From Cirrosporium novae-zelandiae (lineage: Eukaryota), in the NCBI GenBank assembly GCA_026023565.1, contig JAPETS010000010.1:124001-188000 (forward strand): DNA of 64,000 nt, read 5' to 3'. A program made the translations under genes and the position numbers. This document shows, piece after piece, positions 1 through 64,000 of the stretch (position 1 is its first letter; each line of letters starts with the position of its first letter). The notes under the pieces are model-generated. The model was given only the letters and a program-made list of their open reading frames with translations, made no database searches and was not told the DNA's origin.

Positions 1-452
1 AATCAAGAAAAAAAAAGCATGACAGATGGACGAACAGACCGCTCATAGTCATTATATTCATGCTCATGCCATGATTTTTCAATCTAGTTACATATTTTTT
101 TTTTTACATCAAAACAAAATAAACCCAAAATCTTCTTTGGAAATTCATGTTGGGATTCCGGGCAAAAAATATCATTAGCTTGTTATGTGTGTGTGTGTGC
201 GGTTCGGACTTACTTGGTTGTTGTAGATGGGGAGAAAAAAAGATAATTATAAAAATATTTAACCTCCGAACAAGCATGTTTATTACCAAAGGAGGGGAGA
301 GGAGGAGGAGGAGTGGGAACAGCGAAGTTATACACACCCAAATACACCCAACCCAAATTCCAAATTCTAATTCAAAAGCACTAGCTCTGAAGCATATCTT
401 CCCCTCCCTCCCTTTTTTCCCTTCTTTCTTTTAGCTTTAAGATTCAATTTGG

Positions 453-487
<35 letters not shown>

Positions 488-544
488 AGGGTAATCAAAC
501 CCATCTCATCTCATTCCTTCACCACTCCACTACTTCACCATGCT

Positions 545-1362
545 ACATACACACACACACACATACACACAAGATCAAGATATTTATACATTTATATTCA
601 AATATTCAAATATTCAACCATTCAAGAGAGCTTGAACTTGCAACTGGAACTGCAATTACCTATATGATTGTATTACGGGAGGTTGGAGGAATTTACCTAC
701 ATACACATATACATAAATATCTCTATCCCCTCCCCCCTTATCTCTCTCTACCCAGAGTATCCAACACACCCTATCGCATTCCTTTTCTACGATACATACA
801 TACACACCAGCAACGAGAATAGACCAAACCAAATAGACGGTCTGACACCGATCGACCAGGCAGACCAGACCGAGGGCCTTGGTCGGCTTGGTCTATTCCT
901 TTCCCTGATACACACACAAAATATTTATTTATATTTATATTCCAATATTCAAGAGCTTGGATTTCCAACTGCAATAACCTATATAATTATATTACATTAC
1001 GATTGGGATGAACGAGAGGAGGGGGTGGGAGGTGATTATGGTGGTTGGGGGGGATTTACATATATACACATATACATACATATACACAGCAGACAAAGTG
1101 GTGAGTGGGTGAATGCAAATTTCATCACGGATGCTATATATCTATTTATCCATCCATACACGCACACACACACACAAGACATTTTATCTATATTCAAGAT
1201 TTTGAACCTCAACTTGAACTTTAAAGAGAGGAGGGGGTAATCGTGGTAGTTAGAGGGATTTTATATACACACATACACAGCATAGTAGACAAATGGAATG
1301 AGGATAGGTGAGTGGATGCAGATTTCATCACGGATGTTATAATCTATATCCATCCATACACA

Positions 1363-1398
<36 letters not shown>

Positions 1399-1710
1399 AG
1401 ATATTTATTTATTCATATTCGAATATTCAACCATTCAAGCTCCTCTTGAACCTGCAGTATGATTTCAAATCACCTTTTATAATTATTATCACAGAAATGA
1501 AAGAAGGGGGTGGGGTAATTATGGTGATTGGGGAGGAATTTACATATATATACACATACATATACATGTACATATACATGTACATATACATACATACCCA
1601 GAGTCGAAAAATGGAAAGGAGGTGCATGGATAGATGCAGATATTTCCTCAGAATTGTTGTCAAATTATCGTCAAATATTCGTCATATTTCGTCACGGATG
1701 TTATGTTATA
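545..1710. repeat. Degenerate tandem repeat, about 4 units of 200-350 bp, interleaved with (AC)n/(ATAC)n microsatellites
   Basis: Recurring blocks ACACAAGATATTTAT...ATTCAAG...TTGAAC...GGAATTTACATATATACACAT...GATGCARATTTCATCACGGATG begin at about 560, 910, 1170 and 1390. Confidence 0.75.
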
Positions 1711-2565
1711 TATGCTGGTAATGTATATTGGTATGTTAGTGTGGTGTATCTATCCGTGAATAAATAAATGAAAGGGGATATCTAAGGGATGGATGGATGG
1801 AAGCAGGCAGGTCTCCGTGTGTGTGTGTGTATGTGTGTGTTGGTGTGTGTGTTGGTGTGTGTGTTGGTGTGTGTGTGTGTATGGGAGTGGGTAATCCGAT
1901 CAGATCATATGGATCGGTTTTATAGTTAGATAGTTAGGTAGTTAAGTAGTATATTAGAGGTCTATACTATATTATAGATAAATACCTAGGTATAGACGAT
2001 AACAACACAACTACCCAGTCTATATAGACTATCCCTCCAACCGCCGTCTTCCTCCGCCCCCACACAAAAAAAAAACAAAAAAAAAACAAGAAAAACAAAA
2101 ACGAGATAGGTATATCTCTATCTCTACTTTTAACCTATATAGTTAATCAAATATACACACACATATATATCTACCCAAGTATATCAAAACCCAAAACCCT
2201 GAAGTCTAATTATCTACTTACCTACTTGCCCCTACCCACCTAACCCAAAAAGGGACTTAGGGATATTATTTAGATCTAGATCTATTACCCAGTATTAAGA
2301 TAGTCTATAAGATATATAACCTCCTAAAACTGAGCTAAGCTGTGCTGTGCTGGGGCTATAATAAATAATATAGATCCAAGTTTTAGATAGTTAATTATTT
2401 TAATTCTTTCATTCTTTACATTCTGTACTGTTTCAATGTTCAATGTTCAATGTTCTTATTCTTTGTCCAACCTGGATCTCATAATTAATTAAAAAAAAAA
2501 AAAAAATACTTAGTCTCTATTATCTAGATATCCTAAATCCTTGATTCTACTACGGCTGGCTCCGC

Positions 2566-3195
2566 CACAAAAAGAAAAGAAAAAAATAAGGAAGGGAAAG
2601 GGGGAGGGGAAGGGGAAAAGAAAGGAAAGAGATTGGGTAGTGTATATATCTCATTCTCATTGTCATAATTAAAATCAACCAGCCTATAGCTATAGATAGA
2701 TATATTAATTTCTTGATTTCTTAATTGGTGGCAACAACAGCAGCAGCACAGTACAGCTAACCGCTAGATTCTAATCCAGGGTCCATGATGGCTTTATATA
2801 TGAGGCTGGCTGTAGAGTACATTTTTCTTTTTCTTTTTTTTGGTGGTTTTTATATCCCCCCCCTTTCCTCACAAAAAAAGGAAAGAAGGAGGGGAAGGGA
2901 AAAAGAAAGGAAAGAGATTGGGTAGTATATATATCTATATGATTAATTAATTATTTATTCCCCCTCGTCTCCTCCTATTTCATTCTCATCCCCATAATTT
3001 AAACCCTAGCCCCCAAGTCCACTCCCTCCCTCCCTCACCTACTCATTTTATCTATCCATCTCCCATCTACCCACATATTGGTTGATTAATTGATTAATTG
3101 CAGCAACACAGTACAGCTAATAGCTAAATTCTAATTCAAGTATCGGCTTTATATGTGGGGCTGTACAGTACATTTCTCTCTTTTTTGTTTTTTCC
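2566..3195. repeat. Degenerate direct tandem duplication (two units of about 300 bp)
   Basis: GAAAGGAAAGAGATTGGGTAGT, CACAGTACAGCTAA and GGCTGTA(G/C)AGTACATTT each occur twice in the same order (2566-2840 and 2869-3195). Confidence 0.8.
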
Positions 3196-3747
3196 TTCCT
3201 TCCTTCGTTTCCCATCTCCCCCTCCATCCTCCCCATCCTCCTTGCTTTCCCTTTCCACCCTGCCTGAAATATCCGTGAGCTCTATTTGTCATGAGGAGCG
3301 GAGATGGTGATGACGACGACGACGACGACGATGAGGCGTACATGCATGTTCGCACATGTATGTCTGCATGTATGGATGTGTATATGCGGTGCGGTACCAA
3401 CCAAGGACCAAAACGAACGGATAAAAAATAAAAGGATACGAACCTTGCTTTATTTCTTTCCTTTTTTTTCTCTGTGTATAAACACACAGGCAACGTAATC
3501 CCAGTAATAGTAATAAATACCCAAGTGAAAAAAAAGAAAGAAAGAAAAAAAAACTCCATCAGATAAGGCTGTAAGTACTATAATCCCCCACACCAACAGA
3601 CCAGCCACCTTGCCAAGCCCCCATCCCTGTCTCCGTCCCTAGGGTTCCGGTTGCTTACTTACCGAAAACAAGATTGATGTTTGATGTTTGATGTTTGACT
3701 CTGATGTCATGTCGCTTGTGAGCGCATTATGGCATAGCAAGGAGACT

Positions 3748-6342
3748 CTAGACCGCCTTAGTTTCTTTACTCTTTGCATCGTCTTTTGCCTCAACGGCAA
3801 CACGTCTCTTCCTCTTTTCATGGCCCTCGCCCTCGCGATCAGCGTCGCTTTCATCATCTACTTCGTCATACTCCTCGCCTTCCTCGCGACCCATCTCGGC
3901 TTCCATCTCGGCTTCCATCTCTTCCCTCTGCGTAACTTCGGGTGCGTTCCTCTTCGTGTTTACCTCGCCCCCGTTCATCTGCCATTCCATGAGTTTGACA
4001 AACGCGCCGCCTTCTTTTTGAGTCAGTTCTTCGTATGTGCCTGATTCGGCGACGGTGCCATCCGCAGAGAGGACGATGATGGTGTCGGAGCGCTTGATAG
4101 TGGATAGACGATGCGCGATGCTGATTGTGGTGTTGTTGCCACGGAGGAGTGTTGCGAGGGCACTGTTGACTAGGGTCTCGGATTCGGCATCAAGGGCCGA
4201 TGTGGCTGGTGGGATGTGTTAGCGACGGGACTTAGGTTGGGATCCCTGGGGAGAAGAGTGAAAACTCTTCGACGTACCTTCATCGAGAATAAGGATATCG
4301 GGATTCTTCAAGAGAGCACGTGCAATGGCGACACGTTGTTTCTGGCCGCCGGATAATTGGGCGCCTCTAGCGCCCACGTGGGTGTCAAGACCATCGGGCT
4401 GAAGGTGCATTAGCAAAGGCCATTGAGTTGATTCGTTCAAACTTACAAAATCTCCAATAAACTGGCAGTTTGCCTTCCGGGCTGCAGAAATAATCTCCCA
4501 TCTCGAGGCTTCGGGTTTCCCATATGCGATATTCTCGGCAACAGTCCCGGAGAACAGAACGGGCTCCTGAGCGACGACACCAATTTTTCTCCGTAGAGAT
4601 TTGACATTCATTGTGGAGATATCCACACCGTTGATTTTGATAGTACCTTTAGTGGGCCGATAAAATCTCAAAAGCAAAGCAGCTATGGTGGATTTGCCAC
4701 CTCCCGAAGGGCCGACGATTGCAACATGGCTTCCCTGTCGTATTTCAAAGTCGAGGTGCTTAAAGATGGTCACAGCAGGTCTTGTAGGATAGCTGAATGC
4801 AACATTTTCAAAAGTAATGGGGCCACGAGCTGATTTAACTTTGACGCCTTTGGTTGGTGAGATAGTTGGCTCTCGGTCTTGAAGTTCGAACAATCGACTT
4901 GCTGCACCAACACCTTTCATCAATTCAGAGTAGAAGCTGGAGAGACCAACGAGACTAGAACCTGCATAGACTGTGTACATAAGAAATGATGTTAGATCGC
5001 CGATACTGATGGCACCACTATGTACCATATTGCCACCAAACCAAAGGAGGAGGATAATTGTCAGGTTTCCAGCAAAGCCAGTCTGATAAAGGGATTAGCT
5101 GGGTATCTAGTAATTTAGAAATATACTTACAGAACTGAAAAAGGTAGCGCTGATCAACGCTTCCTTCTTCCCCAGTTCAAATACTTTTCTCACTTGCTTA
5201 TTATATCGGCGGACTTCTAGCATTTCTCCAGCAAAGGATTGACTTGTTCGGACATTGCCCAAACGCTCCTCGGCAATCTTGGTCAAGGTCCCTAAGTTTT
5301 TCTGGATCTGCCGGCTCAGTTTCCTTAAAGCTCTACCGTAGAAGAAGGCCCCAATCGCAATCGGGGGCATTACCAAAGCCAAAAGCCCAGTCAACTGTAA
5401 ACTGACATATGCCATGAGCCCGAATCCTGCTATCCCACTCACAAGAGCCCGTAGACCATCCGATAAATTCTGCGTGATGCTTTTTCCAACAATCAGACTG
5501 TCAGAACCAAGACGTGAGATGAGATCTCCAACCCGATTCGCATCAAAGAATTCTGCATCTTGAACATAGGTTCGACGGAAGAGCTGCGAACGTAGTCTCG
5601 TCACGACCCTTTCTCCCACAATACGTAGAATAATAATTCGGCCATAATTTGACACAGCGCCGACCGCTAGAACTCCAGCGAGAGCAAAGTAAAAGGTTTT
5701 TATATCCATTCCGAAGAGAACTGCTCCATCTTCTGCAGATTTTGTAGCAACATCCATGATTCTTCCAATTGAAAATGGTATCGACATTGTGATGGCAGAA
5801 GAGACCAAGAGAAATACACAGGCCAAGCCCAAAGATTTAGCCTCTGGTCGTGCTATCTTGATTAACCTCCATATTTCCGAGGGCCCTGGTTTGCCTTGAG
5901 ATGCTCCATCTTTTCCTAACCTTGCACTAAGATTGACATGAGTAGCTTGGTCTGCTTTCTCCGATCTCGCAAAGCCCACGACTTCCTCTGTCGCATCATC
6001 TTCTTCCTGAGCTTTAGATCTCTCCTGTCTCTTGGGTGGAATAGGCTGCGATTCGAAAAAGGCTTTGGTGGTGGAGAAAGTGCGTAATTGCCTTGAGATT
6101 GAAGACGGTAGAGCGGAAGGCTTATGAATCACATCGAGGCGCAAACTGTTCTTTGAAAGTTGGCGTGCGGGTTTGGGGATTAGAACGCCCTGAAATACAT
6201 TTGAACATCCATCGACGGTTCTCGAATGACTTTTGGAGCTGTAAGATTTAGATCCTCTATTAAATAACAAAAAAGGAAGCTCTGCTCTCGTTGGGGTTGG
6301 GCAGGCCCTCCGGTAGAGCGTAGGCAACACCGAACTGCGCAT
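3748..6342 (-). CDS. MDL1: Mitochondrial ABC half-transporter (ABCB10/Mdl1 family), 3 introns
   Basis: Arg/Ser-rich presequence, ABC membrane domain, Walker [10 protein letters not shown], signature LSGGQKQR and ILILDE/ATSALD across an intron; the last exon runs in frame into ORF 3748..3990. Confidence 0.93.
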
Positions 6343-6835
6343 GATTCAATTTGGCCTAAACTGCCTGCCAGTATCACCGGCAGAAGTGGCATAGAGATAT
6401 GAACATGCTGCGATGTTTAGTAGATTGCTTAAGAGCTTATGAATATATGAAAACAACGAGTGTTGGGTTCTTGTTCGGGTCCAAGAATCCTATAAGCAAT
6501 TGGAAATGAAAAGAGTTCGGACCGGAATGACGGGGGTGATCTTTTAGAGTCAATCTTAGTGACGTCGCGAGGGGGATATTTGTTGGTTTTCCTTCCTTCA
6601 GTTATTGGTGAGAAAGGACCCATCTCATTACACGGGCAACTCCTTCGAGAAAGCCACAGAAACTCATACATAAAAAGAAACCTTCATTCCATGTCATGCC
6701 ACGTCTACGTGAAATACATTATTTTGAACCAGAAGCTCAATAAGTCTACCACTCCAGCCAAGGACCTACACGATATCTTGAGATAACGACTTGTCAACAC
6801 AAAGGACCCCGCAATTTAAATAAACAGCAGTCAAA

Positions 6836-8417
6836 ATGGCACTCGACTACAGCAAATGGGACGCCCTCGAGCTGTCGGATGATTCGGATATTGAAGTGCA
6901 TCCCAATGTCGACAAGAGATCCTTCATTCGAGCCAAACAAAATCAGATCCATGAGCAGCGCCAAAGACGAAGAATGGAAATTGAGACCTTAAAGTATGAA
7001 CGCATTATCAACGATGGTCTCTTGACACGTATAGACCATCTTCTTGATGCCTTGAAAAGTCATGAAAAAGATACACAAACAAACCCGGATCAATTGGTCT
7101 TTCAGGCTTTGATCGAGTCTGCTGGAGAGTTTGATGATGACCAGCCGCCAAAGCCTCCTCCAGGAGTGCATAGTCAAACGAGTGAACAACCGCCTTATTC
7201 CAAGATGATGGGTACTTTAGTAGACCAGGTGAAGACCGAGGTTGACGAATCTGAGTCAGCAGACCGCTATCAGAGTTACATTACTGGAGTCAAGGGACAC
7301 CAGAAAAAGGTCAAGGACTTGCAAAAGCAGCTACTGGCAAAGCTGGCTGAACTTGAAAAAGAGGAACGCAGCAAAATCACTAGTGAGAGCTATCATACAG
7401 GATTTGATAGCAGCTTCGTGTCCCACGCACAAGGAAAAGAAGACACTTCCGGCAAGAAAAAGGGCAAGGCGGAAACAGTCGAGGTCCTCAACCCTGGCGC
7501 CTTGAAACGAGATACTCTTAAAAGGCAGGACACCGGAGTGTCATCTGGCGCTGAAGCTGATATCGAAGATGCAGCTGAACCAGGCCCCGCTGCTGCTGGT
7601 GAAGACGATGATGATGCAGACATCGAGCCCACTGAACTTGGAAAGCAATTTGGAAATATCAAGATAGGTGACTATCGTGCTTCTCTTCAATTTATATCAC
7701 AAAATCCTACTATATTATCCGAAAGAGAGACAGATGGGTTACTTGTGCAGGCCTTCAACGCCCAGACGGCAGGGAAGGATGAACTAGCAAAGCAGAGCGT
7801 CCATCAAGCATTGCTTTTACAGTATTGCCGTGCTTTAGGCCGAGACGGAGTAGCTCTATTCTTCAAGAGGTATATACATTCACCAATTCCTCCCCCTCCA
7901 CTCCAACTAACCATCTCCTAGAATCACAATGAAAGACCACCAAGCCGGAAAGATCTTCCGCGACGACGTCGAAACCACCTACAACCGTATCAAAACCCGC
8001 ACTGCTGAGCTGGCCCGCGAAAGCGCCGAGCGCGGCGAAGCCGGCGTCGAGCAAATTCAACTCCACGCCGTTGAGCCCGGCACGGAAATCAACATCTCCG
8101 TGCCCCAACCCGATTCCACGGACGAAACCGAACAGAACTCGAGAAAAATCTTTGAGAGTTTTCCTCCAGGCCTGCAGAGAGCGCTTGAAACGGGTAGTCT
8201 GGATGAGGTTAATAAGGTGCTGGGGAAGATGAGTGTGGATGAAGCGGAGGAGATCGTCAAGGGGATGGGAGAGGGGGGGATGTTGAGTATTGAGGAACAG
8301 ATTATTGACGCTACGACCAAGGAAGGACAGGCTGCTGTTGAGGCTTTGGAGAAGGAAAGGCAGGAGGCTGCGTCGTCATCAGCTGCAGCCACTGGTCCGA
8401 CCCCTGATCCCGAATGA
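6836..8417 (+). CDS. CDC37: Hsp90 kinase co-chaperone Cdc37, 1 intron (about 7870-7921)
   Basis: Diagnostic N-terminus DYSKWDALELSDDSDIEVHPNVDKRSFIR; C-terminal FESFPPGLQRALE domain. Confidence 0.97.
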
Positions 8418-8828
8418 GAAGGACAAAATTTGTTCAAGTGTTTTACAAGATGAAGCGAAAAAATTCGGTTTCAATTGAGACTTGCTGGTTTTCTTGTTTT
8501 CTTGCCAAGTTGCCATCAAAAAGCATGTACTCCATTTTGTCTGAGGTAGATTCTAGACTTGATCAAAAACACTTTACGAATTAGACTGAGAACATTCATG
8601 CAAAAGCTTTATAAATGCGAAAGTATACTGGATTGGCTTCAATCCACATATTATTTCATTTTCAAGGGGTTCGGATGTACAGTCAATATCAACGTCTATC
8701 CGATATCTTTAATAGCAGGAAAAACCCAGTAAGGAACCCTCCCGAGCCCCAGGAGACTTTTGACGCCATGTAATGAGATCCTTCGCCCACCATCGTCTGC
8801 CTCATACCCCCCGATGTTAACACTCCTC

Positions 8829-9776
8829 TTAATACCCAGTTGCTCCCGGAGCCTTTTCATCCTTCCGCAAGTCCAACAGAAGTTGCCTGAATTTCTCCTT
8901 TCCGGTTCCATGTGCGCCACCTTTTGAACCCTTTCCGCTGAGGTCGACCAGCTTGGCAATACGCTCCCAGCTTGTGCCTCCAGCTGATGTGTCTTCCCGA
9001 TTGGCAAGAAATTCTTCAGCTTCCTGTCGGGTTTGGGTAACGCCCTTGTCCCTTTTATTGTTGTAATTCTCGTAAAAGTCATCGATCGCTTGTTGGGCGG
9101 CTTTGATAGTCTCGGCTTTCTTGGTAGCGGAAACTTCATCCCTATGTTGAATTGCAAGGTCTCGTCGTTCACGCCATTCCCTAGGACACCAGCTTGTTAG
9201 TAATTCAAAGGGGAAAAGATGTGGGCAAGAATAGCTCACTTTATGACCTGGGGCTCTTCTTCTGGGGCGGAATAGCCGGTGTAGCCTAATGCTGGTTGTC
9301 CAGGGAGAAAGGGTGCAGTTGAACCAGTAATTGTTCCTCCAGGGGCAACTTGCTAGATGATATTAGCAAAGACAACATATAACATTGCACTGGAATATAA
9401 TTGAGAACACACTTCATTCTGTGTATCGATTGCGGGAAAGGAACTTTCGAAATCCGTCATGGGCTCCCCAGCAGGCACATCAAAGCCAGCATCACCGCCA
9501 CCTAACAAATCGTCATCAGGAGCCTCTTCAACAGTTGCCGAGGTATTTGTAGCAGTATCATTTGGAGTGACGAATAGGTCGGCATCGTCTCCCAGTAGGG
9601 CCCTCTCTCGCGCCAGGAAATCCTCATCAGCTGGAGCTCCGTCGAGCCCAGATGTTTCAGGTCGAGGCTCAGTCTGACCTGAGATAAAATGAGTAATGGA
9701 ACAAATTTTGAATTGATGGAGCGCTATTATAATTACCTTCAGAGAACTCTTCTAGAGATGGGAATCGATCTGCCAT
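8829..9776 (-). CDS. CLC1: Clathrin light chain, 3 introns
   Basis: Start MADRFPSLEEF; DFLARERALLGDDA; EWRERR coiled coil; C-terminal GTSWERIAKLVD...LRKDEKAPGATGY. Confidence 0.93.
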
Positions 9777-10053
9777 GGTGACTTGTTTGGAGTTTTGGAC
9801 GACGTGAGGGAAATGTTGTCCCCTTGAGGAGCTCTTTCAGGTGTTGGTCGGCGTTAGGAAATTGCCGTTGCGACGCTCCGGCCAAGAACTCGCTTTCGAG
9901 TTGATAGCTTTCACTACTTCAAGCTTCATTAGCAAAACACAACACAACAGTCGGAGGAGTGAAAGACCAGAAACAACAAATTGGTTCTACTGAGTTGAGA
10001 TTATCTGGAGATCTATACAAACATTCATCTCTGCTTGTCAATGTCTAGCAGAT

Positions 10054-11617
10054 ATGGCGTATACAGATGATGCCGTCAAAGGAAAACTATCAGCCTTGAA
10101 TGAAACTCAAGACAGCATTGTGACCACCGCGCAGTGGTTGATATTCCATAGGTGAGCCAGAGCTATTAAACTTAGCTACTATAGATTCCTGTAAAGTCCT
10201 AGCTAACAATCCCTAGACGCCATGCCGACAGAACTGCTCAAATTTGGTCGACTAGGCTTCGAGACTCGGGCGCAAATAAGAGACTGAACCTCATCTATCT
10301 TGCAAACGGTTCGTAGGAACCTACCCCTTTATTTCAACTATGATGGCTATAAAGTGTCAATCAACACGATCATATCATAAATTTGCGATGTATAGCTAAT
10401 CTTTATTTTAGAAATCGTCCAACAGTGTAAAGCCCGAAAGCGTGACGAGTTTCTCACAGCCTTTTCCCCAGTGAGTTTCTAGACAAATTTGTATCCTTTG
10501 ATGCAATGCTTATTACTTTCTACAGATAATTGCCGATGCGACATCATCCGCGTATAAGGGTGCAACCAATGATGTCCAAACCAAGTTGAAGCGAGTTGTG
10601 GAGGTTTGGAGACAGAGGCAAATATTTGAGCTTCCAATTCAAGAAGCTGTAGAGAAGCGTATATCTGGTAATTATTTCTACAAAATCGCCAACAATGGTT
10701 TTTGCTGACCTCTAGATCTTGATAAATCGCGGTCATCTGGGAAGAGGGGCTTTCTAAGCGGTGGTTCTTTGTTTTCGGATGCAGCTTCCTCCACGCCTTC
10801 CGAACTACAGCCACTAGTCCCATTACAAGTTTCATGCAACAAGGCTGCTGGCAATGCTCTTACGGTTGTGCCAACAGCAGATGCAGATTACGACAAGATG
10901 GTTGATCCCTCCACAACATTACCCTCCCCGCCTGTCCATGCCGCTCGGCTCAGTGCACTGCTCAAATTACTTGCTAATGCGGAAGGCGCAGTAGCAGAGG
11001 GTATTAAAGCTCGCAAAGCACTTGTAGAGGGATTGGAGAAAGTACTTGAGACAAACAAAACGGCGCTTGCGAAAGAGGAAACCCAGGCAGAGGAACTGGC
11101 ACACCGGAAAACCGTTATCGAGACCATGAAACGTAATGTAGAAGACGCAATCATGAGGGGTCTTTCTGCAGAATCTACACCGAATAATGACCATGGTGGT
11201 AGTCACACCCCTCCAGGTCTACCGCACGATTCACCAGTCCAAGAACTAGAACGTCCAGACGTGGAAGAACTTACGCCACCACCCGTAGAATCCCTTACGC
11301 CAATTGGGTCGCCATCTGCGTTCATGTCTACAGGCGCTGATCTCGTACATGAACAACAACTAAATCACAACGAACTTCCTCTACCTATTCAACCACCACT
11401 TATCCCTGCTGGCGCGCCTGCAGACCTGCTCTCAAGCCTCTCGATGCCTCCCGTACATCATTCAAACCCACTTAGTTTGTCTAATGGGTACTCGAACAAG
11501 AAGAGGAAGATTGAGGAGGGCGATGCATATGCTGGGTTTGTTGCTGGTGAAGATGCCATGGAAGGGATTGATGCTGACGTTGCAGAACTATTACGACAAG
11601 AAAGTCGAGGCCGTTAG
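10054..11617 (+). CDS. RTT103: CTD-interacting-domain (CID/RPR) protein, Rtt103-like, 4 introns
   Basis: Spliced N-terminus MAYTDDAVKGKLSALNETQDSIVTTAQWLIFHRRHA...KRLNLIYLANEIVQ...RVVEVWRQR, followed by a coiled coil. Confidence 0.85.
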
Positions 11618-11959
11618 GATATACATAGAATATTTGTTTGCCGTTGTGACGAGAAGGGCTCATCAAACTCCGAGGTGGAATTATTCTTGAGTTGAGAGAG
11701 AAAGATGGTACAAGATCGTTGTGGTTATGGTTTGTTTAATCATGGGCTCATGGCGAGCTTAACTTTTCCTGAAGTTATGGTCCAAGTCAATATTTTGGGC
11801 AGTACTTGGGCGACGATTCTACTTCATCATAGATATTCAATTTTTGCTATACCCAATATCATGCTTCTGGCTAGCAGCCGGCTACGATATTAAAAGAATA
11901 CAATAAGCATGGAGAGTTCCAAAATCTTTTACATTAGACATTACTCGCAAAATCTAAGC

Positions 11960-13378
11960 TCACGACCTGGTCCTCTCCTCTTCCCATAGCCTCCGTTTTC
12001 TCCTTCTCCAATCCCGTCTGCTCGGAGGACTCGGGGCCCCAAAAATATCCGACATACCGTCGGGGGGTGCTAGTCCGTTGCCGTCATTTGAAGTTCCTGC
12101 TTCGCCGTCGGCGTTGATGGGTGGGGCATCTTGTTGGGGGTGGTCGTCGGGAGATGAGACGGAATCGGGGATAGACTGGGAACGTTTAGGCTTGACGAGG
12201 AGGAGGATGAACATGCCGATGACGAGGAGAAAGAGGAGGAGAAGGGCCTTGCGTTTTGTTGTGCGGCGTTGGTAGGATGTTGCCTAGGGTGTAGAATATT
12301 AGTATGTGACCTAATGGGGTTATGGTTTTTTTTTTTTTTGTTTATGGATGGAACGTACAATTGTTAGTTCCTTGTCCGCCTCCTTCACTTCCACCGCCAT
12401 CCTCTCCACGTTATAGTCAATTCTATCGAGCATCGTCCCCTGGTCTATGATCATAGATTGGAGATCCTTGAATATATCTGCAAGCTCGATGATGCCCTTG
12501 GCTATATCTGTTATTTCTCGTTCTCGTTGCGCAATGGTAGCATCGTTACTTGAGTATCGAGTTTGAGTTTGTTGGAGTGTAGATTGTGAAAACGATTTGT
12601 CGGCGTCTGATTCCATCATCGAGGGATCTGTATAAGGGTTGAGGGGTGTCGATGAGCGTTCTAGGGAAGGGGTGGACATGCCGCCTAGATCGCGGAGTTC
12701 TATAGATTGCGTCAGCTAGAATATCGAATATGCCATGATTGCTTTTTTCATACTCTTGAGATAGCTACTTTGCTTTTTTCTGAAACCTGCGCTGGCCTCC
12801 TGAACACGTCCCGCCAGCGAGATTTGTATGTTCCGGGCCATGGTCTCTTCTCCATTGCTGACTCCTCCTTGTTGCTTTGCATCCCGAACCATCATCTCAA
12901 TCCGCTGTATGGATCTTTGACAATCATGAAATCCTCGAGTGATGGCCTGCGTCAACCGTTCTATATCCCCTTCCTCTCTTCGTTTGACATCTTCATCATC
13001 AAAGCCCGGAAGCACATGTTTTTGATGTAGTTTGTCAAGCTGGGAAGACTTTGCTGCAATATCGGCCAATAATTCCGTCACCTCATCTTGAATGTCGGTC
13101 CAGCGTGGAGGTAAAAGGTCCATTTCAATAACTGCATCCCCGTCATCCTCGAAAGCACCAGCAGACATAAGCCCCCGGCGTTCGTCGGAGACAAGAACAT
13201 CGTCGGAGTATCCATTTTGTGTAGACGCAGGAGCATAGCGTTGCCTCTTAGCAGGGTGGTGAGTATAGGATTGGCGATAGGAAATATATCTGGTGTTGCA
13301 TCGGGTTAGGGAAACGGGTATCTCGAAAGCATGTGGTTGGGGGGTTGGAGCTTACAGGTTGGTTCTGTCCCGCCACAT
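11960..13378 (-). CDS. TLG2: Syntaxin-16-like t-SNARE Tlg2, 3 introns
   Basis: Start MWRDRTNLYISYRQ; LPPRW...HVLPGFDD; SNARE motif IIDQGTMLDRIDYNVE; C-terminal TM segment. Confidence 0.95.
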
Positions 13379-13909
13379 GGCCTAAGTTAAATGGAAAGGA
13401 AAGGATGGAAGTTGGAGGGTGGCCCAGATGGCGGTGAAGAATGGGTATCATGAATTATTGGAAATGGGCCTGATCATGTTCGTGGGCCAGAAGGAATTAT
13501 TTGGATGTCCTGTCTAGACTGTAGACTGTATACTGTACAGACTTGTACCGCAGTCGACACACAGGACAGGACACAGCCCAAGGGCAAACGTAACTAGCGT
13601 AGCCCCCCGGAAATCATGTCTTCAGCCCTGAGACTTGGCATTGGTTCTTGGTCTTGGTCTGATGGTTCCATGGTTCCATGGGGTTTGGCGAAAGATCAAA
13701 CACAACAAAAGTAGCACGGGGGGAATCACTCCCCTCCTCTTTTCCCTCTTTCCAGTAAATGATGAGAAACAACTAAAACTAATCTCATCAATTCTCCTAA
13801 ATAACCCCCCGACATCTATTTGTATTGCATCTTCCTTTTTCTTCCTAATTTTTCATCTGCCAACATCCCTTTTCCACTCTTACCTACTACATCCAAAACT
13901 ACAATCGCA

Positions 13910-14818
<909 letters not shown>

Positions 14819-15826
14819 TACTTTGACACTGGCTTTTCCTCGGTTCGATCAATGGAACTGCTTGGTATTAGAGTACAGACAGTTATGAGGATGTGCACGC
14901 TGGGATGCAGACTATGAACAGGCGATTATCGATAAATTAAGGGCTCCTGCGATGGAATGATTATTTCCATGAATGCCATTACGGATTTTCAACCCCCCAT
15001 TTTGACTACCGCTAGTATTTTTGCTTTGTAGCGAATTGTCTCCCTAGTGACTTGAAGCGCGTTTGCTGGATCGTATATTTCACATGGTTTGCATAACCCT
15101 CCAGTTATCACGACTAGAAAAATAACCCACTTCGTCCCGTACATTATTTGTTCAAGGTCCATCTCTAATTTGTTGTATCAATTTCTCGTAGCATCGCTGC
15201 CACATCTAGCCTCTTTAAGAAACACTCCTCTTCTCCCGCTCTATACTGATGAAAGCATAGAATCACTTCGGCTTCTTCGCACTATACGTAGTAGCATGAC
15301 CTCACCGAAGCCTCCATGCCTAATTATAACAACCTTGTCTTTTTGAAGACTATCAACACAAGACACCACAAAAAGCCTAATGAGACAGCGAAAGCCTATT
15401 ATCGCGATCAGATCCCGAACTCGGCATGCAAAGAGTTTCTTGTTCTTGCAATTCATTCATTCAGCCTATCCATAGGCTCCTAGCATAATGGGCCCGACTC
15501 ACATGCCGACCCTTTTGACATGTTACATTCTACTTGCATTCCCATCATAGCAAAAACTTAGTATACCCACTCTACTCTGTATCACCCCCGTCCATGGCTT
15601 TCCATCCAATTATCAGCAACAACGCGGGGACTGTTCGGTTGGACTCAGTAACAGCAACATAATGTGAACAAACCAGCCGGCCCGAGCGAGCGCTCGAGTC
15701 ATAAAGGATAACGTTCCTAAGAATTCAAACTACGATTAGAATTTTCTTTGGGGTCTGATCACCCTTGCAGAGGAATTATAAATAGAGGATCAGCAGTCCT
15801 CTTACTATTCCTAGCTGCTAAATCTA

Positions 15827-15971
15827 GACCTGAATCTGGATTTGAATCGGAACCTGGACTTGAACCTGGACCTGAACCTAAGCCTGAACCTGTTTGAACC
15901 TGTCTGAACCTGTCTGAGCTTGAACCTGAACCTGGACCTGAACCTGTCTGAACTTGAACCTGTCTGAACCT
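15827..15971. repeat. Degenerate (TGAACC)n / TGAACCTGTC minisatellite
   Basis: Many GAACCT-type units directly visible. Confidence 0.85.
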
Positions 15972-17592
15972 ATGGACTGATCGACGCGGATCACAAGAAA
16001 TGCAGGCAGCATCGATGCAGGTAAGTGTATTTATACGATGGTGATTGAGTTAACCCTCTAGGTCTATGGATGTTACCAACTTTGTACTGTTATGAATTGT
16101 GCTCACTATCATAAATTGAACAGCAAGGATATATGACCACTACCGAGACCTGAGCACCATTAGCAACGAGAGCCGCCTTCATTACATGTACCCCAGTGAT
16201 GTGTGTCCTATACGCAATTACCAAACAGGGAAGGGGTCGGTGGAAAGGATGAATGGTTCTCTACAGGCAAGTTTCTTCCCCATCCTTTCAGTCAAGCCGA
16301 AAGCGACGATGAAAAAAATATTATAGCATCACCTGGAGGAAGTGTAATACCAGGGACACAGTCTTGGTTCCAAAAATTGAGCCCTTCCAGCAGGGCCACA
16401 TCGGCTATGCCGTGTCTAAGACTGTTAGCACAAAAGGGAGGGAAGAAATCAAAAATTTGTCCTAAGGGTCAACCCGAAGGAAGCCCACACTCGCTGTGCA
16501 ATGAGTGGTCCCACCCTCTTCTTGATCAGGGTGAGACTAGGTGATATAGCTAGAGAGAGAAAAAAGAAGATAATGGGAAAATCGCACGTACTTATAAATT
16601 TCCATGGATACTACTTTTTCTCCTGGAAATAGAAGGCAGCAATGGTGGAAGAAGCATTCTTTCTCGTTTGGGAAATCAGATGACAAAATCGACGGTTATG
16701 GTAAGCATGTCTTTCGAAATAGCTATGGAGCGATAGATCATTCATATTTGTCCTTGAAACCAGCAGAGAAAAGAGAAGGAAGGAATTGGGCCGGCAAAAA
16801 ATCAACCATTGGCAACAAGGCAAAGCTTTTTATGATGGTTACGAGTGGATATGGTAAGTACCTACTCTTCTTCATGCCGTCCGTCATATGAGAACTTTAG
16901 CTAAACATTTGAGCAAGGAACAATCCACAAGTCTCGTTTAAGGAGAGGCGGGAAAATGGTACGAAACTGTCAAGGAAAGAAAGCCGAGAAAGACTACCCC
17001 TCAGGTCAAGAAGGAACTGGAAAATTACGATCAAATTCTTCCACCTAAAAAGGATAAAATCACGAAGGGGGAGTTCCAGAGAATAGTCAGAGATAAAAAA
17101 GGGGGACAGGAAAGATTCAAAGAATGCCCATACGCATTTAACCACCGGGGACTCGCAAAATTAGCATACCGAAAATTCCTGTGGGAAAAGGACGAAGAAG
17201 GGGAGTTTGTACTATCATTATCATAGTAGCAATCAGTGAGAGATATAGTGATGAAAGGAAGGCGCAATCTGTCAGAGGCTGGATTTAATTTGCATAAGAG
17301 TTGATGGCATATCAAGGTTATACTGTCATTCAAAGGGGCTACATGGTTACTATCAACTTCTAGCTGTGGAGTGGGATATAGAGTTTTGGAGGATATTTAT
17401 TTATAGTGGCACTAGTGTATCTATGTTCACAATAGGGGCGGGAAGGACTAAGAGAGATAGGGATTTACGGATTGACGCTTCAAAGGGACTGGCTAATGCT
17501 TACCCTTGGTCTTTGGGCCGTGTTTGGTTATACTAGGATTATATTCTCAAAGAGCATTTCCATAACCTATAATTCAAGAGAACCTGCCCTTT

Positions 17593-18354
17593 TTATAATC
17601 GAAGCATTTCAAGGTACTGCCTGACTAGGTCAAAATCTCCTTTACCTAGTCCAGGAACATTGATAAACTCTTTTGCGCCAGGCACATCTAGTCCCTGCCA
17701 AAAACTGCGAATCGCCGCTTGTCCACTAGCGACATCTAATTCAATATCATTATTCTCCCCTTTATCCGCTTGTGCAGGTGCCCACTCTATGTCAATCACA
17801 CATCCACGAACATGACCATTTTGTGGTTGTTTTATATCTCCCAGCCTGATCTTGTAGTCTTCTACTTCAAAGATGTAGCCTTGGGCCACCTGTAACCCTT
17901 GTTTTCTAGTCCATAGAGCTCCCATCTTCGTTACTATCAACTGCATCATCTCCTCTGCGGAGGAACCAGAAGGCATGGCGCAAATAGTCATGCCCTCTGC
18001 GCTAGCATTATCGTTGGAAGGGTTGGGAATTTGTGGGGCTTGTGATGTATTTGGGGTTACGGCAATGTAGCTTCGGTCGGGGAATTGTGACATCTGTAGC
18101 ACCTGCAAATATCGTAACGAGGAAGAATTTCTTTCATCTGGTCCGGCAAGGAGGGAGGTAGTCTCCCGAAATAGACGATGCTCTAGTCTCCATACCCCGG
18201 CAGGCTGAGGGTTGTGTAGAAATGTAAGGTTTTCGACTATGTGTTGAACAGGAGAAGGCTCATGTGGAGAGGATGGAATGAAGAAAATTCTAAACCCTCA
18301 GTCATTAATCAATTTTAGTCAAATTAAGAGAGCTTCTCACCCTGTCACGGACAT
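17593..18354 (-). CDS. MED20: Mediator subunit 20 (Srb2), 1 intron
   Basis: MSVTG/IFFIP...WRLEHRLFRET...MGALWTRKQGLQV...YKIRLGDIK...DLVRQYLEMLRL resembles fungal Med20. Confidence 0.8.
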
Positions 18355-19000
18355 GTTTCTCGAGCCTCGTGTTCTGAGGATTAGATGAGTAAGTTGAGGA
18401 ACCAATGTGATATTAGCAGGAAACAAGGTGACTATATTTGAGAGCAGCTATTTGTTGGATATTTATTAAGCATCCTTCATGCTTCAACGACAATTCCAAT
18501 TATATATTGTGGGGTGGTCACTGGCGAGTGGATGAGTGGTGACTAGTGGTGACATCTACGGCCAAGAGAGAGAGAGTGAAGAATGAGGCTTGAATTAAAT
18601 AATTTACTTCTGATGACAGACCAGATCAATGGCCCTTTGGCTTCTCTTGGACGCGGGAAGATCTGACCTTGGGCCTTGGCCTTGAAGCTCAGGGGCGCCT
18701 GTAACTTTATTTGGACTTTACGAAGTTTACAAGGTTTCTGAAACATTGCATTTGCACTCAGCTCATAGCATTGACGTGCTTGACTTGAGCACGATCCAAT
18801 TTGACCCAGTTTTGAAGGAGAGAAAGCCAAATGTTCTATTATTTTGTCTTTCTAATGATTCCTTTTTCTTTCCTTTTCCTTGTTTGATCCTTCATTCTAT
18901 ACAATTCAATTATCTTGATTCTTACGTTCATTCATTCCTTCATCATTCGTTCTGCTATTAACCCTCTTTTACTTTCGAAAGTAGCTATCCAATTGAGAAT

Positions 19001-21004
19001 ATGCTCAAGGCTCGCCATCGTTTTTGCTTCCTTCCAGCTTTGATTACTACCATCCTTCTTATATTCTTTTACAATAACGTTCAAGACACGTCCAGACGTT
19101 TACAAGATCAAGGTGAATCCACCCAAGACGATTCCATCTTAGAGATTCATTGGGTAAAACACCCGGAACGAAACCCCGTCGAGTCCTTTATACCTTTACC
19201 ATCGGAAGCTCCAGTGGAGCTACCAAAAATTCAACATGACTTTGGTATCGAGGGCCCCCGTACCAGAGCCAAACGGGAAGCTCGTCTGGATGTCGTAAAG
19301 GCAGTTTTTGATCACGCGTGGAAGGGCTACCAGGCCCATGCATGGATGAGAGATGAAGTGGCTCCTTTGACCGGAGGATACTTTAATACTTTTGGGGGTT
19401 GGGCGGCTACATTGGTCGATACACTTGATACGTTGTGGATTATGGGAATGCACGAGGAGTTTGAAAATGCATTGGAAGCCATCAAAGATATCGACTTTAC
19501 CACCACCCAAGCAGGTACCTTGAATGTTTTCGAGACCACAATCAGATATCTTGGGGGTTTCCTGAGTGCTTATGACTTGACGGATGGAAAGTATCCTATA
19601 TTATTACAAAAAGCTACTGAGCTTGGAGAATTATTGTATAGTGCGTTTGACACTCCTAACAGAATGCCGGTAGCTCGATGGAACTGGATGGGGTAGCTTT
19701 TCGACTCATGCTCTTGAGAGGAAAACGTTTGCTGATGAATCTACAGTGCTGCAGCTGGCATGGCTCAAGTGGCCCAGGAATCTACACTTAGTGCGGAAAT
19801 TGGTTCCTTGACATTGGAATTTACACGGCTCTCTCAGATTACTGGGGATCTAAAGTATTTTGATGCGGTCCAAAGAATCACGGACCATTTTGAAAAGGGG
19901 CAAGACAAGACCCGCCTTCCAGGTCTATGGCCCGTAGTTATCGACGCTAAATCGATGATATTTAATTCCGATCACTTCTTCACCCTTGGGGGAATGGCAG
20001 ACAGGTAATGAAGCGATACAGCTATAAATAAGCAGACGGCTAACCGATTCAGTTTGTACGAATATCTTCCAAAGGAGTATATGCTTCTTGGTGGGACAAT
20101 ACAGCAGTATCGCAAGATGTATGAGAAAGCCATTGAAGTGGTCAAGAAACATATTTTCTTTAGACCTTTAAATAAGGATAACAAGGACATTCTGTTGTCT
20201 GGTACAGCTCGTATCAATCCAGCGAATCATGTGATGCTGGAAGCACAAGGACAACATCTTGCTTGTTTTACCGGAGGTATGGTTGGGATCGCGGCTAAGA
20301 TCTTCAACCGATCCGACGAACTTTCCACTGCTCGAAAGCTGGTTGATGGATGCATCTGGGCTTATGAAAGCATGCCCAGTGGTCTAATGCCAGAGACCTT
20401 TTACACTGTGCCATGTGAACATTCTATGGATCAATGCGTTTGGGATGTAGATCGGTGGCGAAGTGGGATTAATTCTCAGCATATGAATTATGCCAACGGA
20501 GGTTCAAAGGCAGAACGCATTGACCGTGTCATTGTAGAAGAGACGCTAGTTCCTGGCTTCACTTCGATTGGTGACAGACGATATATCCTCAGGTGAGCAA
20601 ACAAAGAACGAGAGAGAAACCCGCAGAAACCCGGCTAATTTTCAACCTAGACCGGAAGCAATCGAATCCGTTTTCATTATGTACAGAATCACAGGCGATT
20701 ATACTTTGCAGGACAAAGCCTGGAACATGTTTGAGAGTATCGTGAATGCCACGTGGACTGATATTGCGAATGCAGGCATTAACGATGTGACTTCAACGAA
20801 TTCAACGCAGATTAACAAAATGGAGAGCTTCTGGCTTGCCGAAACATTGAAATATTTCTACCTGATCTTTAGTGAGCCGGAAGTTATCAGTCTTGATGAT
20901 TACGTATTGTGAGTACTTGACGGCTGTTGAACCATTGGTATCTGATGCTAACATGGATCAGTAACACGGAGGCACATCCATTTAAAAGGCCAAGCGTCAG
21001 TTGA
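19001..21004 (+). CDS. Class I alpha-1,2-mannosidase (GH47), type II membrane protein, 4 introns
   Basis: [75 protein letters not shown] and NTEAHP motifs. Confidence 0.96.
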
Positions 21005-21273
21005 TTTCGTTGAATTTTTTCTTCTTCTTCTTCTTCTCTTGTGAAATAAAAAAGTCTTTACCTGCACATGACATTGCATAGGGCCGGAGGGAGCATCATC
21101 CGGGGGAAACATCATCCATAGACAATAGATTTCATCTCTTCAGTTTTTTTAAAATCAAAAAAACTCAAACCCCCAAATTCAAAATTACGGTTTATATCCA
21201 CCCATAATCTGAAAGGCAACATGCAGTGCAGACAATAAAAATGAAATAATCATCATCACCACCATGATAAAAA

Positions 21274-22317
21274 TCACGGCCTGACCTTCCCCGGCTCAAA
21301 CATCTCAAACCCCCCCTTACTATCCAAATCCAAATCCCTCCACCTCACCACCCCCCCCTCTCCCCCATCCCCTTTATTCCCCAAAGAAACCGCCGTCGCA
21401 ATCATATAATTCCCCCTATAAGCCCTCAACTCCATAGCCACATTTTTGATTCTGTCTCCTTTGAACCAAATCTCGAAATCATCCACTGTTTCCCCGAATG
21501 GATTTGTAGTAGGGGGACTCGGGGGATGGGGGGGCCTAACATGTCGAAATTCGAGTTCTCGTAACCAGGGCGCCAAAAGGGCTTCGCCGGTCATTTTTAT
21601 GTAGGCTTCTTTTAGACACCAGAATGCGTAGAAGCGGCGGATTTTTGCGGATAGTAACGCGTCCCCCTCGTTCCCCCCATTCACCCCACCATCAATCTCA
21701 CCATCAACCTCACCATCAATCCAATCAACCGGACCCGCCAGCTCTCTCAACTCCCCCTCCGAAAAAACCTCCCTATAAACCCCAACCCATCCCGTAACCC
21801 CTCCTTCCTTTCTGATCATTTCCAGATCTTGTCTGGCGCGCTCGTCTGTGCATACGATGTCGATTCCCAACCTCACTTTATCCTCCCCTTCCCTCTCTCT
21901 CTGCTCACAAGCAACCAACCCCACCACGCCCGCCTGATGCGAAACATTAAACTCCACATTCACCCCTTTCCCCATATCCCCCTTCCCCCCCATAAACCTC
22001 GGCCTCCCCCACTCCCCAACCCCAAATTCAATATCCCGCCACCCCAATCCCGTGATTTTGGACACGGCGGCGTATTTTAAAACTTGGGATCCTAGACTCA
22101 TGTGGCGGTCTTTGGGGAATAGGAACTTTTGGATTTGGGATTGGAGGGGGGCGGGGAGGTGGGGGGTTAGGGTCGTGAGGGGGGGGAGGGGGGAGGGGGA
22201 AATGTGCAGGTCTAGGAGATAGCGGGTTAGGGGGGGGATGACTGGAGCGGCGGAGGTGGAGGGGGAGGGGGGTTGTTGTTGTGGTGGTGGTGGTGGTGAT
22301 GGTGGTGGGTTAGCCAT
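21274..22317 (-). CDS. npgA: Sfp-type 4'-phosphopantetheinyl transferase (NpgA/CfwA/Lys5-like)
   Basis: EFNVSHQAG, LGIDIV and FWCLKEAYIKMTGEALLAPWL motifs; intronless ORF. Confidence 0.93.
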   Translation of the reverse strand: MANPPPSPPPPPQQQPPSPSTSAAPVIPPLTRYLLDLHISPSPLPPLTTLTPHLPAPLQSQIQKFLFPKDRHMSLGSQVLKYAAVSKITGLGWRDIEFGVGEWGRPRFMGGKGDMGKGVNVEFNVSHQAGVVGLVACEQREREGEDKVRLGIDIVCTDERARQDLEMIRKEGGVTGWVGVYREVFSEGELRELAGPVDWIDGEVDGEIDGGVNGGNEGDALLSAKIRRFYAFWCLKEAYIKMTGEALLAPWLRELEFRHVRPPHPPSPPTTNPFGETVDDFEIWFKGDRIKNVAMELRAYRGNYMIATAVSLGNKGDGGEGGVVRWRDLDLDSKGGFEMFEPGKVRP

Positions 22318-25300
22318 CTTTCGTTTTCGTTTTCGCGTGCGCGTGTGTGTGTGTGTATATATTTTAATTTCTTTCCATCGAGGTTGAATTGAACAAACCT
22401 TTTCTCATTATCCTTTCTCTTTTTTTAAATAAACAAAAAACAAAAAAGTGGAAAGTTATCTATTTTTTCTTTTGGGTTCTGGATATATGTATTGTCAGAA
22501 ACGTTCTTTGGGGGTGGGTTACTTACTTCCTGTATCTTATCTTATGTGCATGTGTGTATGGTTGGTCGGATGTATGTTTGTGTATGTTTGCTTACTTGCT
22601 TATTTTGCTTATTAGGCATAGTACCACATCAGTGTTCTTCTCTAGGTACCTAGGTAAGTAGTAAGCGGTCGTCGAGTCAGAGAGTTACGTGGGGTAAAAG
22701 GTAAAAACCGGGTAACGAAATGTAGAGTGTAGGTGTAACCCGACTCGTTTGGGTGTAACCTGTAGGTATTGTAGAGTGCCTAGGTAATCAGGTAGGTAGG
22801 TAGAGGTATTGTGCTCTAAGTAGGAAACTTCCCTTGTTTCTTTTCTTTTTTTCTCGCAAAGTACTGCAAACTCCAGATCCAATTTGATCTAATCTAATCC
22901 AAAAAGAGCAAAGAAAGAAAAATGGACAGGACATAAACCTATATAAATATTGATATTAATATGCCCTCCCCAATCGGCGGTATTTCCCTTTTTTTCGTCT
23001 AAATTTCTTCACGCAAGGCAGTACCACCGCCGCTGTATTACCACTACCTTATATATGTCACACAGGCAGGGCTGCGAACTACGCCCCCAGCCTTTCCCTC
23101 CAGCCTTTCCCTCCTCAAACAGCCCAACAGCCCAACTCAACTCAACCCAACTCAACTCAGTCAGGCCAGGCCAGCTGTCAGCCAGCCTTGTCCTACCCTG
23201 TTCTTGTTCTTATCCCACCGCCTTGAAGAAGGTCCTATCTTCCATACCTTATACGCCCCCAGCCCCTAACCAGCTAACCCGAATCATTGTTTTTTTTTTC
23301 ATTTCTTGGCTTTGTTTTTTTGGTCCGGACTAAACCGAATTAAACCAGATATAGATATGGATATATACTGTGTACTGAGTACTGTACATTGATAGCGGTC
23401 TAGAAGTTCCTACGACCCCCCAAAAGAGAAAGAGGAAGAGAAAGAAAGGTACTTTTGCTATATACAAGACGTGGTTGGTTTATTACCAGGGGGTTGGAAG
23501 AAAAGATATTGGTTGTGATTAATTAATAACTACCAAACTATGATTTTGTTTTACGGTTTAGTCTATTAATATATATATATTTTTCTCTTTTTTAGATAAT
23601 TTGGGGGGTATTGATAAGGTAGGCGTGTGTGTGTGTGTGTATGTATGTGTTTGGAGATTTGTGGTTTGGAGATGTACTCATACCTCGGTTAGAGTTGGAT
23701 CAGTTCGGCTGTGGTTATCCTCGCCAGAAATCGATCAACAATGCCAATCAATCTTAGGCATTGAGTGTCGGGGCTTAAGGGACCCCAAACCTCCGGCTAT
23801 GTGATTCTCAAGCTGGATGGTTGTAATTTGTCGGTCTATCAGCCTATCAGCCTATCAGCCTATCAGCCTTATCATCCTGTACGAGGTAAGATCCCTTACT
23901 TTACGCCCATCACTTGAGCCTCTGTCCTTGTATCGTGACTTGTGGGGCTTATTAGGTACTTTACAGATTCTTCTTCCACGTGATATCAGATGTAGGGCCA
24001 TAGGCTAACTCTGATACTTAGAACCTCATCAATCCATCCTCATTCATTCACAGACCAACATCGCAAAAAATAAATAAAAAATTCGCCATATACTTTACCC
24101 CTCGTGACGCTTACTCCCCTCGGATGAATTAGGAACAGGAAGCATAAGCATTGGTGAGTACGAGCGTCTACCGGCACACTCCGTCCAAAACTTATGAGAT
24201 ATCGAATGCTTAACCTCAGGGGGAACTAAAACCAAACTGGGTCCAGCTTGCTTCCAAGAAAGATAAGTGAACGGGCAAATGCTTAAAGCAAAGTTTGACG
24301 CTGCTGTGTAGGCTTTGGACTAATTGCTGTAGGTGATATCGTGTATGGACCACCACCATTATCAAACTTTGAAGCTAAGGACGGATACCGTAAACGCACC
24401 CGTCTGGGCTTCGCGGGACGGTAAGGTAAATTATATTGGAGTATCGCCGCTGTTGGAAATTTGCACGCAAGCTCCCTCTCTCGGCGGAGCGGATGTTGGA
24501 GATGACAACTTGACTACCTAGGCTGGTGTTTCATGGGCAAAAATACCCTAGATAATTAACACCTTGTTTATCAGCAAGGTACCTGTTAGTTAGCACCCAC
24601 CGACGGATGATATTTTCTCTACATTTTTTCTACTTTGGTTCACTTGCAGCTCGGTCTTTTACACCCCGAACCTTTTCTTGTTCTCCTGTCTATTCTAGTC
24701 TGGTTAAGTTTCCTGGGCGCAGCGTCCTGTTCCTTGGCTGATGTAGGCAAAGAACGAGGGGTGATGAATGATGAGACAAGCATTTTGGTGAAGTAGACGG
24801 ACATCGCGACAAATGTAGATAGGTATATCGGAGACAATGACCATGATGGTACATCCTCAAAAAAAATCAACCTCTTCTCATGGATCATGGCAGGAAATAA
24901 CAGATGGGATAATCTAAGGAATGTGAGATTAAGCAGTGCAGTTTAAAGTAGTCGGATTCCAAGAAAACACCAAGAAAAGCGGCGTCTTTTAATCTTGTCC
25001 GATGCTAATCTGAAAACGTCGCTTTCCTCCGTGGATTCCAACCAACCTCTCTTCATTGTCCAACTTCTGGATTTGCTCTCCACACAGTAATTAACTATTA
25101 GAAGCGAATGGTCTGACTATTACCATCATCTACTTTATCTATCTTGGTTATTCCCCACACTCTAGTATTCTTGGATTTTACAACACTTGAACTTCCAAGT
25201 ACCGGCCATAAGCAGCCCGAGATGGTCATTGGGTTCGACTTAGTGCGGGACTGCGGCTAGCGACCAGACCCCCCAGACCCCCAAGACCCCAAAACGACCC

Positions 25301-26092
25301 CAAGAATTACCCCGGAAAAAAAGATCCACAACCCAAGACTACCAAGCAAACTACTCAGCCATGTTGGATCTTGCATTTCTTAGTGAATTACCTTTTCCCT
25401 CGAATAGTCATTATCATCAACTCTACTACTATGTCTGGATGCTATTTGTTTAGGTAGGATTCAGCTCCTACTGCTTGGCGCTAGCCTACCGTTGTCTCAG
25501 TGGCGTCTGGGCGTCACAATAGCTTTGAGGCTGGGATGACGAGATATTGCCATTTGGCGCCATGTTAATGTTTTAGCCCATTGACTTTACAGGGTCAGAT
25601 TCAAACAATATATCCAGCTGTCGGAGAGGCCGAGGTTTAACGTAATTCAATGGGTCATCTCGAGTAGTACCCGACACAATCAACCTTGGGAATTGGCCAA
25701 GGCACAGTTTCTTTGTCCTCCTACAATAGGCTGGGATACACATCTGGGCATCTGGGCATCTGGGCATTTGGGCATCTGGGGCACCATTAATGTACAGGAA
25801 CGAGGAATTCACTTTGTCAGATGACTCGATGGCTTCGTTAGCAAATGGTTAGCTTTGATGAAATTCATCCACTCTCTATATTCACTCCGCATTCTCCACA
25901 AGTCCTTTGTGCATTTATTCTCTCCTTCCCCCACTGTTCTTTCTTGGTATCTTGGTATGTTGTGTCACCCTTCTTGGCTTGTTTCTACCAACCACTCTTA
26001 TCTTTAAGGCTCTGCCACAGCCTTTATTCCGCTTTTCTTTTACCTGATTTCCTTCCATCCAAGAAAAAAGGCACCACCCCATCCGTCTCACA

Positions 26093-28257
26093 ATGGATCA
26101 ACCAAGCTCCATGGACAATCCGAAAGCTACTATGGACCACATGGAGAAGAAAGAGTATGTATCACTACCTCGACATTCCAACTCACCCTGACAACCTTAT
26201 TAGGGTCGACTCTTATGATACCGAGTCCCAGCAGGAAGGGGTTAATCTCAATAGCAATGCTAGCGCAAGGTTTGTATTTATCCCTGCAAACTCACAGCCA
26301 TCAAGAACTGACCATGACAGAATTCGTAACCCGTTGGCGGGTATTCCTCGGGACCGGCTAATGGCCGATGTGGAGAACTTTGCTCAAGAACATGGGATGG
26401 TGGATATTGTTGAAGATATTCGCAAGGGAGCTTTGGTTGCACAAGATCCAGTCAAATTCGAGACCGTTGAAGGTCTCACCGATGAAGAGAAGCAGTCAAT
26501 CCGGGACGAAGTTCTACATAAGTGGAAGCAACCTTTTGCTTTATACTGGACCGTCATTCTCTGTTCAATTGGCGCTGCTGTTCAGTAAGTTCTGTTATAT
26601 CATCGTTCTACTTGTATATTCTAATGTCACTAGGGGTTGGGACCAAACAGGTTCTAATGGCGCAAATCTTTCGTTTCCAGAAGAATTTGGTATTGGACAG
26701 GGTGATAACCCCAACAGCCCAAACCAGGACCGCGACAACTGGCTTGTCGGACTTGTGAATGCCGCACCCTACATCGCCTCTGCTTTCTTTGGCTGCTGGA
26801 TATCAGATCCTCTCAATAACTTTTTCGGACGTCGTGGCGTCATTTTCGTTTCAGCCGTCTTTTGCTGTTTTTCCGTCATTGGTTCGGGCTTCTGTCAAAA
26901 CTGGGAGCAACTGTTCGTCACTCGATTACTGCTTGGTATTGGAATGGGTGCCAAGGCTAGTACGATTCCTATCTATGCTGCAGAAAATGTACCGGCATCG
27001 ATTCGGGGTGGTCTGGTTATGTGCTGGCAAATGTGGACCGCCTTTGGTATCTTCCTTGGTTTCTGTGCGAATCTGGCGGTGAAAGATACAGGAACGATTG
27101 CATGGCGATTGCAACTTGGATCAGCTTTTATTCCTGCCGTGCCACTGTTTGTGGGCATCTACTTTTGTCCTGAATCACCCAGATGGCACATCAAGAAGGG
27201 CCGGTTCGTCGAGGCATATAAAAGTCTTGTCCGTCTTCGCAACACCAAATTCCAAGCAGCTCGTGATCTCTACTACATCCATGCCCAGATCAAAGAAGAA
27301 TCCAAGTTTATTGGCGAGAGCAATTACCTCATTCGTTTCGTGGAGCTCTTCACCATTCCCCGCGTTCGCAGAGCCACCCTGGCATCTTTTATTGTCATGA
27401 TTGCCCAGCAGATGTGCGGTATCAACATCGTTGCATTCTACTCCTCAACCATCTTTGTTGAAGGAGGTGCCACAGCGACCGAAGCCCTCTGGGCCTCCTG
27501 GGGCTTTGGTCTCGTAAACTTCCTATTCGCATGGCCCGCAGTCTGGACAATCGATACCTTCGGCCGCCGTCCCCTCCTACTCTTCACTTTCCCAAATATG
27601 GCCTGGACTCTCTTGGCCGCCGGATTCTGTTTCTGGATCCCTGAGGGTAGCCGTGCCCATCTCGGAATGATTGCATTTTTCGTCTTCTTGTTTGCCGCAT
27701 TCTATTCCCCTGGCGAAGGCCCCGTACCATTCACCTACTCGGCAGAAGTATTCCCTCTCTCCCATCGTGAAGTTGGTATGAGTTGGGCGGTCGCTACTTG
27801 TCTTTTCTGGGCCGCAGTCCTATCCATCACATTCCCGAAAATGCTGGCTGCATTTACACCACAGGGCGCATTTGGTTTCTACGCTGCGTTGAACGTGACG
27901 GCGTTTGTCTTGATTTTCTTGTGGGTTCCCGAAACCAAACAACGAACTCTAGAAGAACTCGATTATATCTGTAAGTCCCTACTCGGATAATTATCCCTCT
28001 AATCAATACACTAACAAATCCCAGTCGCGGTTCCAACCCGCACCCACATGAACTACCAGCTAACAAAAGTCCTCCCCCACTTTATAAAACGCCACATCCT
28101 GAGGCAGAAGAGCGCAAAACTGGAACCCCTCTACCGATTCGAAAACCATCTAGCCGACGACGACCAGTTTGAAGAGACTATTAGGAGGGAAAGCGTAACG
28201 CAGGGGTTAGCTGAGGCGAAGAAATCGTCAGGGATTAAAAAAATTATCAGGATGTAA
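26093..28257 (+). CDS. MFS sugar-porter family transporter (polyol/myo-inositol-like), 4 introns
   Basis: [52 protein letters not shown]. Confidence 0.95.
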
Positions 28258-29383
28258 ATGTAGGGGGAGTGACCGGCAAGATTGAGTGTTGGTTGGGTGG
28301 AACTTGGGTTAATCTTGATGGATGGGATATGAAATGCATGAATCATATCACGTCCGTTATGTAAACATTAATATTTCCAAAACTTGATGAAAATATACGG
28401 TTGTTATCATTATGATTGTTTGGAATGCAAGACGTCAACTAGTTGGTGCTGTGGTAAGGTAGCCTTGTATTTAATAAATATCAAAGGTTGTGGCTAGTGG
28501 TGATGTCCTTGGATTGTGTGACATTTTCCAGGATACCCTCAGAAGGCCGACCAGGGCCGAGAACAATTTACCCAACCCCCCCAGCTTCCGCCCTATCCAT
28601 GTCTACAGAACTCCAGACCATATCCACAATATTCCCCGGATGTCATGACGAGACTGTCGCAACAACATTTCACTATAATCCAATGTGGATTGCTATTATC
28701 ACCAACATCAGCGAAAAGGTGGATATTTATGTTCTGAATTAACGCTACTCAATAGTAGGAGTAATAGGAATCTTTTGAGTTTTTTGTTGTTTTTAATTTG
28801 ATTTTTGATGTGGTTATTGCTGATTTACTTTTGCGAGAGAGTGATTTATTGTTTGGTGGTTTGATTAAGACGGGTGGTGGATGACTATTTAAAGTCTTTG
28901 ATTTTTTCTCTCTTCTTCTTCTTCTTCTTCTTTTTTTGTTAGATCAACGAATGGCTTTGCTTCCCTAGCCTTGAGGATTTGAACAGGTTTTGTAAGTATT
29001 ATTGATGGATTGTGTAGATGGAGCACGACACACCACGGCGGAGTATCGTTGATCCTGGTCTGCAAATCCGTTTAATTAATTCCGCATCAGAAGGAATATT
29101 TATATTTTACAACCGATCAAGCAGTTTACCAAAAACAAGATAGGTGCATCGAAACTTCAATGTTATCCAGATGATGGAGATATTTTTGACCATGAATGAC
29201 ATATTTATCAGTTGATGATTGAATTTGAAACGGAATTCCGTCAAAAACTCCGATCATCGGTGCTGCCCCACACATTGATCCACCATTTGACTTATCTTTT
29301 ATTCCGACCGAACTCCATCTGACGCCTTTGCTCGCATGGAGCTCAGAAGCCCAGAAGCCCTAGATATCTCACCTGACTAAAAT

Positions 29384-31661
29384 ATGGAAAGAAAACTCCG
29401 TCGAAACGGCAAACCTCCTTCATGCGAACCATGTCGAAAAGCTAAAATTCGATGTGACCATGGAAGCCCTACGTGTGCCAAATGTCAGCGTCGCAATATA
29501 CGTGATAAATGCAGCTATCATCCCGCTCCAATGACCAGGCGGTATTCTCCTGCTGATAAGGAATTGATTCAAAGTACATCTACTACTCCATCAAAACCGT
29601 CCAGCCCTTCCGCAACTAATATCACCGATGTTCAAAATGACGAGTCTTTCACTAACTCGAACATCAATGGGGCCACTCAAACACAATCGGGATATTTGGG
29701 ATCGACTAGTTATGCTGCCGTGTTTGAATATGATCAAAGCCAATTCGACCCCATCCCATCGACACGCAGCATAGGTAGTCCCTACCTCTCCCATGGCACA
29801 AGCAAGACTCACATTACCCCTGGAACCATTCGCGGTGGAGCAAGAATCCTTGCATATCTTTCCGACTTGAAATTTCATGAAGACCTGATTAATTCTTTTT
29901 ATGCTCTCAGTCAGACCATGATTGTCCCGAAACCGTTCATGAAGGCCGCGTTTGCTTCTATCCAAAACATGCATGAATTGGCTCTGAGGGATTCGACGGG
30001 AACAACGTTTTATCGCTGGTCAGAGGCCATCTGCCGGAACAGCGTGCAACCGTTTGAGGTAAATGAAGGCACTACGGTCCAGGAGTTTATCGCCTCTTTT
30101 ACAGGGCAGAATCTCCGTTGGGAAATCATGGGCATGATTTTCACTCTCAGTGGGCTAGTCATGACGACCTTTATAGACCGAAACAAGCTACCCATAAAAG
30201 GCGAACCCCAGGGCCTCGACCGAAAGAAATTCATAACCCAAATGGAGGGCGCCGCCGAATTCTGCATCCACTTTAGCCAATCCGTCGGATCGGTCAACGA
30301 CCTCCTCGTGTGGCTACTGTATGAACACTTTGTCCTCCTCTCCATGTTCCACGGCGATTCAGATTACCGAACTTGGCGAGGCTCGGGGGAACTCTCCTCT
30401 CTCCTCTTTGCCATGGGCCTGCATCAAGACCCCAAAGTCGAACAAAACACGCCCTTCTTCTTAACCCAACTTCGAAAACGCTCCTTCGGAAACGCCTACA
30501 GCTCCGATAAGGGCATGGCCACCTTCCTAGGCCGTCCTCCCCGAATCTCCCGCCGTTACTGTTCATGCTCCTTGCCCCTCGAACTCAGCGACGAAGAAAT
30601 CCTCTTTGAAGGCCCAGCTCTGCACTCGGTCCTCCAAAAGCTTGATGAAAATGGCTGGAGCACAAACGAAACCGATTACCACCGCGGCTCCTGGTGTCGA
30701 GTGCGCCTACTCGCAAACGCGATCCGCGAAGACGTTCTAGAACTCTGTCTCGGGGCCCCCCACCAACATGAGGAGGACGCTGTGGAACGCGTACGCCAAA
30801 TATCACAAAAATCAGCTGATACGTGGCAGGCACTTCCAGCGCGCATGCGGTACGATCCCGAATGCTGGAGAAACAAGTCCAGATCGGGAAATAGCTGTTA
30901 CATCTCCCTTATTCATTATTTGGATTATTTGTTTACAGATTTCTTATTACAGAGGTTCCTGGTCAAGAATACGCGGGCCACGCCAGAGGCCCTGCTCAGC
31001 GTCTCGAAACGCCTCATGTCCGCTATGATAACCTTGTGTATGGAACGCGACCGGATCATAGAAGTGAAATTGGATGCCGCAAGCACCGTACGTCTTTCCC
31101 CTTTTCTAACCATACTTTGTCTATACATATCCATCTTTCCCCCAAAACAACTGCATTCAAAAACCCCCTAATAAAAGTAAAATCCAGATAGCAGCCTATG
31201 GCCTGACACCCGCCGGCACCCTAGCCGTAGAGCTCCTCCGTCACGCCCGCAACCTCGCCACCATCCGCCTACCTATTTCGCGCTCCGCCGTAATCCAAGA
31301 CATTTCCGTCTTCATCTCAACCCTAGGATGGGCGGTCAGACCCAGGGATGGGAACTACCAGGTTTGTGTTCAGGCAAGGGATATGTTGAGGAGGATTTTG
31401 GATGAGGTTTTAGAGGGTGATGGAGGAGGGGGTGGAGGGTTTGGAGGGAATGGTGGGATCGGTGAACGGGGCGGGGGGAATGGGAATGACGTTGGAGGTG
31501 AGGAAGATGGGGGATTCATGGGGATTGGTAGCGGCGGTGGTGGCGAGATTAGGGCAAAGGCACCACCGCCGGTATCGAATCTATCCATGGAAAACGCAGA
31601 GGAGTTTCTGGCTTGGTTGGAGAGCGAGGAGTGGAATATGGAACCTTATATTACGATTTGA
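29384..31661 (+). CDS. Zn(II)2Cys6 transcription factor with fungal-specific middle homology region, 1 intron
   Basis: CEPCRKAKIRCDHGSPTCAKCQRRNIRDKC; AMGLHQD...RKR...DKGMATFLGRPP; acidic C-terminus. Confidence 0.95.
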
Positions 31662-32448
31662 AATTTTTTTAGACTTATGAATTTTTTAATACATGATAGA
31701 TTAATGGACGGTTAGGTGGATAAGACCAAGAGAGATTTCCTATCATAAATGTATGTACTCGGGAAAGAGATTGGTTGATATGTTGCTAAGCTGTGAGGAT
31801 TTGGGATATTTAACCTAGGTACAGTACGTGGTTGCAACCCGAAACGTTGGATATAACTTTCAGGCTGCGGACCTTTGTTGTTCCGAGCTTTGCGCCAAGG
31901 CCCTACCAGCTACTACTGTACAGTGCAGTAGCGCTAAGAGTGAACGACCTCCTGTACATATTTTTTTTGATATAGCTTAATCTTCAGTTTTTTTTTTTTT
32001 TGTATCGAGTTTTATTCTTGTCATTGTCATAAGTAATACCTATCATTACTTTGAATTGTTTTCGGTTTGTTCTATATGGGTCTTGAAGGTATCGAGATGC
32101 TTAGGTCCTTTAGCTGAAGCCCTCCATGTTCCAGTCCCAGCACTCTACCAATCTGGTTGGAAACTAGCGCTACTCCGCGATTCGATCGATATATCATAAG
32201 TACTATGTACACATATGAGCAACTTGATGTTGTGGCTTGGCTCTGTGCATGAGATAGCTTCGCCTCCCCACAAGGCTATCAAGGCTAACAACCAGAGAAC
32301 CCCCAAGGCAGTGCTTTTCATTCATATCTTACGCTTTCTCGCTGCTTTGACATTCCAATGATTTTCCGTTTCTATTCATGAGCATCTCCCCTTCACATTT
32401 TTTAGTTAGCGATTCTATATAGATAACATTACAGACTGACGGAATACT

Positions 32449-34041
32449 ATGTCTGCTATCGGTATTTCGCCTAGCGATATCATTCTCGTCGGGCAGTTCG
32501 CCGCCAAAGTAATTACCTCTTTGAAAGAAACAGGTAGTTCCAAAACGAAATATCAACATGCAATATGCTCTTGCGAAGGCCTACAGAACGTGCTCCTAGA
32601 ACTGCAAAAACTTGAATTCCTCAGCGAGGATCCTCATTTTCTACCCCAGCTGCATTCCGGAGCAGTTGAAATTCACGGGATCATTAGCAACTTCCTCGAC
32701 AACATCAAACAAAACAAAAACTCTTTGGGAACAGATTCTCCGGCTGGTTGGCGGCACGGGGTCGTATCAAAGGCCAAGTGGGCTTTGAAAGCCTCGAAGG
32801 ACCTCGAGACATTGCATTCCCGTCTTGTTCTACAGCTGGATACGCTCAAGCTGCATTTGCTGACTGGAACATTATGCGTTACGTCGGATAACCGAGAAAG
32901 AACCAAGCGAATAGAGCAAGGGGTAAAACGAATCGAGAAGCATCTCACCGGCATCACATATCATCAGACTCCTGGTCTTCCATCTTTAGAAACCGTCCGC
33001 TCTACGGATTCATCGCAGCAATTATTCCCCAACGCGTAAGTACACCGACGTTAATAGGCTGAGGTCCTTCTAACTGCTCTAGTCGATTCCTCATCTACCT
33101 TATATTCTATTCTTTCTCGCTCCGTATGCAGGTGAAACGTGCCACAGCCCTCTCTTTCGCGTCTGAGCCATTATAAAAACAGATCAGACGGTCGCCACGG
33201 TATTCCGCTTTTCTGCGTATTGCTATTTGAGTACTATCTCGAACGACCACTGTCACCGTCATTGGACGGTAGGATCAGATTCATTAATGCGCCAGGGGAG
33301 CTCCAGATGGTCCCATTCGAAGTGTATGAGAATATCGAAGTATGTTTAATGGCCCCTGAGAATATTTTGGAGATGAGTATAATCCTAATCTTCTACATGA
33401 ATTTATTGATTAATCATTCTTTTTGGTCGACTTAGATGTTCGAAACTTTCCTTCGGCTTGACTTCAGGACGAAACCTGGAGCCCAGAAAGTCGCTAATGG
33501 TCACTATCTGATTACGAGTGGAAAGTTCGAGGGCCAGATCATAAATCAGAATAATTGGTCCGCTATAGTGCAGCTGGGATGTACTCTAGTAATGTCAATG
33601 TGCGTTTCGACAATTGTTATACGATTCTCTAAATTCAAAATCATCCTGCGAGGAACCATAGAGAGACTAGAGCATGTTGATATATATATGTACGTACGTG
33701 ATCTTATTCAAGGAATTCAGAGCAAGGTACTTACAAATATCAGCCCCCAACTCCACCATCGCTATTTATTCTTTCCCCACGGTCCAAGAATCGTTGAGTG
33801 CAAGAATGAATACAACAGCGAGTTTAATGCAGATTCTTCCCGGTCTGTGAAATATAGATTGGATGTAGTCCGCCGAGATGTACTTGTAGAGGTTGAAGAA
33901 GATATTGACGCAAACCTTTACAAATATGCCAACTTTGTCGATACTTCCGATCTAGCTCGTCGACAATTGGCCTGGCTATTGGAAACCCTAGTTAGATTGA
34001 AGCACGAACTTGGACAGAGTTTGGCTACTACAACGATATAG
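32449..34041 (+). CDS. Fungal HeLo-like/SesA-type N-terminal domain plus fungal ubiquitin-like domain; possibly pseudogenised
   Basis: N-terminus GISPSDII...KVITSLKETGSSKTKYQ...KAKWAL resembles N-terminal helical domains of fungal STAND proteins; the later IRFINA.G...FLRLDF..KPG.QKVANGHY.I...NNWSAIVQLG.TLVMSM resembles the fungal ubiquitin-like domain; I could not find a clean splice path through 33080-33240. Confidence 0.5.
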
Positions 34042-34227
34042 ACAACGACTCGATGCCAGACACAAGCAATTGAACCACAACCACATGACAACCTTCGCAA
34101 AGATAATTATTACTTTAGATGTCCCTCCGTACAACACTTCTATACCTAACCTAAATCCCCAAAACCCTAATACTACCTAACGCATTTAAAATATCCTAGC
34201 AGCAGCAGTCCCCCATCCCCCCTACGC

Positions 34228-34473
34228 GAATCCCAAAATAAACAGGACTCATACTCATACATGCCCAAAGATAGATAGAATCAAAAAAAGGTTTTAGGGA
34301 AGCCTTCCAACAAAAATCAGTTTTTAAGTAACAATGTAATTTTAAAGGCTGCTTCCCTAAAGCTGAAAAGATAAAAATTAATTCTGTCTAAAGGCCCTTC
34401 CCAGAAACACATTGTTCGGATTCTACTACTTTTGGGTATATGAGTATGAGCCCTACCTTATTTTTGGGACTTC
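34228..34473. mobile_element. Foldback / MITE-like element with long imperfect inverted repeats
   Basis: Left TCCCAAAATAAACAGGACTCATACTCATACATGCCCAAAGATAGATAGAATC matches the reverse complement of the right end, TCCCAAAAATAAGGTAGGGCTCATACTCATATACCCAAAAGTAGTAGAATC; similarity continues inward. Confidence 0.65.
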
Positions 34474-34759
34474 CTTTGTGCCTCGTGCTCTCTCCCTATA
34501 AAGAACTTGTATCACACATATCAAAGCATATAGATATATTCCATGCCATGTCATGTTATGTATGTAATAAGTATATTGATCGAGCCCCTTCTCCCTCCCT
34601 TCTCGTCTGATCATCTAATTTATTTGCTTTTTTTATTTTATTTTATTTTATCGGAATTTGGGTGCTTGGGGATTTAGGGACCTGGATGATGCACCCTTAG
34701 ACGGCATTAATATCAATATTAACCGGTTAATTATTCAATCGCATAAATAACCGAATATA

Positions 34760-34792
34760 TACCTACCTACCTACCTACCTACCTACCTACCT
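34760..34792. repeat. (TACC)n microsatellite
   Basis: Direct reading. Confidence 0.9.
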
Positions 34793-36674
34793 CACCTATA
34801 TAACATCTTCTGCTAAGGAATAAACAGAAATGAAAGGTATGAGAGGAGGTGTGGGAAGGGATTCACAAAACCCAAACTCAAATTCAAATGTAACTTCAAA
34901 GGCTTACTGTAGGAATGAGTGAGTAAGAAGGGAGGGAGGAGAGCCACGCTGTTATTGTGGTTCTATAATAACGGAGAACGGATAACTAATAATGAGAACG
35001 CTATTGTTAACTGGAGCACCGGCCTCTTTTTTTTTGACTTTTTTGGGGGGGGGGGGTCACGTTTAGTGGAAGTAGGAGGAAGAAGAAGAGGAGGAGGAGG
35101 AAAAGTCCCCGAGGTGCCCTCCCAGCTACTAAGACTATCTCCCTCTCCTCCTCACTTCTCCACAACCACGCCTTACTCTACCTTCCTGATCCCACACTCA
35201 CCCCCTTTTTCCTTAATCAATTTTTAGTCAATACTAAACTACTAAACACCAGGCTCACACTTTCTCACTCCCGCGCCCCCATCACCACTAAATACTAACC
35301 ACCACCACACACTCCTCATATCTCCACAACCACAACCACAACCAGCCAACTCACGGAAAAAAAAAACCCCTTTAGCAGTTTAGACCATTATATCTGAATA
35401 AAGATTTCCAGATAATCTAGTCTAGACAGAGAAGTAGTAGTAGTAGTAGTAGTAGAGTAGAGTTTGGATTTAATATCCTAATATCCTAATAGGACGGGAA
35501 TGTCGTTTGTTCATTCGTAGGGTTAGGTTAGGTTCTCTGTTTTTTAGGTTAATCAATTCATTCGTATATTCATCCATCCCATCCCATCCATTAACAATAA
35601 TTCCTTTTTTCTTTTCCTTTTTTTTTTCAGGGATTAGGGTTATGACTTAATTTCGAGAGGGGGGGGGGAGAGATCTTTTCTTTTCTCTTTTCTTTTTTTC
35701 CTTTTTCCTTCTCTTTACGAAATATATAGGATAAGGATAAGGATAAAGGATAAAGGGCGAGAAGACAATAAAAGCCAATTCGGAGGCAATAAAAATAAAA
35801 ATAAAAATAAATTATCGGTTGTTGTAGAGTCGGTCTATAAGGAGGTCAGGAAATACATATATACATCCGGTGGGGTCGGGTTTTGGTTTGGTTTTTTTTT
35901 TTTTTTCTCTCGTGGTAGATAGATAAAATAAATAACTAAATTTCTTTTTAATTACTTTGATTTAGATGGAATATATATATATACCTAGGTAGGTACTCAA
36001 CTCACTCACTTATTTATAGTCTATAGATAGATGGATAGATAACTTAGATAACCCTTCTTTTGTATAAAGTTATAATTCTTATTATTATTATTATTACTAT
36101 TAAATCGTTAATTTGACTCAAAGAAGGGGATCGAGGGATCGAGGGGGAGGGATCCCCCCCCTCCCCTCCCCTCCCCTCCACTCCCCTTAGTACTGGATCC
36201 CGAATAGAGTATATCTATTCCAACAAATTTCCAATCTCTAGCCTTACCATTAAGGAAAGCCCTAGCCCAATCTCAACCCCAAGTTAACAAAAAAAAAACA
36301 CACTTCCCCTCTTCTTCTTTTCTTTCATTTCACTATGCATTCCCCAAAAAAAGAAAGAAAAGGGGATCCCCAGTTTTTGTTATTCCTTATTCCTTAATGC
36401 CCATGTGTATGTGCATATGAGAATGAGAATAAGAATGAGAATGAGAATGAAGAGGAGGAGGGGATTATTTTTCTTTTTGAGGGAAGTAAGGGTAGTAAGG
36501 GGGGGGGGATAATGGGTGAAGAGTATCATAATTGCTAACGTCTGCTATAGCTTAGAGCCTATAGGTGATATGAAGGGGATAATAAAATGAATAATTATTA
36601 TATTGTTGGCAAAAAATCCCTACTGGAAGTGTGGTCTGGCCTAGCTAGCTAGCTATCAAACGATCAGGGGGGCG

Positions 36675-38019
36675 GCCCGTCCCTCGCTCTGAGAGGTGTT
36701 TTTTATAAAGCATTTTTTAGTAGCCAGAGCGTGCTGGACCACGTGTGTGAAGGATATCCTCCAAAGTAAAATAGCTATTCTCGTCTAATGGGATGGGTAA
36801 GGTGGCAAAACGAGAACTGATTCTCGCGTGGGGCATCTGTTGTAGCTTCAAGAACCCTCTGGATGGGGCCGAATGTCGGAGCTATGGGCACGAGATCGAA
36901 ACCATCTTTTGGCAGTAACAAATAAAGAATTTATGGCATGACATGGAAACAAATTATCGAGTTGATCGGTAGAGTAATTGAACATTGGCTTATATTTCCA
37001 GTCCAAAATGTCTTTGCCCAGAACCCCGCCTGTAATTTGAAATTTTTATTTTTTTTAGGCTTTGGTATAACATGGATAAGCCTGATTCTAGGAGGTACAT
37101 AATTTCGGTTTAGAACTTTGTCTCGAATCTTGATGTACTCGAAATTAGGATAAAGAGTCCAAGAGGTTGTAGTCTAAATGAAAAGGCTTGGTGTTGGTGT
37201 CTTGGGAACTGAGGAGAGGGAGTAAAGCAATCATAGCAGGATCTTTAGTATCCTTATAATTCCCCTGGGCTTTAAAGTTCCTGAGGGTGGTACATGACGT
37301 CGTTTAATAGGGCTATTGAGTAGGACCGTTGAATAAGACCGTTGAATAGGGCCGTTGAGTAGGGCCGTTGAATAGGGTAGAATTTGATAAAATATGTAAA
37401 CCTGGCCCTTTTCGAACAACTGCTTAAACACTCACAGACTCCATAAAGCTAGGATTATGGTCTCATTAGGGATTACCAATTAATAACCAATCCATACCTC
37501 ACTGAAACTTACCTTGTAGTCGTCTTCAAAACCATTCACTAACCCACACAATCCATCGTTTGATTCCATTCAGTGACAAATTCATAACTATATTTTGGCA
37601 TTCTTGGTTGTATTCTCAATTAACTCCATAACTGCATCTCGGCCCGAAATTTTTAACTTTTGTCAATCCCATACTCAATAGGTAGACCGTGAGTATCCCA
37701 TCCGAAACAGTAAACTATATGGCGACCTTTTCTCGACCAGGAACGAGGGGTAATATTCTTAATTGTAGAAGCAAGTATGTGGCCGTATATGGGAGCCCTA
37801 TGAACGGGAGTCAAAAAATAGAAACGGTATGATTTCGTCTGATTGCGAATGTAGCGGTAGCTTTGGAAAAGACGGGTTAGCATATATCAAGTCAATGGTA
37901 GAATGAGCATACTGAAAGGTAGCCATCAGCATGATGATGGTTGACCCTGGCAATCGGACTTGTGTTTGAAACCACCACCACCAGAAAATTTCTTCCTCTG
38001 CTGGAAATTTGATGCTCAA
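36675..38019 (-). pseudogene. ILS1: Decayed N-terminal part of a cytosolic isoleucyl-tRNA synthetase
   Basis: Collinear fragments SIKFPAEEE, YGHILASTIK (HIGH motif region), FGWDTHGLPIEY, GRDAVMEL, EDDYK/T, PSFMESV, VFKQLFEKGQVY, PYSTAL, NFKAQGNYKDTKDPA, *TTTSWTL, PNFEYIKI, DILDWKYKPMFNY, APTFG and PLDENSYFT, with stops, frameshifts and deletions. Confidence 0.9.
37300..37377. repeat. 13-bp tandem repeat x6 (CCGTTGARTAGGG) inside the IleRS relic
   Basis: Direct reading. Confidence 0.9.
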
Positions 38020-39008
38020 TACTGTATTTATTACAGATTGTTTAGCTGATGTTCTCCTTAGGGCTGTAGGATATCCGTCTCTGTAATATATAACCGTGAG
38101 GTGACCATTGACATGATCGGTCTGTTGGCTTCTCTGTCGGCTTCTGTTTGACTCAAACAAATTAACTCAAATAAATCCATCTAGATGGTAAGATAAGAAA
38201 ATTATAAAATTGTCAAAGACATTCCATGGTTTCATTTGCCTCATCGTTCAAACTAATAATCATGACGATGACTCGGTTTGGAGTGCTGCAGTTGGAACAG
38301 GCGAAATTCGTCAACCACCAAAACATGACGGATATAAACAAAAACCCAAGTCACTGAAATATAAATTCATCAGGTTTACTTGCTTGGTTACCTGGTAAAA
38401 ATATATATGAAAAGTTTAGGAATCACCTGGTCAGTTGAAAAATGGAATAGATAGAGTTTAGATACGGTCAGGCTAAACCTTTTTTGAGAATCTCCTCATC
38501 CATCCACCGCCAAGTTCCCCTCTTAATTGTCTGCAATATACTCCGATACTTCATTAAACAGCTGTGAGACCCTCATTGCCTCAAGCTTCAAATAACAATT
38601 CCAAATTCCAAAAAATGTTTCCTTCAAACATATAACATCCTCTCGGCCTTTTACGAGTCATGTCAATCCGCACTCAAGCAACTTCAAATCGCTCATTATT
38701 ACGCCGACCTTTAGCTCCATCCACCTAAACCAAACGATATAATCAACCAAAACAGTACAATAGTTCACTTCGAAAAAAAAAAAAAAATCTGTTGCGGCCC
38801 GACTACGTGTATCACCTTCCGCTTCCCCCCCCCCTTGCCTCCTCTGGCACGTCAGAATTCTCAGTTACCCCGTAGAGGTCAGAAGCTACTTGGCTCCACC
38901 CTTTATCCGATTCTTGCCTCGTTGAGGTAGCACATACTTAGCAAACGTCTTGAAACATAAATTTCTTCAGCCAGTTCATTCTGCACATCCTCTGCAACGT
39001 CTACAACC

Positions 39009-40858
39009 ATGCCATGCTTCAAGGGTTTGGCGGTTAGCATCCACACACCTAATGGCCCACTTCCTGAATATTCTGTCCAGCGACAGTCAAGGCTAGGGAG
39101 GATAACCTCATATATTCCAGTTCCTCCTGCAAAAGTTCCTCTAGATGTTTCTAAAGATACGCCGGAGCAATCTACCTTTGCAATATCCATTACTCTCCTG
39201 ACTCCCGGTTTAAACGTTCCTTACTCGGCGCCCAAGCCTTCACCGCAAAATCCTTATCCGAAGCCTAAACTCGTAGGGCCCATCCCCGCTCCTGGTGAAC
39301 GAGGTAAACATGCTGGTGCGGTGGCTCCATATGTTCCCATGACCTTATCCCCGAACGAAACAATAGCGGCATATATTTATTTTGATGGTCGACAAAAGGA
39401 AGAAGTCGCAACACTGCTACGAAGGGGCGAGGAGACCTGGGTGAATTCAAGATGGGTCAGTGTACCCGAAAAAGAAGGAGGCGGACTTGCAGAGAGAGAG
39501 TTTTTATTCCGTGAAGTTGGATTGGAGCGGTGGCTCAATGGGCTGGATCTCGAAGGAAAGGATGCGGCTGCAACGATCGAACGTCGACGACAAAAGTTGG
39601 AGAAGAAACGGAGGAGGAGAAAGCACAAAACTAGCGATGATGATAGCAGCGACATGGACTTGGAAGCAAAAGCTCGACGTCATGCAAAGGATGTTCTCCG
39701 ATATGGTGGTGACATGCAATCACCAATTGAAAAGGTGTCAGATGGAGAGGTATCGTCGTCATCTTCTGACGACGATGATCCGATTCCCGAGACAGCTGGG
39801 CAAATTAAGGTTGCTCTCTTCCGGGTTCTCGCATCCGGCGATATCAAGCGCGGAGAATATTCTCCACAATTTGATGCCCACGATGACGATGACGACGAGT
39901 CAAAGGCCAACGGCGAATCCAATGGTGATGTTGACATTGACCATACCACCAGCTTTGCAAAGCCAAAGACCCTTGATCCTAAATCCATCTCCACTCAGAC
40001 AGTAACAGGCATGGATGCAAGTGACAAGCCTTATGCAGTATTTACATTTCTCTACCGCGGTGAAAGTGAGTTTTTCAAGATCCAATAAACGATTCAGCTA
40101 ACATTCATAGGACAATTACAAAAAATGGGTATACTGCCCTCACCAAAGCCCGAGAAAACTGCACCAAGCTCGAAACGAAAATCCTTCCAAGCCGAGTTTG
40201 AGAACCTTGCTCCCCTTAAATCTACTGGGACTGTTGGATTTTCCACATTCCGTGATCCTCATGCTCATACCCGACACTCGGGTTCGTTTGGGAAAATAAA
40301 ATCAGAGGGGGATGACGATGATGATATGGAGAGTGATGATGATGACTCTAGCGATCAGAAAGATACCAAGGCGGATGAGGATGATGAAAAACAAGAGGAC
40401 TATCATCTTTCTCCTGATGATGCTAGACGACAGCGTGAGCTTGCTGAAGGTGTCAAAAAAATTCAGGTATACTATATCTCAACCTCGGGATTCAACGAGC
40501 TAACTTTGTATAGTTGAAACGTCAAAGATCGGCTGATCCAATGGGTCCAGCAACCCCGGAAGTTCCAACCAAAACCACAAAATCAAACTCTGGAACACCT
40601 AATACGGCAGCTACAACACCACCGATTACAAACACTCCTCCGTTGGCTGCTCATGATGGTTCCCTGGTTGACTCGGCAGTACAAAAGGCCTTGGACGAAA
40701 ATATTATTGGCAGTCCATTCAAGAAGGCCAGAGCGAGCTTGTCTTTAGATGATGAGACATCAAGGTCACGGTTGAGTTCAGCAATCTCGGGTGAAATCAA
40801 CATGCCATCAGCTCGGCCGACAATAAAGCTACAGGATGATTCAGATGATGAACTATGA
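39009..40858 (+). CDS. Fungal hypothetical protein (probably conserved), 2 introns
   Basis: Long ORFs joined by canonical introns; ordered N-terminal domain, basic NLS-like run and acidic tracts; function not recognisable. Confidence 0.85.
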
Positions 40859-41605
40859 TTTGATGTACCTATGAAATTAAGGAATGCAAGGCGCAGGGTG
40901 TTGCAGTTGGATATTGGAACCTTACATTTCTATTCTCGGAATCAATTAGAAGGTGGCAATGCTTTTAGTTTTTCTTGAGCATTTCAAAATCCAGCTGGGA
41001 GAGTTATCTTACTGAGGTGCAGAAGATGAATCCTACTTTTGGGAGGATTATATACATATAGTTGTCTATGAGTTATGGCAGAGAGATGAGTTGATGGGAT
41101 TCACGGACTGGACATGGATGATATTTAGTATAGTGTATTCAGATGGTGGATAGAAGCAATTCAGGTGCCTATCTACAGTAGTTGACCAACCTTATCAATT
41201 GAAGCTGTAGCACGTGTAGATATACCGGAACAGCTATATTCGGCCGAAATGTTTAAACTTTATGCATGCACATATGTATAATACGTCATTATGCATGCAC
41301 ATCTTTTATATCTATGCCGAGGTAGGCATTTGATCCGGATCAACGACACAATTTCAACACCATCTTTGTCCTTTTCTATCACTTTTTTTTTTACCTTCCC
41401 CTCTTTTCTTTTAGTTCTGCTGACTGTTTCTGCTTATTTAGAAATACAGTTTTACTTGTCTGCATGCATGGTTCCCCGTATATATCTCACCCTTCTTTCT
41501 TTGCCCTGAGATATTGTTCTGCATTAAATATACTTTCGAAAGTACTTTCTTGTATATTATATATTTCTTAGCTTCTCCTGCCTCACCTCTACCCGCAACT
41601 TCACC

Positions 41606-43138
41606 ATGGCAACCGGTGATGAAGGGCTATTACGAACCATAATCCCCAAGATTCCTCTCTTATGCAAAACTGCCCTCCTGCATACTTTCCGTGTTTCACA
41701 CACATCCTCGAAATGGGATCTCCGGACCGAGTTGACCATGGCCGTACTCCGATCCATACTCGATTCTGACCGACCTCTATCAGTCACCGAGCAACAAAGC
41801 CTAACGCTAAAGGACCCAGGAATCAAAGGCCGAATGTGGATCTCCAAAGTATCCTTACCCCGACCCCCGGAAGATGATGCACGCAGGGTACTACTTGAAG
41901 CCATCGACAGCATAAAAGAGGGAGACGAGTCTTACACCATACCTTCCATCTCAGATCTATCTGCAGAATGGACGGGGTATCGAGCCGGAGTGTGCAACCA
42001 CGAGCCAGAAGCACGAATCTCGGAGTCGGAAAAGTACACTCGACTAGTCGAGGAAACGACTTCGGATGCTGTGATCCTCTACTTCCATGGCGGGGCGTAC
42101 TATCTATGCGACCCGTGCTCACATCGCCCCGCCGTGGCGAAGCTTTGCCAAATGACAGGTTTCCGCGCCCTTTCAATTCGATACCGCCTGGCGCCTCAAT
42201 ACCCTTTCCCCGCAGCGTTGCTGGACGCCCTAATAGCCTACCTCTACCTCCTCGCCCCACCCATAGGCTCCCTCCACACTGCCATACCTGCCAACAAAAT
42301 AATCTTCGCGGGGGACTCTGCAGGGGGGAACATTTGCCTCGCCCTACTCCAAACCCTCCTCCAGATCCACCGTACATCCAACTCTACTACGATCCCTTTC
42401 TTCGGAACCCATACCGCGCTGCCCCTCCCCGCGGGCCTTGCTCTAACCTCCCCCTGGACCGACATAACCCGGTCCCTCCCCTCCATCCACACGAACCAAC
42501 AATACGACTACCTCCCGACACCCGAAACTTCCATGCGCCAACCGCCCTGCCCACTCTGGCCTACGACCCCAACCCGCAGCGACCTCTTCTGCGAAACCAG
42601 CATCCTAACCCACCCACTCGTATCTCCGATAGTCGCAAAGCCAAACCTCTGGACAGGCGCACCACCCGTGTTGGTCGTATGTGGTGAAGAAACCCTAGCA
42701 GATGAAGATCGCCACATGGCAGCCGTGCTGGCGAGGTCGGGCGTTAGGGTCGTGTGGGAGCAGTATGAGGCCATGCCGCATTGTTTCGGGATGGTATTTC
42801 CGGGGTTAAAGGTGTCGAAGAGGTATTGGGAGTCGCTGGCTGGGTTTTGCAGGATGGTTGTCAGTACTAGTGAGGAGGTAGGAGAAGATGATGACGATAA
42901 TAACGATGAAGACGATGACGTAACAAAAGAAGAATCAGCAGACGATGATAATAGTAACACAACAACAATAAAAACAAAAGGAACCTGGATCGCAACCGGA
43001 TGTCGCTATTCGACACCGGTGCCTGTGGAAACAGCAAGTCCGTTTTCAGATGAAGAGGTGATGGAGATGTTGATACGGGGTAAGGACAGTAGGGAAAGGG
43101 GGGAGGGGGCGTATAAAGTTAGAAGTGGTAAACTGTGA
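41606..43138 (+). CDS. HSL-family alpha/beta hydrolase (lipase/acetyl-esterase)
   Basis: YFHGGAY, YRLAPQYPFPAAL, GDSAGG nucleophile elbow, MPHCF. Confidence 0.93.
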   Translation: MATGDEGLLRTIIPKIPLLCKTALLHTFRVSHTSSKWDLRTELTMAVLRSILDSDRPLSVTEQQSLTLKDPGIKGRMWISKVSLPRPPEDDARRVLLEAIDSIKEGDESYTIPSISDLSAEWTGYRAGVCNHEPEARISESEKYTRLVEETTSDAVILYFHGGAYYLCDPCSHRPAVAKLCQMTGFRALSIRYRLAPQYPFPAALLDALIAYLYLLAPPIGSLHTAIPANKIIFAGDSAGGNICLALLQTLLQIHRTSNSTTIPFFGTHTALPLPAGLALTSPWTDITRSLPSIHTNQQYDYLPTPETSMRQPPCPLWPTTPTRSDLFCETSILTHPLVSPIVAKPNLWTGAPPVLVVCGEETLADEDRHMAAVLARSGVRVVWEQYEAMPHCFGMVFPGLKVSKRYWESLAGFCRMVVSTSEEVGEDDDDNNDEDDDVTKEESADDDNSNTTTIKTKGTWIATGCRYSTPVPVETASPFSDEEVMEMLIRGKDSRERGEGAYKVRSGKL

Positions 43139-43929
43139 TTGATGGATACATAGATATCTATCTATACACCTTTTTTGACCTTTGAGAAAGGGGGAAGGGG
43201 GAGTATGAGATTTCTCATATATATATATCTTAGGTTAGGATATTTTCTATATTTTCTGGATAACTAACTACATTTAATCAGAGGATGGGTATAAAGCAAA
43301 AAAACAAAGCTCATTACTGTGATTAGCTATTCTGTTTATATAGGGGCTCGGGTGTAGGTAACTATGTTATATCTCCCTTCCTTCCTCCCTCTCTCCCTCT
43401 TTCTCCTAACACCCTCAAGTGGTAGAAGTAGTTCGCGGATATCTATACCCCACATACCACATCCACATCCACATCCACGTCCTTTTTCGACTTAGTTTAA
43501 TTACCTGGTTACCTAGGTAGGGTAGGAAAGGGTAAGAAGGGGGCAAGAAAGGTGTTGGCTTTGTCTTGTCTTGTTTTCCCTTTTAACAACATATCCTAAT
43601 ACTTGAATATTGCCGGGGGGGGGGGAAGGTATATCCACTCAAGTAAGTAGTGGTGGATATGTGGATATCTATAATTTAATTGCTTTTATATGTCTACGTC
43701 TACGGCCCCCCCCCCTTTTTTTTTTAGGGTTTAGGGATTAAGGGTTCGTTGGACGTTGGGCTGTTAGATTGTCGAAGCATTCGGTTAAGGATAGAATAGA
43801 ATGGAATTAAAAAAAAAGGGGGATATTTGTTCGTTTGGCTTTTGGGCTTTTTTTGACTTTTCTAACGTTATTATTATTCTTATTCTTGTTATATTTTACT
43901 GTATGTATGTATGTATGGATGTATGGATA

Positions 43930-43975
43930 TACATACATACATACATACATACATACATACATACATACATACATA
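43930..43975. repeat. (TACA)n microsatellite
   Basis: Direct reading. Confidence 0.9.
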
Positions 43976-45187
43976 ATCCCCTCCCCCCCCCCCCCTACAC
44001 ATAGCTACTAAGTAATTATGCAAGGTAATTTGCGTACACGTATAAGTACAAGTACTTTCCTCCGTTTACTTTGCGTCCCGTATCCTACATCCCATATCCT
44101 ATATCCCACCTATCCTACCTTCCTATACAGTACGTACGCTCCAATTAAAAGACCCATACGCCCATAACTTCCACACTCCCACTCCCACACTTCCACGTAA
44201 ACCATTAGCCATAACCTCCCCAACCCTAATCTTTTATTTATTTACCCAAACCCCCAAATCCAATTCCTATCTCTCCTCCCCCCCCCACCCCTAGGGAAGG
44301 GGAGGGGAAGGTATAAGAATAAGAATGAAAAGAAAGAGATGTTTACTATATATTTATTTATTTTTTATTATGTAGTCTATATGTGAAATTATTATCATTT
44401 CCATTCCCTTATTCATCCGACCCTCTAATCTGCTCCCTCTGCTTTAGTCCATATTTAAAATTTTAAAAATTTCCTTATTAAACAATTTAACATCCTCCCC
44501 TCCACCACCCCTCTCCCTACCCACCCAGCCAGCTATTCAACCACTTAGGCATGTATATATTTTTAAGTTTAGATCTCTATGTTCCTATAGACTATAGAAT
44601 CGGGACTTCAGGGTTGGGACTTTGGGACTTTGGGTTTAGGGTATGGGATATAGGATATGGAATATAGAATAACGGGGAGGAGAGGGGTGGGGTAGATTGA
44701 TAGTTAGAAAAAGGAGTTATTCTTGATTTTCATTGTCCGCCATAATTTTTGAAGCGGCCATGTAAACATAAAACAGTGAATTATCATCATTCTTATTTTT
44801 CCTATAAAATGGGCTCCTATATGGGTGGGTGGGTAGGTGGGTATGTCTCTCTTCTTCTTCTTTCCCTCTCCTTCCTTACCCCATATTCTTCTTTTGCCTT
44901 CATAAGAGACGTTAAGGGGAGTTAACTCGTTCAAGGGGATGGAAATGGAGACGGAGGGTAGAATTAATTCGGGTTGGAAGAGAACTTATAGTATATACTG
45001 TAATTCCAGGGGAAGGGGGGAGAAGGGGGCCAGTGAATGGGTAGTGGGTAGTGGTGATTTGAGATTACCAGATACCAATTAAAAAAAAGGAAAGAAAAAG
45101 AAAATCCTGGAATTAAATCCCTCCCCCCCCTTTCCCTCTAGCCCCCTACAAACCCAACTCTACTTCCCCCATCCTTATCCCATTCCT

Positions 45188-47003
45188 CTACACACCTCCA
45201 CCTCCATCAACAGGCAAGCACCTAACCATAAGCGGTCCCTTCTCCCAAAGCTGATAAGTCTCCTGCCTCAACCACATATCATCCGGATCCACAAGCTCCA
45301 AATTAAAATGAAACAACATCTTTGTGAGCATGAGACGGATTTCTGCGTATGCGAGACTATTTCCGTATTAGTGTTATGGTGTGTATAGTGTGTATAATGG
45401 GAAAGGAAGGGGGAATACGTACTTTTTCCCAAGGCAGTTTCGGGGGCCAACGCTAAAGGGCTGGAGAACGTCGCGGGCGTCGGAGTCATAATTTGGATCG
45501 TCGAGCCAGCGTTCGGGGATGTAGGATTCGGGATCTGTGAAGTTGGTTGGGGAGTGGGAGGCGGCGTATTGGGTTACCGTGAGGGTTGTCTGTTTGGGGA
45601 GGGGGTTTTAGTTGCATGGGTGGAATTGGGTGGAGCTGATTGATTTGATGGGTAGAATAGGTGGAATTGGGTTTGGGCTTGAGTGTTTAATGGGTTTAAT
45701 GTGCTTACCCCTTCAGGAACCCATTTCCCATCAACGACGTATCCACCCTTTGGTACAACTCGGCCTAGGCCAACGGGCACCGGAGGGTAGATTCGAAACG
45801 CTTCTTCGATGCAGCCATGCATATACCGTAAGCGACTGGCGCTTTCAATGGTAATGTCTTCGTCCCTTTGAAATGTGCTCCTCACTTCCTCCACAAGTTT
45901 GGTCATAGTTCTTGGGTTCTTGAGTAAAAGGTATGTAGCTCCGGACATCAGAGTAGCGGTGGTCTCACTACCCGCGATGACCAATATTATTGAATTCCCT
46001 TCGATGTGCTCCAGACTCATTCTCCGTGTCGGGTCTTTTTCCTTGAGGATGTTGCTCAGAAAATCCGGCCGTTCGATTTTGTAAGCCAGCCGTCTTTGAA
46101 CTCGCTCCCGGGTCATCCTTTGGAAATAATAAAGTTTCTCTAGAAGGTTTGCGGGGGTGAGCCATTTCGCTAACCTCGAGGTGCCAGGAATATGCTGCAT
46201 GGCTCTGTTGTAAGCATGTGCTTTGATGGATGTATATACCGATTTGACCCAATCGTGATAGCCCTCACTGTCGAGACAGTGGAAGGACTCCGCGAATATA
46301 AAATCGCCCATAATATCAAAGGTGGTAAAGTTGTACCAAGAGACAACATCGAGAGGCGTTTCGCCACCATGAGAATTTTTCTTCAACTTCTCAATCATTG
46401 AATCCACGTAGCTTTTGATGAGCGCTTCCTGCTCCTTCAGCGACCGGTTTGAAAATCCATGTGACAATTGACGTCGAACACGATTATGATCCTCGCGATT
46501 TGCAATAAGGAGGCTTTCACCAAGGCTCGCGTTAGTGTACCATTTGCTACTTTTCGCCATTTCAAGTTCTCCGACACGTCGATGACCATAAATGTTTTTC
46601 CAGGCTTCAGCTGAAATATAAGAGAGCTCGTCGGGGGCGATTCGAACCACTGGGCCATATTTTTCATGGAGATTGAATATCTGGAGGTGGTAGGAACCAT
46701 TGACTTGGGCACGGAGCCAGAGGATGTTGGTAGCAGCCCACGATTTGGGGCCGGGGTAAGTGGAGAGGGAGTGAAAGTAGATGTTATAGATAATAAGACC
46801 CAGGAGATATATTAGAGACTGTCATATTCAATGTTAGTTCTTGGCCTCATCTGCAAATTGCAATGATGGGTATTCACAAAAAGGATAAAAGAGCAAATTA
46901 TGATGATGGTATTGCCATGTCCTGCGAGGGGAATAGCAGTGGAGCCACCATCAACCATAGCTGACTGCATTGTTGATCCAGTCGTGTTAATTTGCAATGA
47001 CAT
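45188..47003 (-). CDS. Cytochrome P450, CYP65/Tri11-like, 3 introns (start codon uncertain, 47003 or a downstream ATG)
   Basis: YPGPK, KYGPVVRIAPDELSY, AGSETTAT, EAFRIYPP, PERW, heme motif PFSVGPRNCLG, LWEKGPLMV. Confidence 0.93.
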
Positions 47004-47856
47004 AACAGTATCTAGTAGATGAAAGGAGTCAAAGATAGGAGACTCTCAGGTAGGAAACCCTTGGTTAAAGCAAACATAGGAATCAACAACCTGTAATTGA
47101 GGTTTCCTTGGTCTTTTTATATCCATGGCATCAATGGTATCAAGAAGGAAGTTGAAAGAATAAAAATTGTTGGGATCTCGGGATGCCGAAATTTTACAGA
47201 GCGAATAGAAATATTGAAGAGTTCAATAGACATGCAAAATATGAAGAAAGTAGAAGGGAATTACTGTATAGTGTGGAATATTGGCATGGGTTAAAGAATT
47301 GATACACAGTTCTGTATATGTAGGTTTATCTGTGGGGCCAGAAATCTTCATGTGCTCCATGTGGTTGTGGTCCGGGTTAGTAATATCCCGTCCCCCCTTC
47401 GTTAATCGAAGGGTTATATAGGTCGATTATAGGCGAGCGGCCAAACCCCCTGCTGTCGTATCGCTGTTGGATTTTCAAGTACTTCAAGTGACCTGATGCA
47501 TATTAATTGTTTAGTCTATGTGCCAGCCTAGACAAATAAAATCCGGACGAATCGAAATAATGAATTACCGACTGGCCAACCTACTCAAGTACCTATGTAG
47601 CGCTAAGCCACCATTACCCCTCGATCATGTCCCTGAGTTTTCAATAAAGGTAATCAGCATCACGATGCGGAGACACGAGAGGTTAAATAACGAAGAGAGA
47701 CCCGAGGTTGGATTATTTCATCAAGCAGTGATGCCGTGAGCCTGCTTAGAAAGCAACAGTAATCAAAATAGGTGCCTGTTATATAAAGTCAATAGAGCCA
47801 ACTCGCTGTGTCCGACTACGGGCAAAGGACCAGTATACAAAACATTAATCAACGTC

Positions 47857-49057
47857 ATGCCAAAGATTTTCTTGTGAGTAAAATAAACCTTGTATTGGAT
47901 CGTCGGACTGAACTATTATAATTTAGCGTTGGAGCCACAGGCCGGATTGGAGGAACAGTCCTCCAGGCCATTGTAGAGAAGTATCAGAGTAAAATCGACC
48001 TAAGTGCCTTGGTCAGAGACAAGGAAAAAGGAAAGATGCTAGTAAAACGATACGCTCGCATAACTCTTGTCGTTGGGAGCCTAGAAGACCTCGATTTGAT
48101 CGAGGCTGCCGCAAACGAAGCAGATATCGTCATAAGTAAGTGCCCCACTCCCAAAAAGGTAGCTTGACCTATATCATGTTCATGGTATGATAGACTGCGC
48201 ATGGGATATCGGGCACGAGGCAGGGATAAAAGCTATCATTCGAGGACTAGCCAAGCGACCGAAAGGATATTATATCCACACTTCTGGGGCTGCTGCCATT
48301 TCTGACGAACCCTCCGGGAGCATAGCTGGAAAGAAGATTTGGGACGATGTGACTGATATTGCAGAACTCACATCGCTACCAGATACTGCCTATCATAGAG
48401 TCACAGATAAGGTGAGAACCTCATGAAGAAAAATAGAGGCATTTCAGACATGGATTCCAGAGTTGTGCTGATCTAGAATGATAATAGATTGTATTAGCCA
48501 CCCACCCAAACGTGAATACTGCAATCATTTCACCAGGATCCGTCTATGGTATTGATCCTCTGACTGAGCATCCCCCCATGACGTTTCCCTGGATCTTGCC
48601 AATTGCGCGGCAGCTTCACACTGGCTTCACCATCTCCGAGGGCATCAATATTGTGTCGCTAGTCCATCTCTATGACCTGGCCCGTCTTTTTCTTTTATTG
48701 GTGTCGAATGCACTCGGGGAATATCGGGCGAATGTGCCCCAGAGCGAAATTTGGGGACCAGAAGCATACTATTTCGCTGCCGCATATGAATGTTCGTTTA
48801 GAGACTTCATGACTGCGATATTGCCTCTTTTAAAGGAACGAGGGATCGTGAAAAGTGAAACGATTGAACAGCTAGATCTCAGAGAGGCCCAAAAATTGGG
48901 CGGACGATTTTTCGCAATCGCTTTTGGAACCAACATGCGAATTCGTAGTAGTCGGGCCAAAAAATTCTTAAAATGGCAACCAGAAATGCCTGCTCCCTTG
49001 GATATGGATACACTCAAGCAAGCAATCGAACTGGCATTGAAACAGGAAAATCAGTAA
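47857..49057 (+). CDS. NAD(P)-dependent epimerase/dehydratase-like atypical SDR, 3 introns
   Basis: MPKIFFVGATGRIGG Rossmann motif; YIHTSGAA; HRVTDK; VHLYDLARLF; SSRAKKFLKW. Confidence 0.88.
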
Positions 49058-49583
49058 AGACAGGCATGTTGATGAGGGGTCAAACCAGGAGTTGATGTAT
49101 TGACGAGGTTTGTATAATGTTGAGCCTTGGTCCGAGCTTGAGCATTTGCCGATGTCATGGAATACCGAATGGCCAGTATTCAAATCAACTTTCAACACAT
49201 TTCTTGTATCTCATATGTATAAGAATGAACTGGGAATAATAATGGGAGTCGACGGGGAGAATATTGCCTTGTCCTCATCTTGGCATTTTCGAAGCGAGTG
49301 CGGGCCCAGGCATGTGGGTTGGGTCTATAATGAATGCTTTTATTTCTACTTGAGTACAACATGTCTACCATAGATACCAGAGGACCAAACACCTACCTTG
49401 TATCATGTTCGAACCACAATTGCTTGACCATTAGTCTTTTTTTGCCCGAGAAAATCATGGCCCACAACGCCTTCTCTAAAACAGATATATTCCACCAATG
49501 AATCAGTTCTGGTACAATCATTTGCTGCTAGAAGAGCCATCCAAAATGCCTCTTCATTAGAATCTTCACATATGCAAAGTTGG

Positions 49584-51705
49584 CTAGATCGTCACCCCGT
49601 TCATACCATTCGTAAGCTCTCCATCAACTGCATCGTTAGCCAACACCTGCTTCTTCATAACCTGATCAAGGACACCGGCACTTGCGGCGACAAATCCCAA
49701 ATAAGGCATGCTTGGTTTCAGGACACGGCTAAGGTATTCCGGATGAAACTGAACACCAACAAACCAAGGATGATCCTTCAGCTCAAGGATCTCCATTCTT
49801 TCACCCTTATCATCCTTGCCAATGAAGGTTAATCCAGCTTTGTTCAACTGATCGACATAGCTTGGATTCACCTCATATCGGTGACGATGACGTTCTAATA
49901 TTGACCCCTTGGAGGAACCGTAGAGTGCTCGTAGTTTAGACCAAGACGAATCCGGTTGCCATTCTGTTGGACGTACACCCAACCTCATCGTGCCACCGAG
50001 ATGCTCCTTGTCAATTTCGGGCATGAAAATCACAACTTTGTGTTCAGCCTTAGAATTCAATTCTTCAGAATTCAACTCTTCAGAAATCAACTCTTCAGAA
50101 CATGCATTTTGGATACCACAAACATTCCGCGCATATTCAATCACGGCGATTTGCATGCCCAAACAGATTCCAAGATATGGAACTTTGTTTGTACGAGCCC
50201 AATTCGCAGCCTTGATCATGCCTTCCGTGCCTCGTAGCCCGAAGCCTCCGGGTACGAGGATTCCTTGGGCAGTGCAAACGGTGTGCCAGGCTTTATGATA
50301 ATCCCCCGCCGCGTTTTCCTGCGTGATAGGCTCTAGGTGAGTAGCATCAACCCAAACCAGATTAAGCTTCCGTCTGCAACTCATGGCGGCATGCTCAAGA
50401 GATTTGATGACAGAGAGATAAGAATCTTTCAAATTCGTATATTTGCCAACTAGGGCGATGGTAACGGTATCGAAAAGCCGTGTCTGTGAGGTAGTAAGAG
50501 TTGTCCATTGCCTCCAAATATCATGGCCCTTTGCTACGAGTGTTGGAGGGATAGTCAGAGCGTTAAGCTTGAGCGATTCATTAAGAAGGTTGATCATTCC
50601 CTGCTCCTCGAGAAGTAGGGGGACATGATAGGTGCTCTCTACATCGTGAACCGCCAATACCTGCTCAGGCGTCACTTGACAGAACATGGCGATTTTGTTC
50701 GTAGTGGCCTTTTCCAAGCTCTGGCTGCAGCGACATGCGATCTGAATGAAGGCTTAGCGACTACTATTTGGCGAGAACATCTAGATATACTCACTAAATC
50801 CGGGCTTAAGCCGGCTGTATAATGGTTAGCATTGATTTGAAACTATAATTAGCAAAGAGGTTATAACCTACCTGAGCGTACGTCCCGGATCGCTTGTTGG
50901 GTTGGCTTGGTCTTTTGTTCATCGTTGATGACGGGCACTAACGATACATGGATCTGCATGAAATTGCCTGCACCAACTCTTAACCGCAATTGTCTCATCG
51001 ATTCAACGAATGGTCCACTCTCGATATCACCGACAGTACCTCCGAGTTCGATGATGCAGGCATCAGGCTCCTCGTTGGTCTCATCCACTGGAATCCTGGC
51101 TACCCGCTCGATCCAATCTTGGACTGCCCCTGTCAAGTGGGGCACGACCTGAACGGTGTGACCAAGGTATTCACCTCGACGTTCCCGTTCAATAACGTGC
51201 ATATATATTTTCCCGGTTGTGATATTATTCTCCCGAGTCAAGGTGATGTTCAAGTATCGCTCATAGTTTCCAAGATCAAGGTCAACTTCCCCTCCATCAT
51301 CGAGAACAAAGACCTCCCCATGTTCGGTAGGGGCCATGGTACCGGCATCGACGTTCATATAAGGATCGATCTTGATTGATGAGACGTGCTGATAGAGTCA
51401 GCAAAAATCGAAGCTTTGACGTTCATGATGAACATATCTTAAGCCCAATGGTCTTCAGCAACAGACCAGTAGAAGAGGCTAAGAATTCGTAAGTGATGAC
51501 ATAGACTATCTGCACACTCAAATTATTCATACCAATGACACCCTTCCCAATACCGCTGATCACACCTTGGATTTATTAGACATGGTCCTCGATAATAACC
51601 TAAGATGACCAAGAGAGTGGCATACCTCCAGATACTAGATAAGAGTCAGCGACGGTGGGGAAGTGGAAATAGAGACAAAAGATCCTCACCTAAAACATAC
51701 TTCAT
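49584..51705 (-). CDS. URA7: CTP synthase, 6 introns including a 9-nt microexon and an AT-AC intron
   Basis: [78 protein letters not shown]. Confidence 0.98.
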
Positions 51706-52597
51706 CTTGGCGATTTTGATAGATAATCCTGAAGCTATAACGAGTGTTTAGAGAGCTTTAGGTGCCTTTCCTGGCTTTGGCCAGGTGGGATTTCGAAAAT
51801 AGAAAATTTTTGGTGATGGCGAGTATTAAATATTACCGAAACACGTCTAATCGCGATTAGCTCCCACCCCACGCTGGCCCCAAAATAAGCAGAACTCACG
51901 AACTTGGATTAGTTATATATTCCCAAAAAATTCTAATATGACAATTACAATTAACCGGACTATACTTTGCTCAAAAATGATTTTTCGGAGGCCGAAGGTG
52001 AGTCGTATAACTTATTTGAATATGTATCCACGACAGCCTCCCCAGGGGAAAAAACAAAAAAACAAAATTGTGAGTCCCACCTCCCCACCTGATTCCTGGC
52101 GCGTCATCTGCTATTAGTTAAAACATTACACCATTAATTTCTACCTACTTCAATTTTTATATTGGACCGTTTAGGACTCGACTTCAAAGACAATAGTACC
52201 ATCCATGTAGTAAACCATTGGACATCCTTTCATTCCTCTTTGTTAACCACTTACTCTCATCTACTGTCGTTACCTAGGTGGATCGTAGTCATGTACAGTA
52301 CAGTATACAAGAGATTAGGTCCAAGTGAAATCAGGAAGTCGCAACAAATATTAAATATAGATTCTTATTTTATGAATAAACGTGCATAGTACACGGTGAA
52401 TATCTAGAAAGTGCTAGAGTTTCAAGTATCCGAGTTTTCATCCGTCTGGACTTAAAATCATAGTCCATCGGTGATTTGCCCTACCAATCCGACGAGGAAC
52501 CTTTGTAATACCATCGAAGAAATTGAAATCCATGAATGGCTCCTTTTTCACAGGATATAACCAATCCTAAAAGTACGCCTGGATACCGCCAAGGACT

Positions 52598-55500
52598 TTA
52601 ACACCACCTTGCGCTTTCTCGTTCTTGCTCTATTCTCGCAGCTCGACCAACCTCATCCTCGTATTTATAAGACATCCGCCTCGCTCCTGATGTTCCTTGC
52701 TTGATGTCTCGTCGGCTTGGTCCTTTACTGTCGCGACCCGCATTCATCGCCTCTCGTCGCTGCTGCTCTTTGAGTAACCTTTCTCGATTCCGAGCTTCGC
52801 GTTCGAGTGTATGCTCATCCTTTTCTGGTTCAGCTGGGGCAGTCTTCTCTTTCTCTTTTTCACGTCGGCTACCTTTTGTTTCATCTTCTTCGCGCTTACT
52901 GCGGCGTGACCGATGTCGATGCGAATGTTCAGTATCATCAAGGGATTCGGAACGGTCCCGACGGGAGCGTTTACGCTCCAATCCCTTCTCCTTACGACTC
53001 TCCCGATATTTAATTGAGCTGTCTTTATCTCGAACTGTTGTATCAGTGGTGCCATTTACTACCTCAATAGGGTTCGTAGCTGGCGTTGGGGTTTCATCTG
53101 CTGCATCGTCTGCAGGAGATCTCGATCTTTTTCTTCGATGGCGGCGTTCTCTACTTCTATTTCTATCACGATGGGAGCGATGTGATGATCTGTGCTTGTG
53201 ACTACTTCGACGATCCCTATCCCGATCGCGACGAGATTTTCTAGCCGAGGAATCCGCGGATGAAGACCGTGAAGGTTCGGCATCACCTGCTTTCTGGCTC
53301 TCGTCGTCTCCATCTTCATATTTCCGCGATGACTTCCGTCGCCGATATTCCTTTTTCCGCTCATATTCGCTATCATCCTCCGACTCGCTCCTGGAGCGAT
53401 GACGATGGTGACGAGATCTGTGTCTTGATGTAGAACTTGACGGCGTTTCCTCGGGTTCACGAACAGGCGAAGCGCTTGATTAAATAACATTAGTATATTT
53501 TCTCCAGGAGAACGAATAAAAGTAGCTCACCTTCTTGACCGAGTATTTCCATTAACAGCTCTAGAAGCACGCCCAACAATTGAAAACTCTTGGTTTCTCA
53601 TTCCTGTATTAGGGAGACCTTGTCGAAGAGCTTTTGGGGCAGTGGGTGCTCCTACAACACCCTGCCCTTTTGGGGCCGTGGGAACATTATTAGGAAGCTC
53701 GTTGTTTGCTGGCTGTGTTGCATAAGGGTTAGAAACATTAACATTTTGTAAGTATCCACCACGACCCCGGAAACCGCCCCTGACATAACCACGACCAGTC
53801 CCTCGTCCTCGACCCATGAATGAATGGGATGGATCCTGCTGAAAGCGACCAGAAGGCCCAAGAGGTGCTGATGGAGGAGCCATTGATCCTCTGGGCGCAC
53901 TGGGCATATCGATATGGTCGAGCGTTGGAATTGGTGATGGCTTATTCTCGTCAACAGAAAGTACGGACTCGATGGGTACTGGCTTTTGTTCCTGGGGCTC
54001 TGGGCGTTCTTCTACCAACTTATCAGATTTCTTTTCAGCTGGCTCATCTCCATCTGTAACGGTAGGCGCTTTTGCATCAGCATCAGTAGAAAGTTCACCT
54101 TGTGGCTCGTTAGACGTTTCCTCTTTCGAATCAGCAGGCACCCTTAATGAAAGCTCAGGTTTTGATTCTGAAGGATTTGCTACCACATTCGGTTCAGTAG
54201 ACTTCACCTGCTGTTGTACAGCATTATTTTGGTGCTGTAACTGCGGCGGCAATTGATGGTCAAATGGTTGATAACTACCTGGATTACCTTGCATTGCCTG
54301 ACCGTAGCCACCACGACCACGATTACCATAACCAAGGCCGCGACCGCGACCACGGCCACGTCCATATCCTGGACCATTGGGACCATTATAGCCATTTTGA
54401 AACTGATTGTTTTGGAAGGTATGGTGATTGTACCCGTGCTGAGGCATGTTATATCCACCATAACCAATGTTAGAGCCGAAATCATTGCCCATGCCATTCG
54501 CAAATGGATTTGCATTGAATTTATCTTGGGACGCATTCCACATCGTATTCTGGTTATTCCATCCACCAAAATCGCCTTGTCCAGAATTGAAATTCATCCC
54601 TGAGCTCATGCCACCCATGTTATTCATATTCATTCCCGATCCACCAAAACCACCGTACATATTGGACATGGTTATCGGGTCAAAATTCATTCCAGGCATA
54701 CCTAAACTATGTCAGTCTGAGCATAGGGTCATACGGTGCTTAGAATACTTACCCATCATATTCGGAAAACCACCCATCATATTACCCATACCCCCATTAG
54801 ACATAAACTGCATCATCTGATTGTAATCTGCTGGGCTGAAGTTCATGTTGCTCATGTTGGGAAATCCAGTTGAATTATCGAAGCCAAAGGAGTTATTGAA
54901 CATTTGTCCTTGGCCAGAGGTCTGGCCAACAGATACATTATTTTCAGACTCTTGAGTAACCTCTTCCGTGGAATTATCTCCTGTCCCTTCACCGTTCCCC
55001 GTCACAATTTCAAGCTTGGATGTCTCTCGATGATCTTCAGATCCTTTCTCGTTACCATTGAGCTCTGTTCCTTCTAACCCAGCAGTTGGTGTCTGGTGAA
55101 TGTTAGTAAAAATGCCTCGCACAAACAGAATATCAAGTACAAACAAAGTAGTGATCATCACTAACCTCTATGGAAGGCTTGGGAATGTCAGACTGATCCA
55201 CCTCCACGTTTGAATCCACATTGGCCCTAGGACCATCAACCGGCTTATCGGAAGTGTCAGTTGGTGATTGTTCTTCCTTGATGACTGGAGTCTCTTCCCC
55301 AGCTGATGCTTTGGAGGTAGCTCGGGCGGAATCGACCGAAGGAGGTTTAACAGGTGGGGCTGGGGCCTTGTCCACCCGCTCCTTTTCTCGTAATGCCTCT
55401 CGCTTCTTTAGGAAAGCTTTGATCGTAGTTCGCATAGCTTTGTTTGGCTTGCATAGGTCGGGCGACACTGGAGTGTGGGCGCAAACGGGACAGCTTTCTG

Positions 55501-55773
55501 GCAAACTAGATTGACCTGGTTTTCAAGTAAGCACAACGTCTGGTCAGAAAAATTGAACTACGTTGGACATACAGCGTTCACATATAGCTTGCTCGCAGCA
55601 TGGTAGGCGGAAGGCATTGACAGCCAGCCTGCTGCAAATGGAACATCTCAGCTTGATAGGTATCTCGTCCAGCGGGATAGATCTTAAACCACCATTAGTA
55701 CGTCGAACCATTTAGTTAACAAGAGTACGCACTCAGCTAGCTCCAACTGAGCTTGGGATTGCTCAGAAGCCAT
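52598..55773 (-). CDS. RING-finger protein with G/M/N-rich, RGG and RS/RD-rich low-complexity regions, 5 introns
   Basis: LRCSIC...LPCCEQAICERC...CPVC; RGRGRG tracts; RS-rich C-terminus ending EQERESARWC. Confidence 0.8.
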
Positions 55774-56257
55774 CTTGAGAATTTGTGACGCGTGAGAAAT
55801 CTCTAAAAAAAGTGGTGATTTCCTCAAGCCTAATTGAAGATTTTTGTCATCATGTCAAGGAGGAAAGTGAGGTAATGAGTAGTAAACGGAAAAGATTTGC
55901 GTTGAAGGTGCAGAGGAAATAATGGAGGGATGTTGTTCTTGCATCTTTGAATGACTGAAAAGTCGTAGTCGCGGCAGTGTAGGGAGATCGAAAGGGTCTA
56001 GCCGCGATACGGTGGGGAAAAGCTACTTGGCCAGCAGATTCGGACAAGATTAACAACTATTATTTTATTTTCAAGGCCTTGATGCTAAGATAATTGTCAT
56101 AATATATAATAAAATTGTACATGGTACAAATCCGAATGCTTTTGCAACTTGCGAATGAGAAAATCAAGCCTTTCTACGTGCATTTTTTTCATTCGCTCTC
56201 TTCTGCCTGCCACCACGACGCCATGAGTCAAGGGAAAAAATATCTCGTAGTTTCACA

Positions 56258-57710
56258 TCATACATCATCGGGCCTCTTCTCACGCGTTCGATGCAGCGAA
56301 ATTGTCCAGAGAAAGAACACTAGTAGGCCTTGAAAGAGTTTTCGTATTAGCCGCTCGTCCTCTCCATACCCTACCTCTCCTCCAATATTATAGTGGGAAG
56401 CAATTCCGTTAACTATTAGTCGCAATCCTCCAAGCCTCTGCAGCCTGCTATTACCTAGAAACAGGGCAGCTACCGGCCATGCATGGATTTGACCTTGTTC
56501 TTGCCACTCAGATACCCTGATATTTTGATCACGTCTCAACCGCCCTATCCAACTACGAATTTCAGGAGCAAAAACTTCCTCGGAGCCATAGATGACAAAG
56601 ATAGGTATGCTAGGCATTGCATCGTTCCACTTCTCATCATTTTCCGGCCGTCCGGGTGAGATGAGGGGCATTTTCTCGTAGTTTCCTGATATGTATTTTC
56701 TCGCGTACTCATGCAACTCGTTCGTGTCGAGATAGTCGCTCGTGGTATTTTGGTGTTTCTGGGAGATGAGAGTTACCCATGGGCTAATGAGTATACACCC
56801 TCTAGGCTTCTGTAAAGGGGTTCTTCTAGATAATTTAGGAGAGCGTGAATTCTCTTCGACTCTCTGAGAATTATCGATTAAGAGTAGTAAGTTCAAGACC
56901 AATGTGGCACCAGCAGAATCTCCTGCAACGTAAATCTTATCGGATTCCTTATTAGCAATTTCGCTTATAAGATATTTGTATCCCGCAACGGCTTGCTCGG
57001 GTTGGGTCGGATAGGTCTTGTCTGGCACGAGGTCGTACTCAAGAGCGAAGATACAAGGGCTCCTAAAACCAACTTGTTGGAGTAGATGTAACCAGGCAAG
57101 GAGGAACTCGAGGTAAAAGTAAGGAGAACCTAAAGAAAAACCTCCGCCATGGATATAGTAGATGATAATATCAGGTTTGACAGATCCATCTATCAAGAGA
57201 CCTCGGAACTCATTCTACAGGGCTTGATGTCAGTAAGGAACAAATCCGCATATCCAAGGCTACCAACCTTCTCGATTCTCTCCAACGTAAACGGATCTAA
57301 AGACTCGAAAGGCCAAAAATACAAGTGGCGAAAGATTCGGTATTTTAGAAATCGACAAGAAACCGGCTTCGAGAGGGAAACTCGACACACATTTGCTGGA
57401 ACATTGGCAAAGGCATATCGAACACATCGTATGACGATATCCTGGAAGAGGGTGGCCTGCTGGACGAAAGGAGATTTACTTTTTGCAAACCATCTCTCAT
57501 GGAATAACTGAAAAGGTAACTTGAAAACTAGAGAGAAATCAATTCCATACAGATGCCTCTATGGTAACGGTTATAACCAGTACCTAGGAACAACAGAGCC
57601 CAGTATATAGTTTCAATCAAGGTTCTAATTGGGCAGTTCAAGATCAATTCAGGGACTAGAAAAATGACAAAAAATACGCAATCAAGATAAGAAATTGGCT
57701 TAAGAATCAT
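56258..57710 (-). CDS. Membrane-anchored alpha/beta hydrolase (Say1-like esterase/deacetylase), 2 introns
   Basis: Hydrophobic N-terminus; YIHGGGF, GDSAGA, LISPW, HAWP. Confidence 0.88.
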
Positions 57711-58018
57711 TATGGAATTCAAAAGAGGAATGAAGATCCGCTATGTGTATTAAATTGATGGTACTTGGAGGAGACTTGAAGGTATATCTAGTAGTTCTTG
57801 GTTGGAGTGTTTGCTTTGTTTGAACGAGGGTATCCGGATATCCCGCTATCATTACATACTGCCTACGCCATAACGAAACAGAAGCAAAATAAGACAGGAC
57901 AAATGGTTAATCAAATGGTCACTTCATATACGACCGTATCATTTATCATAGTTAACCAATTTTTACCGTAACCAGTCTCCCATCATACGCTTATCCGCAC
58001 ATATAGTAAGCAAACAGA

Positions 58019-61000
58019 TCATGCATTTAGATATGACGAGAACGGCGAGGGCTGGTTCACCAAATACAAACGATCAACCTCATCTGTCTCACAGACCATC
58101 TGCTTTTGTTTCTTAGCCAGCCTTTTCGCAACCTCGTTAGCATCATGCAGGCTAACAAGCTTTCGCTTCCCTGGGTTCTCGTCAGCCTTCTGTCGCAGGA
58201 GCCTCCACATTTCCACGTTTTCGTTTGTTGATTCGGTTGTGGGTAGAAATTTGGAAGGATGTCGAGTTGCGATCGGCTGAATATTATCAAAAGATCTATG
58301 ATCGATTCCTGGGGGGTTGCTGACGACCCTACGAAGGTAAGCGTTCTGTGCTACTTCTAGGGGCGTCATTCCGGTTGAGTTTTCCTGGTATAGAAGACTT
58401 GGGTCGAATTCGACCATTATTTTGCAGAGTTTGTGGAGACCCTTCTTTACAGCCATGTGGAGGGGATAATCTCCGGCTCCGTTCATGGTACGTAGGTCAT
58501 GACCTTTGCCGTATTTAAGAATCAGGCGCAGGATGTCTTCGCATCTAGGAAAGCAGTAATCATGTCTGTCAAGCCAAAGGGCGAGAGGCGTGAGAGCTCC
58601 AGGTCCGATTTTACCACATCTTTCTGTGAACATGGTTTCGACCAGGCGCTCATCGAGCAACGAAATTAATTTTTCAAACATGTCTGGAGAATTAAGGAAT
58701 GATCCTGTGGAGGCATAGTTAGGTTGCTTGTACTCAACCAACATGAAATGGATTAGGTTTCTGCCGCATGCGTCTCGAAGGGTTTGGGTGGCACCAGCAT
58801 CAACAAGGAATTTAACATGCGACACCTTGCGGAGTGAAAGAGCGAGATGCAGAGGTGTGAGGCCTTGAACGGTTTTATTGTTGATGGTGTCTGGGAAGTG
58901 GTGAAAAACCAATTTGACCAGATCGGTGGTATTATCCTGAGAGCTCGCCATAACTGCAATATGCAGAGCTAGTTTGTCTGCTAGGTATCAGCAACCAATC
59001 TAGTTATTAAGAGCAAGAGATTAGGTTACCTTGAGAGCTGAGCCATGAGGAGAGTGCTTTCTCTATGCCACCTTCGACCTCTGCAAGCGCTTGAATTCTT
59101 TTATCTCCTTTATGAGATTTGGCAAATTCACTGTACTTCCTCAAAGGTGCCTCGCTTAGATACCACTCCGTAGAGTCGATATTACCGGAGAAAATAGCAT
59201 CAACAGCAGGAGGAGTCTGATTTTCTATCCTCCTTGATACCGTGCCGCGCCCTGCATCTGCCCAGTCTTTGCGTTTCTTGCCATAGACATTCAGACCTTG
59301 GTAGTACTAGGAACATGTTAGTGAGCATTCTGGCAATTTCTGGTTTCTCGTTATGGCTTTTAGATGCCTTTCGGATGTAGATTGTGTTCATACCTGAGGT
59401 TTTTCTTGAACTACTTTAGCTCCAGAAGTGTTAACAAGTGCCTGAAGAGGTATGCCTGCTCCACTCCTTTTAATAATCTCACCACACATCTCTGTTCGAC
59501 CTAGATCAATGGCTGTTTGGAAATCGGTTATTGGAACTGAGAAGATATTTGACCCATTTTCGTCTTTCTCGCGGTTAGCACTCTCGGCCCCTATTTGCAA
59601 GAGAAATTTTAACAAGTGCATGTCGTTCTGAATTATTGCATAACGGAATAGCGTGAAACGTTCCCGCTGTGCACATTGATTGGTAACTATATTTCGAAAT
59701 TGCGTCTGCTATGATTAGATTTGCCGTTGCTTGTTTTATGAGCTAAGCTTACCCAGAAATCATTCCCTATCCCGAAACGTTGATACACGCCTTTTAGAGT
59801 AGGTATGTTCAAGTAGGCGTCAGTTTTCAGAAATTTTACAAACTGAGCAGGCTCTGTGAGAAGGCTGCTTGGCTTGATATGAGACTTAACCGAGTCCCCA
59901 ACGTTACCAATATCGGTAATAGTAAAGCGATCATCCACAAGCTGGGCATAAACATGGATCTCGTCATCATTTTCATTATCGGTGTATGCGGAGTCGTCGT
60001 CGCTGTCATATGGGGAGGCCATTTCATAACGATAACGTTGATCCCCATGTGGTTGATACTGAGCTTCTGCAATCTCCAAGACCGCTTTAGCAACGTTGTA
60101 GTGCCTGCGGAAAACTGCAATCGAAAATGGGTTGAAACCCGCAGTGTCACTTGCTGCGATTTTTAGCGGCAGATTTTTCTTTTCAGGACCCCAGAAGGAC
60201 AGTGTAAGCGATTTGATCGTTTGGAGGTCGCCAGCCCAAGCAGCTTCGAATCTGAGACGAGTGTAAGCCCTAAAAAGTTCTAAATATTGATGATGAAAAA
60301 GGGAATTCGTGGCCGAAACTAGCTTGGGGTTAGGGAAGGGCCCTTGCTCATATGAAACCTTGATTCTGGCTATGAGATGGGATATCTTCCCGTAACCCAA
60401 ACAAGAAAAAAGAATACCACACTATTTGCCATGAACTTACAATTCGAGATAGCCCTGTTTGGTTGTATCCGTCAGATTTCCAACTTTGAAACTAAAGGAT
60501 GGTTTCCAAGGATTCTTTTCGACCTCTCTATTAGGGCTGAAATGTAAGTTGCTAGGCTCAGGTTGAATCTTCGGTGGATATAACTCGGAGAGAGTTTTTG
60601 CTCCTCTTTTAATTAAATCCTTCCTAAGTTCTTCGAACTCATGTCTCAGACTCTCGATTTTTGCCTTTTTCTCTTGTAGGCCAGGTTCTTCCTTCGGGTG
60701 TGATAATTCTTCCTCGAGTCCTTCCGAGTAGGTCTTATGAACAAGTTTTGCTTGAGCTAACTCTGTCTCAAATAACGCCCGTTTATATGATCCTTCTTTT
60801 AGGCCCTCGAGGTAAACTTCATCACTTTCTAGAGCCTCGGCACGAATATAGACTTTCTTTCCATCGTATTCTTTCATGCTTTCTAGTTTGTGTATCACAA
60901 CATCGAGGAGAGAACCCCTTGCAAGGGTCGTCGACCTTAAGTAGTCCTGCGCGCAGCCCTTGGTCAAGGTATTCGGGTCAGCTCCATGTTCCAAAAGTTT

Positions 61001-63745
61001 CCGAATGATTGGGACGTTGTCGCTTGCAACAGCAACGATGATTGGTTGTTCCACATTGCTGGACCACATCTTTTTATTTTGCTCTACATCTGAAGACGTA
61101 GCTTGGTCAAACTGGCGCTCCCAGGCGCGCATGAAAGGCTCGAACCCAATGGAGACCTCGGCTCCGTATTTAAGAAGCGTATCGACCATGGCCACATTCT
61201 CATTACCTATTGCAGTGAGAAGTGGATTGTTCACTGAAGGGTTATGCTGCCACCCCTTTACACTCAGATGGTTCAACGCTGCTTTGGCAGCGGGCTCATC
61301 AAGCTCAAATAATAAGTCCAGAACCTCTGTGGCATTGTTCGACACCACATAATGAAGAACAGACGCCTGGTTCATATCTGCTTGAGAAGAGGTTGCCCCT
61401 AGCCCAATAAGCTTCTTGACGACCTCGACACATCGCTCAAGAGGGATTTGCAATGCAAGGATTATGGTGAGAATTGCAGCCTTGGGATTTCTGCTATAGG
61501 CATCGATGATTTTGACCGGAAGCAATACATCGGCCCCAAATTCCATCACAAGCTTGTCAATAACTTCCAGATGACCACCGAGGATCGCAAGATGAAGAGG
61601 GCTGAAAGGGTTGTCCCATGCAAGAACGTTGACATCAAAGACATCTGGCTCATCCTGGTTATCATCAGGTATTGTGGTTGCTTGTTCGACCTCGCTTTTC
61701 ACTTTGACGAATGATCCTTCTGTCATTGTATGAGACTCGTCACTGCTACTATCGTCGATGATAATAGAGGCATCATCGTCACTCTCGTCGCCTGTATTAG
61801 TGGTACCTTCATTTTCCTTGATTGAAACCTTTTCAGCTTTCTTTGCGGCTTTCTTCTCCTCATGTTTGCGTTCCTCCTCTTCCTCGTTCGCCTCACTCTT
61901 TTCGAGCAATGCTTTGACCATCTCAACATTTCCTTCCCTTGCTGCGATATGGAGGGCTGTGGATCCATCGTAAAGTCGCGAAATCATCCGCGCACCATTG
62001 TCAATCAAGTATTTAACAATTTCTGGTGAGCTGCACATGGTTGCTAAATGGAGGGGTGTTCTTCCGGTATGGTCCCTACGATTAACGTCAACACCTTCTT
62101 GTCCACACCAATCTTGGACGTGTTCGAAATCTTTATCCACAATGGCCTGGCAAAGGCGAGTCGTATTACCAACATATGCCATTTCAGTCCAGTCATCGGC
62201 AGTAATTGGGTGAAAGCTTCCAATAGCTTGACGTCCAGGATCATCTTTGATAAATTGGATTTCCCCTGATATGAACGTTTTGGACTCTTCTTCTGCAGCT
62301 TCCTTTTCTTCATCCGTTACTGGATTAGGACAATCACCACAGCAGTCATGGATAACATCTTCAACAAAACCGAAAAAAGCTGGATGGCGATGGAGATGAA
62401 CTTCACGGTCATCTGGTTTGTTCCACTCTGCATTTAGGAGCAGATCCTTGGTATATAGGAGTCTCTCAATCTGTCTCATTATTAGGAAACACTCCCACAT
62501 TTTCTGAAAGGGTTAGATGGTAATCGCTGGGAAACTAACTCGTTTTGCAGTAAATCTTGGCCCATAAGGTATACTAAATGTGTGGTAATTGGAAACATCT
62601 TCCTCGTCGACCCACTCCGGAACGTCGTCGGGAGCATCCTCCTTGATATTTCCATGTAGTCGGTTTCTATTTCGATACCGATACGAATAAGGTAACTCGG
62701 GCCTACCGCGCTCAGCCCTGCGCTTTGCTAGGTACGCATCCCGATCGTCCGGCTTCGGTAGCTTTTCAACGACAAGGATGCGGGCGAGGCCTACCATCCT
62801 CGAGAGATTCCTTTCGAAAATGGTTGGGTCAATCCTAGAACGGTCCAAAGCAGACCAAAAGACCTCAAATCCACGATGAGAGTACTTGGAAAGGCGATTT
62901 TCGTAGGATGGGGATCGGCGAGTTAAATCTATGGAGTTAATTTGAGTCATATATGCTGCTATAGCACGGGGGGTAGCATAAACTTGAGACCCGTCGAATG
63001 CGACACAGGAACAGTCGACATCAAAGCCGGTCAAAATTTCCGAGACACTCTTGTACAGGCGAAGAACAATCTGGACATGGCGAGTAGGATATTGAGAGAC
63101 AATGGTGATGGCATTCTTTGTTCGAATTGTTGTTGTCTCATGGAGTATACTGTCTCTGATGCTAGCTTCAATCTGCGTTATCTTTTTGATGGCTTCCTCT
63201 TCATTCAGACCATAGAGAAAAAGGTCGACATCTGAAGCAGGTGCTAGTTTCTCGTGATAGTACTCTCGAAGAGCTCTTTTAGTTGAGCCATGCTCCTCTG
63301 AGACGGGCAGTAGTGCTGTAACCACCGAGCTTCCAGCAGCGACAACATTGCTCCAGTCCAGATCGACCAAAGAAGATTCGGAAAAAAGATTGAAGTTGGT
63401 TTTGAAATCTTTCAAAGAGTTGACAATAGCTGGGGAATTGTCCTTCCTTCGTAATTCATCGGAGATTTGAAACATGTATTTCTCCTTGGTTTCTTCAGTT
63501 TCGCTATCCAATTGTCGAGCATGGATCTTGAGTTGGTTTTCATGGCCTGAGAAGATTGGGACAGTGTTGACATAATGGTCATTTAAGACCTTGTTGCTAG
63601 GATCTTGAGCAAAGACTTCACGTAACTTTGCTTCATATTTCTTGAAGGGCTCGACAGCAGTGGCAATGGAAGTATTGGAATCAGCATTTTGGGCGATATA
63701 AGGGATGAAATCTGGAAGTGAAACTGGCAACTGGGGAAGCTCCAT
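58019..63745 (-). CDS. Large ankyrin-repeat protein with N-terminal nucleotidyltransferase-like domain, 5 introns
   Basis: Ankyrin repeats (GRTPLHLA, GSTALHIAA, SPLHLAI, GLTPLHLA, GDYPLHMA, GMTPLE); N-terminal AAGSSV...DVDLFL...GFDVD...RLSKYSHRGF; all exons join in frame through GT-AG introns. Confidence 0.9.
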
Positions 63746-64000
63746 TGTAGAATTGGCGGGGTCAATTGAGAGATGGATGTTCAATTGAGAAGATTGAAGA
63801 AGAATATGTCAGTAGAAGATGTTTTAGTAGAAGTTGAATAGCATAAAGAATGTGAGAAGAGAAAATTAAGACCATTGCAGGTCTTAAATAGAAGAGAAAA
63901 AGGAAAGTGTGCAGTGCTGAATTCAATCATAGCAACAAAGTCTAAGATGAGGTCCCTTGAGGATACATAAGGCAACAATAGGAGCCTTGACGTATCCAAC

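Follow-up and report, generated by a model that had tools for sequence, protein, structure and literature searches.

The fourth intron of the CTP synthase gene of Cirrosporium novae-zelandiae, a Xylobotryomycete, is a genuine U2-type AT-AC intron. It lies in the 64,000-nucleotide stretch of DNA that was analysed here (the window) and is probably an obligate, constitutively spliced intron that was gained, or converted to its present ends, once in an early ancestor of the Pezizomycotina and has been inherited since. The original prediction had described a rare U2-type AT-AC intron. The type stands, while the depth was underrated: the intron appears to be ancient, is common to at least six classes of Pezizomycotina including the Xylobotryomycete and is no oddity of one species.

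The CTP synthase intron and its orthologues

The gene that harbours the intron is the URA7 orthologue of the organism (Table 1), and both the CTP_synth_N and the GATase domain of its product were matched by Pfam. The glutaminase domain contains a short repeat, three copies of a SEEL-like peptide (50057-50101, minus strand). On the minus strand, intron 4 (51437-51386) reads ATATGTTCATCATGAACGTCAAAGCTTCGATTTTTGCTGACTCTATCAGCAC, is flanked by ...GGG CTT AAG and GTC TCA TCA ATC AAG and ends in CAGCAC. Retention leads to GLK-ICSS-stop, that is to four codons followed by a stop, and excision yields the full CTP synthase of 596 residues; the insert must be removed, as had been claimed. All GT/GC..AG pairs from intron 3 through exon 5 were enumerated, and every in-frame pair loses exon 4 or much of exon 5. 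Splicing by GT-AG or GC-AG ends was therefore rejected, in line with the earlier statement that no such donor keeps the frame.

Table 1. Features of the CTP synthase gene and of two further AT-AC introns of the C. novae-zelandiae genome; plain positions refer to the window
Feature	Position	Strand	Remarks
CTP synthase gene (URA7 orthologue)	49584..51705	minus	ATG at 51705, stop ends 49584; 7 exons, 596 aa
GT-AG introns of CTP synthase (five)	51689-51635, 51625-51566, 51532-51479, 50871-50815, 50794-50742	minus	
Intron 4	51386..51437	minus	52 nt, phase 0 after Lys33, AT..AC ends
5' splice site AAG/ATATGT	51432..51440	minus	U2 consensus but for +1 A
Branch site GCTGAC	51397..51402	minus	branch A 13 nt from 3' end; placed by consensus
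CAG 3 nt upstream of acceptor, skipped	51389..51391	minus	
3' splice site CAC/G	51385..51388	minus	
Exon 4	51438..51478	minus	41 nt
Exon 5, CTP synthase N-terminal domain	50872..51385	minus	Pfam CTP_synth_N matched from profile position 33
Leader motif	51762..51789	minus	C-run, then inverted repeat CCTGGC-N4-GCCAGG, then GGCAC; candidate element, separate from intron
AT-AC intron in Fet3-like multicopper oxidase (L129)	G000:C74:406154-406203	minus	47 nt, ATAAGT..TAC, phase 1
AT-AC intron in GND1 (L130)	G000:C85:737145-737205	plus	58 nt, ATAAGT..CAC, phase 0

The exact site of cutting was read from orthologues. The JGI open reading frame P0073 tiles 612 of 614 residues on the locus L017, where it passes from Lys to Val by skipping exactly ATAAGT..CTAC; since its contig (2,112 nt) is shorter than the genomic span (2,204 nt), P0073 is a spliced cDNA. 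For P0072, 589 of 589 residues tile on L017 as well, and for the Thermoascus model P0005 the figure is 99.8% on L036. Furthermore, the uninterrupted Logan reading frames P0173 and P0175 read GLK/VSSIK at the junction and are 100 and 99.8% identical, respectively, to a Botryosphaeria dothidea model whose translation runs on into the AT donor. On the strength of these orthologues, above all the cDNA-type frames on L017, we infer that excision in C. novae-zelandiae also takes place at AT..AC.

Metagenome contigs were scanned for YAS followed by the first part of exon 5, a pattern that accepts YAG and YAC equally and is thus neutral as to the ends, and that is blind to intronless alleles, to AAG or AAC acceptors and to genes with a differing exon 5 motif. 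The scan yielded 103 loci, 20 of which were set aside: 18 intronless prokaryote-like or animal-like loci, L103, which is cut short and ends in CAC, and the unclear L035. The latter is a CTP synthase-like, non-fungal-looking gene in which an unexplained insert with a terminal TAG stands ahead of the same Val codon. In the remaining 83 loci exon 4 is present and is followed by a phase-0 intron at the shared site; its ends are AT-AC in 82 cases, GT-AG in one and mixed (AT-AG or GT-AC) in none. These loci comprise 56 unique introns in 35 clusters, and 34 of these clusters are AT-AC. Identical ends at an identical site in 82 of 83 fungal introns argue against a chance occurrence. Lengths range from 49 to 69 nt, and the acceptor is YAC/G in all AT-AC orthologues, the Y having been required by the scan itself. 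The site is without an intron in seven animal-like or other eukaryotic loci, and no fungal locus was found in the genome and viral contig collections searched.

Best hits and a quick, midpoint-rooted tree (26 cluster representatives and one outgroup of at least 250 residues, together with 39 named proteins) placed AT-AC loci next to Tuber, Pyronema, Trichophaea, Cadophora, Amorphotheca, Thermoascus, Exophiala, Lasallia and Clohesyomyces, genera that we take, from their names, to represent Pezizomycetes, Leotiomycetes, Eurotiomycetes, Lecanoromycetes and Dothideomycetes. Loci of Sordariomycetes, yeasts or basidiomycetes were not recognised among those scanned. The intron also leaves its mark on annotation, as gene models of this essential enzyme are broken by it: of the 308 CTP synthase proteins compared, 129 show the intact junction and 24 contain translated intron sequence, at the donor side (K then I) or at the acceptor side. 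Read-through at the acceptor appears as H or Y before V, corresponding to CAC or TAC, and Q occurs at that place in none of the 308.

The splice signals were compared with those of introns 2, 3 and 4b of the same loci (78 introns after removal of two mis-parsed rows), the 35 AT-AC introns including that of the window. G at +5 and T at +6 occur in 35/35 AT-AC introns versus 38/78 neighbours (p 5e-9) and an exact CTGAC branch site in 25/35 versus 21/78 (p 1e-5), both p values being overstated because the lineages share ancestry. Of the 35 donors, 33 have A at +3. A CTRAY branch site is likewise present in 33/35 introns, and branch site and intron end are 10-14 nt apart throughout the 35, a spacing for which testing showed no significant tightening relative to the neighbours. 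The earlier view that donor and branch site are U2-like, the donor differing from the U2 consensus at +1 only, thus holds for the orthologues in general. Donor variants ATTAGT, ATTTGT and ATTCGT in L036, L038, L039 and L085 indicate that position +3 may vary; +5G and +6T never do. In the lichen-like lineage L027, intron 2 of the same gene is GC-AG. The codon for Lys33 is AAG in 34/35 cases compared with 30/35 and 27/35 at nearby Lys codons, a weak bias.

U1, U2 and U6 genes with ordinary pairing regions are present in the genome, the U1 matches lying below the family cut-off, and U11, U12 and U6atac gave no match in a genome search in which the controls were silent too. Two U6 genes (L003 and L004; G000:C63:774556-775075) are arranged in tandem 400 nt apart and have different 5' ends, the second (L004) being without the usual 5' stem region. 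The minor spliceosome is reported absent from the host lineage in the available text of PMC10639083 and PMC2846911. It would then be the major spliceosome that removes the intron in C. novae-zelandiae, with U1 and U6 reading the near-perfect remainder of the donor AAG/ATAWGT and U2 recognising CTGAC, a strong branch site situated 10-14 nt before the intron end. During exon ligation the two terminal bases of an intron form a non-canonical pair, in which A-C is able to take the place of G-G (PMC11585973; PMC1557818). Pairing of the first A with the last C would favour the AC over the nearby AG of CAG, and the strong flanking signals may compensate for the mismatch at +1.

Persistence, regulation and the 5' leader

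The simple reading of this distribution would place the origin of the intron near the base of the Pezizomycotina and date it to several hundred million years before present. The sole GT-AG version, L077, has a relaxed donor (GTGCGA) and groups near Dothideomycetidae with the AT-AC loci L025, L045 and L029 (SH-aLRT 100 in the midpoint-rooted quick tree); parsimony points to an apparent double reversion. In Penicillium (P0186, P0189) and in Mycosphaerellales-like fungi (P0268, P0271, P0277), gene calls made on long genomic contigs without regard to introns cross the junction uninterrupted, indicating that the intron was lost at least twice. Its persistence elsewhere may mainly reflect an evolutionary trap, in which a return to GT-AG needs two changes and passes through poorly spliced intermediates; the only ways out would be precise loss of the intron or, rarely, both changes together.

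Long-term maintenance of AT-AC ends in 34 of 35 clusters could instead be due to selection for slow splicing. The intron would then be kept because it throttles CTP synthase, either by retention followed by an early stop and decay, or by translation from a downstream Met without the N-terminal nucleotide-binding loop. We consider both this throttle and its route rather unlikely. AT-AC splicing is less efficient than GT-AG splicing in yeast and human constructs (PMC1557818, available text), and retention always stops or shifts the frame, none of the 21 unique AT-AC introns of 3n length being stop-free; however, stop-free 3n introns number 0/9 compared with 4/26 in the neighbours, which is no clear difference. 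Intron 3 is absent in 4 of 26 scored lineages that retain the AT-AC intron, in loci selected for having the latter, and some gene models start at a downstream Met, though these are most likely prediction failures. Orthologous AT-AC introns have neither a conserved interior (score -0.254 versus -0.272 when shuffled) nor a conserved fold (mean z -0.37), the z of -2.6 for the window intron alone not being shared by its orthologues. The other splice signals are driven to strong consensus, as expected under selection for efficient splicing, and the intron was lost in two large lineages, Penicillium and Mycosphaerellales, and apparently reverted in one. A rate-limiting role of the intron in CTP synthase expression, as originally proposed, is thus unsupported. 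The lack of a conserved interior or fold, together with the losses and the apparent reversion, is more readily reconciled with a trap than with a switch.

A more plausible candidate sensor resides in the 5' leader. At 41-74 nt before the ATG, a pyrimidine tract that closes with a C-run is followed by an inverted repeat, both in the window and in 19 of the 30 clusters whose leader could be read; one false hit was removed from this count, and the rate in shuffled sequences was 0.054. The motif is absent in Pleosporales-like and Pezizomycete-like loci. Within it, 79% of cells pair. No covariation above shuffles was detected and RNAalifold gave no consensus; instead of a hairpin, the element may thus be a sequence motif of DNA or RNA. 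No Rfam family matched it. In one case, the cDNA reading frame P0073, the sequence diverges from the genome exactly at the C-run, suggesting that the transcript starts there; the non-genomic end is presumably adaptor. Yeast URA8 has been proposed to sense CTP by start-site choice at an oligo-C start site (PMC8923462, in the text available). By analogy we hypothesize that the leader motif may be a CTP-sensing start-site element, and it would be a better candidate sensor than the intron.

Further AT-AC introns in the genome

A strict AT-AC pattern gave 10 matches over the C. novae-zelandiae genome versus 6 in the control, and three of these matches restore conserved proteins: CTP synthase, a Fet3-like oxidase (L129) and 6-phosphogluconate dehydrogenase, GND1 (L130). 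Relaxed patterns gave 19, 6, 6 and 84 matches compared with 21, 10, 15 and 142 in the controls. No further convincing case emerged from 114 loci screened by open frames and by eye, a procedure that could miss micro-exon cases. One candidate, L148, was rejected, as it probably lies upstream of the start of its gene. Contigs C35 and C47 are identical at the same coordinates (L152/L154, L170/L182), suggesting a duplicated contig in the assembly.

The oxidase intron directly precedes a copper-binding motif of the enzyme (DNP-G site). At this site NP is followed by D in 15 of 150 cluster representatives, and 12 of these continue as D-K followed by S, L, F or Y, as G/ATAAGT predicts. Where the next exon is visible in shifted form, the residue in front of it is H or Y in all six of these proteins and Q in the single G-type row. 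One of the read-through proteins is named Lepraria neglecta. GT-AG and intronless forms also exist at the site. These read-through signatures at the protein level suggest that the oxidase AT-AC intron may be widespread in fungi.

The GND1 intron is directly followed by a 19-nt micro-exon. Of 119 other protein hits, 51 of which are short intron-unaware calls, 116 cross the site uninterrupted and three start just at it. This intron thus looks lineage-specific and newly gained, which argues that U2-type AT-AC introns still arise. The public C. novae-zelandiae models of both enzymes start downstream of their AT-AC introns, that of GND1 just after the intron and that of CTP synthase at a downstream Met. 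No paper on the oxidase or the GND1 intron was found in the literature searched.

All three introns would depend on A-C pairing at exon ligation, and joint tuning is therefore possible. U2-type AT-AC introns might form a small, recurring, long-lived class in filamentous ascomycetes that acts as a coordinated splicing throttle on nucleotide, iron and NADPH metabolism beside the CTP sensor in the leader, in which case one shift in the stringency of the second step of splicing could tune the supply of all three together. We regard this composite proposal as distinctly doubtful.

Origin of the intron ends and comparison with known systems

Alternatively, the intron could descend from a minor (U12) AT-AC intron that came to be removed by the major spliceosome once the minor machinery had disappeared in Dikarya, its ends being left unchanged. 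Although AT-AC ends are typical of the minor class, and minor introns are present in early-diverging fungi and were lost in Dikarya according to the accessible part of PMC10639083, we judge this very improbable. Not one of the 55 unique AT-AC donors reads ATATCC, as in the U12 donor RTATCCTT, and a CCTTRAY-like word, as in U12 branch sites, occurs in one of the 55 introns and is absent from that of the window. The seven animal-like or other eukaryotic loci are intronless at the site, the apparently lineage-specific GND1 intron indicates that AT-AC ends need not derive from a minor intron, and phase 0 is disfavoured for minor introns (PMC10639083, same part). We therefore retain the single gain or conversion of a U2-type intron as the preferred reading.

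The acceptor could in principle be the upstream CAG, so that an AT-AG intron would be cut and a histidine added. A CAG is present, its use keeps the frame, 8 of 34 AT-AC clusters likewise have an AG 3 nt before the AC, and a His stands at this place in animal-like sequences. Yet an AG is found elsewhere in 7 clusters and is absent between branch site and AC in 19, the intron of L017, in which the AC is used exactly, has no AG after its branch site, and no intact junction with an inserted His occurs among the 308 proteins. Skipping of the CAG, as foreseen at the outset, is well founded, and AT-AG cutting is hardly credible.

An assembly error or a dead gene can be dismissed: besides the window gene there is a second genomic match (L002, G000:C83:130486-130725, minus strand), but this is a broken piece of exon 5 (243 nt, 94.7% identity) that lies in low-complexity DNA and is disrupted by a stop and a frameshifting 4-nt insertion, which leaves the window gene as the sole intact copy found; the remaining reading frame of the latter is intact, both intron ends are conserved in other fungi, and a Logan contig of DNA run X1 (depth 327, spanning 51296-51900) shows 0 differing letters and 0 gaps and thus no G donor at 51437, which excludes an assembly slip, X1 probably being the source run and no independent sample.

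The class to which the intron belongs is known. New are the oxidase and GND1 introns and the conserved leader motif. No paper on the CTP synthase intron was found in a search that covered neither subscription journals nor supplements, so that a listing in some table is possible, and "CTP" is absent from the main text of PMC3033335, PMC7072748, PMC10639083 and PMC4324775. The intron offers a natural, obligate test case of A-C terminal pairing, otherwise known mostly from engineered yeast introns. It is kept in most of the filamentous ascomycete classes sampled, and natural loss and apparent reversion alleles allow comparison. An old question thereby becomes testable, namely whether U2-type AT-AC introns are dying relics, as suggested in the available text of PMC1557818, neutral traps or throttles.

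U2-type AT-AC (type II) introns have been described as a very rare class, with 24 in five genomes; animal examples are those of SCN4A, SCN5A and TAF2 (PMC1557818, available text). The CTP synthase intron resembles the animal ones in its AT..AC ends, an otherwise strong U2 donor, its obligate nature and its conservation across distant species. It differs from them in being short (49-69 nt), in interrupting a core nucleotide enzyme and in residing in a lineage reported to be without the minor spliceosome; its donor is ATATGT or ATAAGT, whereas ATAAGT is given as the consensus of the class in the consulted part of PMC5029451. U12-type AT-AC introns, as portrayed in portions of PMC2846911 and PMC10639083, share only the terminal dinucleotides with the CTP synthase intron, which has neither the ATATCC donor nor the U12 branch consensus, is in phase 0 and belongs to a host reported without U11/U12. 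In Saccharomyces cerevisiae, RPL30 contains an AT-AC intron as another natural case in an ascomycete without a minor spliceosome. To judge from the available text of PMC5029451, however, that intron is nested in a normal intron, has an atypical donor and gives a minor product amounting to 1-2% of mRNA, while the full CTP synthase can be made only if its AT-AC intron is removed. A parallel in setting is found in xylanase genes of filamentous fungi, for which AT-AC II introns, presumably removed by the major spliceosome, have been hypothesised (PMC1557818, same text). These concern a different gene and were hypothesised only, whereas the CTP synthase intron is conserved across classes and has cDNA-type support.
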